NCBI GenBank assembly: GCA_965207065.1
Contig: OZ242260.1
Location: 2,368,001-2,432,000 of the forward strand
Direction of reading: 5' to 3'
DNA: 64,000 bases
DNA from: a bacterium
Lineage (GTDB): Bacteria > UBA8248
This document shows, piece by piece, positions 1 through 64,000 of the stretch. The position numbers and the translations under genes were made by a program. The notes beneath the pieces were generated by a model. It searched no databases and was not told the DNA's origin. It was given only the letters and a program-made list of their open reading frames with translations. The stretch's first letter is position 1. Each line of letters starts with the position of its first letter.

Positions 1-2
1 GC

Positions 3-791
3 GAGGGGATTGGACCCTGCGGCAACTGCGACGTCTGCCTCTCGCCGCCCGAGCGGGTCGATGGCACGGATGAGGCGCTCGAGGTTCTCTCGACGGTCTC
101 GCGCTCGGGAGAGCGGTTCGGCGCGGCGCACCTGATCGACGTCCTGCGCGGAAGGAATACGGAGAAGATCGCTCGTTTCGGACACGATTCCCTGCCCGCC
201 TTTGGAGCGGGCGCGGAGCGGAGCGCAAACGAGTGGCGCTCCCTGATCCGCCAGATGATCGCAGCGGGATTCCTCTGGCTGGACATCGGGGGCTACGGTG
301 GGATCGGGATCACGGAGAAGGGCCGCATGCTGCAAGGCGGCGAGGGCGAGTTCATCTACCGAAAGGACACGGTGGCGGCGCCGCGGACCGCAAGGACCAG
401 GGACCGCGGCGACGGGCCGGCGGAGCAACAACTGAGTGAACGGGAAACCACGCTTCTGGGCGCCCTCAAGGCGCTCAGGCTCGAAATCGCGAAAGAGCGC
501 AAGGTGCCCGCCTACGTCGTGTTTCACGACCGCTCGCTCATCGAGATGGCGCGCCGCCGTCCGCGCACCGAGGCTGAGTTCGCGGAGATAGGCGGCGTCG
601 GCGCCGCCAGGCTCGAAGCCTTCGCGGAGCCGTTCCTCGCCGCTATCGAGAAGGCCCTCGCCGGTGCGGACGAGAGCGCCGGAGTTCCCGGGAGCGACAT
701 TATCCAGGAGGCTTCCGAATTCTCCACACCGCTCACCGAATCAGAAGGCGCCGGCACAGGTATTTTGAGTGATACCGGACGACCTGGATAA
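3..791 (+). CDS. recQ: ATP-dependent DNA helicase RecQ, C-terminal part (Zn-binding/RQC + HRDC), 5'-truncated by window edge
   Basis: CGNCDVC at nt 18-38 is in frame with ORF 255-791; RFGAAHLIDVLRG winged helix; HRDC motif VPAYVVFHDRSLIEMA. Confidence 0.9.
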   Translation, partial: EGIGPCGNCDVCLSPPERVDGTDEALEVLSTVSRSGERFGAAHLIDVLRGRNTEKIARFGHDSLPAFGAGAERSANEWRSLIRQMIAAGFLWLDIGGYGGIGITEKGRMLQGGEGEFIYRKDTVAAPRTARTRDRGDGPAEQQLSERETTLLGALKALRLEIAKERKVPAYVVFHDRSLIEMARRRPRTEAEFAEIGGVGAARLEAFAEPFLAAIEKALAGADESAGVPGSDIIQEASEFSTPLTESEGAGTGILSDTGRPG

Positions 792-898
792 TCGTCAGGT
801 TCTTATTCACATCGGCGGAGTCGACGGCGCCGCGATGCCGGTTCGGGTCACGTCGCCGAATGCGCAGGATGAGATTCCAGTGGCAACAAGACGGCGCC

Positions 899-2068
899 CT
901 ACAGCAGGTCTTCGGCGATGCTCTCCGCCACACGCTCTGCGGACTCTCGCACCGAATCGCGCGCGAGATGCGCGTAGCGGGAGGTGGTCTCGATTCGCGC
1001 GTGGCCCAGGAGCTTCCCGATCACGGAAAGCCCCTCGCCGAGCGCGAGAGCCCTCGAGGCGAACGAATGGCGCAGGTCATGGAGGCGCACGTCATGAAGG
1101 CCCGCGCGCGAGCGGACGGCCCGCCAGGCGTCATCGAGTTTCCGGAGGTGCGTACCCGGCTTCCTGCCGGGAATGACCCAGGGACTGCCGGGGGTGCGCG
1201 GGAGAGCCGCGAGAAGTTTCACGGCAGGCTCTGAGAGCGAGATCACGCGCGCGCCCGTCTTGGAGTCTGCGAGCCTTAGTTCCGCATCGTCAAGCGCCAC
1301 CTCCTCCCAGCTTAAGCCAAGGATCTCCGACTTCCGGCATCCGGTCAGGACCAGGAGCCTGATGGCGGCCACCGCGCTCTCCGACGCGCCGCCTTTCGCC
1401 TCCGCTTCGTCCAGAGACTTCCCCAGGCGCTCCAATTCCGTCTCGGTGAGGAAGCGTTCCCGCCTGCGCCCGGGGTATTCGGCGATGGCGCGGCACGGAT
1501 TCGTCCCCTCTGGAACCATGCCCCACTCCCCTGCCAGGCGGTACATGGCGGACAGCGCCCGGACGGCCTGGTTGGCGGCCGCGGGCGTGGCGCTCAGCCG
1601 CCCGTGGAGTTCCGCCACGTGTTTGCGTTCGACCGATGCGAGGGGCAGCTTCCCGAGCGCAGGCACGACGTGCTTCAAAACCATGGAGCGGACCGTCTTC
1701 GCTGTGCTCGGCTTGCAGCGCACGGATACGTACTCTGCGAGATAGCGATTGCCGAGCTCGGCCAGAGTGGGACCGCCTGCGGGATTGAGTGGCCTGGGCA
1801 CGGCCTCCTCGCCCGCCTTGATGCGCGCGATGACGAACGCCGCGCGCTTCCTGGCCTCCTCCGCATGGATGACCCCGTGGCGGCCCACCGTCACGCGCCT
1901 GGGGCCCTCGGGACCCCGCGCCTGGGCGACGTAAACCTTGCTCCCGGTGGGATATGCCCGCACCCCGAAGCCGGTGAGGTCCCGGTCCCAGAACACCGTG
2001 TCCTTCTCGACCGTGAGTTTCGCGACCCCGCGGTTCGAGAGCGTCTTCATGATGGGCTTCGTCGTCAT
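899..2068 (-). CDS. Tyrosine recombinase/integrase with N-terminal arm-binding domain (downstream copy)
   Basis: WDRDLTGFGVR N-terminal arm-binding motif; catalytic motifs TGCRKSEI, SKTG, HDLRH, LGH, RYAH intact. Confidence 0.92.
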   Translation of the reverse strand: MTTKPIMKTLSNRGVAKLTVEKDTVFWDRDLTGFGVRAYPTGSKVYVAQARGPEGPRRVTVGRHGVIHAEEARKRAAFVIARIKAGEEAVPRPLNPAGGPTLAELGNRYLAEYVSVRCKPSTAKTVRSMVLKHVVPALGKLPLASVERKHVAELHGRLSATPAAANQAVRALSAMYRLAGEWGMVPEGTNPCRAIAEYPGRRRERFLTETELERLGKSLDEAEAKGGASESAVAAIRLLVLTGCRKSEILGLSWEEVALDDAELRLADSKTGARVISLSEPAVKLLAALPRTPGSPWVIPGRKPGTHLRKLDDAWRAVRSRAGLHDVRLHDLRHSFASRALALGEGLSVIGKLLGHARIETTSRYAHLARDSVRESAERVAESIAEDLL

Positions 2069-3246
2069 CCCTCCCTCCTCCCGTTCGTGACGTGGACGCC
2101 GATGCTCTCGCCCACACGGGCGGCCGCCGCCTTCTCGGCGTCCCGCATCAAGTGCGCGTAGCGCGCCGTGCTCACCACGTGACGATGGCCGAGCAACCTG
2201 CCGATCGTGGACAGACTCTCGCCCAGCGCCAGCGCCCGCGAGGCGTAGGAATGCCTCAGGTCATGGATCCGAACGTCGTCCAACTCCGCGCGCTCCCTCA
2301 CGGCCCCCCAGTAGTAGGAGAGGTTCCCCAGGCGGCCTCTCCCGTACTTCGAGGGGATCACCCAGGGATCCTCCGGCGAGCGGGGAATCCCGTCCAGCAC
2401 CCTGAGCGCGGGCGCCGTCAGCGGAACCATGCGAGGACCCGCCTTGGCGTCCTTGAGCCTGAACTCCCCCGCCGTGCGGTCCACATCGTCCCAGCGAAGA
2501 TCCAGGATCTCGCTCCGCCTGCATCCGGTAAGCGCAAGGAGCCTGATGGCCGCGACGGCAGGGGGCCACATCCTCCCCTCCGCCTCCAGGTCACGTAGCG
2601 CCCGGCCCAGGCGGCGGAACTCCTCTTTCGTCAGAAACCGCTCCCGCTTCCGCGTCCGGTAGCGGCGAAGCCCCCGGCACGGGTTGCTCCCGGCAGGAAC
2701 CAGGCCCCACACCTCGGCCATCTTGAACATTTTAGAGAGAAGGCCCAGGGCCGCGTTGGCGGTGGCGGGCGTCTCGCGCAGACCGTGATGGAGGTCCGTG
2801 ACCTCCGCCCGCCCGACCTCGGCGAGCGGCGTCCCGCCCAGCGCCGGAAGGATGTGATTCATGCTCATGGAGCGGTACGTCCCGGCGGTATCGGGCTTGC
2901 AGTGCGTCCCGGCATGTTCGCGCATGAAGCGCTCGACCAGGACGGCCACCGTTGGTTCCGCCTCGGGTGGCGCGGCAACGGGAGCCTCTCCGCGCCTGAT
3001 GCGGTCGATGACGCCGGCCGCCGCCTTCCTCGCCTCATCGCACGACAGCTCCCCGTGACGGCCGAGCGTCACGCGCTTCGGTCCCCACGGCCCACGTGAC
3101 TGCACCACGTAGACCTTCCGGCCCGTGGCGTAGACCCGCACACCGAAGCCGGCCAGGTCCCGGTCCCAGAAGGCGGTGTCGTTCCTCTCGACAGATAGCG
3201 CCTCGACGACGCGTTTGGTAAGCTTGATGTTGCTTCTTCTGGGCAT
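2065..3246 (-). CDS. Tyrosine recombinase/integrase with N-terminal arm-binding domain (upstream copy)
   Basis: WDRDLAGFGVR; TGCRRSEI, AKAG, HDLRH, LGH, RYAH; ATGA overlap with the paralog. Confidence 0.92.
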   Translation of the reverse strand: MPRRSNIKLTKRVVEALSVERNDTAFWDRDLAGFGVRVYATGRKVYVVQSRGPWGPKRVTLGRHGELSCDEARKAAAGVIDRIRRGEAPVAAPPEAEPTVAVLVERFMREHAGTHCKPDTAGTYRSMSMNHILPALGGTPLAEVGRAEVTDLHHGLRETPATANAALGLLSKMFKMAEVWGLVPAGSNPCRGLRRYRTRKRERFLTKEEFRRLGRALRDLEAEGRMWPPAVAAIRLLALTGCRRSEILDLRWDDVDRTAGEFRLKDAKAGPRMVPLTAPALRVLDGIPRSPEDPWVIPSKYGRGRLGNLSYYWGAVRERAELDDVRIHDLRHSYASRALALGESLSTIGRLLGHRHVVSTARYAHLMRDAEKAAAARVGESIGVHVTNGRREG

Positions 3247-3787
3247 GGGCGCTCCCTGAAAATCGTGTCACAGGCCTGAGGGTACAGGCGATCCGTAATC
3301 AATTCGCATACGTCAGACATCAAACGTGAGTCTATTAAAGCGTAATATTGACGTAAATGCAAGGAGAGGTGAAAAAGGGAATACGGTATTTAACGCTTTT
3401 ATAACAGCAACTTATCATACCTGGTCGCATGCAGTCGCACCATTGACCATGGGGCGTAATCATGAACATGTCTTTCGATAAATTTCCATAAATTTTCGAG
3501 GGGAAATGCGCGAAAATGCGGGGACTTGCGGGGCCCGAACCTGTGCGCGAAAACCGGTTCCGACGGCCTGATTCCGCCGCCGCCGCACCGGGGCGCAGGG
3601 GAATTCTGCCATTGTCCGCGCCTCGGGCGATGACGGCAAATGCGTGGAATTGCGGGGAGCTGCGCCTCTGATCAGGGCGGCCGCCCGTCGCATCAGGAGG
3701 GTGTTCGCCCGGCCCTGAAAGGCGCGCGCCACCGCATGTTCCGTGCGCCGCGTTCGAGAACGTGACGACATAAGTAGTTGATATCGC

Positions 3788-4564
<777 letters not shown>

Positions 4565-4793
4565 TTCGTCGAACTCCTTATGTGTAGCTATGTGAGGATC
4601 TCTATAGAGCGGAAAAGCCCGGATGTCCTGATTCGATGAGAAGATAGCCTATGGAACGGCGTTCGTCACCTGATGGCGCGATGGGTGAAATTTTATGAAA
4701 ATCTGAGAAATCTACTCTAGCCGATGACCGCACCCACCAACAAACGAAAGTAAACGATAAAAAATCAGTGAGTTGTCTGAGAACACCCTGTTG

Positions 4794-4820
4794 TTAGCAG
4801 CCGGACGGCTTGAGTGCTAG
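4794..4820 (+). promoter_or_regulatory. CIRCE-like element (HrcA operator) upstream of groESL
   Basis: TTAGCAGCC-N9-GAGTGCTAG versus consensus TTAGCACTC-N9-GAGTGCTAA. Confidence 0.75.
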
Positions 4821-4826
4821 TAGGAC

Positions 4827-4855
4827 TTGACAAACATTCTCATATTCCATATATA
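4827..4855 (+). promoter_or_regulatory. sigma70-type promoter of groESL
   Basis: TTGACA-17 bp-TATATA immediately after the CIRCE-like element. Confidence 0.55.
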
Positions 4856-4971
4856 CACTCGCGAATAAGGATTTGGCCGAGAGTTCGGGTGGGATTCGCC
4901 CGGAGCAAGGCACTATAGATTCAAATGTTTGGATGAGATTGCAACATTTTTCTACTGATAAGGAGGAAGTG

Positions 4972-6950
<1,979 letters not shown>

Positions 6951-6968
6951 GTTATTGTTTCGATGTTC

Positions 6969-6998
6969 AAAGGGGGCCTCTCGGGGCCCCCTTTTTTT
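6969..6998 (+). terminator. Intrinsic terminator after groEL
   Basis: AAAGGGGGCC-TCTCGG-GGCCCCCTTTTTTT hairpin plus U tract. Confidence 0.85.
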
Positions 6999-7141
6999 GT
7001 GGAGAATAGCTGCTGGGTGTTTTGAGGAGCAGTAATTCATCCCGCAAGATTAAAGCATGATGTATCTTCGCCGTATAATTCCGCTGGTTTGCCTTCTCGC
7101 ACGGATTCAAGCGATGATTTAGTTTGAACAGAGAGGGATGT

Positions 7142-8836
7142 ATGGCGAGAGAAAAACCGAAAAGACTTCCTTTCACCCTTTTCCTGGTATCGTTATCATT
7201 GCACCTGCTCGTATTCGCAGCCTCAAGCCATGAATACGTTTGGAGAGAACGCTCGAAGAAAAGCCGCCCTATCAAATTTCGAGTCTTATCCGTCGATAAA
7301 CCCGAAGAAAAACTTCCACCGAATCCCCAAAGTCGGTTTTTATCGAATGCGAACCGAAAAGAAAGTGGTTCCGGCAAACCCGGCAAGACCCCGCGCTTGA
7401 GGCGCGAAGATAGAGACTTGATTTCATCTCACCGAGGAGGAGTCGGCTCTGAAACGGCGTCAATATCACCTGCGCCGGAATCGAGGATTCCGGCTCTTTC
7501 CGTCTCTCCGACCCGGCCGCCAACGTCTCCAGCAGTCGTAAAACCAAAGCCTGAGCCTGAAAGGGAGGAAAAAAAGCGGGAAAAGAAATCTCCTGAAACT
7601 TCGGAGATAACAGAAACGCCACAGCCGACAGAGACAGCGAGCCTTGCGCCGAAACCAGAGCCTTCGGTCAAGACCCCGCCGCTCGCGATTCAAGACAAGA
7701 TACAACCAAAGGCAAAGCCGACGGCGGATAAAAAGCCAGAGAGAGAAAAAAAAGCGGCCAAAGCGATTCCGAAGATCGAGAGCAAATCCAAGCCGGTGGT
7801 CGAGAAAAAAACGGTAAGGAAAGTTGTAAAGAAAAAGCCTCGGGAGGAGAGCCAGAAAATCGAGGCGAAGGGGAAAAATTCAAAAAAGCTGGAAATGGCT
7901 GCATTGCCCCTGGCTCCAAAACCGAAGGCTCAAGTTCGAGCCCCCAAACCCGTAAGGCGAAACCCTCCGGTGGACGTAACACCGAAAACTCAGCCCCAAA
8001 AGGTGAAAAAAATACCGGTGAGAGAATCTCCTGATATTCCGGAAATAAAGAAAACGATCAAGCCCATCGAAACGACAAGTATCGCGCCGACACCCGAGCC
8101 TTCTGACAAGTCCCAATCGTCCGCTACCAAGCAGGAAGAGATACAACCAAAAGTAGTGGATAAAATGCCGGAAAAGAAGAGAATAGAATCGAAAGAGTCT
8201 CCGAGGGATAAGGACAAGCCCAATCCGGTGGTCGAGAAAAAAGCAGTAAAGAAGGTTGTAAAGAAAAAGCTTCCCAAAAAGAACAAGAAAGTCGATGAGA
8301 AGAAACAGACGAAGGAGAAGGTTGAATTGGCCGCGTTGAAACCGGTTTTTCGACCGACTCGACCGAAACGGCCAGTTCCAAAGCGGCCTCAAGCAAAGGA
8401 CCCTTTGGCGCTATTTCGAGTGAAGCCAAAACCCAAAGGCAAACCCAATCTCCCTCAGTTCGATCTCTCAGACGAGATAGCAGAGAGGATCGCGAAAAAG
8501 AGCTTATCGGACGAAGACCTGGAAAAAGAAGAGGGGGAGACCATTTCGCTTGATACGCGTGATTTTCGCTACGCTTCTTATTTCGCTCACATTAAGAGAA
8601 GAATCCAGAATGCCTGGATATGGCCTTTGGAGGCGCAAAAAAACAGAGGTGAGCTGTTGTTGCGCTTTAAGCTGAAAAAAAATGGTGCTTTGGAAGAAGT
8701 TCGTCTCATCAAATCCGCAGGGGTTCGAATTCTCGATGATTTGGCTATGGCCGCCGTCACCAAAGCGGCGCCGTTCAATCCGTTTCCGGAAGGCCTTGAA
8801 CGCAAGTCGATTACAGCCACATTCGTGTATGACTGA
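7142..8836 (+). CDS. TonB-family protein with very long Lys/Pro/Glu-rich linker
   Basis: N-terminal TM with SxxLH motif (SLSLHLL); C-terminal TonB_C-like YFAHIKRRIQNAWIWP...SAGVRILDDLAMAAVTKAAPFNPFP. Confidence 0.8.
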   Translation: MAREKPKRLPFTLFLVSLSLHLLVFAASSHEYVWRERSKKSRPIKFRVLSVDKPEEKLPPNPQSRFLSNANRKESGSGKPGKTPRLRREDRDLISSHRGGVGSETASISPAPESRIPALSVSPTRPPTSPAVVKPKPEPEREEKKREKKSPETSEITETPQPTETASLAPKPEPSVKTPPLAIQDKIQPKAKPTADKKPEREKKAAKAIPKIESKSKPVVEKKTVRKVVKKKPREESQKIEAKGKNSKKLEMAALPLAPKPKAQVRAPKPVRRNPPVDVTPKTQPQKVKKIPVRESPDIPEIKKTIKPIETTSIAPTPEPSDKSQSSATKQEEIQPKVVDKMPEKKRIESKESPRDKDKPNPVVEKKAVKKVVKKKLPKKNKKVDEKKQTKEKVELAALKPVFRPTRPKRPVPKRPQAKDPLALFRVKPKPKGKPNLPQFDLSDEIAERIAKKSLSDEDLEKEEGETISLDTRDFRYASYFAHIKRRIQNAWIWPLEAQKNRGELLLRFKLKKNGALEEVRLIKSAGVRILDDLAMAAVTKAAPFNPFPEGLERKSITATFVYD

Positions 8837-8881
8837 GCCAAGCGTGGGTATCATTTCCAAATCTTGTGGTGGTCTATTTGG

Positions 8882-8910
8882 TTGACACCATCAAGTGCTG
8901 ATTCTAGGAT
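8882..8910 (+). promoter_or_regulatory. sigma70 promoter for the DtxR/MntR regulator
   Basis: TTGACA-17 bp-TAGGAT. Confidence 0.6.
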
Positions 8911-8950
8911 GATTTTTTCGGTGATTCACTGCCAATCAGGGGATTACTCT

Positions 8951-9622
8951 TTGTCCGAATCATTGCCACGTCTAAGCAAGCAAATTGAAGATTATCTGAA
9001 GAACATCTTCAAACTTCAGCAGGAATCGTCCCCTGTCACCACGAGCGCGATAGCGGATTGTATGGAAATCTCGGCTGCGTCGGTGACGAGCATGGTCAAG
9101 AAACTCGATCATCAGGGATTGCTTACATATAAGCCGTATAAAGGGGTCGTTTTAAGCTCGAAGGGGGAGAAAGTCGCATTAGAGATTATTCGGCACCACC
9201 GGTTGCTCGAGTTGTACCTGAACCAGAAGATGGGAATTGAGTGGGACAAGGTGGATGTCGAGGCGGAAGAATTGGAGCATGTATTGAGCGAGGAGCTCGA
9301 AGCTGTTTTGGACAAGGAACTCGGCTATCCCACCCTGGATCCCCACGGCGATCCGATTCCCGCCAAAGACGGCACCATGGTTGATACGAAAGAAATCGGT
9401 CTCCTCTCGCTCGAGGCGGGAAGGGTGACGAAAATCACCCGTGTATTGCAGGATGACCCGAATATCTTGCGGTATTTGGGAGAACTTGGATTTTTCCCGG
9501 AAATGCCCATTGAGGTGATCGAGCAATCGCCTCTCGCCGGCACGGTAACGTTATTGGTCGACGGAAACAGACATACGCTGGGCCGTGATATCGCCTCTCG
9601 AATTTTCGCGCTGAATGAATAA
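8951..9622 (+). CDS. DtxR/MntR-family metal-dependent transcriptional regulator with FeoA-like C-terminal domain
   Basis: EDYLKNIF, RHHRLLELYL, EAEELEH, DPHGDPIP; TTG start inferred downstream of the promoter. Confidence 0.9.
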   Translation: MSESLPRLSKQIEDYLKNIFKLQQESSPVTTSAIADCMEISAASVTSMVKKLDHQGLLTYKPYKGVVLSSKGEKVALEIIRHHRLLELYLNQKMGIEWDKVDVEAEELEHVLSEELEAVLDKELGYPTLDPHGDPIPAKDGTMVDTKEIGLLSLEAGRVTKITRVLQDDPNILRYLGELGFFPEMPIEVIEQSPLAGTVTLLVDGNRHTLGRDIASRIFALNE

Positions 9623-9666
9623 AACCACCATCCAAAAGCTCTCAAGCATTTTCACTAGGAGAAGAC

Positions 9667-10230
9667 ATGCCTGCCAGGAAACAGACGACCAGGAAAAAAG
9701 CCGCCAAACAGGATTTTGACCACCGCTTCCGCGCCATCTACAACAAGGATGTCGAATGGCAGGAGGATGTGAGCAACGAGTTGCTGACGCTGCCGCCAGG
9801 CGTGAAGGTGAAGATTTTCGCCCATGACCCGGTGATGAAGCGCATCGACATGAAGGTGAAGTTCCCGAAAGGCTACGTGGAGCCTCGCCACACGCACAAG
9901 AGCTGGCATTCGATTCTGGTGACTCGTGGCAGGATGTGCGTGGCGGGCAAGGATTTGAGGCCGGGCGATTACGTTTTCGGGTGGGATTTGCCGCACGGTC
10001 CGTATGAATATCCAGACGGCTGTGAGGTTTTCGTCGTCTTCATGGGCGAAGGCACGCAGCATGTCTGGGAAGAAGAAAAGCATCTCAAGCACAAACTGAA
10101 ATGGGAAGCGAGGTCGGCCGCGGGCAAAAAAGCCGCCGCCGAGGGCGATACGGCGAGAAAGCAGGCGTTGGCCGAAAAAAGAACGGCCGCGAAGTCCAAG
10201 GCGAAGCGAAAGACGCGTCGCTCGGGATGA
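9667..10230 (+). CDS. Cupin-domain protein (ChrR-like) with basic N- and C-terminal tails
   Basis: PRHTH...LVTRG and PHGPY cupin motifs; SD AGGAG. Confidence 0.65.
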   Translation: MPARKQTTRKKAAKQDFDHRFRAIYNKDVEWQEDVSNELLTLPPGVKVKIFAHDPVMKRIDMKVKFPKGYVEPRHTHKSWHSILVTRGRMCVAGKDLRPGDYVFGWDLPHGPYEYPDGCEVFVVFMGEGTQHVWEEEKHLKHKLKWEARSAAGKKAAAEGDTARKQALAEKRTAAKSKAKRKTRRSG

Positions 10231-10234
10231 GAAG

Positions 10235-11254
10235 ATGACGCCGCAGCGAATCGCCGTAATCGGCGCCGGCGCCTGGGGGACGGCCCTGGCGGATTCGTTC
10301 GCAGAAACCGGCCACGAGGTGATGCTCTGGGTTTTCGAGGCCGACCTTTGCGCCCGCATGGCGTCCCACGGTGAAAACGACCTGTATCTCCCCGGAATCA
10401 CCCTGCATGAGAATTTGCGTTTCACCTCCGATCTGGCCGAAGCCGCCTCGGCGGGGCAGGACGTTCTCGTGAGCGTGATGCCGAGCCACGTCGTCCGGGC
10501 GGTGTGGACGAAGCTGGCGGCCTGGGTTCACGAGGAAACGCTCATTGCAAGCGCCACGAAGGGGGTGGAAGAGAAAACTCTGCTCCTGCCCACCCGGATT
10601 ATCACCGAATGCATCGGTGCGGCGGGCGGCGCCGAGCGCGCCCTCGCTTGCCTCTCGGGGCCGACGTTCGCCCGAGAACTCGCGGAGAGAAAACCCACGG
10701 CCATCACGGCGGCGTCCGAAGATCCCGAAGTGGCGAACGCGATTCAGGAGATGCTCTCGGCCCCCAATTTCAGGATATACACGGGCGCCGATCCGGTCGG
10801 CGCGCAGCTCGGCGGTGCGCTCAAGAACGTCATCGCCCTGGCGGCGGGAGTCGCCGACGGCATGGAACTTGGGTTTAACGCGCGGGCGGCGCTCATCGTG
10901 CGCGGGCTGGCGGAAATCGCGCGTCTCGGGGTGGCGATGGGCGGCCGGGCGGAGACCTTCGCGGGCTTGGCGGGCATGGGCGATCTGGTGCTCACCTGCA
11001 CGGGCGATCTGAGCCGGAACAGGACGGTGGGCGTGCGGCTGGGGCAGGGCGAGCCCTTGCAGAAGATACTCGAATCCATGACGGCCGTGGCCGAGGGCGT
11101 ATCCACAGCACCTGCGGCCGTGGGGCTCGCGGATAAGCACGGCGTGGAGATGCCCATATGCCGCGAGGTGCACGCCGTGTTGTTCGAGGGCCGGAACCCC
11201 GGGGACGCCGTGCGGGACCTCATGGCGCGTCCGCTCCGGGCCGAGCTCCCCTAG
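10235..11254 (+). CDS. gpsA: NAD(P)H-dependent glycerol-3-phosphate dehydrogenase
   Basis: GAGAWGTALA, LSGPTFA, GGALKNVIA, GMGDLVLTCTGDLSRNR. Confidence 0.95.
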   Translation: MTPQRIAVIGAGAWGTALADSFAETGHEVMLWVFEADLCARMASHGENDLYLPGITLHENLRFTSDLAEAASAGQDVLVSVMPSHVVRAVWTKLAAWVHEETLIASATKGVEEKTLLLPTRIITECIGAAGGAERALACLSGPTFARELAERKPTAITAASEDPEVANAIQEMLSAPNFRIYTGADPVGAQLGGALKNVIALAAGVADGMELGFNARAALIVRGLAEIARLGVAMGGRAETFAGLAGMGDLVLTCTGDLSRNRTVGVRLGQGEPLQKILESMTAVAEGVSTAPAAVGLADKHGVEMPICREVHAVLFEGRNPGDAVRDLMARPLRAELP

Positions 11255-11786
11255 GGGGCCGCGCCCAGATGCGGGCAGTTGCGGGCAAATGCGCGGGAGG
11301 CGAAAAACTTTTTTGCCGCCGGATCTGAGTGTGATGCGCTCATATATGTATGATAACTCTTTGTATTAAAATCAATTACAGCAGACATGATTTTCAGGAA
11401 TTTATCGAAAAACCCCGTGAATTTATCGAATTTTATCGAAAATAGGATTATTTTCATTTCTGCGCCGTCCTTGAATCCATCCGCGCGATTCCTTTTTTCG
11501 CGATAATCGAAGCCGAGCGAGGAGGGCGGGTTCACGCTTCTGTAGAGGCAGCTCGCGAGCTGCCCGTGTTCTTCAGAAGATGGATGGGTCGTTCCGGCGG
11601 AGAATGCAGCAATCACCGCCTTCACTCTCGCCCAAATGCCTGATTCCATGAGAATGCCCCTCTCCCGTCAGCCCGATTCCAACCTGTGCGCAAGAAATCG
11701 TTTTCCCGCGTCGCGCGCACGATAGCGCAGACGTGGATTTCAGCGAATACGGCAATTGCGGGCAAATGCGCGGCGTGTTGTTTGTT

Positions 11787-11861
11787 GTAGGGGCGGACCC
11801 CTGTGTCCGCCCTAATGCGTTAGAGGGTAACGATACCGTAGGGGCGGCTCGCGAGCCGCCC
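11787..11861 (+). repeat. Two GTAG-type REP palindromes
   Basis: GTAG-GGGCGGAC-CCCTGT-GTCCGCCC (11787-11812) and GTAG-GGGCGGCT-CGCG-AGCCGCCC (11838-11861). Confidence 0.8.
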
Positions 11862-12015
11862 GCGGGTTTGGGCAATCACAAAAACCGCCGGTTGACCACC
11901 ACATATAAGGCCCATACCGAGCCGCTCCTTGCGCATCCCAACGCAATCGGCGAAAATTGAAAGCCATGAGTCCGGTTTCGCAGGAGTCTTATCCATCAAT
12001 ACCTGGAGATTATTC

Positions 12016-12765
12016 ATGGAGCTAATCCGAGGGTGGGAATCGCAATATGCCCCGGAGAAGACTGGGCGGATTCGTCTTTCCAAAGCGACGTTTTACCGTG
12101 ATATCGATACGCCCGTTTCCGGTATCCGTGACGAGAAGGAGGGGGAGACCAGAGTAGGCATGGAAGGGAGAGTAACGAGGGAGGGAGAGGGCAACCTGTT
12201 TGGCTTACCGGAAATGACCTTTACAATCGTGGAAGATGGTGAGGAGACTGTCGCCCATTTGAAAGAAGGAAGCAAAACGGCAACCTACAGGCAGGAGTTG
12301 CGGACGGAGATTCATCCGGTCCCGTACGTGTTCTGCACATCGAGAAAACCGGAATCTACAGACGAAGAAAGAAGGCTGAAAGAGGCTTTTTCCAATAAGT
12401 ATGATGCATGGTACGTCATCAAGGACGCGGACGCTCTCGGAAGGGAGTTGGAGAAGGCCATCAATGGCTGGCTGTTTGATCAGCAAGTGACGGAACGTGG
12501 ATTGACCAAGCGTTACGGCTGGGTGAGCTACTATGAGGGAGAGAATCCAAAGATTGTTGCAGACATGACTGATGAGGAATGGGGAAGCAAAGTTACAGGT
12601 TATCTTGCCTCGATGGAGGCATGGTTCAAAAAGAGAAAAAAATACGAAGCAGAAGCAGAATACAGGTACGCCTACGTCATAGAAAGCCCACAGTTGAGTA
12701 CGCTCCCGGATCACATCTTTCTGGACCTCACCATGTCCGCCATCAAGCTGTTTGAGAAGATTTAG
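12016..12765 (+). CDS. Hypothetical protein (possible R-S-E-type ADP-ribosyltransferase fold / DUF2971-like)
   Basis: SD GGAG then ATG; lower GC than flanks; LIRG, YVFCTS and FKKRKKYEAEAEYR motifs; the function is inference only. Confidence 0.6.
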   Translation: MELIRGWESQYAPEKTGRIRLSKATFYRDIDTPVSGIRDEKEGETRVGMEGRVTREGEGNLFGLPEMTFTIVEDGEETVAHLKEGSKTATYRQELRTEIHPVPYVFCTSRKPESTDEERRLKEAFSNKYDAWYVIKDADALGRELEKAINGWLFDQQVTERGLTKRYGWVSYYEGENPKIVADMTDEEWGSKVTGYLASMEAWFKKRKKYEAEAEYRYAYVIESPQLSTLPDHIFLDLTMSAIKLFEKI

Positions 12766-12800
12766 AATGCCCTTGGCAGCCCCTTAGATTCGGCCTTATA

Positions 12801-13128
12801 GGGGTTGTTGAAAAACCCCCCTCGATGCGGGAAAACCACCGTCATTCCGGCGAAAGCCGGAATCCATTTATGATTTTTACTTTCGTTTTCGCATTTGATT
12901 CCGACTTGCGGGAGGTCAAACGCGACCGATGAGGGAGCGTATGCCGCGCCTGAATCCGGAACGGATGAGGCGGATATATGTGACGGCGGCCCTATCTTCC
13001 TCGCCGGTAGCGAGAACGTCCGGGCGAAAGGCCAAAGACAAAGGTGAAAATGGATTCCGGCTTTCGCCGGAATGACGAGCAAAGGCGGAGGTCAATCTCA
13101 AGCGAAGCGAGGCTTTTTCAACAGCCCC
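12801..13128. mobile_element. MITE-like non-autonomous element with 15-bp terminal inverted repeats and an internal inverted palindrome pair
   Basis: GGGGTTGTTGAAAAA...TTTTTCAACAGCCCC (1 mismatch); internal GTCATTCCGGCGAAAGCCGGAATCCA (12841-12866) and its exact reverse complement (13051-13076). Confidence 0.7.
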
Positions 13129-13194
13129 GTATAGGGCGTTATTCTACAACCTAAATGAGGGAGGGGTTGCTGTTTTACAGGGCTGTCGGTCTTC

Positions 13195-13909
13195 CGTAGG
13201 GGCGGACCCCTGTGTCCGCCCGCGCCTGGAGAAAGCAAGAACGCATTCCCGCTCGAAACCCCGCCCGTCGCTTGACAGCCCGTAAGCCTCGAAAGCAATA
13301 TCCAGACACTGCGATACAAAACGCCACAGACCCTGAACGATGTGGGTCCACGAGGTTGTATCCCGGCGAGGGGGATGCGACATGCCGTGTGGACCTGTGA
13401 CCCGATATATAACCCGCACCTGCGAGCGTCTGTCCGCGGGTTATCCTCAAGCCACGTTCCATCCTCGTTATAAAAACAATTCCGCCGTGCGGGTGGGGTC
13501 CATTTTATCCGGCAAGGGCGGCAAAATGTCTCGCTTCAAAGACTCGACGGCGTAGCCAGGCATGACCAACTGGAAAAACCGCACGATGTGGACGGGGGAC
13601 AACCTCGACATCATGCGCGGCATGAACTCCGAGAGCGTCGACCTCATCTATTTGGACCCTCCCTTTAATAGCAAGCACAACTACGCTGCGCCGATAGGAA
13701 GCGAGGCCGCGGGAGCGGAGTTCAAGGATACTTGGACGCTCAGCGATATTGCGGTGGAATGGCACGGCCTCATCGCGGACGAGAACCCCGAACTCTACAA
13801 GGTCATCGACGCCACCATGACGAATTCGGACCGCGCATACATCATCTACATGGCGATCCGTCTTCTTGAAATGAGGCGCATCTTGAAATCCACGGGGTCG
13901 ATATATCTC
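13195..13909 (+). repeat. Copy 1 of a ~715-bp direct repeat (REP + promoter + structured leader + MTase 5' end)
   Basis: 13195-13333 is identical to 15390-15528; homology continues with divergence to 13909/16100. Confidence 0.92.
13272..13301 (+). promoter_or_regulatory. Putative sigma70 promoter in the duplicated module (second copy 15467-15496)
   Basis: TTGACA-18 bp-CAATAT, identical in both copies. Confidence 0.45.
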
Positions 13910-14773
13910 CATTGCGACCCCACGATGAGCCATTATCTGAAACTAGTCATGGATTCGATATTCGGGAGAAAGAATTTTAGAAATGAAATCGTGTGGAGCT
14001 ATCAAAGGTGGACAGGTGCAACACGACATTTTCAACGAATGCACGATATTGTGCTTATGTTCGCGCGCTCAAATGAATCGACATTCAATCAGCTTCTTGA
14101 ACCACATAGTCAGAAAGGACTATTTCGTCACAAGGGGAAAAATAGGACAACGCGCATTACGCAAGAAGGTTCACTTAGCCAAACGTATGTGGACAATAGT
14201 GGATTAAAGGCTATGCGTGATGTATGGGAAATCTCATTCTTGAACGCAAACGCGAAAGAGCGTGTTGGCTACCCCACACAGAAACCCTTGGCCCTGTTGG
14301 ATCGCATCATCAATGCCTCATCGAATCCCGAAGATGTAATTCTCGATCCATTCTGCGGATGTGCCACGGCTTGCATTGCGGCGGAAAAAAACGTGCGCGA
14401 ATGGGTGGGGATCGACATATCACCCAAGGCGGTGGACTTGGTGAAATCAAGAATGGTGAATGAGCTCGGCATGTTCGGCCAGGTGATTCACCGGACGGAC
14501 ATTCCCAGGCGAACCGACATCGTGGACTTCCCCGTCTACAAGACCCACAAGCATACGCTCTACGGGCTGCAGGAAGGCCGATGCAATGGATGCAAGGTTC
14601 ACTTCCCGTTCCGAAACTTCACGATTGACCATATCGTGCCGCAATCAAGAGGTGGGCAAGACCACATAGAGAACCTGCAACTACTCTGCGGCGCGTGCAA
14701 CTCCATGAAGGGTGCTGGAACCATGGCGGAACTGCTCGCCAAACTGAAAGAACAGAATATGCTGGCCGGATAA
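13562..14773 (+). CDS. Beta-class amino (N6A/N4C) DNA methyltransferase fused to a C-terminal HNH endonuclease
   Basis: DLIYLDPPF (motif IV), YPTQKP, DPFCGCATA (motif I); CNGC...TIDHIVPQSRGGQDHIENLQLLCGACNSMK HNH with two CxxC. Confidence 0.9.
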   Translation: MTNWKNRTMWTGDNLDIMRGMNSESVDLIYLDPPFNSKHNYAAPIGSEAAGAEFKDTWTLSDIAVEWHGLIADENPELYKVIDATMTNSDRAYIIYMAIRLLEMRRILKSTGSIYLHCDPTMSHYLKLVMDSIFGRKNFRNEIVWSYQRWTGATRHFQRMHDIVLMFARSNESTFNQLLEPHSQKGLFRHKGKNRTTRITQEGSLSQTYVDNSGLKAMRDVWEISFLNANAKERVGYPTQKPLALLDRIINASSNPEDVILDPFCGCATACIAAEKNVREWVGIDISPKAVDLVKSRMVNELGMFGQVIHRTDIPRRTDIVDFPVYKTHKHTLYGLQEGRCNGCKVHFPFRNFTIDHIVPQSRGGQDHIENLQLLCGACNSMKGAGTMAELLAKLKEQNMLAG

Positions 14774-14836
14774 CGGCATATTCGATGCACTGCCCGTTAT
14801 CAGCAAAGAGGCTAAGCCCAAGCAGGAGGATATGGG

Positions 14837-15199
14837 ATGACTATGTTTCAAAGGGCATCACAGGTTTATTGGTTGCTTACAGGTGCGGCTAAAGATAGAA
14901 AGACCTATACCTATTTCAACATCGAGGGATTCACCGGGATGGATAGAAGGGGAATTGGACAACCCCTTGGTCCAATCACCGTGTATTGCATGGTCAACGA
15001 TCTTCCCCTTTTAACGGTTCTCGCCGTCAATGCAAAAACAGGCGCTCCTTGGGGGCACTATTACGACGATATCGAAGATATCAATTCTTACCGAGAGCAG
15101 GTTTTCAATTTCGATTGGTTCAAGATTCCCCCGCCACAAACCGACGACTTCGAGGCCGTGTACAAGAGCCACTCTCATTTGCTTGAGGAGCAGGCATGA
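14837..15199 (+). CDS. Small hypothetical protein, predicted winged-helix-like
   Basis: SD AGGAGG; KTYTY...GIGQPLG..YC..NDLPLLTVLAVNAKTGAP pattern. Confidence 0.6.
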   Translation: MTMFQRASQVYWLLTGAAKDRKTYTYFNIEGFTGMDRRGIGQPLGPITVYCMVNDLPLLTVLAVNAKTGAPWGHYYDDIEDINSYREQVFNFDWFKIPPPQTDDFEAVYKSHSHLLEEQA

Positions 15200-15225
15200 C
15201 AGTGGAGAGGTGAATAGTTCCCCAC

Positions 15226-15339
15226 CTATCCACCTCTCAGATACACGCGCAAATTACCTAGGCACTCGCCCCAGCCTCCCTAGTGCTCATCGCGCATGTT
15301 CTCATGCGGGAATCCCTAGTGGGTGAGGACGACCGCGCT
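15226..15339 (-). pseudogene. Decayed 3' fragment of an SRPBCC/Aha1 gene paralogous to 23289-23732
   Basis: Translates SAVVLTH*GFPHENMRDEH*GGWGECLGNLRVYLRGG* versus TAVVLTHEGFPDENMRDEHQGGWDECLENLSAYLGAG*; two internal TAG. Confidence 0.85.
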
Positions 15340-15389
15340 CGCGGCGACCTTGCCCGCCTGGGCCGAGGAAGGACGAAAGATTGTGCCTT

Positions 15390-16100
15390 CGTAGGGGCGG
15401 ACCCCTGTGTCCGCCCGCGCCTGGAGAAAGCAAGAACGCATTCCCGCTCGAAACCCCGCCCGTCGCTTGACAGCCCGTAAGCCTCGAAAGCAATATCCAG
15501 ACACTGCGATACAAAACGCCACAGACCCGGAACGATGTGGGTCCACGAGATTGTATCCCGATGAGGGGGATGCGGTATGCCGTGTGGACCTGCGATCCGA
15601 TACGAAACCCGCCCGCGCGAGTGGCTGTCCACGGGGTATCCCCGCGTTAAGTTTTTTCCCCATTACGAAAGCGATACCGCCGGGCATACAGCGTCCTTGT
15701 CCTTCGGCGCGGCGAAATGTCGCGCCGCATGGGCTTTGCGGCGTAGCCCGGCATGGCCAACTGGAAGAACCGCACGATGTGGACGGGGGACAACCTCGAC
15801 ATCGTGCGCGGCATGAACTCAGAATCCGTCGACCTCATCTATTTAGACCCTCCCTTCAACAGCAAGCACAACTACGCCGCGCCGGTAGGAAGCGAGGCCG
15901 CAGGCGCCGAGTTCAAGAATACCTGGACGCTGAGCGATATTGCGGTGGAATGGCATGGCCTCATCGCGGACGAGAACCCGGAACTCTACAAGGTTATCGA
16001 CGCCACCATCACGCATTCGGATCGCGCCTGCATCATCTACATGGCGATCCGCCTGCTCGAAATGAGGCGCATCCTGAAATCCACGGAGTCGAAATATCTC
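15390..16100 (+). repeat. Copy 2 of the ~715-bp direct repeat
   Basis: Offset 2195 bp from copy 1; first 139 bp identical. Confidence 0.92.
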
Positions 16101-16130
16101 TATAATTGGAGAAAACCACTTGCGAAATAA
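15753..16130 (+). pseudogene. Truncated DNA methyltransferase (N-terminal ~115 aa only)
   Basis: Near-identical to the 13562 protein up to ILKST(G/E)S(I/K)YL, then stops; lacks the central variable region, motif I and HNH. Confidence 0.85.
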
Positions 16131-17514
16131 AAATCGTTCCACTCAAAAGGCATTCAGCGTTCTTCTCTCGTTCGCTTTGCTATTGCCCGGCTGTGGGGGT
16201 GGAGGCGGTGGTGGAAGCGGGAGTGGACGCGGTCCGGACGTATTCCACAATACGGCACATGTTGTAGCGGGACCGAATCAGACGATCGAAGACGCCAGGC
16301 AAGCACCTGTCATAGACTTTGACGGAACGCTTCATATCGGAGCCGGCGTTGAGCCGGACAGGAATGAACTCGGGACGACGGGTGAACATGGCAATGCAGC
16401 CATATACTCAGGTAATGTGCGAGACGGGGCGGGTCGTGATGCTACTGTTGCTTTCATCAGCCAGTTCTTTACGAACCGTAAGAGGCTTAGATCATTCCTG
16501 GATCAACCCGTTGTTCGGGTCGCCCGGGGGACATCTGACGCGCATACGGAATTGGCAGTCCGCGCCGTCCAGATACTCAATGCCTATCTTCCCCGTGAGA
16601 ACCGGATGATATTCAGCGAAATCCCAGCGACATACGGAGCCGATCTTGTTGATATTCCCGACGGAGAAATTCATATCTATTTCGGTCCATTTGGAGTACA
16701 GACTCCAGCAAACTTTGGGACATATCGAGGTGTATCATCTACCGCTACCGCTGGTGGGGGAATCATTGCGGTAGCTTCGCGCATATGGATAAATACGAAC
16801 CGACAGCACGAATTTACGTATGAGGCCAATATTTCCTCTATGGCCCATGAACTGATGCACTCTCTCGCATTCAGTGGACACCCGGACTCTGCCAGATATC
16901 GTGATTCACTCATGCGCCATAGATCTCCACGTGGTTTCTCGAGACGAATCCTGGGGCCGATAGACCGTGATGCAATTGCTGCGGCTTTCGAGTATCACTA
17001 CACGGCTACGTCGGCGAACGAGCTCGGGCCATGGAGCGATACTTCATTTCACCTACGTGGCGATATGGATGACGTATCATTCGGTATTGCATCTTTTAAC
17101 GGCTTGCTGCAGCCGTGGGCATCCGGTCCGAGACCGGAAACGGATCTGGCGGATAATCAGGCTTTATCGGGAAGCGCAAGCTGGACTGGCAGGCTCCTGG
17201 GGTTCACTACCGAATCGGAATCGCTCGCCGGAGCGGCGGATCTCACCATCAGCCTCGCAACGCTCAGGGGACAGATTGACTTCACCGGCCTCGAGCACTG
17301 GGGCGTGAATGCGACGCCGGGGCCTGTCGGCTCAGGCCAGACCTGGAATGATGGCGACCTGCGCTACAGCGTCATCGTCCGGGGCAATACGTTCACGCAG
17401 ACGGGCGGCGACACGGGCGAGGTTACGGGCGCGTTCTTCGGCCCGAATCACGAAGGGATGGGCGGTGTCGTCGAGAGAAGCGATATGTCCGCCGGGTTCG
17501 GTGGAACGCGATAG
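16120..17514 (+). CDS. Lipoprotein with zinc-metallopeptidase motif and C-terminal TbpB-like beta-barrel
   Basis: Lipobox LPGC followed by poly-Gly; AHELMHSLAFSGH and SLM; C-terminal VTGAFFGPNHEGMGGV...SAGFGGTR. Confidence 0.7.
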   Translation: MRNKNRSTQKAFSVLLSFALLLPGCGGGGGGGSGSGRGPDVFHNTAHVVAGPNQTIEDARQAPVIDFDGTLHIGAGVEPDRNELGTTGEHGNAAIYSGNVRDGAGRDATVAFISQFFTNRKRLRSFLDQPVVRVARGTSDAHTELAVRAVQILNAYLPRENRMIFSEIPATYGADLVDIPDGEIHIYFGPFGVQTPANFGTYRGVSSTATAGGGIIAVASRIWINTNRQHEFTYEANISSMAHELMHSLAFSGHPDSARYRDSLMRHRSPRGFSRRILGPIDRDAIAAAFEYHYTATSANELGPWSDTSFHLRGDMDDVSFGIASFNGLLQPWASGPRPETDLADNQALSGSASWTGRLLGFTTESESLAGAADLTISLATLRGQIDFTGLEHWGVNATPGPVGSGQTWNDGDLRYSVIVRGNTFTQTGGDTGEVTGAFFGPNHEGMGGVVERSDMSAGFGGTR

Positions 17515-17685
17515 AAAAAGAAGGGGAGGCAAGAATGATGGAGTGGTGATGGCGAAATATCGGATTTTGGACCAAGGCATTCCGGGATGATGTTCAACGA
17601 CTACGTTCACCGTAGAGCTGGCCCCCGCCTCCGCTCGTAATATTATGCTGCCACGCCCCCAAACCTACTCACCACCAACGCCCCC

Positions 17686-18522
17686 TCACACCTCGACCTC
17701 CAGCAGGTCGCGTCCCAGAATGATTTCCCCGGCAAAATCCCGCCGGACGTCCTCTTCTATCGCGCGCATGAGGCGCTCGGGTTTTTCGCGGAAATGGGTG
17801 AGGACGAGTTTCTTCACGCCCGCGTCAGCGGCGATCTTTCCCGCCTGCGCCGAGGAGGGGAACAGGTGCCGGGTCAGGCGTTCGGTGTGTGCGTCGGTCA
17901 CCTCCGCCCCGGCCAGATAACAGCACAGCACGAGGGCGTCCGCCCCCCGCGCTAGACGGTCCAGCCCCTCGCAGGGAATCGTATCCCCGCTGATGGCGAC
18001 GATTTTTCCCTCCGCCTCCAGGCGGTAGCCCAGCGTCACCCAGTCGAAATCGGGGATTCCCAGCCCCTGCCCGTGCTCGACGAACTCCGCATACACCTTC
18101 CAGCCCCCGCCCTCACAAACGAGGCCCGCGCCGATCTCGCGCACCTCCACCGGCTTCCACCCCCCTATGGCGGGTTCTCCCTCGGCCCGGAAGCGGATAT
18201 CCTTCGCGTAGACCCTTTCGATCAGGGCTGTGACGACTTCCGCCGTTCCCGCCGGCCCGTATACGCGCAAGGCGCCCGGACGGCCCTGTAGCCAAGTGCT
18301 CAGGATCACGTCGCCCAGGTCGCTGATGTGGTCGTAATGATGATGGGTGATGAAGACCGGATTCACTTCTTTAAGAGGCGCGCCCGCGCGCACGAGCTGG
18401 GTCACCGCCCCGCGGCCGCAGTCGAAGAGCAGCCGCTCCTCACCGGTGTGGACCACGAGGGAAGACCCCAGGCGCGCCGGGTCCGGCCGGGGGCCGCCCG
18501 TGCCGAGCAGGGTGATCTTCAT
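17686..18522 (-). CDS. MBL-fold hydrolase, RNase Z/arylsulfatase-like
   Basis: MKITLLGTGGP, LFDCGRG, THHHYDH, VYGP, ISGDT, LVLTHF; ATGA overlap with tctA. Confidence 0.88.
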   Translation of the reverse strand: MKITLLGTGGPRPDPARLGSSLVVHTGEERLLFDCGRGAVTQLVRAGAPLKEVNPVFITHHHYDHISDLGDVILSTWLQGRPGALRVYGPAGTAEVVTALIERVYAKDIRFRAEGEPAIGGWKPVEVREIGAGLVCEGGGWKVYAEFVEHGQGLGIPDFDWVTLGYRLEAEGKIVAISGDTIPCEGLDRLARGADALVLCCYLAGAEVTDAHTERLTRHLFPSSAQAGKIAADAGVKKLVLTHFREKPERLMRAIEEDVRRDFAGEIILGRDLLEVEV

Positions 18523-20027
18523 TCTTCCTCCTCCGGCGGGAAGTGCGGGGCGCTCCTGCCGCGCGTGAAAAAGGGATAAAGCAGAAGAATCGCCGAGGCG
18601 ATCCACGCGAGCAGGGCGAGGGGGTGCTCGATGAAGGTTTCATAACTCCCGCGCGATATGACGAGCGACTGGCGCACCTTTTCCTCAAAAAGCCTGCCCA
18701 GGACGAACGCGAGCACGAGCGGAGCGCCCGGATAGCTCAGCTTGCGCATCATGTAGCCCAGCAGCCCGAAGACGGCCATGAGCAGGACGTCGGTCGGGTT
18801 GTTGCTCACGCTGTAGGCGCCGATTCCGCAGAACAGGAGAATCATGGGCCAGAGGTAGCGGTAGGGCACGGTGAGCAGGCGCGCCCACATGCCCACCAGC
18901 GGCAGGTTGAGCAGCAGAAGCAGCGCGTTTCCGGTGTACATGCTCGTCACCACCCCCCAGAAGATGGCGGGGTGCTCGGTGATCATGAGGGGGCCGGGCT
19001 GCACGCCGTGGGTGAGAAAGGCCGCCGTCAGAACGGCCACCGCAGCGCTCGGGGCGATGCCCAGCGTGAGGAGGGGTATCATGCTGCCCGCCGTGGCGGA
19101 GTTGTTGGCCGCCTCTGGCCCCGCCACGCCTTCTATCACGCCCGTGCCGAATTTCTCGGGTCTTTTGGAGATGCGCCGCTCGAGAGAGTAGGAGAGAAAA
19201 GGGGGCACGATGGTGCCCATGCCGGGCAGGATCCCCATGAAAAAGCCGACGACGCTGCCTCGCCCGATGGCCGGTGCGGAGTCGCGCCAATCCTGTCGCG
19301 TGGGCCACAACCCCTTGATGCGGCCCTTGAACACTTCCATCTTCTCCTCTTTCTCCAGGTTGATCAGCACCTCCGAAATGCCGAACAGGCCGATTACCAG
19401 GGGCGCGAAGCCCACCCCGTCCATCAGGGTGAAGGTGCCGAAATCATAGCGCGGCGTGGATTCCACCGGGTCCAGGCCGACCGTGGATAGGAGGAACCCG
19501 AGCAGGGCGGACGCCGCGGCGCGCGGGCGCGATCCGCCGCTGAACTGGATTACCAGCAGGAAGCTCAGGCACAGGAGCGCGACCAGTTCCGGCGGGCCGA
19601 TCTTCACCGCCATCTCGGCCAGGGCGGGCGCCATGAGCGTGATGCCCAGAACCCCCAGCGTTCCCGCGATGAACGAGCCCCATGCGCAGATGGCGAGCGC
19701 CGGTCCCGCTCTCCCCTGCCGCGCCATCTGGTAGCCGTCCAGCGTTGTCACGACCGAAGACGCCTCGCCGGGCAGGTTGAGCAGAATCGACGTGGTGGAG
19801 CCGCCGTACATCGCCCCGTAGAACACCCCGGCCATGATGATGATGGCGGCCGTCGGTTCCATCTTGATGGTGATCGGGAGGAGGAGTGACATGGTGGCGA
19901 CCGGGCCGAGTCCCGGCAGTACCCCGATGGCCGTCCCCACGAAAACGCCCATGAAGCAGGCGAGGAGGTTGTACGGGGCGAGGCTCACCGAGAAGCCAAA
20001 ATAGAGGTTTGCGAAAAGATCGCCCAT
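18519..20027 (-). CDS. tctA: Tripartite tricarboxylate transporter permease TctA family
   Basis: IGVLPGLG, YGGSTTSILLNLPGE, EGVAGPEAANN, PLLTLGI. Confidence 0.92.
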   Translation of the reverse strand: MGDLFANLYFGFSVSLAPYNLLACFMGVFVGTAIGVLPGLGPVATMSLLLPITIKMEPTAAIIIMAGVFYGAMYGGSTTSILLNLPGEASSVVTTLDGYQMARQGRAGPALAICAWGSFIAGTLGVLGITLMAPALAEMAVKIGPPELVALLCLSFLLVIQFSGGSRPRAAASALLGFLLSTVGLDPVESTPRYDFGTFTLMDGVGFAPLVIGLFGISEVLINLEKEEKMEVFKGRIKGLWPTRQDWRDSAPAIGRGSVVGFFMGILPGMGTIVPPFLSYSLERRISKRPEKFGTGVIEGVAGPEAANNSATAGSMIPLLTLGIAPSAAVAVLTAAFLTHGVQPGPLMITEHPAIFWGVVTSMYTGNALLLLLNLPLVGMWARLLTVPYRYLWPMILLFCGIGAYSVSNNPTDVLLMAVFGLLGYMMRKLSYPGAPLVLAFVLGRLFEEKVRQSLVISRGSYETFIEHPLALLAWIASAILLLYPFFTRGRSAPHFPPEEEE

Positions 20028-20488
20028 CAGAACCCCAGCAGGCCACGGGGGAAGTGCACGTTCAACAGCTTGACGAAGAGCACGAAGGCAGCCGCCGAAG
20101 CCGCCGCCGAGATCAGGAGGCCCCGGAGGAGGGACTGGCGGTCGATCACGAGCCAGCAGAACGCCATGAAGATGAAAGTCGTGGCGAGGAATCCGGACAC
20201 TTCGAGGAGCAGCCCGAAGATCGCCGTCCCCGCCATGACGGAGAGAACCCGCCGGTATCCGGCGAGCGTGAATACGGCCTCAGGTTCTGTGGACGCCTCA
20301 TCCTCCGGGTTTTGACGGAGGTATCGCGTCATCAGGTAGACCGATGTGGCCGCCAGCCCAAAGCATGTCCAGAACGGGAAGAATCCCGGACCGGGCCGGG
20401 TGATGCTCCCGAGACCCAGCCGATGGGCGAACCAGCCCATCAGCAGCGAAACGGCGAGCAGCGCCGCTGGCGGGGCAATCCTGCGCAC
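20027..20488 (-). CDS. tctB: Tripartite tricarboxylate transporter TctB family
   Basis: PGPGFFP motif, 4 TM, C-terminal FPRG; lies between tctC and tctA. Confidence 0.88.
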   Translation of the reverse strand: MRRIAPPAALLAVSLLMGWFAHRLGLGSITRPGPGFFPFWTCFGLAATSVYLMTRYLRQNPEDEASTEPEAVFTLAGYRRVLSVMAGTAIFGLLLEVSGFLATTFIFMAFCWLVIDRQSLLRGLLISAAASAAAFVLFVKLLNVHFPRGLLGF

Positions 20489-20498
20489 GGGGGCCGCT

Positions 20499-21467
20499 CT
20501 ATTTTTTCTTGATGCCGACGGCCTTCATGATCTCCTTGGAAGTTTCGTGGTCCTGGCGGGCGAGTTTCTTCGCTCCCGCCCCGTCCACGAATTCCACCCG
20601 GAAGCCCGCCTTGTTCAGTTTCTTCACCACGGCCGGGTCGCCGGCCGTCTTCTGGAGGGCCGCGGAGAACTTGTCGAGAACCGCCTTGGGCGTTCCCTTC
20701 GGCGCCCAAAGACCGGCCCACAGACCGATGCTCGCCCGTCCGAGTCCCTTTTCCTTCAAGGTCGGAATCTTGGGGAACTTCGGGTCACGCGCATTGTCCG
20801 TGATGGCCAGTCCCACCAGTTTGCCCGCCCGCAGCAGCGCCTGCATCGCGCCGAATCCGCCCGCCGAGAAGTCCACGTGGCCGCCCAGGGCGGCGTTTCG
20901 CGCGGGGCCGGAACCCTTGTAGTGCACCGGCGTGGCTTTCAGGCCCCGTATGGCGAGAACCGCCGCCATGGTGAGATACGGCGCGGTCGGCGCCCCGCTC
21001 GTGCCGTAGTTCAGCTTTCCGGGATTTTTCTTGATGTAGGCGAGCAGGCCGTCGAGGTCTTTCCAGCGCTTGTCGGGCTTGGAAACGATGCCCGTCGCGC
21101 CGAAGGCGTACGCGCCGATGTACTCGTAGTCATCCAGCCCGAAGGACAGCGTGCGCAGGGCCGTTCCCACGGTGAGGGGCGCGGACATGGTGGAGAGTAT
21201 GGTGTAGCCGTCCGGTTTGGCCTTCTTGACGTAGTTGTAGGCGATGGCGCCGCCTGCGCCGGGCTTGTTGACGAGCTGGATCGCCCCACCGAAATTTTTC
21301 TGGAGCGCGGGATGGATGATGCGGATCGTGGTGTCTCCCGGCCCTCCCGGCGGGAAGGAGATGATGAATTGTACGGGGTAGCTTGGGTAGTTCGCCGAAT
21401 GCGCGCTTTGCAGGGGCAGGCAGACAAGCGCGACGACGAACAGGAGAAACAGGGAACGACGAGGCAT
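20499..21467 (-). CDS. tctC: Tripartite tricarboxylate transporter substrate-binding protein (TctC/Bug)
   Basis: Signal peptide; FPPGGPGD, NKPGAGGAIA, PDGYTI, VHYKGSG. Confidence 0.92.
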   Translation of the reverse strand: MPRRSLFLLFVVALVCLPLQSAHSANYPSYPVQFIISFPPGGPGDTTIRIIHPALQKNFGGAIQLVNKPGAGGAIAYNYVKKAKPDGYTILSTMSAPLTVGTALRTLSFGLDDYEYIGAYAFGATGIVSKPDKRWKDLDGLLAYIKKNPGKLNYGTSGAPTAPYLTMAAVLAIRGLKATPVHYKGSGPARNAALGGHVDFSAGGFGAMQALLRAGKLVGLAITDNARDPKFPKIPTLKEKGLGRASIGLWAGLWAPKGTPKAVLDKFSAALQKTAGDPAVVKKLNKAGFRVEFVDGAGAKKLARQDHETSKEIMKAVGIKKK

Positions 21468-21641
21468 GACGTTTTCCTCCATGCTGCAGGAAATGCGGGG
21501 AACCGCTCCGCCCCCGGCATATCTCCCGGCTCAGGATCGAAAAAACCTCTTCACATGCGGATTGTCTTTAGTTGTCGGGAGTATAACAAAACGGCGCGCC
21601 GCTCGCTATCGGGCGGAATCTGGGCCTTGCTTGGAGATCGT

Positions 21642-21767
21642 CGTCTTTCCGGCGAAAGCCGGAATCCAGGGATGTGTTTTTGTTTTTTGATTTTGGCGGT
21701 TTTGGAGGTCGGTTCGCGGTGTCGCCATTCCAGAAGGTTCTGGATTCCGGCATGCGCCGGAATGACG
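21642..21767. repeat. Inverted pair of GTC(A/T)TTCCGGCGAAAGCCGGAATCCA-type palindromic repeats
   Basis: Same family as 12841-12866/13051-13076. Confidence 0.8.
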
Positions 21768-21994
21768 GGGAATTGCTCTCCCCCAATCCCCCCCATATCC
21801 CCGCGCAGAATACCGATGCGCTCGGAGCCGAAAGGAAAGACCCGCTCTTCCGGGAACGGGAAAGGTCCGGCCCGGGGGAACGGATATCATTGCAAATGGC
21901 CAGGAAAAAGTTGATATTAGTCCTTTTGCAATTTTTTTAGTCCGGCCAGGGTGGCGAGGCGCGCATGCCGGCCGATAGCGGAAAGGAGTCCGAG

Positions 21995-22939
21995 ATGAAC
22001 GCTTCTTCGAATGATGGCAGGAAATGCCTGGCGTGGGCGGATTTCCCGGAAGGGTTCACCCCCTTCTTCCTCGACCCGACGGGGGCGCGGCTGGATGCGA
22101 AGGAGCTCTCTCCGGGGGTGTACGCGCTTCTCTCCTCCGTCCCCAACGTGGACAACGCCGGCTTCGTCGTGGGCGAAAGGGACGTGCTGGTGGTCGACGC
22201 CCACATCAACCCGGCCATGGGGCGCCAGATTCAGGAGCGGGTGCGCGAAGTGACCGACAAGCCGATCCGCTACCTCGTCAACTCCAACTACCACGGGGAC
22301 CACACTTTCGGGAACTGCGCGTTTCCGGCCGAGACGGTGGTCATCCAGCACCGCCGGACGGCGGACCTCGTTCCCTTTCACGAGGAAGAGCGGCGCTTCA
22401 TGCTGCCCTGCGTGGGAAACGACCCGAAGATTCTGGAGGAGGTGGAGTTGCGCAGCGCCGACGTCGTCTTCGACGACTACCTGCGGATCGACCTGGGGGG
22501 AAAGGTGGTGGAGTTGCACTATTTCGGCCCGGCGAACACCCCCGGCGACACCATCACCTACGTTCCCGAGGCGAAGGTCGCCTGGACGGGCAACATGACG
22601 GGCGGAAACCTCATCATTCCCCTGGAGAGCGACGCGCCGACCTATATGAACTCGATCGCGCGCCTTGCGCAGACCCTCGAGGTCGAAACCCTCATACCCG
22701 CCCACAACCCCATGTCGGGGCCGGAGCTCCTGGGCGGTTACATGCAGTACCTGAGCGACGTGACCCAGGCCGTGCGGGGGGCCGTCGGCGCCGGATGGAC
22801 GCTCGCCGAGGCGATGGAGCGAATCCCGCTCGACCTCGACAGGCCCTACGCCCCGCCTGCGGATCACCCGCGGTTCGATTTCTTCCAGGACCTGCACAGC
22901 TACGCCGTGATGAAGACCTACCAGTCCCTTTCGGGATGA
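21995..22939 (+). CDS. MBL-fold protein (cyclase-like subgroup) with atypical metal motif
   Basis: DNAGFVVG..VLVVDA, NSNYHGDHTFGN, GPANTPGD, LIPAH; SD AAGGAG. Confidence 0.8.
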   Translation: MNASSNDGRKCLAWADFPEGFTPFFLDPTGARLDAKELSPGVYALLSSVPNVDNAGFVVGERDVLVVDAHINPAMGRQIQERVREVTDKPIRYLVNSNYHGDHTFGNCAFPAETVVIQHRRTADLVPFHEEERRFMLPCVGNDPKILEEVELRSADVVFDDYLRIDLGGKVVELHYFGPANTPGDTITYVPEAKVAWTGNMTGGNLIIPLESDAPTYMNSIARLAQTLEVETLIPAHNPMSGPELLGGYMQYLSDVTQAVRGAVGAGWTLAEAMERIPLDLDRPYAPPADHPRFDFFQDLHSYAVMKTYQSLSG

Positions 22940-23043
22940 CGGGCGACCGCGCCTTGCTTCGCGATTGCCGTTATTCCGGCATACGACGGAAATAAGAAAT
23001 CACTCCCCCTTGAGGGAGTTGTTGAGAAATTTTTTGAAGAGAG

Positions 23044-23189
23044 CAACCCCCTCTACCCCCCCTTGTCAGGGGTCAAACGCGAGTGAGGAACGAGCGTTTG
23101 CATGAGCCATTGGCGGGAAACGCATCGGCTTGCAATTCCTCCCTCCTCGGTCGGAATTGACCCCTGACAAGGGGGGGTAGGGGGGGTTG
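23044..23189. repeat. 33-bp inverted repeat element
   Basis: CAACCCCCTCTACCCCCCCTTGTCAGGGGTCAA (23044-23076) and its reverse complement (23157-23189); partial copy near 24290-24316. Confidence 0.8.
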
Positions 23190-23288
23190 GTTTTCAGGGG
23201 GGAGCTGTATTCAGACGTCCCTCGATACGGCCCTTGAGGGCCTACTCGGGATGAGGGTGTTTTTGATTACCTCATCCTGAGTAGCTCC

Positions 23289-23732
23289 CTATCCCGCTCC
23301 CAGATACGCGCTGAGATTCTCCAGGCACTCGTCCCAGCCTCCCTGGTGCTCGTCGCGCATGTTCTCGTCCGGGAATCCCTCGTGTGTAAGTACGACGGCG
23401 GTCTCATCACCCTCATCAAAAAAATCGATGCTCACCCGGGTTTCGGGGTAATCCCAATCGCCCCGTTCCCAGCGGAAGGTGAATACGAGCCGCTCGGGCG
23501 GCCTGATTTCGACGAATTCCCCGTTGAGATAAAAAGACTCATCCTCATCCGTCCGCATCTCGACGCGGTATTTCCCGCCGATTCTCAAATCCATCTCGGC
23601 GCTGGGCACGGTGTGGCCCTCCGTTCCCCACCATTGCTTTAGGGCGTCCGCCTGCGTCCAAGCGGCGAATACTCTCTCCCTGGGCGCCTGGAAGGTTCGT
23701 TTGATGAGAAGGGTCATTTTTGTTTCGATCAT
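23289..23732 (-). CDS. SRPBCC/Aha1-like domain protein
   Basis: RTFQAPRERVFAAWT, DLRIGGKYR, PPERLVFTF, GW..CLENL. Confidence 0.9.
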   Translation of the reverse strand: MIETKMTLLIKRTFQAPRERVFAAWTQADALKQWWGTEGHTVPSAEMDLRIGGKYRVEMRTDEDESFYLNGEFVEIRPPERLVFTFRWERGDWDYPETRVSIDFFDEGDETAVVLTHEGFPDENMRDEHQGGWDECLENLSAYLGAG

Positions 23733-24070
23733 TTCGAAGTCTCCGTGTCAGTTGTTTCATCGAGATAGCGGGCGAGGGCGTCGAATCCCTCCTCCCAGAA
23801 CCGCTGGTGGAAATCGAGCCATTCGGACGCTTCCTTCATCGCTCCGGCCTTGAGGCTCAGGCGGTGGACGCGGCCTCTCTTTTCCCTGCGGATCAGGCCG
23901 GCGCGCTCCAGCACGCGCAGGTGTTTCGAGATCGCCGGCAGTGAAATATCGAATGGCGCGGCGAGGCTGGTGACCGTGGCCTCTCCCCGCGAGAGGCGCG
24001 ACAGCATGGCCCGCCTCGTGGGGTCGGAAAGCGCGGAAAAAGTGGCGTCGAGTCCGGCTCCTGCTTTCAT
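23729..24070 (-). CDS. ArsR/SmtB-family transcriptional regulator
   Basis: FSALSDPTRRAML, ISLPAISKHLRVLERAGLI...RGR. Confidence 0.92.
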   Translation of the reverse strand: MKAGAGLDATFSALSDPTRRAMLSRLSRGEATVTSLAAPFDISLPAISKHLRVLERAGLIRREKRGRVHRLSLKAGAMKEASEWLDFHQRFWEEGFDALARYLDETTDTETSK

Positions 24071-24159
24071 GGGTTACAACGTCTCCTTCCTCGGGGTTGG
24101 CGGTAGGGGCCGTATGTGGGGTTGCCCTGAAAGGCGCGCAGGGGGAAGTAGAGGGGTGT

Positions 24160-24277
24160 GTAGGGGTCGCATATATGCGACCCTTCCCGGCCGGAATGCA
24201 GGGCGTCCGTATCTCCCGCGGTCGACGGCCCGGCCTTTATCGGCACAAAGGCCGGGCCGCATATATGCGGCCCCTAC
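24160..24277. repeat. REPIN-like inverted doublet of GTAG REPs
   Basis: GTAGGGGTCGCATATATGCGACCC...GGGCCGCATATATGCGGCCCCTAC. Confidence 0.8.
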
Positions 24278-24345
24278 ACAAACCGAAGACCCCCCGACCC
24301 CTCTTGTCAGGGGGGCTTTTCTACACCTCCTCTGCCTCTGCCCCC

Positions 24346-24864
24346 CTAAAACGCCCAGCCGAACCCGCTAATATGTCCCCGGAGGTAGCAGATCTGCCCG
24401 CAATGCTGGTGGTAGTCGGAGGCCACTCTCCCCAGGTATTCTCCCGTCTTGGCGGCGTTGCCCCCGATGTCCGTCATTTCCTTTTCGAGGTCCTCCGCCG
24501 AAAGTGATTCCAGCACAGACGTCGTGCGTTCCCGTACGGCGTTGGCGTAGCCGATCAGGTCTTGTTTCGTGAATTTGAGGCCCATCACCTGCTCGAGAGA
24601 ATCGCCGAATCCGATCTGTTTCGGCTCGGGCGCCATGTCGAATTTCTCGTGCCATTTCCCGGCGGTCCAGACCTGCTCCTCACCGGCCACCGCCGCCAAG
24701 GCGCAATCCTCGACCCTCGTCTTGTGCCACATCAGCCAGCCGATGGGGTTGTCCTGGTCGCTGGGACGTTTCTTGAGGTCCGCATCATCGAGGCCCTTCA
24801 GCGCCCGTTTCACGAGTCCGTCGCTCATCTCGAAGGTGAAGGCGATCATTTGCGCTCCGTTCAT
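24346..24864 (-). CDS. DinB-family protein
   Basis: NPIGWLMWH and HQHCGQICYLRG motifs. Confidence 0.85.
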   Translation of the reverse strand: MNGAQMIAFTFEMSDGLVKRALKGLDDADLKKRPSDQDNPIGWLMWHKTRVEDCALAAVAGEEQVWTAGKWHEKFDMAPEPKQIGFGDSLEQVMGLKFTKQDLIGYANAVRERTTSVLESLSAEDLEKEMTDIGGNAAKTGEYLGRVASDYHQHCGQICYLRGHISGFGWAF

Positions 24865-24955
24865 GGAAAGCTCCTGTCGTTGAGTAATGCGTGAAATAAT
24901 TTATTGAATGACCATTTGGTTCGCTTTATGTCTCCCGGATACTGATGTCAGCTTG

Positions 24956-25366
24956 TCAGATGAATTTCTCTTCACGGTGGATGAAGCCGATGCAAAGGCC
25001 GAAGACGCCGAATTGCAGAGCGAGATAGAGCGTTTCCATAAAGACAAACGCAGACGCGCCCGGCACTTCCTGCTTGGCGACGAAGGCGAGCACGTGGGAA
25101 GTCCAGAAGAAGGCGCCCGTGATGAGAGCGAACTTGACCCCTCGCTGGTAACTGCTTCCCCCGGCCTTCAGCATCGGAAACAGAGCGCAGAGCAGAACCC
25201 CCTGAAGCACGATGGTGAGCAAACCGAGGAGAAAGTTCGGCTCCCCCTCGAAGTAGCCGAACGATTCGTATCTCTCTTTGAAAAGCAACACATGCCAGCC
25301 CACGGCGAGCGAGAACGTGCAGATCGTGTAGGCGGCGGCGCCCGATATCAGCTTCTTTGCGTTCAT
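24956..25366 (-). CDS. Small four-TM membrane protein of unknown function
   Basis: Four hydrophobic segments; same strand as the dinB/arsR cluster. Confidence 0.7.
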   Translation of the reverse strand: MNAKKLISGAAAYTICTFSLAVGWHVLLFKERYESFGYFEGEPNFLLGLLTIVLQGVLLCALFPMLKAGGSSYQRGVKFALITGAFFWTSHVLAFVAKQEVPGASAFVFMETLYLALQFGVFGLCIGFIHREEKFI

Positions 25367-25544
25367 TATCACGCCCCCGCTGCCGTTTGCATGGGAGATG
25401 CCTCGTCCGCTTGAGAAGCGGCGGAAGGCGGCCTGCTCGCCGGCTGGTCTCCCGCAACGGTGGTTCGGCCCAGGATGCCGGAAATGATTCTTGCGCCGTT
25501 CATGGGAAGCTCCTGTGGTGAAGTTGTCATGAAATCATTTAATG

Positions 25545-25562
25545 ATTAACCATTTGGTTAAT
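25545..25562. promoter_or_regulatory. Palindromic operator, probably for the ArsR regulator
   Basis: ATTAACCATTTGGTTAAT; degenerate copy ATGACCATTTGGTTCG at 24908-24923. Confidence 0.6.
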
Positions 25563-25628
25563 TATATAGCTTTCCGTTCTTTCGGTCAACGTGCAGCCTG
25601 GCCTGTATTTGCGATTGTTCGCCTGGTC

Positions 25629-25764
25629 GGGGTTGTTGAAAAAGTCCCCCAAAGTGGCTGTTGTCCCCTCAAAACGAGAGTATTCGCCGGAATGACGACG
25701 GTGATCGATTCCGCCCGATTAGGAAGAAATCGATTGAGCGAGAAGGGGGTGTTCCAACAACCCG
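25629..25764. mobile_element. Shorter relative of the 12801-13128 MITE
   Basis: GGGGTTGTTGAAAAA...TTCCAACAACCC ends; internal TTCGCCGGAATGACG remnant. Confidence 0.6.
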
Positions 25765-25842
25765 CCTTGTCGGGGAGCGGGTTATGGGCCATGCTTGCGT
25801 GGCGTTCGCCTCGCCGCCCGAGGACCGAGACGGGTTGAGTTC

Positions 25843-26556
25843 ATGAAATCGTTTCTCTTGCGGCCCCTGGCCTGGATGGTCGCGGCCCTGTTGCTGCCCG
25901 CCTGCTGGGGGGCGGCGCTTTCTTTCGGCAAGACTCTCCCGGCCGCTTTTTTCGCAAGCGGCGGCTCGTATCTGCTTGCGCCCGAGGGCTGGGCGTTCAT
26001 TATCGGAGCCTGCGCATACGCCGTCTGGCATCGTCTGGCGCCGCCCGAGTTTCTCTACGCCTTCGTGCACGAGTGCACGCACCTGGCCTTCGCCCTGCTC
26101 ACGGGCAAGAAGGTGAGTTCCTTTGAAGTCAATCAGGGGAGCGGCAAGGTGGGCTTGAGCGGTACGAACACCCTCATCACCCTGGCGCCCTATTTCTTCC
26201 CGCTGCCCACGGTCGCCGTCCTGATTCTGGGCGCGCTGTTGGGCTGGGCTTTCGGATACCCGCAGATCGGCTGGGCGGCGGCGTTTTTCTCAGGGTTAAC
26301 GCTGTGCCTGCACGTGCTCATGACGCTGCGCGCGCTCGGCGCGTCACAGCCCGACATCGCCCGCGGCGGGCGGGTTTTCTCCTGGGCCTTTATTTTTTTC
26401 TTCGGACTTGTCTTTATCGGCGGCGCTGCGCTCGTCTCGGCGGGAGGTTGGGGGGTGGCGGCTTTATACGGCTTGTCGATCTGGCGCGAAAGCCTGGATG
26501 CGTATGCGCTTCTGTTCGGCCTGGTGGAGTATATCGCATGGAGTATCGGCTCTTGA
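25843..26556 (+). CDS. M50-like membrane metallopeptidase
   Basis: FVHECTH in a hydrophobic segment, LITLAPYFFP, later QPD. Confidence 0.65.
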   Translation: MKSFLLRPLAWMVAALLLPACWGAALSFGKTLPAAFFASGGSYLLAPEGWAFIIGACAYAVWHRLAPPEFLYAFVHECTHLAFALLTGKKVSSFEVNQGSGKVGLSGTNTLITLAPYFFPLPTVAVLILGALLGWAFGYPQIGWAAAFFSGLTLCLHVLMTLRALGASQPDIARGGRVFSWAFIFFFGLVFIGGAALVSAGGWGVAALYGLSIWRESLDAYALLFGLVEYIAWSIGS

Positions 26557-26561
26557 AACGC

Positions 26562-27167
26562 ATGGTTTTCGCATCACGGTTTCGCTCTTGGTTGGTCATT
26601 TTCCTCCTGCTGTTACCGGGCTGCGCCTATGAGATATCGACGATACAGGGCGTCGCGAAGCCGGAGAAAATACAGACTATTGAGCGAATCTCCGTCGCTC
26701 CGTTTCGCTACCCGAGCGACTGGACGGGGCTTTTCCGCGACGTCTACGCGCAGGCTGGGCTGAAGGCGCCCGATGTGAGGAAAATCGAGATGATAGAGGG
26801 CGCCTTCCTGATTCGCGACGCCTTGAGCGCCAAAGGCTATCTGGCGCTTCGCTGGCCGGAGGAACTCGAAAAGAAAGAGGCGGATGATCTGCTGAACGCG
26901 AGTGGCGAAATCGCAGGCGTTCATCTGGCGGCGCTCAAGAGTTCGGGCGCACAGGCGGTCGTTTTGGCGAAAGGCGGGCGGACCTGCGAAAACGTCGAAG
27001 TGTGCATGGGCAGGGTGGAGATACGGCTGATAGTCCTGGGTTCTCAGGAGACGTTGTGGGAATCGCAAGCCGCTGCGACGACGGCGTTCTCCCAGGGGGA
27101 TGAGATGAAAGCCGCCGTCGCCGAGGCGCTCGCCGCATTTCCCGATAAATCACCCGGTTCGAATTAA
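26562..27167 (+). CDS. Hypothetical lipoprotein
   Basis: Signal peptide with lipobox LLPGC. Confidence 0.65.
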   Translation: MVFASRFRSWLVIFLLLLPGCAYEISTIQGVAKPEKIQTIERISVAPFRYPSDWTGLFRDVYAQAGLKAPDVRKIEMIEGAFLIRDALSAKGYLALRWPEELEKKEADDLLNASGEIAGVHLAALKSSGAQAVVLAKGGRTCENVEVCMGRVEIRLIVLGSQETLWESQAAATTAFSQGDEMKAAVAEALAAFPDKSPGSN

Positions 27168-27204
27168 TCGTAGGTAGTTTTAAGTCGGAAAACGCTCCCC
27201 AGCC

Positions 27205-27249
27205 ATGACGAATTGTCGTTTTTTTGTGCGGCCTATGACAAAATGTCAT
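27205..27249. promoter_or_regulatory. Two palindromic upstream activator-like sites
   Basis: ATGACG-AAT-TGTCGT (27205-27219) and ATGACA-AAA-TGTCAT (27235-27249), about 90-135 bp upstream of the sigma54 start. Confidence 0.55.
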
Positions 27250-27312
27250 TTTGACCTATCGATAAAAATAGTATGTCATTGAAAAATAACGCGTTATTTA
27301 TGATGGAGAAAA

Positions 27313-27328
27313 TGGCACGGAGCTTGCA
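27313..27328 (+). promoter_or_regulatory. sigma54 (-24/-12) promoter
   Basis: TGGCACG-GAGC-TTGCA, matching consensus TGGCACG-N4-TTGCW. Confidence 0.8.
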
Positions 27329-27338
27329 TATTATATGA

Positions 27339-27491
27339 GTAGTGCTAATCGCGGCGTTCTTAGGCGGCACGCCCCGGTTGGTCGGCGAGAGGAGTAGCCG
27401 ATTGGGTCGGCGCTCCTCCGCCACGCAATCATACATCTCGCAACTACCCCCTGCGAGAGCCTCCTCCCGGAGACGGGAGGAGGTTTTTTTT
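27339..27491 (+). ncRNA. Putative sigma54-dependent small RNA (~150 nt)
   Basis: Lies between the sigma54 promoter and a strong terminator; several hairpins; no credible ORF within the transcript. Confidence 0.6.
27460..27491 (+). terminator. Intrinsic terminator
   Basis: CCTCCTCCCG-GAGA-CGGGAGGAGG plus T8. Confidence 0.85.
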
Positions 27492-27649
27492 GGGGCTCCT
27501 TCCTTTCGATCTGATTTCTCTGCACCCGGTTTTCAATTGCCCGGTGTTGGGTTATGGTGCGCCCTGCATGCAATCAGGCGAACTCTACTCAATAAAATTT
27601 TCAAGAAGATGCCGGGAACTCATCTATTCAGGAAATAAGGAGCAGAAAA

Positions 27650-28648
27650 ATGGCTACGGATAAGGTGCGCCTCGCCTCTATCGGGCTTGGCTGGTGGGGC
27701 GGCGTTCTGGTGGACGCCCTGAACCGCAGCGGTTCAGGCGAAGTTGTTTCGGGCTTCGCGCGCAGCGAGGATGCCAGAAAAGCGTTTTCGGAAAAACACG
27801 GCTGCCGGACCGCGGACAGCCTGGACGATCTATGGAACGACCCGGAGGTGGAAGGCGTCATCGTCGCGACGCCCCACTCCACGCATCTGGATATGATTTC
27901 TTCGGCCGCATCGGCAGGAAAACACGTGTTCGTCGAAAAACCGCTCACCCTGACGGTCGATGACGCGAAAAAGTCGGTCGAGGCGGCCAACGCAGCGAAC
28001 GTCACCCTGCAGGTCGGTCATCACCGCCGCCGCCAAGGCGCGAACCGCAAGATGCGCGAGATGATCGACAATGACGAACTCGGCGTTGTGCATCAGCTCG
28101 AAGCCAACCTCTCGCTTCCCATGGGTTTCGAAGCAAGAGACGGCTGGCGCAACGACCCCGCCGAATGCCCCGCAGGCTCGATGACGGGCCTGGGCGTCCA
28201 CATGATCGACAACCTGCAGTACCTGGCAGGCCCCGCGAAGCGGGTGGCCGCATTCAGCAAGCAGCTGCTCGGCAAGACGAATCTGGACGATGCGACGAGC
28301 ATCATCATCGAATACGAGAGCGGCCCGCTGGGCCATATCGGCAGTTGTTTCGTGGTTCCCAAAATCTGCGACACAGCGGCCTTCGGCACGAAGATGAGAG
28401 CCTACAGCGAGGAAGAGGGCGGCAAGCTCTACGTGGCCAAGGTGGGCGTAGATGCCCGGACGGAAGTCGAGGTCGAGGGCGGGGACGCCCTGGCGGATGA
28501 GATGGATGAGTTCTGCAAGTGCATCCGGGGCGAAGCGACGCCCGAAACCGGCGGGCCCGAGGGGCTCGAGGTCGTCGCCGTGCTCGAGGCGGTCGTGCAG
28601 AGCGCGACGACCGGCCAGGTGGTGGACGTGGCGGCCCTTCGCGGATAG
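27650..28648 (+). CDS. Gfo/Idh/MocA-family oxidoreductase
   Basis: IGLGWWG, VIVATPHSTH, GKHVFVEKP, LGVHMID. Confidence 0.92.
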   Translation: MATDKVRLASIGLGWWGGVLVDALNRSGSGEVVSGFARSEDARKAFSEKHGCRTADSLDDLWNDPEVEGVIVATPHSTHLDMISSAASAGKHVFVEKPLTLTVDDAKKSVEAANAANVTLQVGHHRRRQGANRKMREMIDNDELGVVHQLEANLSLPMGFEARDGWRNDPAECPAGSMTGLGVHMIDNLQYLAGPAKRVAAFSKQLLGKTNLDDATSIIIEYESGPLGHIGSCFVVPKICDTAAFGTKMRAYSEEEGGKLYVAKVGVDARTEVEVEGGDALADEMDEFCKCIRGEATPETGGPEGLEVVAVLEAVVQSATTGQVVDVAALRG

Positions 28649-28674
28649 CTTTTGGCATTTTTCTGGAGGAAACG

Positions 28675-30921
28675 ATGGCTCAGATGACGCACGTCGGCAC
28701 GTCGCCGACGAAAGAAGACGCTCTGGCGAAAGCGGTCGGTGATACCGTTTACGGCGATGATTTCCACCTGCCGGGCGAGATATACGGGAAAGCCGTCCGC
28801 GCCACGATGACGCCGGCGAAGATCAAGGAAATTGACGCGAGCGAGGCGCTCGCGCTGCCGGGCGTGCACTGCGTCCTGACGGCGAAGGACATTCCCGGCC
28901 AGAACGCGGGCCGCTATCCCGATTTCCCGGTACTGGCCGAAGACGTCGTTCTGGACATCGGCGATGCGGTCGCGCTCGTGGCCGCCGACACGCGTGATCT
29001 GGCCGAAGAAGCGGCATCGCGCGTGCGGGTCGTCTACGAACCGCTGCCGGGCGCATACGACTTCGCCGGCTTGGAAGAGGGCGAGGTGGTCTGCGACTGG
29101 AAGACGGATAAGGGCGACCTGGAGGCCGGCTTCGCCGAGGCGGACGTGATTGTCGAGAACACTTACTTTTCCGCCTGTCTGGATCACGCCTTCATCGAAC
29201 CCGAAGGCGGCGTCGCCTGGGTGGACGAGCGCGGGGTGGTGAACATCCGCGTGCCCACCCAGATGATCGAGAACTACCAGAACGTGGCGCGGACGCTGGA
29301 TCTTCCGCTCAGCCGCGTGCGCTACGAATGCCCGATGCTGGGCGGAGCGTTCGGCGGCAAAGAGCACCCGCTGCTCGGCGCTTTCATGGCGCTATTGTCG
29401 ATCCGGACGGGACGGCCCGTGCGCATGGCCTACTCGCGCGAGGAGACCATGAACACGGGCAGCAAGAAACATCCCTTCCTCATGAAGTACAAGACGGGCG
29501 CCACGAAGGACGGGAAGCTCACCGCCATAGAGGTGGACATCATCGGCGATGCGGGCGGCTACGCGGCCAACAGCAAGGGCCTGCTCCTGGGCGCTCTCGT
29601 GGTGAGCGGCGGCCCCTATGAGATTCCCAACGCAAAGGGCCGCGCGCGCGCCGTCAGGACGAACAACCCCTTCACCGAGGCGATGCGCGGCGTGGGCGCG
29701 AACCAGGTGTGCTTCGCCTACGAGGCGCAGATGGATGAGCTGGCGGACAGGCTGGGGATGGACCCGCTCGAATTCCGCGAGAAGAACTTCATCGCCAGGG
29801 GCGAGACGCTCATGCAGAACCAGCCCGTTCCCTCGCGCGTGATGCTGCCTGAACTGGCAGAGGAGACCAAGAAGCTCATCGGCCGCTCGGCGGGCCGCGT
29901 CCCAGAGAAAGACCACGGTCCCTGGCGCGTGGGTGTAGGGTACGTCGCGAACATCGGCGGATACGGGAGGCCGAGGAACGAGGGCGAGGTCTATGTGTCC
30001 ATTGATCTCGACGGCAGCGTGAACGTGCGCACGGGCGCATCGGACGTTGGCGCCGGCCAGACGCAGACGAACCGCCAGATCGCCGCCGAAGCTCTCGGCA
30101 TCGCTCTTGAGGACGTGACGGTCACGATGTCGGATTCCCACGTCACCCCGCTCGTGGGCGTTACGGCGGGCTCGCGCCAGACGATGATCTCGGGCGGCTC
30201 GTGCTACCGCGCATCGACGGAGCTTAGGGACAGGATACTGAAAGGCGCTGCGGAACTGCTCGAAGCGAACCCTGAGGATCTGGATATCCGCGAGGGGCGC
30301 GTTTACGTCAAGGCCGCAGAAAAGCGCGGTGTCGCCTTCGCCGAGGCCGCCGCCCAGTGCAAGAAGATGGGCGTCGACCTACACACGGTGGGCAAGACGA
30401 AAATCGGCGTCCACGAGTTTGAGGGCCACGAGCAGTACGGCGACGCGGGCGGCTGGATGGACTACGTGTTCGGCATCCACGCGGCCGAAGTCGAGGTGAA
30501 CGTCGATACGGGCGAGCTCCGCGTGCTCAACTACTGGTCGGGCCACGACGTCGGCCAGTCCATCAACGTGCAGCACGTGGAAGGCCAGTTCGAGGGCGGC
30601 ACCATGATGGGCGTCGGCCACGCCCTGGCCGAGGAAGTCTTGACGCAAAAGGGCGCGCTCCTGAACAACGAGTTCCACGGCTACCTCATCCCCACCTCGG
30701 TGGACACGCCCGAGTGGGACAACGTGATCATGGAGTCCGGCGAGGGTCTCGGTCCCTTCGGGGCGAAGGGCATCGGCGAGCCTCCCTGCACGGCGGGGGC
30801 CGCAGCTGTGGCCTGCGCGGCGGGCCAGGCGATAGGCGCGCGCCTCACGCGCATCCCCATCACGCCGGATCACGTCATGGAGGTGCTCGGCCGCCTGAAG
30901 ACGAACGGAAGCCAAAGCTAG
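28675..30921 (+). CDS. Xanthine dehydrogenase-family molybdopterin-binding subunit
   Basis: HAFIEPEG, GGAFGGK, AMRGVG, DVGAGQ, GSRQT, GPFGAKGIGE. Confidence 0.92.
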   Translation: MAQMTHVGTSPTKEDALAKAVGDTVYGDDFHLPGEIYGKAVRATMTPAKIKEIDASEALALPGVHCVLTAKDIPGQNAGRYPDFPVLAEDVVLDIGDAVALVAADTRDLAEEAASRVRVVYEPLPGAYDFAGLEEGEVVCDWKTDKGDLEAGFAEADVIVENTYFSACLDHAFIEPEGGVAWVDERGVVNIRVPTQMIENYQNVARTLDLPLSRVRYECPMLGGAFGGKEHPLLGAFMALLSIRTGRPVRMAYSREETMNTGSKKHPFLMKYKTGATKDGKLTAIEVDIIGDAGGYAANSKGLLLGALVVSGGPYEIPNAKGRARAVRTNNPFTEAMRGVGANQVCFAYEAQMDELADRLGMDPLEFREKNFIARGETLMQNQPVPSRVMLPELAEETKKLIGRSAGRVPEKDHGPWRVGVGYVANIGGYGRPRNEGEVYVSIDLDGSVNVRTGASDVGAGQTQTNRQIAAEALGIALEDVTVTMSDSHVTPLVGVTAGSRQTMISGGSCYRASTELRDRILKGAAELLEANPEDLDIREGRVYVKAAEKRGVAFAEAAAQCKKMGVDLHTVGKTKIGVHEFEGHEQYGDAGGWMDYVFGIHAAEVEVNVDTGELRVLNYWSGHDVGQSINVQHVEGQFEGGTMMGVGHALAEEVLTQKGALLNNEFHGYLIPTSVDTPEWDNVIMESGEGLGPFGAKGIGEPPCTAGAAAVACAAGQAIGARLTRIPITPDHVMEVLGRLKTNGSQS

Positions 30922-30954
30922 ACGAACGTACCGGGCACGAGATTTTCGCATTGG

Positions 30955-30986
30955 AAACGCCCCGCATTCGCTGCGGGGCGTTTTTT
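30955..30986 (+). terminator. Intrinsic terminator
   Basis: AAACGCCCCGCA-TTCGC-TGCGGGGCGTTTTTT. Confidence 0.8.
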
Positions 30987-31041
30987 CGTCTTTAGATGAA
31001 AAAGAAAACCACTTCGCCTCGATGAATATTTCGATTCTGTG

Positions 31042-31239
31042 GTAGGGGCAGGCCCCGCGCCTGTCCGAGGCCCCGTGCCTGCTCCTACGGTTATAAAATC
31101 CCCATAGGCCTGAATTGCAGATTGCCGTCATTCCTAGATAGTGATTTGGCTTCAGGGATGCGAGGGAGTGTAGGGGTCGCATAAATGCGACCCTGCTTTT
31201 TTGCCGTCCAGCAATGGGCCGCATGTATGCGGCCCCTAC
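31042..31239. repeat. Cluster of GTAG REPs (31042-31088 and REPIN-like doublet 31170-31239)
   Basis: GTAGGGGTCGCATAAATGCGACCC...GGGCCGCATGTATGCGGCCCCTAC, same family as 24160-24277. Confidence 0.8.
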
Positions 31240-31466
31240 AATTGGTTTTCCAGACGAAGAGGGAGTGGTTTCGCTTATGCCCACTCCTCCTCCGCAGCCC
31301 CGAAAATTCCATGAGTGGAACCTTACCCCGTCGTAACACTAGATAGGATGAAATCAAGAAATGCGCGGAGCGGCTGTCGGATAAGAATGTACGGCAATAC
31401 CGCTTTTCGATCCCTACGCAGGAGATTGGCGCCGCCTTGGTTGTGCGATCAGGGAGGAGCAAAACC

Positions 31467-32630
31467 ATGCACACCAAACTGTCGAACGAAGGCCCGGCTT
31501 GCAGAGCGTGGGCCGTATCCAGACCGTTCCGGGCGTATGGCTTGGCCGTTTTCCTTGCCTGCGCGGTTGTAATCGGGCTGTTGCCGCAGGCGGCCATTGC
31601 CAAAGCGGAGAATGGCTACCGCCTTAGCGGTCCCTACACGCAGAACAATCTCGCCGTCTATCTGATTCACCGCGAGCGCCGAAGCGTCGGCCCCGCGCCG
31701 CTCACCTTGGGCGAGGCGATGAGGCAGGGCCTCGTCAAAGTCGTCGAAACGGGCAGCGTCAGCCGGCTCATGGTCCGCAATCTGGGCGACCGCGAGGTCT
31801 TCATCCAATCGGGGGACATCGTCAAGGGCGGTAAACAGGACCGCGTTCTGCTCACCAGCATGATTATCCCCCCGAACTCGGGCGACATCCCCATCGGCGC
31901 CTTTTGCGTCGAGGCGGGACGATGGGCCAGGCGCGGCCTGGAGAATATGAGCGCGTTTTCGATGTCCGCGTACCGCATGCCCTCGCGGGCGGGGAAGATC
32001 GCGATGATGAAAAGGATGGAGCGAGAAAGCGCTCCCGATGCTGATCGAACCCGAAGGTCGAGGGAGAGATGGCCCGGACCGAGAATTTCGCAACGGTCGC
32101 GACGGCGCATGGGCTCAAACTATCAGGATGATGTATGGCGCTCTATCGGGGCGATGCAGAATAGGTTGGGCCGGGCCATGGGGGCGCGCGTTGCAGACGA
32201 GCGCTCGCGCACGAGCCTCCAGTTATTATTGGAGAACAAGCGCCTCGCCTCCGCCCTGGCCGACTATGAAAAAGACTTGGGACGCCTGCTGGATGAGCAC
32301 CCCGACGCCGTGGGCTATATCTTCGCCGTAAACGGCAAGATCAACAGCGGCGACGAGTTCGGAAGCGCCGGCTTGTTCCGGAAACTGTGGTCGCGGCAAC
32401 TGAAGGCGGCGGCAACGGAGGCTGTCGCCGAAAAAGATGCGCCGAAGCGCAGGCAGCCGACGCTCGTCGATGTCGCCGCGTTCATCAACTCCACGCGCGC
32501 AGAAAAGCCCGCCTTGAGAGCGATTCCGGGCGGCAATAATCTCGAGACGCGCAAGGCGAGCAAGTCGTATTACATGGAAATCCGGCGCGGGAACAACCGC
32601 TGGGTGCACCGGACATACGTCGCCCACTAG
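31467..32630 (+). CDS. Exported protein with ARPP-1 (DUF6569)-like domain
   Basis: Signal peptide; NLAVYLI, LTLGEA, SGDIVKGGKQDRV, FCVEAGRW, Q..VW motifs; SD GGAGG. Confidence 0.65.
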   Translation: MHTKLSNEGPACRAWAVSRPFRAYGLAVFLACAVVIGLLPQAAIAKAENGYRLSGPYTQNNLAVYLIHRERRSVGPAPLTLGEAMRQGLVKVVETGSVSRLMVRNLGDREVFIQSGDIVKGGKQDRVLLTSMIIPPNSGDIPIGAFCVEAGRWARRGLENMSAFSMSAYRMPSRAGKIAMMKRMERESAPDADRTRRSRERWPGPRISQRSRRRMGSNYQDDVWRSIGAMQNRLGRAMGARVADERSRTSLQLLLENKRLASALADYEKDLGRLLDEHPDAVGYIFAVNGKINSGDEFGSAGLFRKLWSRQLKAAATEAVAEKDAPKRRQPTLVDVAAFINSTRAEKPALRAIPGGNNLETRKASKSYYMEIRRGNNRWVHRTYVAH

Positions 32631-32683
32631 CCCGGAGACGGCCTTATCGGGCAGGAGACGCTCCGCCCGCCTTCTTTTGCATG

Positions 32684-32713
32684 AACGCCCCGCACCCTTG
32701 CGGGGCGTTTTTT
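32684..32713 (+). terminator. Intrinsic terminator
   Basis: AACGCCCCGCA-CCCT-TGCGGGGCGTTTTTT. Confidence 0.8.
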
Positions 32714-32801
32714 CTTTTCAAGACGTAAGGCCTGCTGTATTACATATTCATATCAATGTAGGATGCAGGCCTAGCCCGCCCCATTCGTAGAGACGTGCGC
32801 C

Positions 32802-34631
32802 ATGCTCTCGACTCTGGACTGGTCGCTCATCCTCGCCTACATCGCCTTCGCGCTGGTGGTCGGCGCGCTCACCTCGCGCTCGGCGTCTAAGAGTCTGGCT
32901 TCTTACTTCGTGGCCGGGCGCAGCCTGCCCTGGTGGTGGATAGGCATCTCCATGGTGGCGACCACCTTCGCCTCGGACACCCCCCTCGTCGTGGCCGGCA
33001 TCGTCGCCAAGCGCGGCATCTCGGGAAACTGGTTCTGGTGGGCGTGGGTCATCGGCAACGTGGGCGTCGCGGTATTCTTCGCTCCCCTGTGGCGGCGCGC
33101 GGGCGTGGTGACCGACGCCGAACTCATCGAGCTGCGCTACGGGAGCGGCCCCGGCGCGTTCCTGCGCGGCTTCAAGGCCATCTATTCCTCCCTCATCGTG
33201 AACCTCATCGTCATGGGCTGGGTGTTCCGCGCCATGGCGAAGATAGCCGCACCCTTCCTGCGGTGGGAGGAGATACTGCCCCCGAACTGGTGGGCGGTTA
33301 TCGAGGCGAACTGGCCCGCCGTACTCACGATGGGAAGCGTGAACGAGAGCGTAACGGTCGCCCTGCTCGTCTTGATGATTGCGCTCTATGCGAGCGCGGG
33401 CGGCATCCGGGGCGTCATGCTCACCGACCTGTTCCAGTTCGTCATCGCGATGACGGGCAGTTGCCTGTTCGCCTGGTACGCTGTCGAGGCCGTGGGCGGG
33501 CTTTCGGGCCTGAGCGCGAAGCTGGGCGAGATTTACGGCGCGGAGGGCGCGGGCAATATCCTCTCCTTCTTGCCGCCCGAGAGCGCGGGATGGGCGGGGG
33601 CGCAGGTGATATTGATATACCTCTTCGTGGTCTGGTGGGCGCACAACAACGCCGACGGCGGCGGCTACATCGGTCAGAGGCTCTGCTCGGCGCGCTCGCC
33701 GAGGGACGCCCAGGCGGGCGCTTTCCTCTTCACGGTCGGGAACTACGTCCTGAGGCCCTGGCCGTGGATTCTCATCGGCCTGGTGAGCCTGATCCTCGTG
33801 CCCAAGGGGATGGACGCCCTGCCCGGCACGATGGAGGCGAAGATTCTCGCCGACCGCGAGGCGGCCTATCCCCTCCTGATGGAGAAGCTATTGCCTGCGG
33901 GGATTCTTGGTCTCGTGTTGGTGGGCCTTCTGGGCGCGTTCATGAGCACGGTGGACACCCACCTGAACTGGGGGGTGAGCTACCTGGTGAACGACGTTTA
34001 TGCGCGCTTCATCAGAAAAGGAGCGGGCGCGCGGGAGGTCGTCTTCGTGAGCCGCCTGGGCGTGCTGATCATGGCGCTCGGCGCGTTCGCCGTGGCGGGA
34101 CAGATAAGCAGCCTCGAGGTGGCGTGGAAGTTCCACATCTCGCTCGGAGCCGGGCTGGGGCTTCCGGTGATACTGCGCTGGTTGTGGTGGCGGGCGAACG
34201 CATGGACGGAAATCTCAGGGATGCTGGCCGCGGGCGCGACCGCCCTCTATCTCCACTGGGAGGGTGAGCCGCCCGCGTTTCCCATTCTGCTGGCCGCGGA
34301 GGTAGGGGTTGGTTTTCTGGCGATGCTGATTGCCACTCTCATCACGAGGCCCGCAAAAGCAGAGGTTCTGAGAGATTTCTGGACGAAGGTCCATCCGCCG
34401 GGCGTATGGGGACGGGTGCGCGGGGAGGACAGGCGCGCAGCCCCCGTATTGGCCCTCGCGGGCCTTTGGCTGGCATTGAGCGTCTTCGTATTCGCCTTGA
34501 TGTTCCTGGTCGGGGCGCTGCTCGTCGGCACCTGGGGGCAGGCGGTCGGGCTCGCGCTCCTGGCGGGATTCTCCCTATGCACGGCGTGGGGGATCGATAG
34601 AAGATATCGCTACGGAATCCTGTTCGTGTAG
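32802..34631 (+). CDS. Sodium:solute symporter (SSS) family protein
   Basis: YFVAGRSLPWW, SMVATTFASD, FMSTVDTHLN; many TM segments. Confidence 0.92.
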   Translation: MLSTLDWSLILAYIAFALVVGALTSRSASKSLASYFVAGRSLPWWWIGISMVATTFASDTPLVVAGIVAKRGISGNWFWWAWVIGNVGVAVFFAPLWRRAGVVTDAELIELRYGSGPGAFLRGFKAIYSSLIVNLIVMGWVFRAMAKIAAPFLRWEEILPPNWWAVIEANWPAVLTMGSVNESVTVALLVLMIALYASAGGIRGVMLTDLFQFVIAMTGSCLFAWYAVEAVGGLSGLSAKLGEIYGAEGAGNILSFLPPESAGWAGAQVILIYLFVVWWAHNNADGGGYIGQRLCSARSPRDAQAGAFLFTVGNYVLRPWPWILIGLVSLILVPKGMDALPGTMEAKILADREAAYPLLMEKLLPAGILGLVLVGLLGAFMSTVDTHLNWGVSYLVNDVYARFIRKGAGAREVVFVSRLGVLIMALGAFAVAGQISSLEVAWKFHISLGAGLGLPVILRWLWWRANAWTEISGMLAAGATALYLHWEGEPPAFPILLAAEVGVGFLAMLIATLITRPAKAEVLRDFWTKVHPPGVWGRVRGEDRRAAPVLALAGLWLALSVFVFALMFLVGALLVGTWGQAVGLALLAGFSLCTAWGIDRRYRYGILFV

Positions 34632-34718
34632 GGTGAATTCCGAGTGAGGAGCGAGGAATTCTTCCGCCCGAAGCGGGAGGGACCGCCACCTGCAGGAAAA
34701 TGAAAGCGCAACACGAAA

Positions 34719-34746
34719 GTAGGGACAGGTCGCGACCTGTCCCTAC
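34719..34746. repeat. Perfect 28-bp GTAG palindrome (REP)
   Basis: GTAGGGACAGGTCGCGACCTGTCCCTAC equals its reverse complement. Confidence 0.85.
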
Positions 34747-34814
34747 AGATTCGGGAAGAAATTGCTGCCGGTATCACGAACAAAGATCACACTCGATCGG
34801 CAGCCGCCTCCTGT

Positions 34815-35291
34815 CTACTCGTCCACTTCCTCGAATTCCGCCGTGTATTCGACTTCGATGCCGCGCTGCACGCTCTGGCTCGCCGGGCAGCCTTTCTCAT
34901 GCACGGCGAGGGCGCGCTCGGCGTCTTCGCGCTTTCCCTTGGGGATTCGGCACTTGTATTTGACCTTGATTTTCGTGACCAGGGCCATGCCGTCCACGTT
35001 CTCGATGATGCCTTCGACTTCAGCCACCAGGTTGTCGGGGCTGCTCTTTATCCCGCGCGCATCCAGCGCGCCTCCCATATTGCCCGTCAGTCAGCCGGCG
35101 ACGGCGGCCGCGAGGTGATCCAGCGTGGCCGGACGCTCCTCCTCGGGTTCCGCCTTGTAGAAGTTCTTGATGCCCCCGTGGATGCCGTAGGGGATCGGCT
35201 CGTCGGGGAAGGCGTCGAGATAGCCCGTCTTCATGCCCCTGCCGGGCTCCTTGACGATGCGGGCCTTGGTGACGTGAATGACTTCACCCAT
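34815..35291 (-). CDS. OsmC-like protein, probable selenoprotein (in-frame UGA at 35091-35093)
   Basis: ORFs 35091-35291 and 34815-35078 share one frame: LDHLAAAVAG[UGA]LTGNMGGALDARGI...HEKGCPASQSV; 158 aa by read-through. Confidence 0.8.
35055..35071 (-). promoter_or_regulatory. Candidate bacterial SECIS hairpin
   Basis: GCGCGC-UGGAU-GCGCGC with a G-containing loop starting about 26 nt after the UGA. Confidence 0.5.
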
Positions 35292-35389
35292 CTTGCGCTC
35301 CTTTTCGTGATGAGGTTTCGAAAAAATTCCTTGAATGATTCGACACCCGAGAGTAGCACCCTGCCGGGGCGAGGGGAACTCTCCGGGTC

Positions 35390-36298
35390 CTACATGATAA
35401 CGACGATGGTGCCTGCAACGGTCAAAAGCGCGCCCAGGACGAGCCGGGGCGTGATGTTCTCCATCTCGCGCAGGAATAGCCAGCCGAGCGCCAACACGAT
35501 GAGCGGCTGGGCGGAGATGATGGCCGTTACGCGTACGGCCAGCGTGTGGACGAACGCGAAGTTATAGAGCGGCACGGCGATCGCCTGGCACGCGGCTGCG
35601 GCGAAAATCCACCTCCACGCCGAAGCGGGGATGGGGCCGCGCGATTCCTCGCCCCTGCTCAGCGCCATCAGCATCGAGGCCGTGGCGGCTCCCACCCATA
35701 GTGCGATCGCTGCGGTGGCGAGCGGGTGGAGGTTCAGGGACGCTTTCTTGAAGAAGACGGCGGCCACGCCCCAGAGCAGCGAGGTGACGCCGGCGGAGAT
35801 CCAGCCGAACAGTTTCCATCTCGCGTTCTGGGCTTCGGTTTCCGGCTCCTGGGATGGTTCGGCCTGAACGATGAGCGTGATGCCGACAAGAAGAATCGCG
35901 AGGCCGGTGAATATGGAAATCGTCGGCGTCTCTCCCAGCATGAACGACGCCCCGACCGCCGTGACGACGGGATAGGTAAGCGCGATGGGTATGGAGCGGT
36001 TGGGCCCGATGCGGTGAATGGCGCGGTAGTAGAACGAACGCGATATGCCGATGTGGAAAAAGCCCGCCAGGAAGGCGAACGTCAGTGTGGTCGCTGTGAC
36101 GCCCCGAAAATCCTCCGCGGAGATGAAGAATACGGCGATGAGCGTCACGAGGGCCGCGTTCACGCTCGTCATGGCGGCGGTGACCTTGAGGACGGGTGCG
36201 TTCATGAGCGCGCGCTTGATGAAATAGACGAACACCGCCCAGGAAGTCGAGGCGATCGAGGCGAGCAATACGCCGTAGGCGTTCGATTCGAGGTTCAT
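35390..36298 (-). CDS. DMT/EamA-family transporter
   Basis: About 10 TM in two repeats; FYYRAIHRIGP, LFLRE. Confidence 0.85.
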   Translation of the reverse strand: MNLESNAYGVLLASIASTSWAVFVYFIKRALMNAPVLKVTAAMTSVNAALVTLIAVFFISAEDFRGVTATTLTFAFLAGFFHIGISRSFYYRAIHRIGPNRSIPIALTYPVVTAVGASFMLGETPTISIFTGLAILLVGITLIVQAEPSQEPETEAQNARWKLFGWISAGVTSLLWGVAAVFFKKASLNLHPLATAAIALWVGAATASMLMALSRGEESRGPIPASAWRWIFAAAACQAIAVPLYNFAFVHTLAVRVTAIISAQPLIVLALGWLFLREMENITPRLVLGALLTVAGTIVVIM

Positions 36299-36361
36299 TT
36301 CAGCAGAAGCGCGCAGGCGGATGCGCCGCGCGGCTGGGCCTTCGGGATGTGGCCAACGACG

Positions 36362-36985
36362 TTATTTGTCGGAATTGATGCAGAGCACCGCGCGCCAGTA
36401 GTCGAATATGTTCACGCGCTCCTGGCGTTCGAGTGTCAGGTTGTTCGCCTCGAGCAGGGGCTCCAGGTCCAGAGTAGTCTCCCAGCCGAATTTCTTGCAG
36501 ACCCCGTTGATGAGTTCTTCGAATTTGGCCAGCAGGAATTTCTTGCTCTTGAAATGGTTGATGAAGACGACGCGCCCGCCCGGCTTGCACACGCGGCAGA
36601 TTTCCGAGACGACCTTGTGTGGATCGGGGGCGGCGCTCACCACGTAGCAGGCGGTGACGCAGTCAAAGGTGTTGTCCTCATACGCCATGTTCTGCGCGTC
36701 CATCACGGCGAGTTCGACGTTTTTGAGGCTCATCTTGTGGACTTTCTCTTTCGCTTTCTCGAGCATTTTCGAAGAGATGTCGATGGCGATGATCTCCGAA
36801 GTCGACGGGTAAAGGGGCAGGGAGAGCCCGGTGCCCACGCCCACTTCGAGCAGCTTCTCGCCCGGCTGGAGGTCGAGCATGTCCACACCGACGTTTCGGC
36901 CTTCATGGAACACGTCCTTGAAGACGAGGTCGTAGAATTTGCCCCAGCGATCATATATCTTGATGACAGAGTCGGGTGATTCCAC
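36362..36985 (-). CDS. Class I SAM methyltransferase (PmtA-like phospholipid N-methyltransferase)
   Basis: YDLVFK.VFHEGR, LEVGVGTG, YVVSAAPDP, RVCKPGG..VFINHF; GTG start with SD. Confidence 0.8.
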   Translation of the reverse strand: MESPDSVIKIYDRWGKFYDLVFKDVFHEGRNVGVDMLDLQPGEKLLEVGVGTGLSLPLYPSTSEIIAIDISSKMLEKAKEKVHKMSLKNVELAVMDAQNMAYEDNTFDCVTACYVVSAAPDPHKVVSEICRVCKPGGRVVFINHFKSKKFLLAKFEELINGVCKKFGWETTLDLEPLLEANNLTLERQERVNIFDYWRAVLCINSDK

Positions 36986-37188
36986 TAGGCATCCCTCAAT
37001 CAAGTTTCCGCGCACGCAACTGCACGTAATCCGGTGGGCGAAAGCCGCACAATGCGTCAAAACGTCCGGCAAAATTCCCGGATGAAGCGATTCCCTTTCT
37101 TCCAACTTCGGAAGATATGCCATATTGTAAGAAAAAATGGAAATTTTTTCCAGATCAATCGGCAATGATGTTAACGGGAGAACAGGAC

Positions 37189-37974
37189 ATGGTGTGGAAA
37201 ACCATCGGTTTCGAGGAAGAAAACGGCTTGGCCCTGGTGCGGCTCAATCGTCCCGAAGCGCTGAACGCGCTCGACCTGCAGATGGCGCAGGACCTGTACG
37301 AGGTGTGCGAGCGATGCTGCGAACCCGATATCCGCGCGATGGTTCTGAGCGGGGCGGGACGCGCCTTCTGCGCGGGCGGGGATCTCAAGGAAATCGAGGG
37401 GCGTATCCGGGCGGGCGAGAGGATGGAGGAGTTCCTCTGGCCGGATTATCAGAAATCGCTCGCAAAACTCTACGAAGTTCGCTGTCCGACGATAGCGGCT
37501 GTCCATGGTTTCGCCGTAGGCGCAGGATGTGATATCGCTTTGGCCTGCGATATCCGTCTGGCGGGCGCAGGCGCTTCGTTCGGTCAGGTGTACTCCAGGG
37601 TCGGACTCGTCCCCGATTGCGGGGGCACGTTTTTCCTGCCCCGCGTCGTGGGAAGCGCGAAAGCCCTGGAGTTGATTTTGACGGGTGACGTCATCGACGC
37701 GGAGGCGGCGCTCTCAATCGGCCTCGTCCGCTCGGTTCATAATGACGACGCGCTCATGGAAGAGGCAATAGCTCTTGGGCGAAGGCTCGCAGAAGGCCCC
37801 TCGGTTGCGCTGCGCGCGGCGAAAAAGCTGATTCGCTCCTCAGGCGGCCTGGACGTAGCGACGGCGCTTCGCGCGGAGGCGGGCGCGCAGGCCGAGACGG
37901 TCGCCAGCCTCGATTTTCAGGAAGGAATCGCCGCTTTTCTGGAGAAAAGAAAACCCGGGTTCCAGGGTAAGTGA
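37189..37974 (+). CDS. Enoyl-CoA hydratase/isomerase (PaaG-like)
   Basis: LNRPEALNAL, FCAGGDL, GLVPDCGGTFFLPRVVG. Confidence 0.9.
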   Translation: MVWKTIGFEEENGLALVRLNRPEALNALDLQMAQDLYEVCERCCEPDIRAMVLSGAGRAFCAGGDLKEIEGRIRAGERMEEFLWPDYQKSLAKLYEVRCPTIAAVHGFAVGAGCDIALACDIRLAGAGASFGQVYSRVGLVPDCGGTFFLPRVVGSAKALELILTGDVIDAEAALSIGLVRSVHNDDALMEEAIALGRRLAEGPSVALRAAKKLIRSSGGLDVATALRAEAGAQAETVASLDFQEGIAAFLEKRKPGFQGK

Positions 37975-38031
37975 CCGTCCCCGGCGATTCGGACCGGCGC
38001 CTCATCGTCATATAAAGGAAGCTTCTCGGGT

Positions 38032-38994
38032 ATGGAAGCATATTTCGCGAGTTTTCCCATCTGGGCGAACTTTCTCTTTTTCGCTGCGGGCCTCTTCATT
38101 ATCACGAAAGGCGCCGACTGGTTCACCGACGGCGCAGTGGGAGTCGCCGAGATCACGGGGATTCCCAAAGTGATCGTCGGCGCCACCCTGGTGAGTCTGG
38201 CGACGACGGCTCCCGAATTCAGCGTTTCCGTCATCGCTGCCTGGCTGGAACATCCAGCCACGTCCGTGGGCAATGCGGTCGGTTCCACCATCTGCAACAT
38301 CGGACTTATCCTGGCGGTGGCGTTCCTGCTCGAGCCCGTGTCCCTGGCCCGGGAAGATGTTCTGCCGAAAGGGCTCTTCATGCTGATGATGGGCGTGTTG
38401 CTCCTTACCCTGGGCTGGGACGGAAAAATCGCCCGCGTGGAGGGCGTGGTCCTGTTCGTTTTTGTGCCTGTTTATCTGTGGTTCACCATGAAGCGGGCGA
38501 CGTGGACGGATTTCGATATCGGGAGTGCGGTGACGGACCGGGAAAAGCAGCATGTCGGGCTGCTGTTCATCGCCGGATCGATCGCGGTCGTTCTCGGCAG
38601 CATTCTGCTCGTTCAGAACGCGGTGCATCTGGCCCGCGCCATGGGCGTCCCTGAACTCATCATTGCCCTCACGCTCGTGGCCATCGGCACCTCTCTGCCC
38701 GAATTGATCACGGCCGTTTCCGCATCCTTGAGCGGTCACGGGGATATGGCCGTCGGTAATGTGCTGGGAGCGAATGTACTGAACATCGCGTGGGTACTGG
38801 GCGGGGCGTCCCTCATCACTCCCTTGGGGATAGAGCACCAATCGTTCGTCCTGGATTTTCCATTCATGCTCTTGATGATGGTTTTGTTCGTGTTTTTTGC
38901 CGTATGGAGACGCAGACTGGGGAGCAGCGCAGGGCTGATGTTCCTTGCGGGATATGTATGCTATCTGGTGCTGATGTTCGCCTATTTTGTCTGA
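38032..38994 (+). CDS. Calcium/sodium antiporter (CaCA, YrbG-like)
   Basis: ATTAPE/GNAVGS and GTSLPE/GNVLGAN alpha repeats. Confidence 0.92.
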   Translation: MEAYFASFPIWANFLFFAAGLFIITKGADWFTDGAVGVAEITGIPKVIVGATLVSLATTAPEFSVSVIAAWLEHPATSVGNAVGSTICNIGLILAVAFLLEPVSLAREDVLPKGLFMLMMGVLLLTLGWDGKIARVEGVVLFVFVPVYLWFTMKRATWTDFDIGSAVTDREKQHVGLLFIAGSIAVVLGSILLVQNAVHLARAMGVPELIIALTLVAIGTSLPELITAVSASLSGHGDMAVGNVLGANVLNIAWVLGGASLITPLGIEHQSFVLDFPFMLLMMVLFVFFAVWRRRLGSSAGLMFLAGYVCYLVLMFAYFV

Positions 38995-39099
38995 GGGCCT
39001 CCGGCGCGGATAAAATAATTTTCTCTCCGCGCCGTTTGCCGGTATATTAAAGGTTGATTTTCTGGATTGTTCTCGAGGTTCGCAGGGAAAGGGAATGAG

Positions 39100-39954
39100 A
39101 TGGACATGAAGAGGATATTCACGCTGCTGGCGGCGGTTTTGTTTTTCGGTGGCCCGGACGCGGAAGGGGCGAGCCAGAAAACCAATCCCTCCATGAAAGA
39201 TATGGAACAGGTCGTCATCGAGGTGAACGAGCAGAAAATCACACTGGGTGAAATTGAAGCGAGGCTCGGTCGATTCGCTCCCGCCGTAAGGATCCGTATC
39301 CGCAAGAACAAGGGGCAGTTCCTCGAAGGTCTGGTTCAGGGGGAACTCCTGTACCAGGAAGCGGTTCGCCGGAAAATCGACGAATCTCCCGAGATTCAGA
39401 AAAGGATCGCGCGATTAAAGCGAAGGCTCGTCATTGAGGAGTTCGTGAGGCAGGGCGCCGGGACGACGGCCACGACCGATCGGCAGTTGCGCGATTTCTT
39501 CCTCGCCAACAAGGAACGGTTCCGCCGCAAGGAGTCGGTCACACTGGCCCACATCGTTCTCAAAACCGAGGAGGATGCGTGGGACGCCGTCGCGGAACTC
39601 AGAAAAGGGACGCCTTTTGCACAGGTGGCGAGGCGGCGCTCCATCTTTGAGGGCACGCGGGATTCGGGCGGGGTGATGGGCACGGCCGTGCGGGGCGCGC
39701 TGGAGAAAGCGCTTGAGGGCGTGGCGTTCAAACTGCCCATCGGCCAGCCGAGCGAACCGATTCGCACTTCCGTCGGCTGGCAGGTGATACGAGTGCTCGA
39801 ACGCGTCAATGCCGCCGACGCGAAGTTTGAGGACGTCAAGGAGGACGTAAGGCTCGTTTATTCCGAACTCAAGCGAAGCGAGAACTACAAGGCGCTGCTC
39901 AGGCGCTTACGCGAAGGAGCGAAGGTAAAAGTTCACACAGATCGGTTCAAATAG
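39100..39954 (+). CDS. PpiC/parvulin-type peptidyl-prolyl isomerase (PrsA/SurA-like)
   Basis: Signal peptide; LAHIVLK, FAQVARRRS, SGG.MG, SEPIRTSVGWQVI. Confidence 0.85.
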   Translation: MDMKRIFTLLAAVLFFGGPDAEGASQKTNPSMKDMEQVVIEVNEQKITLGEIEARLGRFAPAVRIRIRKNKGQFLEGLVQGELLYQEAVRRKIDESPEIQKRIARLKRRLVIEEFVRQGAGTTATTDRQLRDFFLANKERFRRKESVTLAHIVLKTEEDAWDAVAELRKGTPFAQVARRRSIFEGTRDSGGVMGTAVRGALEKALEGVAFKLPIGQPSEPIRTSVGWQVIRVLERVNAADAKFEDVKEDVRLVYSELKRSENYKALLRRLREGAKVKVHTDRFK

Positions 39955-40038
39955 TCCGTCGCACGACCGGCATCGTGTTCTATTCACATTTTTTCCACAA
40001 TTTCTCCTCCGAATATCCCCGGCTCTTCCACGGCCTAT

Positions 40039-40096
40039 CCACAAGAAATTGTGGTTTTGAGCAAAATAATTATTGACGCGGCACTATATCTTGTGG
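40039..40096. promoter_or_regulatory. Tandem NrdR-box-like sites upstream of dcd
   Basis: GCACTATATCTTGTGG (40081-40096) and CCACAAGAAATTGTGG (40039-40054) resemble acaCwAtATaTwGtgt. Confidence 0.55.
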
Positions 40097-40359
40097 CTAA
40101 ATTAATTTTCTCGAAACATGGAGGTTTAAGCGATTGCCAAGCGCGTCTCTCGTTTTCGGACCGGAGAAACGCTTGTCGGGTCGCCCCCGTTTCGGGCGGA
40201 CAGGGGCGACCATCTGGGGGTGGGGGGAGTTGGTCTCCTCTCGCCCCCAGATATTATATGTCCGGGAATTTCACCCCCGAAATCTCGTGCATCGATCGTT
40301 TTCGGTTTTGGCTGGAATCCGGAATTTCACGAAGTGCCCCGGGAGGCGAGGTGCACGCG

Positions 40360-40914
40360 ATGTCGATCAAATCGGACAAGTGGATAACGAAGATGTCGCG
40401 CGAGCACGGGATGATCGAGCCCTTCGAGGACAAACAGGTGCGCGAGGGGGCCATCTCCTACGGCGTCTCTTCTTACGGCTACGACATCCGCATTGCCGAT
40501 GAGTTCATGATTTTCACGAACGTGAACTCGACCATCGTGGATCCAAAGAATTTCGACGAGCGCTCGCTCGTCAAAGTGAAGGCCGACACCTGCATCATCC
40601 CGCCGAATTCCTTCGCCCTGGCCAAGACGGTGGAATATTTTCGCATCCCCAGAAGCGTGCTCACCGTCTGCGTCGGCAAGAGCACCTATGCGCGCTGCGG
40701 CATCATCGTCAACGTTACGCCCTTCGAGCCCGAGTGGGAGGGCTTCGTCACCCTCGAAGTTTCGAACACCACGCCCCTGCCCGCCAAGATATATGCGAAC
40801 GAGGGCATCGCGCAGGTCCTGTTCTTCGAGAGCGACGAGGAGTGCGAGACCTCCTACGCCGACAAGAAGGGCAAGTACCAGAAACAACAGGGCCTCACCC
40901 TGGCGAAGCTGTAG
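40360..40914 (+). CDS. dcd: dCTP deaminase
   Basis: [38 protein letters not shown]. Confidence 0.96.
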
Positions 40915-40922
40915 GGGTCAAT

Positions 40923-40993
40923 CGCGACAGATGATGGAGCGATTGACGAGACAGATGATGGAGCGATTGACGCGACCGGGAAGGGAGCGATTG
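40923..40993 (+). repeat. 24-bp tandem repeat (two near-identical units plus one degenerate)
   Basis: CG(C/A)GACAGATGATGGAGCGATTGA twice, then CGCGACCGGGAAGGGAGCGATTG. Confidence 0.85.
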
Positions 40994-41229
40994 CTCTTTG
41001 TTATGTCATGCGGCCCCTCCTTCATCTGTCGGAGTTGACCTAAACCTCATCAGCCTTCGCTACTGAGGGCGCGGCTTCTGCGGTCTTCCCGCTCCCCGAA
41101 CCCTTTGTTTTTTTTTACTTTCGTGTTTCGCGCTTTGATGTTTCGCCATCCTGTTGTATGATGATCCGATACAACCCGCCCGTGAAGCGGACTCTCCTGC
41201 TTCATCGGAATTCACGGAGGGCGTCCTCG

Positions 41230-41715
41230 GTGCCCCAGGAACTCTCTCATATCGATGAGCAGGGCCGCGCCCGCATGGTGGACGTCGGGGACAAGGAGGT
41301 CACCCGCCGCGAGGCCGTGGCGCGCGGCCGCCTGGAGATGGCGCCCGAAACTTTGCGCTTGATTCTCGAAGGAGACCTGCCCAAGGGGGACGTGCTGGGC
41401 ACGGCGCGCATCGCAGGCGTGATGGCGGCCAAGCAGTGCGCGAACCTCATCCCGATGTGTCATCCGCTGCGAATATCGAGCGTGGAAATTGACTTCTCGG
41501 CGGATGAGCCGCTCGGCCTGTTGCGCATCGAGGTCAAAGTGCGCGCGCGGGACAGAACGGGCGTGGAGATGGAAGCCCTGACGGCCGTGAGCGTGGCCGG
41601 CCTGACAGTCTACGACATGTGCAAGGCGGTGGATAAGGGCATGGTGCTCTCGGATGTTCGGCTGGTGATGAAATCGGGCGGAAAGAGCGGAGATTTCATT
41701 CTGGACGAAGAGTAG
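41230..41715 (+). CDS. moaC: Cyclic pyranopterin monophosphate synthase MoaC
   Basis: ARMVDVGDK, KGDVL, LIPMCHP, TGVEMEAL, YDMCKAVD. Confidence 0.96.
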   Translation: MPQELSHIDEQGRARMVDVGDKEVTRREAVARGRLEMAPETLRLILEGDLPKGDVLGTARIAGVMAAKQCANLIPMCHPLRISSVEIDFSADEPLGLLRIEVKVRARDRTGVEMEALTAVSVAGLTVYDMCKAVDKGMVLSDVRLVMKSGGKSGDFILDEE

Positions 41716-41912
41716 TCATTTTATAGCGTCTTGTCCTTGGGGAGACACCGCGCCTGACCCGCTTTCGCCCTTTACCCGGCGCTGCGGGCAACAAGCCTGG
41801 AGCCCGGCGCTTCACTCTCGGACGTGAATTGGATTCCGTCGGAAATTATGACGAAACAAAGCTGCTATAATATGCCATGGCAAATGAATAAGATGTTTCG
41901 GGGGAAACATAA

Positions 41913-42992
41913 ATGAAAGAGACCACAAAAAAGATTTCGATAGAGACGATACCTCAGGAGAAAAGGGCGGATTCAAACCGCCTGGGCTTGATTCTGGGCG
42001 CTCTGTTCATCATCCTCTGCGGCGTCATGGGAGGAGCGCTCGCCGAAGCTCTGGGCGTGGCGAGCCGCGCGGCCGGCATGGCCGCGGGCGCTTTGGCGGG
42101 CGTTGCGCTGCTGGCGCTCGCAAGGGAGCTCAGCAAGCTCAAGGTAGGCGTTCTGGCGGGCGGGGCCGCGGGTCTGCTCTTCGGCCTGCTGGCCGCCCTG
42201 CTGCTGTGCGCTCTCATCGGCGAGGCGTTTCCGCAGAACGTCCGTCCCCTGGCGGGCGCTTTCGTCGGCTTGCTTTTCAGCTGTATGGGTGTTTTTCTCG
42301 GTTCGGCGGCGGGAAGCCTGTATTCACCGACTCTTCCCGCTAAGGGAAAAGACGCGGGCGCCAAGAAGCACCATCACGCCATGATTCTCGATACCAGCGT
42401 CATCATCGACGGACGCATTGCCGATATTTGCGAGGCGGGCTTCGTGGAAGGTCCGATGGTGGTGCCCCAGTTCGTACTCAAGGAGTTGCAGCAGATAGCG
42501 GACTCGTCCGACTCCCTGAAGCGAAATCGGGGGCGCCGCGGCCTCGACGTGCTCCAGCGGATTCAGCAGAACCAGGATCTCGACATCGACATCATTGAGA
42601 CCGACTTCCCCCGCGTGAAGGAGGTGGACACCAAGCTCGTGCTCCTGGGAAAGGAGATATGCGGGAAGGTGATGACCAACGATTTCAACTTGAATAAGGT
42701 GGCCGAGCTTCAAGGGGTGCGGGTTCTCAACATCAACGAGTTGGCCAACGCGGTGAAGCCGGTCGTTCTTCCTGGTGAGGACATGAGCGTGTTCGTCATC
42801 AAGGAGGGTAAGGAGCATAACCAGGGCGTCGGATATCTCGACGATGGAACCATGGTGGTGGTGGACAACGCCAAGGGCCGTATCGGCGAGCAGATTCCCG
42901 TCTCCGTGACGAGTGTCCTGCAGACGACAGCCGGGCGTATGATTTTTACGAAAATACGAGATGAAGCCGAACTATCGCAAACCGGCGCTTAA
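41913..42992 (+). CDS. PIN/TRAM-domain membrane protein (YacL-like)
   Basis: [35 protein letters not shown]; upstream of ispD; TGCTATAAT extended -10 at 41863-41871. Confidence 0.92.
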
Positions 42993-43725
42993 GCGCGCTT
43001 TCTCCTCTTCAGCTTTGCCGGGTCCCGATGAGACGGCGGCCATCGTTCCCGCCGCAGGCCGGGGCTTGCGCCTGCCCGGCGCAGTGGCCAAACAGTTTCG
43101 AAATCTCTCCGGAAAGCCCCTTTTTCATCATTGTCTGTTACGAATCGCGCGCATGGGCCTCGTGGGTCGGATCGTCGTGGCGGTTCCCTCCGGCTCGGAC
43201 CCGCCCGCACTTCCTGATGGGCTGGGCGCGGAGGTTCATCTCGTCGAAGGCGGCGCGCGCCGCCAGGATTCGGTGCGAAACGGGCTCGACGCCCTGGGCG
43301 ACGGCGTTTCCTGGGTGGTCGTACACGACGGGGCGAGGCCCCTGGTGACGCCCGAGCTCATGGAGAGATGCCTGCTCGGCGCGGCGGAGACGGGCGCCGC
43401 CATCGCGGCCCTGCGTGTGGTGGATACGGTGAAGGTGGGCGACGCCGATGGCTTCATCGAGGCGACGCGCCCGCGCGAGGGTCTGTGGCTCGCACAGACG
43501 CCCCAGGTGGCGCGGCGGGAGTTGCTCGTCCGCGCGATGGAGTGGGCGGACGCGAATGATTTCGAGGGGACCGACGAGGCGGCCCTTCTGGAAGCCATAG
43601 GCGTGCGGGTGAAGCTCGTGGAAGGAAGCGCGCAGAACATCAAGGTGACGTCCCCTGGCGACATGGAGCGCGCGGCGCGCCTGATGGAACTTGAACAAGG
43701 TAGGCAAGCGGAGGCTTCCACATGA
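42961..43725 (+). CDS. ispD: 2-C-methyl-D-erythritol 4-phosphate cytidylyltransferase
   Basis: [33 protein letters not shown]. Confidence 0.95.
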
Positions 43726-44204
43726 TTCGCGTAGGCGTAGGCTACGACGTCCACCGCTTCGAGGCGGATCGCAAGCTGATACTCGGCGGCGTGGAGATTC
43801 CCTTTGAGCAAGGTCTCTCCGGGCACTCCGACGCCGATGCGCTCATCCACGCGATCATCGACGCGCTTCTGGGCGCGGCGGCCCTGGGCGACATCGGCGC
43901 GCATTTCCCCGATACGGACGAGGCGTATCGCGGCGCGGACAGCCGGGAACTGCTCGCGCGCGTGGTGGCGCTTCTCGCAGAGCGCGGCATGAGGCCGAAC
44001 AACGTGGACTCCGTGGTCGTGGCGCAAAGACCGAAACTCGCTCCCCATATCCCCGCGATGCGCGAAGTCATCTCCTCCATTCTGGGAATCCCGCCCGATC
44101 GGGTGGGCATCAAGGCGACGACGGGCGAGGGGCTCGGCTTCGTGGGGCGCGAGGAGGGCGTCGCGGCGCACGCGGTTTGCACGATAAGCGTGGAGTCTCC
44201 TTGA
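43722..44204 (+). CDS. ispF: 2-C-methyl-D-erythritol 2,4-cyclodiphosphate synthase
   Basis: [30 protein letters not shown]. Confidence 0.96.
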
Positions 44205-44295
44205 CGCCCATCGGCGGGGCATGACAAATTTCTGCCCGGACGCGGCCCGGAACACATTTTACCCCCTTGACCATGCGGGTTCTGGAGAGATTCAT

Positions 44296-45759
44296 TTGGG
44301 ACTTCAGCTATACAACACGTTGACGAGAAAAAAAGAACCCTTCGAGCCCCTGGAAGAAGGCCGCGTGAAGATGTACGTCTGCGGGGTGACGGTGTACGAC
44401 CACTGCCATCTCGGGCACGCGCGCGCCGCCATCGTCTTCGACGTCATTCACCGCTATTTCGAATACCGGGGCTACGATGTTCTCTTCGTGTGCAACTTCA
44501 CGGACGTGGACGACAAGATCATCGCCCGCGCCCGGCGTCTCAAGATTCCCATCGGCGAGCTGACCGAAAAATTTATTGATGAATACTACACGGACATGGA
44601 TGCGCTCGGCGTACAGCGGGCGGACGCCGCTCCCCGCGCGACGGAGAACATCGAGGGCATGATCGAGATGATCGAGAAGCTCATCGAGAAGGGTATCGCC
44701 TACGAGATGTCGGGCAACGTCTATTACGACATCGATAAATTCGCAGGCTACGGCAAACTCTCGGGCCGCAATACCGAAGAACTCGAGGCAGGCCACCGCA
44801 TCGAGCCGGGCGAGGGCAAGCGCAACCCGCTCGATTTCGCCCTCTGGAAGGCGGCGAAGCCCGGCGAGCCCGAATGGGAGAGTCCCTGGGGGGCTGGCCG
44901 GCCCGGCTGGCACATCGAGTGCTCCGTCATGTCGAGCCGGTATCTCGGGGAGCGGTTCGATATTCACGGCGGGGGGGAGGACTTGGTGTTCCCCCACCAT
45001 GAAAACGAGATCGCGCAGAGCGAGGGCTGCTTCGGGCACGAGTGGGTGCGCTACTGGGTGCACAACGGCTTTGTGCAGATCAACCACGAGAAGATGAGCA
45101 AGTCGAAGGGCAACTTCTTCACCATCAAGGCGATCCTCGAGGACCACCCGGCCGAGGTGATCCGATATTTCCTGCTGGGGACGCACTACAGACACCCCGT
45201 GGATTACTCGGATCAGGTGGTCGGCGACGCGAGGAAAGGGCTGGACAGGCTCTACAACGTGCGGCTCAGGCTCGCCCGGAGCGGAGGAGAAGACTCGGGC
45301 GGCTGGCGCGAGCGGGTGGAGGAGGCGGTCGCCGCCTTCCGCGCGCAGTTCACGGAAGCCATGGACGATGACTTCAACACCGCGCGCGCCCTGGGGTATC
45401 TGTTCGACTTTGGGCGCCGGATAAACGGCTTCATCAATGAGGCGGGCGCGCTGCCCGAATCCGCCGCCGCACTTGCGAGCGAGGTCTTTGAAGAGGTGGG
45501 CGAGGTGCTGGGCCTGTTCACCCACCCGCCGGAGGAGTGGTTCCGAAACGCAGCGAGCGTCTCGTCCGCTGAAGTGGAGGAGGGCCAAAACGGCGTCTTG
45601 CGCGATGAGGAGATAGAAGCGTTGCTCGAACGCCGCGCGGAGGCGCGGGCGAGCAGGGATTTCCCGGAGGCCGACCGGATCCGGGAAGAACTCGCGGAGG
45701 CCGGCATCGTGTTGGAAGACAGCCCCGGCGGCACCCTCTGGAAGCGAAGGGTGCCGTGA
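44296..45759 (+). CDS. cysS: Cysteine--tRNA ligase
   Basis: MYVCGVTVYDHCHLGH, GRPGWHIEC, KMSKS. Confidence 0.97.
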   Translation: MGLQLYNTLTRKKEPFEPLEEGRVKMYVCGVTVYDHCHLGHARAAIVFDVIHRYFEYRGYDVLFVCNFTDVDDKIIARARRLKIPIGELTEKFIDEYYTDMDALGVQRADAAPRATENIEGMIEMIEKLIEKGIAYEMSGNVYYDIDKFAGYGKLSGRNTEELEAGHRIEPGEGKRNPLDFALWKAAKPGEPEWESPWGAGRPGWHIECSVMSSRYLGERFDIHGGGEDLVFPHHENEIAQSEGCFGHEWVRYWVHNGFVQINHEKMSKSKGNFFTIKAILEDHPAEVIRYFLLGTHYRHPVDYSDQVVGDARKGLDRLYNVRLRLARSGGEDSGGWRERVEEAVAAFRAQFTEAMDDDFNTARALGYLFDFGRRINGFINEAGALPESAAALASEVFEEVGEVLGLFTHPPEEWFRNAASVSSAEVEEGQNGVLRDEEIEALLERRAEARASRDFPEADRIREELAEAGIVLEDSPGGTLWKRRVP

Positions 45760-45827
45760 TGTCTTGCGCAGGTGAGGCCCGTTGGTGCGCGCACCGCGTC
45801 TTCACGCTTCATCGAAGAGCATAGCAT

Positions 45828-46592
45828 TTGAAGCGCAAACCCGAATACGTCTGCGGCGCGCACAGCGTCCGGGCGGCTCTTGAGCGCGGGCCGGAGCGCG
45901 TCCGGCGGCTGTACGTCACCGCAGGGCGCCGGAACCGCAGCGTCTCCGAGGCGGTGCGGCTCGCCGAATCGCTCGGGGTTCCCGTCGAAGCCCTCGACAC
46001 CAGACAACTCACGCAGAAAGCCGCCACCGCGCAGCATCAAAACTTGGTGGCGGAGGTTCATCCCACGCAGCTTCTCTCGCTCGATGACTTAATCGAAGCC
46101 CAGCCCGCGTCGGCTCCGCCGATTCTGTTGCTCGACGGTCTGCAGGACCCGAGGAATTTCGGCGCGATCTTGAGGAGTGCGGCGGCCCTGGGGGCGGGCG
46201 GCGTCGTCTGGCCGAAGGATAACGCCGTGGGCCTTACGCCCGTCGCCTCGAAGGCGGCGGCAGGAGCGCTGGAGGTCGTGCCGCTCGCGCGTGTGACGAA
46301 TCTGGCGCGCGCCGTCTCGACGCTCAAAGAGGCGGGCTACTGGGCGCTGGCGGCGGACGCGCATGGGGATAAGACCCTCGGCGTCGATGAACTGCCCCGG
46401 CCCTGTTGCCTGGTGGTCGGGGCGGAGGGAAGGGGCGTGCGGCCGCTCGTGCTCAAAAACTGCGATGCGCGCGTGCGGATTCCCATCGAGGCGGGCGCCG
46501 TGTCCTCGCTGAACGCCTCGGTCGCCGCAGCGATCCTGCTGCACGGCGTGCGCGTAAACCCCTCGGAGGACGAGGACACGGCTCAGGCGTAG
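45828..46592 (+). CDS. rlmB: 23S rRNA (guanosine-2'-O)-methyltransferase RlmB
   Basis: LDGLQDPRNFGAILRS, GAEGRG, SLNASVA; follows cysS. Confidence 0.9.
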   Translation: MKRKPEYVCGAHSVRAALERGPERVRRLYVTAGRRNRSVSEAVRLAESLGVPVEALDTRQLTQKAATAQHQNLVAEVHPTQLLSLDDLIEAQPASAPPILLLDGLQDPRNFGAILRSAAALGAGGVVWPKDNAVGLTPVASKAAAGALEVVPLARVTNLARAVSTLKEAGYWALAADAHGDKTLGVDELPRPCCLVVGAEGRGVRPLVLKNCDARVRIPIEAGAVSSLNASVAAAILLHGVRVNPSEDEDTAQA

Positions 46593-46680
46593 ACCTCTCT
46601 TATGAGCTCCTTGATATTTGAGAGCCGAACTATCGCCGCGCCCTCTTTGCTTTTCACTCCCCCAAAGAGGATAAAGGGGG

Positions 46681-46709
46681 TTGACAAGGTGGGCCGGTGG
46701 GCCTAATTT
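46681..46709 (+). promoter_or_regulatory. sigma70 promoter of the tRNA-tuf operon
   Basis: TTGACA-17 bp-TAATTT followed by a GC-rich discriminator. Confidence 0.65.
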
Positions 46710-46724
46710 AACCCGCCTTTGTTG

Positions 46725-46800
46725 GCTGGCGTAGCTCAGCTGGTAGAGCAGCTGATTTGTAATCAGCAGGTCGGAGGTTCGAGTCCTCTCGCCAGCTCCA
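46725..46800 (+). tRNA. tRNA-Thr(UGU)
   Basis: 76-nt cloverleaf, anticodon TGT, TTCGA, 3' CCA. Confidence 0.96.
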
Positions 46801-46965
46801 CGGCGGGACACGCCTCCCGGACCCCGCTACAGAAAATCCGGCTGGAGAACGCGCGCGTTTTCCCCTTTCGGGCTTTGGTGAATATCGCGGCTTCGGGGAG
46901 CGGATGGTTCCCGCGAGGTATTTTTGATAGTTTTTATAACCGTATTTGATGAACGGCGGTTTTCA

Positions 46966-47050
46966 GGGGAGGTTCCCGAGTGGCCAAAGGGATCAGACTG
47001 TAAATCTGACGGCTCAGCCTTCGGAGGTTCGAATCCTCCCCTCCCCACCA
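46966..47050 (+). tRNA. tRNA-Tyr(GUA)
   Basis: 85 nt with long variable arm, anticodon GTA, CCA. Confidence 0.96.
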
Positions 47051-47097
47051 GCAGATGAATTGTCGAGACGACTAGGACACGCGCTTTGGGTTCAGAG

Positions 47098-47173
47098 GCG
47101 GGAATAGCTCAGATGGTAGAGCATCAGCCTTCCAAGCTGAGGGTCGCGGGTTCGAGCCCCGTTTCCCGCTCCA
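47098..47173 (+). tRNA. tRNA-Gly(UCC)
   Basis: 76 nt, anticodon TCC, CCA. Confidence 0.96.
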
Positions 47174-47353
47174 GGATGATTCGAGGCTCTCGCCTTTTCT
47201 TGATATGAATTTCAGTCGTGTGGATTTCGGCTCCCGGGGTTGCTCTGGAGGGAATAAGCTGTATTATCCGCCCGGAACGAATACCGGGGTTCATCGTTCG
47301 CGGAGGTTGCTTCGCCTGAAACAAATGATGTTCGCACGCCCGGGACGCAGCCG

Positions 47354-47429
47354 GCCCACGTAGCTCAGCCGGCAGAGCACTTCCTTGGTAAGGAAGAGGT
47401 CACCGGTTCAAGTCCGGTCGTGGGCTCCA
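47354..47429 (+). tRNA. tRNA-Thr(GGU)
   Basis: 76 nt, anticodon GGT, CCA. Confidence 0.96.
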
Positions 47430-47656
47430 GGGCAGGCGGAATTCATTGAAATTTTGAATTTTGTGCATTATCCTGCAAATCGCAAGAAACGCCTTGGAAT
47501 CCCTCGGGTTCGCAGATTTTCCCTTTGGCGATGGACAAGGTTTCGTCCAAGCGGGTATAAAGGCGCGTTTTTCGGGAATGACAAGCAAGAGAGGAAATGG
47601 TTCCTCTCCCCAGAAAGATATTTTTAAGAATTTTCATCAGAAGGAGAAGGGAAGCC

Positions 47657-48835
47657 ATGGCGAAGGCGAAGTTTGAGCGCACGAAGCCGCACGTGAACGT
47701 AGGGACGATAGGGCACGTGGACCATGGGAAGACGACGTTGACGGCCGCGATCACGAAACACCTCTCTGCGAAGGGGATGGCGGAGGAGATCGGCTTCGAC
47801 GAGATCGACAAGGCGCCGGAGGAGCGCGAGCGGGGGATCACGATAGCGACGGCTCACGTTGAGTACGAGACGGACAACCGCCACTACGCGCACGTGGACT
47901 GTCCGGGCCATGCGGATTACGTGAAGAACATGATAACGGGCGCGGCGCAGATGGATGGCGCCATACTGGTGGTCTCGGCGGCGGACGGACCGATGCCGCA
48001 GACGCGCGAGCACATCCTGCTGGCTCGCCAGGTGGGGGTACCCTACATCTGCGTGTACCTGAACAAGGTGGACATGGTGGACGACGAGGAGCTTTTGGAG
48101 CTGGTGGAGCTGGAGGTCCGCGAGCTTTTATCGACGTATGAGTTCCCGGGCGACGACATACCGGTTGTTCCGGGTTCGGCGCTGAGAGCCTTGGAGGGGA
48201 CGGACACGTCTTCGATAGACGATTTGATGGAGGCGGTGGACGGCTACATCCCGGAGCCGGTCCGCGACGTGGACAAGCCGTTCCTGATGCCTGTGGAGGA
48301 CGTGTTTTCGATATCGGGCCGTGGCACGGTTGCGACGGGCCGTGTGGAGCGCGGGATCGTGAACGTTGGGGATGAGGTGGAGATAGTGGGCATCACGGAC
48401 ACGCGCAAGACGGTTGCGACGGGCGTTGAGATGTTCCGGAAGCTCCTGGACCAGGGCCAGGCGGGTGACAACGTAGGGGTATTGCTCCGGGGCATCAAGA
48501 AGGACGAGATAGAGCGCGGCCAGGTGCTGGCGCAGCCGGCCTCGATCATGCCGCACCTGAAGTTCAAGGGTGAGGTATACATACTGACGAAAGAAGAGGG
48601 TGGTCGTCACACGCCGTTTTTCAACGGCTACCGTCCTCAGTTTTATTTCCGTACGACGGACGTGACGGGTCTGGTGACGCTGCCTGAGGGTCGTGAGATG
48701 GTGATGCCGGGCGACAACGTATCGTTGGACGTAGAGTTGATAACGCCGATAGCGATGGAGCGCGAGTTGCGCTTCGCGATACGCGAGGGAGGCCGCACCG
48801 TGGGGGCCGGCGTCGTCACAGAGGTCGTCGAGTAG
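47657..48835 (+). CDS. tuf: Elongation factor Tu
   Basis: [32 protein letters not shown]. Confidence 0.99.
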
Positions 48836-48875
48836 AGCGGTCAGGCGGTCGTTTCAGAAGAATCAGGGCTTTCAC

Positions 48876-48951
48876 AGGCCAGTGGCTCAATTGGTAGAGC
48901 ACCGGACTCCAAATCCGGCGGTTGGGGGTTCGAGTCCCTCCTGGCCTGCCA
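48876..48951 (+). tRNA. tRNA-Trp(CCA)
   Basis: 76 nt, anticodon CCA, upstream of secE. Confidence 0.96.
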
Positions 48952-49009
48952 TGAACCCGGAGGGAGAGCCTGGGTTCAAAAGTCGGAAGCGGCTGCGGAG
49001 AGTGAATGG

Positions 49010-49225
49010 ATGAATAACAAGGTGATGGGCTGGATTCATCAGGGGCGCACCTTTCTGCGCGACGTGCAGAGCGAAGCGAAGCGCGTCACATGGCTCGGTA
49101 TGCGCCAGACGGCGGCGCAAACCGCCGTCGCCCTCGTATTCGTCTTCATCATTGCGATATATTTGGGACTCGTCGACTTGGCGTTGTCCCGGGCTGTCAG
49201 CTATTTCCTTAACTTCGGCTTCTAG
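49010..49225 (+). CDS. secE: Preprotein translocase subunit SecE
   Basis: FLRDVQSEAKRVTW plus one TM; between tRNA-Trp and nusG. Confidence 0.92.
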   Translation: MNNKVMGWIHQGRTFLRDVQSEAKRVTWLGMRQTAAQTAVALVFVFIIAIYLGLVDLALSRAVSYFLNFGF

Positions 49226-49241
49226 ATAACAGGAATCCAGT

Positions 49242-49769
49242 ATGTCCATGAACTGGTATGTAGTGCATACCTATTCGGGTTTTGAAAACAAGGTGAAGCG
49301 CTCGATCGAAGAGCAGTTTCGGGGGGAGACGTTCGAGGAGAAACTCGGCGAGATCGTGGTTCCCACCGAGCAAGTGGTGAAAGTGAAGGGCGGGAAGAGG
49401 CGTACGACCTCCCGGAAATTCTTCCCCGGCTACATCCTGATCCGGATGGAGTGCGACGAAGACACCTGGTATGTCGTCAAGAACACGCCGAAGGTAACGG
49501 GTTTTCTGGGCGGAACCTCCCCGAGTCCTCTCTCCGAAGCCGAGATGGACAACATCCTCAAGCAGATGAGCGGAGAGGCCGAGAAGCCCAAACCCAAGAT
49601 TGATTTCGAAAAAGGCGAGAGCATCCGGGTGATAGACGGGCCTTTCGTGAATTTCACCGGCGAGATCGACGAGGTTCACCCCGACAGAGGAAAACTCAAG
49701 GTCATGGTCAGCATTTTCGGCCGGGCGACGCCCGTGGAGCTCGAGATGCTCCAGGTGGAGAAGGTTTAG
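49242..49769 (+). CDS. nusG: Transcription termination/antitermination factor NusG
   Basis: WYVVHTYSGFE, FFPGY, KOW IDGPF, SIFGRATPVEL. Confidence 0.98.
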   Translation: MSMNWYVVHTYSGFENKVKRSIEEQFRGETFEEKLGEIVVPTEQVVKVKGGKRRTTSRKFFPGYILIRMECDEDTWYVVKNTPKVTGFLGGTSPSPLSEAEMDNILKQMSGEAEKPKPKIDFEKGESIRVIDGPFVNFTGEIDEVHPDRGKLKVMVSIFGRATPVELEMLQVEKV

Positions 49770-49891
49770 GGAAGAAAAGGTTCATCGGGTGCGTGGCGCC
49801 GCGCCATTGCGCGTCGTTCACCGCGTCCGGGAAATAGAGACAGGCGAAGCCCGGGCGTAGTGTCAGGCTTTGATTGCTCCGAGAGGAAAAA

Positions 49892-50317
49892 ATGGCGAAA
49901 GAAGCGGTTGGCATCATCAAACTTCAAATACCGGCCGGTCAGGCGAACCCCGCCCCGCCCGTTGGCCCTGCGCTCGGCCAGCAGGGTGTGAACATTATGG
50001 AGTTCTGCAAGACCTTCAACGCGCAGACCCAGGGCAAGGAGGGCACGATCATTCCGGTCGTGATCTCGGTGTACGCGGACAAAAGCTTCACCTTCATCAT
50101 GAAGAGTCCGCCCGCCTCCGCTCTCCTCAAACAGGCTGCCGCCTTGGCGAAGGGTTCTTCCGAACCCGGGCGCGAGGGCGTGGGCAGCGTGACGCGCAAA
50201 CAACTCGAGGAAATCGCGGAGATCAAGAAAGAGGACTTGAACAGCGCCGACCTCGAAGGGGCCGTCCGGATCATCGAGGGTACGGCCCGCAGCATGGGAA
50301 TCGAAGTCAGCGGATAG
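49892..50317 (+). CDS. rplK: 50S ribosomal protein L11
   Basis: [21 protein letters not shown]. Confidence 0.98.
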
Positions 50318-50331
50318 TTTTTTGAGCGTAG

Positions 50332-50367
50332 GTGGGAGGCGTCCGCCCCGGGCGTCGTTCGAACCAC
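50332..50367 (+). promoter_or_regulatory. Putative L1-binding autoregulatory RNA element
   Basis: GTGGGAG...GAACCAC stem with internal loop between rplK and rplA, just before the SD. Confidence 0.6.
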
Positions 50368-50385
50368 GTTGGAGGAGTCAGACAA

Positions 50386-51090
50386 ATGCCCAAACACGGT
50401 AAGCATTACAATAAAGCCCGGGAGCGAATCGATCGGGAACAACAGATTCCGCTCTCAGAAGCCGTTGGTCTCGTGAAGGAGATATCTTCGGCGAAATTCG
50501 ACGAGACCGTCGAGATCACCGCCAAGCTCGGCGTCGACCCGCGACATGCGGAGCAGATGGTGAGGGGAAGCGTCGTTCTGCCCAACGGCATCGGCAAAGA
50601 AGAGCGCGTCGTGGCGTTCGCCAAAGGCGAGAAGGTGGCCGAGGCCAAAGAGGCGGGCGCCGAATACGTGGGCGCGGATGATCTGGCCGAGAAGATTCAG
50701 GGCGGCTGGATGGAGTTCGACCGCGTAGTGGCGACGCCCGACGTCATGAGCGTCGTGGGCAAGCTCGGGCGGCTGCTCGGCCCGCGCGGTTTGATGCCCA
50801 ACCCGAAATCGGGCACCGTCTCCTTCGACGTGGGCCGCATGGTCAAGGAGATCAAGGCGGGCAAGGTGGAATATCGCGTAGATAAGGCGGGCATAATTCA
50901 CGCCCCGGTCGGAAAGGTGAGTTTCGAGGGAAAAGCGCTCTCCGAAAACATCTCGGCGGTGGTAGACGCGCTCGTTCGTGCGAAGCCCGCGGCGAGCAAG
51001 GGTGTGTACTTCAAGGGCCTCACAATTTCCAGCACGATGGGGCCCGGCGTGAAGGTCGACCACCAGTCTCTTCTCGCTGCGTTGAAATAA
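50386..51090 (+). CDS. rplA: 50S ribosomal protein L1
   Basis: [25 protein letters not shown]. Confidence 0.98.
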
Positions 51091-51102
51091 GGAGTCTCTG
51101 AA

Positions 51103-51663
51103 ATGGCGACAGCAGTTGTGGAGAAGGGGAGGCTGGCGACGGGCAAGGCGCCCCGCGACGATAAGGTCGAGGCGATAGAGACGCTTCAGACTCGCTTTAA
51201 CGAGAGCGCCTCATTGGTACTGTTCGATTATCGCGGGCTGAGCGTCGCGCAGATGACGACGCTCAGGCAGCAAACGCGCGAGGCGGGCGTTCGGCTCTCC
51301 GTCGTCAAGAATTCACTCACCGAGCGGGCGGTAGAAGGCACGGGTTTCGAGGAGTTGCGAGGAAGGCTCGTCGGGCCGATTTCCATCGTGACGACCGATG
51401 GCGATCCCTCGACGCCCGCCAAGATACTCAAGGATTTCGTGAAGGGAGAATCCGTCGGCGAGATCAAGGGCGGGGTTCTGGACGGCAGGTTTCTCGAAAC
51501 CGCCGAAGTGGAGTCGCTCGCGGATCTGCCCTCGCGCGAGGTTCTGCTCTCTATGCTGCTCTCCGCCATGCAGGCCCCTGTGGCGGGTCTGCCGAGAGTT
51601 CTGAACGGCGTCATTTCCCAGTTCATGAATGTTGTCGACGCTATTGCCAAAAAGAAAGAATAA
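51103..51663 (+). CDS. rplJ: 50S ribosomal protein L10
   Basis: DYRGLSV, VVKNSL, LADLPSRE. Confidence 0.95.
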   Translation: MATAVVEKGRLATGKAPRDDKVEAIETLQTRFNESASLVLFDYRGLSVAQMTTLRQQTREAGVRLSVVKNSLTERAVEGTGFEELRGRLVGPISIVTTDGDPSTPAKILKDFVKGESVGEIKGGVLDGRFLETAEVESLADLPSREVLLSMLLSAMQAPVAGLPRVLNGVISQFMNVVDAIAKKKE

Positions 51664-51774
51664 GTGTAATATTTCTGTTTGCCCTTAGAAGGGGGGCAAA
51701 CGGCGAAATTTTCCAAAATAAAATGGCCTTGATCTGGCCGATGGTTTATTGCGAATGCGAGGAAAGGGCGAATT

Positions 51775-52158
51775 GTGGCAACCAAAGAAGAAGTAATCGA
51801 TTTCATTGAAAACATGACGGTGATGGAGTTGAGCGAATTCGTCAAGGAGCTCGAGGATAAGTTCGGCGTAACCGCAGCCGCGCCCATGATGATGGCCGGA
51901 GCGGGAATGGCGGCGGGCGGCGACGCGGGCGAAGCGGCGGAGGAGCAAACCGATTTCACCGTCACCCTCAAAGCCTTTGGTTCGGAAAAAATCAAGGTCA
52001 TCAAGACCGTCCGCGAGTTGACCAACCTGGGTCTCAAGGAGGCGAAAGACTTGGTGGAAAGCGCACCCCAAGCCGTCGTGGAGGCGGTTCCCAAGGAAGA
52101 CGCCGATGCTGCTGCCGATAAACTCAAAGCGGTTGGCGCGGAGGTGGAAATCACATAG
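51775..52158 (+). CDS. rplL: 50S ribosomal protein L7/L12
   Basis: EDKFGVTAAA, KIKVIK, LGLKEAKDLVE. Confidence 0.97.
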   Translation: MATKEEVIDFIENMTVMELSEFVKELEDKFGVTAAAPMMMAGAGMAAGGDAGEAAEEQTDFTVTLKAFGSEKIKVIKTVRELTNLGLKEAKDLVESAPQAVVEAVPKEDADAAADKLKAVGAEVEIT

Positions 52159-52252
52159 GGCTCACCAGGGATGCCGATGGCCTGATCCCTGCCTTTCGCG
52201 GCTGGATCGGCGCTTTACTCGTATCGCCCCCACTTTCTTGAGGTGAGCCAAC

Positions 52253-55200
52253 ATGAGTGTAAAAAATGGCAAGAACGGCCGTCGGGTTCGTGAGGATTTC
52301 GCCTCGATACCTGCGGTTATTGATATTCCGAATTTGATCGACATCCAGCTATCTTCCTACGAACGATTCCTCCAATGGGACACGCATCCCTCCGAGCGCC
52401 GCACGGACGAGGGTCTCGAGGGCGTGTTTCGCAGCGTGTTTCCCATTTCCGATGCCGCCGAGAACGTAACGCTCGAATATCTGGGCTATGAAATAGGCGT
52501 CTGGGAGTCGAGGGGCAACGAATATCCCAACCTGGGCGGGCCCGGCGTGAAGGATGACGACGGGGTGGAGGTCTTCTGTCGGCAAAAGCACGAGGCCGAT
52601 GAATGCCGCCAGAGAGGGATGACCTACGTCGCGCCCCTGCGCGTCATGCTGCGCCTCACGGTGTATGAGAATGACGAACTGACCAAGGAGCGCCGCGTCC
52701 GCGAGGTGAAGGAGCAAAAGGTGTATCTGGGGGAAATCCCCCTGATGACGGAGAACGGCACCTTCATCATCAACGGCACGGAGCGGGTCGTCGTCAGCCA
52801 GATGCACCGTTCTCCGGGCGCCTTCTTCAGCGCGGACAAGGCGAAGCCCACCGCCAAATCGGCTTTCACGGCCCGGCTCATCCCCTACCGGGGAAGCTGG
52901 CTGGACTTCGAGTTCGACAGCAAGGAGTTGCTCTTCGTCCGAATTGACCGACGGCGCAAGCTTCCCGTCACCATCCTGCTGCGCGCGTTCGGCTTGGACA
53001 AGGACGACATTCTCAATTCCTTCTACCAGAGCGAGGAGCTCTTCTACGACGAGAAGAGAGAAACGTACTACAAGAAACTCTCCGAACTCATGGTGAACCA
53101 GAGGATTTTCGAGGACATTGTCCTTCCTGATTCAGGCGAACTCGTTCTGCGGGCGGGGCGCAAGTTCACGCGCGCCGCTCTTCGGAAGCTTCAGTCCGCG
53201 GGTGTGGAGACTCTGGAACTCAAGGATGAGGAAGTCGTCGGGGGCATTCTGGCCCAGCCGGTGGCCGATCCCGAAACCGGCGAGGTGCTGTTCGACACGA
53301 ACCTTGAGATCACGTCCGAGGTTCTCGCAGCCCTGCGTGATAAGAATATCCCCAAGCTTGCCATTCTCTACGTCTCCGGTGTGGGTGCGGACAGGACCAT
53401 CCGCGATACTTTGACGTCGGATAAATGCGAGGCGCAAGAAGACGCTCTCGTCGAGATATACAAGCGCCTGCGCCCGGGCGATCCGCCGACGAAAGAAACG
53501 GCGCGGCTCCTTTTCGAAAATCTTTTCTTCAATTCGAAGCGATACGACTTGTCGCGCATCGGACGCCTGAAGCTGAACACGAAACTGGGCCTGAACCTTC
53601 CGCTGGATCAGAGAACCCTGACGCTTAACGACGTCATTGCCACAGTCCGCTACATCATCGAGCTACGCCACGGCCAGGGGGCGGTGGACGACATCGATCA
53701 TCTCGGCAACCGGCGCGTACGCTCCGTGGGCGAGTTGCTCGAAAGCCAGTTCCGCGTCGGTCTCGTGCGCATGGAGCGCGCCATTCGCGAGCGACTGAGC
53801 ATCCAGGACATGGACAATCTGCTGGTGCGCGATCTGGTCAACTCCAAGATGATCACGGCGGCAGTGAAGGAATTTTTCGGTTCCAGCCAGTTGAGCCAGT
53901 TCATGGACCAGACGAATCCCCTCTCGGAGATCACCCACAAGCGCAGGCTCTCGGCCCTGGGGCCCGGCGGCCTGACGCGTGATCGGGCCGGTTTCGAGGT
54001 GCGCGACGTTCATGCTACGCACTACGGCCGCATTTGCCCGATCGAGACCCCCGAGGGGCCGAACATCGGGCTGATCGCCAGCCTCTCCACGTATGCGCGC
54101 GTGAATCAGTACGGTTTCATCGAAACGCCCTGCCGCAAGGTGGTGAACGGACGCGTGGGAGCATCGGTCGAATGGCTCTCGGCGATCGATGAGGACAAGT
54201 ACAAGATTGCGCAGGCGAATGCACCCGTAGACGAAAAGGGCAACCTCGTCAACGAATTTGTCTCGGCGAGGACGAGCGGAGAGTTCGTCATGGTGCCCAG
54301 CGAGCAGGTGGACTACATGGACGTCTCGCCCAAGCAGTTGGTGAGCGTGGCCACCTCCCTCATTCCCTTCCTCGAGAATGACGACGCGAACCGCGCGCTC
54401 ATGGGCTCGAACATGCAGCGCCAGGCAGTTCCCCTGCTGCGGCCCGAGGCGCCCTACGTCGGCACCGGCATGGAGGGAATCGCGGCAAGGGACTCGGGCG
54501 CGGTCGTCATCGCGCAGTGCGACGGCCGTGTGGCGAGCGTGGACGCGACCCGAATCGTGATTCGCGCGACCGAGCAGGCGGGAAACCTGGCCGAAGAGGG
54601 TGTCTACATTCACAATCTGGTGAAGTATCGCCGTTCGAACCAGAACACCTGCATCAACCAAAAACCCATCGTGCACGTCGGCCAGGCGGTGAAGAAGGGC
54701 GACATCATCGCGGATGGGTTCTCCACCGATCAGGGCGAGCTCGCTCTGGGCAGAAACATGCTTGTCGCCTTCATGCCCTGGAACGGTTACAACTTCGAGG
54801 ACGCCATCGTCATCTCCGAAAAGGTGGTGAAAGAAGACATCTACACTTCCCTGCACATCGAAGAGTTTGAAATCGAGGCGCGTGACACGAAACAGGGCCC
54901 CGAGGAGATCACGCGCGACATCCCGAATCAGAGCGAAGAAGCCCTCCGCGACCTCGATGAGAGCGGCATCGTTCGCGTGGGTGCGCGGGTCAATCCGGGG
55001 GACGTGCTCGTCGGGCGCATCACGCCCAAAGGAGAAACGCAGCTAAGCCCCGAGGAGAAGCTCTTGCGGGCCATCTTCGGCGAGAAGGCGGGCGACGTCC
55101 GCGACTCCTCGCTCAGGGTGCCGCCGGGAATCGAGGGGACGGTCGTGGAGGTGCGCGTCTTCTCCAGGCGCGGCGCGGAGAAGGACGCCCGCATGCAACA

Positions 55201-56299
55201 GATCGAGGATGCGGAGATCGAGAGGCTGGAGAAGGACTACGGCGATGAAATCAATATTCTGAATGACGAGGGCGACGCGAGAATCCGCTCTCTGCTCATC
55301 GGGCAGCGCGCCCTCGCCGACGTGGTTCACCCCAGAACGAGTGAGAGCCTATTTGCCAAGGGGGAGGAACTCGACGAGGAGGGCCTCGCGAAACTCAGCG
55401 GCGTCCACCTCCTGAGCCTGCCTGTCGATAAGGCGTTGCTCGAGCAGATCAAGACCCTGTCCGACCATACGAACGAGCAGGTCGAGCTGCTCGACAGCAT
55501 TCTGCAGGAGAAGATAGCCAAGCTTCAGCGCGGCGACGAACTGCCCCCCGGCGTCCTCAAGATGGCGAAAGTCTACGTGGCCATGAAGCGCAAGCTCCAG
55601 GTGGGCGACAAGATGGCGGGCCGTCACGGCAACAAGGGCGTCGTATCCATCATCGTTCCCGAGGAGGACATGCCCTATCTGGATGACGGCACGCCCATTG
55701 AGATTGTGCTCAACCCCCTCGGCGTGCCCTCGCGCATGAACGTCGGCCAGATTCTGGAGACGAACCTGGGGTGGGCCGCGAAGGTGCTGGGCAAACATTT
55801 CGCGACGCCGGTGTTCGACGGCGCGACGGAGCAGGACATCGTCCGCTATACGGAAGAGGCCGAGTTGCCGCCTTACGGCAAAACCCAGCTCTATGACGGA
55901 AAAAACGGCCAGCCCTTCGAGCAGAAGGTTACGGTGGGGATGATCTATATGCTCAAACTCCACCACCTCGTGGACGACAAGATTCACGCGCGCTCGACGG
56001 GCCCTTATTCTCTGGTGACGCAGCAGCCCCTCGGCGGCAAGGCGCAGTTCGGCGGACAGCGCCTCGGTGAGATGGAGGTTTGGGCGCTCGAGGCCTACGG
56101 CGCTGCCAAGACGCTGCAGGAGATATTGACGGTGAAAAGCGACGACGTTTCCGGCCGCACGCGGATTTACGAGTCCATCGTGAAAGGAGAGAACTCGCTG
56201 GAGGCGAGTCTGCCCGAGTCCTTCAACGTGTTGATGAAGGAGCTTCAGAGTCTCGCCCTTGATGTCGAATTGATAGAGAGCGGCGAGGCGCCGAGCTAG
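52253..56299 (+). CDS. rpoB: DNA-directed RNA polymerase beta subunit
   Basis: [31 protein letters not shown]. Confidence 0.99.
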
Positions 56300-56383
56300 A
56301 CCTGAATTATTGAGCCTATTTGTTCGGCGGTTCCATCGGCCGTCGCCCAAGGGATGACGCACATACTCCCAAGGAGGGTTGAA

Positions 56384-60535
<4,152 letters not shown>

Positions 60536-60570
60536 CCCTTTGAAATACGTATTTTTTTCCTCGTCTAAGG

Positions 60571-60598
60571 TTGACAAGAGCGCGTGTCGGGCTATAAT
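60571..60598 (+). promoter_or_regulatory. Consensus sigma70 promoter of the str operon
   Basis: TTGACA-16 bp-TATAAT. Confidence 0.85.
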
Positions 60599-60796
60599 CG
60601 CCGCTTCGTTGTCTGGCGCGTGTGGTTCTTGAAGCCTCGGGGCCTCATAAGCATTTGAATTAATTATGGATATTTGGCTGTCCCATCTCGGGACCCAGCC
60701 GAAGTTGAAATAAATGGCCCCGAGATGAGGGCAAAGAACGCTTTGGTCTCGAAAGAGCAGGATTTATCGGGGCGGTTTTCTTAAGATTCGGAGTGA

Positions 60797-61171
60797 ATGG
60801 TGCCGACCATCAGCCAGTTGATACGTAAGGGACGCAAGCGGATTCAGACTAAAACCGACAGTCCGGCGCTGCGCAATTGTCCCCAGAAACGCGGTGTTTG
60901 CGTTCGTGTGTATACGACGACGCCCAAGAAGCCGAACTCGGCACTCCGGAAGGTCGCTCGTGTGCGCCTCACCAATGGCATGGAGGTGACCACCTACATT
61001 CCCGGAGAGGGACACAACCTTCAGGAACACTCCATCGTCTTGATTCGCGGCGGACGCGTGAAAGACTTGCCCGGTATTCGCTATCACGTCGTCCGCGGAA
61101 CGCTCGACAGCGTGGGCGTGGAGGCGCGTCGTAACGGGCGCTCTAAATACGGAGCAAAAAGGCCGAAGTAA
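60797..61171 (+). CDS. rpsL: 30S ribosomal protein S12
   Basis: [20 protein letters not shown]. Confidence 0.99.
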
Positions 61172-61213
61172 ACGGCGTTCTCGTTCAAGGTTCAGCAGGG
61201 AGATTTATTTTTC

Positions 61214-61681
61214 ATGGCGAGAAGAAAAAGAGCCACGAAAAGAACCGTTTTGCCGGATCCGAAGTTCAACGACCGGATGGTGACCAAGTTCATCAACTCC
61301 TTGATGCTCAAGGGGAAGAAAAGTCTGGCCGAACGTGTCTTCTACGGGGCGATGGACGTGGTGGAGGAGAAGATGAAGGAAGACCCCATCAAGGTGTTCA
61401 AGCGCGCCATGGACAACGTGAAGCCCGCTCTCGAGGTTCGCTCCAGGCGTGTGGGCGGCGCCACCTATCAGGTGCCCGTAGAGGTACGGCCCGACAGGCG
61501 CACGGCGCTCAGCATCCGCTGGATCATCCAGAACGCCCGGAGCCGGGACAGGAAGATTGCAAACGGCCTCGCCGCCGAGATCATGGACGCCGCGAACGAT
61601 ACGGGCGGCGCCGTACGCTTGAGAGAGAACACGCACCGTATGGCGGAGGCGAACAAAGCCTTCGCCCACTATCGTTGGTAG
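61214..61681 (+). CDS. rpsG: 30S ribosomal protein S7
   Basis: [25 protein letters not shown]. Confidence 0.99.
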
Positions 61682-61700
61682 GCTGAGGGAAGGAAAGACC

Positions 61701-63806
61701 GTGCCTAGCGAAGCGCTCAGGAAAACGAGAAACATCGGCATCATGGCGCATATTGATGCCGGCAAGACGACGACGACCGAGCGCGTCCTCTTCTACACGG
61801 GCAGGACCCACAAGATGGGTGAGGTCCATGACGGCGCGGCCACCATGGACTGGATGGCCCAAGAACAAGAGCGCGGCATCACCATCACGTCCGCGGCTAC
61901 GCGCTGCGCCTGGAACGATCACTTTATCAACATCATTGACACGCCCGGCCATGTGGATTTCACGGCCGAAGTGGAGAGAAGCCTGCGGGTTCTCGATGGC
62001 GCTGTGGCGGTGTTTTGCGCCGTGGGCGGCGTTGAGCCTCAAAGCGAGACAGTCTGGCGTCAGGCGGAGAAATACGGTGTTCCCCGCCTCGTGTTCGTCA
62101 ACAAGATGGACAGGACGGGCGCGGATTTTCAAAGAGTGGTGAATGAAATTAGAGAACGTCTCGCCGCAAACCCGCTCATGCTGCAACTGCCGATTGGGGC
62201 GGAGGAGAACTTCGCCGGCATGGTGGATCTGGTGACAATGAAAGCGCGGGTGTTCGACGAGCCGATGGGCGCATCCTACAAAGAGGCGGAAGTGCCCGAG
62301 GATATGCAGGAAGAAGCGAATGAATTGAGAGAAAAGCTCTTCGACACGCTCTCGATGTTCGATGACTCGTTGATGGAGAAATACCTGGAAGGCGAGGAGA
62401 TTTCTCCCGAGGAGATTCGGGCCGCGATTCGACAGGGAACGATCAGCGGCGAATTTGTTCCCGTCGTATGCGGCTCCGCGTTTAGGAACAAGGGCGTTCA
62501 ACTCCTGCTCGACGCCATCGTCGACTATCTCCCCTCTCCTCTCGAAATACCTCCCGTTCAAGCCGTTTTGTCAGATGAAGATTTAGAGTTGGGCAGAAAG
62601 CCCGAAGAGAGAGCACCCACGGACGATGACCCTCTCTGCGCGCTGACTTTCAAGGTAATGACGGACCCATATGTAGGCCAGTTGGTATTTATCCGCATAT
62701 ATTCCGGCGTGCTGAAATCGGGTTCCTCCGTATTGAATACGATTACCGGCAAGCAGGAGCGCGTAGGGCGTCTCATGCGAATGCACGCGAACAAGCGCGA
62801 GGAGATACAGGAGGCCCATGCAGGCGACATCGTCGCCGCCCTGGGCATCAAGCAGGCCAAAACGGGCCATACCCTCTGCACTCCTGCTCACCCCATCCTT
62901 CTTGAAAGTATCAACTTCCCCGAACCCGTCATCTCCATCGCCATCGAGCCGAAGACGAAATCCGACCATGACAAGCTCGGCAACGCTCTGGCGAGGCTCT
63001 CGAATGAAGACCCGACCTTCCGGGTGCGCACGGACGAGGAAACAGCGCAGACCATCCTCTCCGGGATGGGTGAGTTGCACCTGGAGATTCTGGTGGACAG
63101 GCTATTCCGCGAATTCTCGCTGGAAGCCAGCGTGGGCAAGCCCCAGGTCGCCTATCGGGAAACGATTCGGACTGAGGCCACTGCGCGAGGGCGTTTCGTG
63201 CGCCAATCCGGTGGACGCGGGCAGTTCGGGGATGTGGAGATCACCATCAGGCCGCTCGCTCCCGGCGACGGTTTTCAGTTCGTCAACAAGATTGTGGGCG
63301 GCGTGATTCCGAAAGAATACATTCCGGCAGTCGAGAACGGCGTCAGGGAATCCATGGAAAACGGCGTTATCGCCGGGTATCCGTTGCTCGACATCGAGGT
63401 CACGGTTTTCGACGGTTCGTTCCACCAGGTCGACAGTTCTGAAGTGGCCTTCAAAATCGCAGGCTCCATGGCCTTCAAGGAGGCCGCAAAGAAAGCGAAG
63501 CCGGTTCTGCTCGAGCCGATCATGGATATGGAAGTGGTGTGTCCCTCGGATTTTCTGGGCGACGTCATGGGAGACCTCACTTCCCGGCGCGGCCGGATTC
63601 GCGAGATGGATGACAGAGCGGGCGCCAAGGTAGTGAACGCCTCCGTCCCGCTCTCGGAAATGTTCGGTTATGCGACCGACGTTCGGTCGATGACTCAGGG
63701 CAGGGCGACCTATACGATGCAGTTCGGTCGCTATGAAGAGATGCCGCGCCAGCTCGCTGAGGAACTGATGGCGAAAAACGTCGGCACGGCGGTCGAAACG
63801 GTATAG
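61701..63806 (+). CDS. fusA: Elongation factor G
   Basis: [25 protein letters not shown]. Confidence 0.99.
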
Positions 63807-63876
63807 ATTGGTATTTCTGGAGAGGGCGGCCGTGAGCCGCCTTCTTTGAATTTTCATCAGAAGGAGAAGGGAAGCC

Positions 63877-64000
63877 ATGGCGAAGGCGAAGTTTGAGCGC
63901 ACGAAGCCGCACGTGAACGTAGGGACGATAGGGCACGTGGACCATGGGAAGACGACGTTGACGGCCGCGATCACGAAACACCTCTCTGCGAAGGGGATGG
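63877..64000 (+). CDS. tuf: Elongation factor Tu, second copy (5' part, truncated by window edge)
   Basis: 63848-64000 is identical to 47628-47780. Confidence 0.97.

Follow-up and report, generated by a model that had tools for sequence, protein, structure and literature searches.

The closest described counterparts of the locus presented here are relics beside live paralogues in restriction-modification (R-M) and defence islets, where a variable slot between core genes holds differing R-M genes and a dead 5' fragment adjoins a live allele, with gene conversion between the two and a short identical tract inside diverged homology. REP-mediated tandem duplications occur in Salmonella and E. coli. 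In Type I hsdS and Type III mod genes, target-recognition domains are exchanged between alleles through conserved flanks, and 'mobile promoters' are reused upstream of unrelated genes. IS1595-family transporter insertion sequences carry cargo genes of the same methyltransferase (MTase)-HNH family as the gene described below: in 20 of 80 related loci, the MTase-HNH gene has an IS1595-type transposase immediately upstream, and one other genome contains a 2286-bp unit in seven copies, bounded by 24-nt inverted ends and flanked by an 8-bp target duplication. A literature search returned nothing on MTase-HNH cargo or on the repeat arrangement analysed here.

The region under study, positions 13195..16130, is part of a 64,000-nt stretch of DNA (the window) from a 4.48-Mb genome (G000). 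It contains a repeat that consists of an intact DNA-methylase/nuclease gene beside the dead front end of a sister copy. Probably, the two are homologous cassettes of different age standing side by side, and neither an in-place duplication nor a dedicated recombination device. The features of the islet are as follows.

10235..11254, + strand: gpsA, the conserved left border of the islet (Pfam NAD_Gly3P_dh_N/C, E 1e-45 and 2e-55)
11787..11812, + strand: third exact copy of the 26-nt REP, found by repeat search
11929..12765, + strand: 278-aa ORF, single copy (one tblastn match in the genome)
12800..13130, no strand assigned: MITE-like dispersed repeat with a perfect 30-nt inverted repeat (12840-12869 / 13048-13077)
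13195..13333, + strand: copy 1 REP (13196-13221) and promoter-like block, identical to 15390-15528
13334..13561, + strand: leader of copy 1, in which identity to copy 2 declines from 85% to 68%
13562..14773, + strand: intact MTase-HNH fusion gene, 403 aa (Pfam PF01555, N6_N4_Mtase, and HNH)
14837..15199, + strand: ORF120, 120 aa, a rare family, presumably imported along with the MTase-HNH gene
15227..15340, - strand: remnant of the 3' end of an ancestral 147-aa gene; G008 keeps this gene intact in the syntenic position, and a paralogue lies at 23289-23732
15329..15372, no strand assigned: relic of a displaced duplicate of the metallo-beta-lactamase (MBL)-fold gene's 3' end (compare 17816-17859; 82% over 44 nt)
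15390..15528, + strand: copy 2 REP (15391-15416) and promoter-like block (-35 at 15467-15472, -10 at 15491-15496)
15529..15752, + strand: copy 2 leader, apparently constrained in comparison with L118
15753..16130, + strand: MTase stub, with 117 homologous codons up to 16102, then eight foreign codons and a stop
16120..17514, + strand: lipoprotein ORF, 464 aa (LLLPGC, Gly run and HELMH in the translation)
17686..18606, - strand: MBL-fold gene, bounding the islet on the right (Pfam Lactamase_B_2, E 2e-17) and conserved in relatives

Repeat search and pairwise alignment pair 13195-13912 with 15390-16102 at an offset of 2195 nt, which drops to 2191 nt past a 4-nt indel in the leader. The homology sets in at 13195/15390, one base ahead of the 26-nt REP GTAGGGGCGGACCCCTGTGTCCGCCC (starting at 13196 and 15391), and the DNA 5' of the REP is unrelated between the two copies. 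Identity is complete in the first block (13195-13333, 139/139), falls to 74/87 in block 13334-13420 and then to 47/69 (13421-13489) and 46/68 plus the 4-nt gap (13490-13561), the distal leader being 68% identical, and returns to 318/351 (90.6%) over the 117 codons of the MTase part (13562-13912). Overall the copies differ by about 13%. If identity were 85%, as in the adjoining block, a run of 139 identical bases would have a p of 1.5e-10. Beyond the repeat, copy 1 continues into the full MTase-HNH gene and the small ORF, whereas copy 2 is unmatched past 16102. These results agree with an earlier note on this DNA, which had described a module repeated at an offset of 2195, starting at a REP that forms one boundary, and composed of REP, promoter-like block, leader and MTase 5' part in front of two different continuations.

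The geometry resembles a REP-mediated duplication in that a REP marks both the start of the homology and the join of the units (15389|15390). Duplications of this kind are known in enterobacteria, and the exact 26-nt REP variant occurs three times in the genome, each time within the islet (18 copies at two or fewer mismatches). Unequal crossing-over between REPs could thus be considered as the origin of the repeat, with the second unit afterwards largely deleted and the copies diverging over a long time. However, a recent tandem duplication should yield near-identical units, and identity here runs from 100% over 139 nt through 85% and 68% to 90.6%, with a 68% leader beside 139 identical bases. 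Across 116 codons, copy 1 and copy 2 are separated by a dS of 0.36 and a dN of 0.041 (omega 0.11), and both are equidistant from each other and from the orthologue in the same-genus genome G002, with 15, 15 and 18 private changes, respectively. A tandem pair of this age would be expected to have been lost or homogenised.

Further evidence on age comes from the metagenome contig L118, which aligns with window positions 15329-16214 at 91% over 887 nt and has the identical junction between stub and lipoprotein gene. In the 7 kb of this contig, which is visible to a distance of 3.5 kb from the promoter match in either direction, the copy-2 arrangement stands alone and no second module is found; an exact 45-mer scan of metagenome contigs gave no match. 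The data point to a split between copy 1 and copy 2 that precedes the split between the G000 and L118 lineages. Moreover, the DNA between the copies holds relics of local genes. The fragment at 15227-15340 is 88% identical to L104 4078-4179 and 82% identical to window 23288-23403, and the fragment of the MBL-gene 3' end, 44 nt long in the window, extends in L118 to 187 nt abutting the REP (window 17667-17853, 85%). Because of the dS of 0.36, the equidistance to G002, the relics between the copies and the occurrence of copy 2 alone in L118, the repeat is not a recent duplication, and duplication in place followed by long divergence is an unlikely explanation for it.

In copy 2, the MTase frame is a decaying relic. 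Its stop codon (16128-16130) overlaps the TTG start of the lipoprotein gene at 16120, and nine of its 15 private changes alter the protein. The stub in L118 carries two 1-nt deletions; its frame is shifted and runs into a stop at codon 21. Stub identity is 89.4% between copy 2 and L118 and 90.6% between copy 2 and copy 1, which fits neutral decay of two stubs on the one hand and slow change in a live gene on the other; conceivably, some gene conversion also touched the coding part of the repeat. The lipoprotein ORF that follows contains LLLPGC, which we take to be a lipobox-like motif, and has paralogues within its own genome. Its C-terminus resembles Slam-dependent surface lipoproteins; membership of that family was rejected since both models score below their curated cut-offs (NCBIfam slam_lipo, 25.7 bits against 80; Pfam TbpB_B_D, 19.5 bits against 26).

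Copy 1, in contrast to the stub, is an open frame in which PF01555 is covered from position 1 to 220 of 221 (E 1e-44) and an HNH domain is matched with an E of about 6e-14 (Pfam). Among solved structures, M.RsrI and M.MboIIA come closest (E 1e-16 to 1e-14), and the translation contains IYLDPPF, DPFCGCATA and an HNH-like segment, presumably the catalytic and HNH motifs. The gene is thus predicted to encode a beta-class N6/N4 DNA methyltransferase fused to an HNH domain. Over the 116 MTase codons compared, none of its 15 private changes alters the protein. The middle of the gene (about 13930-14300) has a GC content of 42-46% as opposed to 55-57% in the flanks. Compared with the G002 gene, copy 1 has 89% DNA identity in the N-terminal part and 81% in the 3' part, while the middle is without match there; the closest relatives of the middle are genes from other phyla, with 77-79% protein identity. 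The low-GC central segment thus appears to be of different ancestry from its flanks, and the arrangement of conserved flanks around an unrelated middle is that of recognition-domain exchange in R-M genes.

ORF120 has five homologues and, among 42 genomes of the family, is present in its own genome only. A single-sequence scan gave no match, and the AF2 model (pLDDT 86.5) yielded weak alkyltransferase-fold matches (E about 0.6). As a fixed partner of MTase-HNH genes ORF120 was rejected, since it was not found in 80 MTase-HNH loci and none of 32 ORF120 loci has an MTase-HNH match within 3.5 kb. Members of the ORF120 family turn up repeatedly in defence contexts, some of them as fusions with HNH nucleases.

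From sequence comparison, copy 1 appears to sit in a variable R-M slot that reaches from gpsA to the relic of the ancestral gene and that holds other R-M genes in relatives. The 3' end of gpsA and the DNA downstream of it are kept in genomes of the same genus. The islet genes are absent from the slot in G003 and G008, an MTase-HNH gene with another middle segment stands there together with an HTH gene in G002, and L118 has a D12 MTase and a SacI-like endonuclease. Within the slot of G000, the 278-aa ORF matches nothing in Pfam or NCBIfam, has one weak PADLOC hit (E 0.005) and falls in the Atlas only into hypothetical clusters. The neighbouring MITE-like repeat has 90 blastn matches in its own genome and many in relatives, at very high contig depth.

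Entry of copy 1 as an IS1595 cassette was also considered and is ruled out. In the window, tblastn with two transposases gave chance matches only (E 2.5 or worse), although four copies of the IS1595 transposase lie elsewhere in the genome; GGGRATTATATA-type terminal inverted repeats are at chance level (10 found, 10.4 expected), and a weak inverted-end match at 15210-15222 has no partner. Unlike the transporter elements, the cargo gene here has no transposase and no terminal inverted repeats and stands behind a chromosomal promoter and leader.

Alternatively, a circular molecule carrying REP, promoter, leader, MTase-HNH gene, ORF120 and some flank could have entered by a single, Campbell-type crossover with a resident stub module in the REP-promoter block. 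Such an event predicts the observed layout, in which two repeats enclose an insert and the truncated copy follows the intact one; the 139-nt identical block could then mark the crossover and heteroduplex repair, and the lipoprotein unit, itself bracketed by the partial duplicate of the MBL 3' end, has the same topology. However, the insert ends in relics of two local chromosomal genes (15227-15372), which means that the donor must already have possessed the same arrangement, and no plasmid, integrase or circular form was found. We therefore consider entry by this route unlikely.

The identity of the first block is better explained by a recent gene conversion in which copy 2 probably acted as donor and copy 1 as recipient. 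In this block, both copies are 94.2% identical to L118, while in the next block the identity to L118 is 95.4% for copy 2 and 82.8% for copy 1. The direction suggested by these alignments follows from the first-block value matching that of copy 2 and lying far above that of copy 1. At least one recombination event between the copies is accordingly indicated by the 139 identical nucleotides inside DNA that is otherwise 10-32% diverged.

The earlier note had interpreted the module as a recombination platform by which the R-M cassette could be excised, amplified or swapped, which would make it a programmed device of the shufflon or phase-variation kind. In line with this, there has been at least one recombination event between the copies, central recognition segments are indeed exchanged within the family, as the comparison with G002 and the affinity of the middle to other phyla indicate, and a related strain in run X4 (about 95% identical) departs from copy 1 after 13954. 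A platform of this kind is nevertheless highly improbable. The stub ends at codon 117, ahead of the variable middle, which begins at about codon 131-138 in comparison with X4 and G002; copy 2 thus has no recognition domain, holds no silent recognition cassette and cannot donate one, which sets it apart from known recognition-domain exchange. Searching the genome with the module gave 15 matches, namely two full modules, one MTase paralogue (70%) and 12 short REP-only matches, and the note itself had counted the existence of only two copies with no structural variants against its proposal, which is what was found as far as the data go. No match to a recombinase or transposase was obtained near the locus in searches up to E 10, nor were relevant inverted repeats or transposon ends. 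In addition, the MTase part of copy 2 is a relic decaying in two lineages, G000 and L118, and in relatives the promoter and leader belong to a lipoprotein gene, neither of which fits a dedicated module.

Excised, amplified or circular forms, which the same proposal implies, are likewise missing among the joints listed for the contigs of four runs, in which rare variants are dropped, and no variant joint is among those listed for the contigs of the source-like runs X1-X3. A REP-to-REP joint in X4 (11810 -> 15389) was rejected as a deletion variant because a depth of 2.65 and nine unmatched letters make it too weak. The X4 contigs give no cover of 16271-17023, from which no conclusion is drawn. 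X1 and X2 are two runs of one sample, possibly the source sample, and were examined as contigs. These cover 13304-13606, 13600-15419/15528, 15499-15797 and 15774-16587 with zero differences, whereas the arrangement of the parts is taken from the deposited assembly since contigs are unable to phase the 139-nt identical block. Single-contig metagenome assemblies may be misjoined at repeats, and short-read unitigs cannot phase this block either. Yet the copies differ by about 13%, the unique segments and both outer junctions are covered without differences at even depth, and copy-2-specific sequence recurs in the X4 strain and in L118, so that an assembly artefact is extremely improbable.

The promoter-like block consists, in copy 1, of TTGACA (13272-13277) and CAATAT (13296-13301) separated by an 18-nt spacer. 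Both hexamers are invariant across five sequences while the spacer varies, and this conservation suggests that the block is a promoter; a consensus scanner made no promoter call on it. A DtxR-box-like motif noticed by eye was dropped, as it is not conserved in G018 or G002. Outside G000, the leader has five matches, in four of 22 other genomes of the genus. Four of them (two in G018, one each in G031 and G032, which may be one clade and thus represent few independent observations) are situated 33-55 nt 5' of a lipoprotein homologue, and the fifth, in G002, comprises the promoter alone directly 5' of the MTase-HNH gene. The copy 1 leader is homologous to these lipoprotein leaders up to about 13417-13490. 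Hence, the same block precedes the lipoprotein gene (G018, G031, G032) and the MTase-HNH gene (G002, G000), as is the case for mobile promoters. The repeat described here differs from these in extending 350 nt into homologous coding DNA and in pointing to common descent of two cassettes plus conversion, not to transposition of a promoter. The promoter and leader may be native to the MTase cassette and captured by the lipoprotein gene, or the reverse.

Between copy 2 and L118, 215 of 224 leader positions but only 313 of 350 stub positions are identical (Fisher p 0.004). With nine differences in the leader compared to 37 in the stub, the copy 2 leader appears to be under constraint while the stub evolves neutrally. 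A fold of six aligned leaders predicts, at alignment columns 47-114, a long conserved stem-loop with few informative changes, which serves as a lead only, and single-sequence folds are not convincing against shuffles (z 0.15 for copy 1, -1.72 for copy 2). Terminator-like hairpins occur at chance frequency in both leaders, an Rfam scan of 11000-17000 at E up to 1 returned one chance miRNA match, and the small ORFs in the leaders (13340-13555, 15577-15816) have no Pfam match, any common frame being broken by the 4-nt indel.

Taken together, the two cassettes of different age probably arose as follows. An MTase-HNH gene would once have stood behind the REP, promoter and leader of copy 2, before a truncation left 117 of its codons joined to the lipoprotein gene at the ribosome-binding region of the latter. 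Copy 2 (15390-16102) would thus be a fossil, its promoter and leader retained because they now drive the lipoprotein gene. Copy 1 (13195-15199), a live REP-promoter-leader-MTase-HNH allele with the 120-aa gene, would have reached the variable slot most likely by exchange via flanking homology. With the units at a distance of 2.2 kb, a short conversion event, for which copy 2 probably served as the template and copy 1 as the recipient, would then have equalised the first 139 nt, i.e. REP and promoter, so that both transcription units would now begin from the same promoter-like sequence. As an incidental consequence of this layout, RecA-type recombination across the direct repeat could delete the 2195-bp unit, of which no instance was found. 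Compared with other relics beside live paralogues, the relic would be distinguished by having been kept in two lineages for the promoter and leader of the lipoprotein gene, and the converted tract by being the promoter itself.

A more speculative reading, to which we give little credence, regards REP, promoter and leader as a regulatory module that co-regulates a surface lipoprotein and a one-protein R-M enzyme via a structured leader outside known RNA families. Repeated conversion would keep the promoters identical, and an identical tract of 139-225 nt would allow reversible loss of the 2.2-kb R-M unit by loop-out and its regain by recombination. If true, this would amount to reversible on/off restriction in a sponge symbiont.

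In conclusion, the locus can be read as an unremarkable consequence of genes coming and going at a variable site of the genome, and a duplicated module in front of different payloads can arise without dedicated recombination machinery. Possibly worth more than the repeat itself are the leader of about 220 nt, which is better conserved than the adjoining DNA and lies outside Rfam families, and the small protein family of ORF120. The locus illustrates clearly how a variable R-M slot can be assembled in an uncultured symbiont: the front end of a dead gene would be long-lived as the source of the promoter and leader on which its neighbour relies, and the resident promoter would then be placed by gene conversion onto a newly arrived allele.

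A repeat search of the window returned two 300-nt repeat families with spacings of 2195 and 2191 nt, and alignment of 13150–14000 against 15345–16200 delimits the homology from 13195/15390 to 13912/16102. The repeat starts one base 5' of a 26-nt REP; before that point the two copies have unrelated upstream sequence.

Identity between copy 1 and copy 2 (copy-1 coordinates)
13195–13333: 139/139
13334–13420: 74/87
13421–13489: 47/69
13490–13561: 46/68 and a 4-nt gap
13562–13912 (coding): 318/351

Copy 1 continues into a gene (MTase-HNH) whose 403-aa product combines a complete PF01555 methyltransferase domain with an HNH domain; downstream of this gene lies a 120-aa ORF (ORF120, 14837–15199) with a strong ribosome-binding site. 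In copy 2 the homology ends after 16102, and the frame of the methyltransferase remnant (the stub) stops at 16130, overlapping the TTG start of a lipoprotein gene at 16120. Translation from there gives a 464-aa protein with a glycine run, an HELMH motif and the sequence LLLPGC, which we take to be lipobox-like. The anatomy described in the earlier note, namely a start at the REP, 139 nt of identity, a diverged distal leader, methyltransferase similarity and two different continuations, is accurate.

Counted genome-wide, the module occurs twice: the 4.48-Mb genome, a single contig, contains two full module matches only, together with one methyltransferase paralogue (70% identity) and 12 short matches to the REP alone. 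Contigs of two sequencing runs from one sample, possibly the source, cover 13304–13606, 13600–15419/15528, 15499–15797 and 15774–16587 without differences and at even depth. Their unitigs stop at either end of the 139 identical nucleotides and give no phasing across this block. In principle, a chromosome without the unit together with a 2195-bp circle would be compatible with them too; the order is that of the deposited assembly.

Both copies are situated in a variable slot between gpsA and a metallo-beta-lactamase-fold (MBL) gene.

Core flanks of the slot
Left: groEL, TonB-like gene, iron-dependent repressor gene, cupin gene, gpsA
Right, other strand: MBL-fold gene, tctA, tctC

Parts of 11000–18000 are matched in 25 of 31 genomes (the host genome and 30 relatives), the middle being variable. 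In one relative (G003) about 0.5 kb separates gpsA and its downstream DNA from the MBL gene, and in another (G008) a 147-aa gene is the only gene between them. The 3' end of this gene is found at 15227–15340 (88% identity to G008), with a full paralogue at 23289–23732, and 15329–15372 is a fragment of the MBL gene 3' end. Ancestral DNA therefore remains between the two modules.

The lipoprotein unit is bracketed by this displaced partial MBL 3' end (3220–3406 in L118, a metagenome-contig locus) and the intact gene (corresponding segment 17816–17859), which is the layout that integration into a gene end leaves; no integrase was seen. At 12800–13130 lies a MITE-like element, about 330 nt long, that contains a perfect inverted repeat of 30 nt internally. 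It has about 90 blastn matches in the host genome, and same-genus genomes contain many more; variants with different inner sequence occur in contigs of other runs. The syntenic slot of a further relative, G002 (L106), carries a gene for a 645-aa HATPase_c_3 protein (6837–8774) and an HTH_17 gene (4171–4641) beside MTase-HNH, suggesting a small defence island.

The copy-2 leader is matched in five of 23 genus genomes, including the host genome. In G018 (on two contigs), G031 and G032, a homologue of the lipoprotein gene (84–86% identity) is preceded at a distance of 33–55 nt by the promoter-like block with some 200 nt of leader, and no methyltransferase fragment is present at these sites. In G002 only an 85-nt promoter block occurs, directly upstream of an MTase-HNH gene that matches copy 1 in its 5' part (89%) and 3' part (81%), the middle being unmatched. 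TTGACA and CAATAT are invariant in five aligned sequences and the spacer is variable; a consensus promoter scanner made no call at this block, which would represent the promoter of both units. For the leader (13300–13500 and 15495–15690; also L092, L103, L112, L113 and L118) a long stem-loop is predicted and no Rfam family matched; preceding lipoprotein genes as it does, the leader may represent a cis-regulatory RNA of a kind not yet described.

L118 was the one metagenome contig matched by a degenerate promoter pattern. Window positions 15329–16214 align to it with 91% identity over 887 nt, from the MBL fragment, which is 187 nt long in L118, through REP, promoter, leader and stub to an identical junction and the 5' end of the lipoprotein gene. 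No second module is found within its 7 kb, and a D12-class methyltransferase and a SacI-like endonuclease lie to the left of the module. A haplotype with copy 2 alone is present in another lineage.

Copy 2 compared with L118, identity by block
REP-promoter: 94.2%
Proximal leader: 95.4%
Distal leader: 96.4%
Stub: 89.4%
Lipoprotein 5' end: 90.2%

In L118 the stub has lost single bases at two sites, and its frame stops at codon 21. Differences from copy 2 number 9/224 in the leader versus 37/350 in the stub (Fisher p 0.004); the leader is under constraint and the stub is decaying.

Strong constraint could be considered as the cause of the 139/139 identity. However, the aligned promoter/leader stretches of G002 and G018 are only 78–80% identical to the window, so that strong constraint fails to account for it. 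Against L118, both copies are 94.2% identical in the REP-promoter block, in line with the 95.4% that copy 2 reaches in the adjoining block and well over the 82.8% of copy 1. The exact REP variant has three copies in the genome, all inside the slot. The 5' block of both copies is recently shared; copy 2 was probably the donor of the conversion and copy 1 the recipient, so that the REP-promoter block would be of copy-2 ancestry and recently transferred.

The divergence of the two copies is old. Over 116 codons they differ by 21 synonymous and 11 non-synonymous changes (dS 0.36, dN 0.041, omega 0.11), and copy 1, copy 2 and G002 lie equally far from one another, their private changes numbering 15, 15 and 18, respectively. 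Since none of the 15 private changes in copy 1 but 9 of the 15 in copy 2 alter the protein, purifying selection acts on copy 1, and copy 2 has long been drifting.

The MTase-HNH family is widely distributed among metagenome-assembled genomes of many phyla (80 loci, 37–74% identity), with an IS1595-type transposase directly upstream in 20 of the 80; one genome contains seven times a 2286-bp unit that has inverted ends of 24 nt and is flanked by an 8-bp target duplication. Neither such a transposase nor matching ends occur in the window. Copy 1 has a GC-poor middle that, as protein, is 77–79% identical to genes of other phyla, compared with about 70% for the N-terminus, a contrast which fits exchange of the recognition segment. 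An apparently frameshifted paralogue (L003, C1:174194–176735) stands tail to tail with one IS1595-type transposase, of which the host genome has four genes. Elsewhere, three MTase-HNH copies (L072–L074) lie about 7.5 kb apart on one 23.5-kb contig, and their matches exceed the query length, suggesting inserted sequence or an enlarged middle.

The lipoprotein gene (16120–17514) belongs to a multigene family, represented in the host genome at C1:2237486–2243670 and other sites (also L108, L109), with conserved 5' (~16098–16226) and 3' (~17015–17561) ends and a variable middle. Tandem arrays are frequent in relatives, and in this pattern the family resembles variable surface proteins.

ORF120 represents a small protein family: five homologues are known from a large protein set, and the 41 other genomes of the bacterial family contain no homologue; a profile search yielded 32 loci in other phyla, at none of which an MTase-HNH gene adjoins. 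Neighbours were scanned as 46 hand-picked ORFs, adjoining or containing, from 24 of the 32 loci (eight with unclear ORF layout were omitted). The ORF120-like domain is fused to HNH_2 in two proteins and to a TagI-like SRA and HNH_2 enzyme in one (L151, L152, L153), and the neighbours, often defence-type, include GmrSD_C, KAP NTPase, HSDR_N and UvrD-type genes. Matches to the ORF120 AF2 model (pLDDT 86.5) were all weak (E ~0.6), and all pointed to the DNA-binding domain of O6-alkylguanine transferase.

The proposal of a platform able to excise, amplify or swap the R-M cassette is only partly supported. R-M genes would enter and leave the slot by recombination via conserved flanks, and copy 1 probably entered in this way; the module itself is confined to its two full copies. 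The locus shows a variable R-M slot as an ordinary mosaic that is well resolved, and two side leads come from it: the leader under constraint and the family of ORF120.
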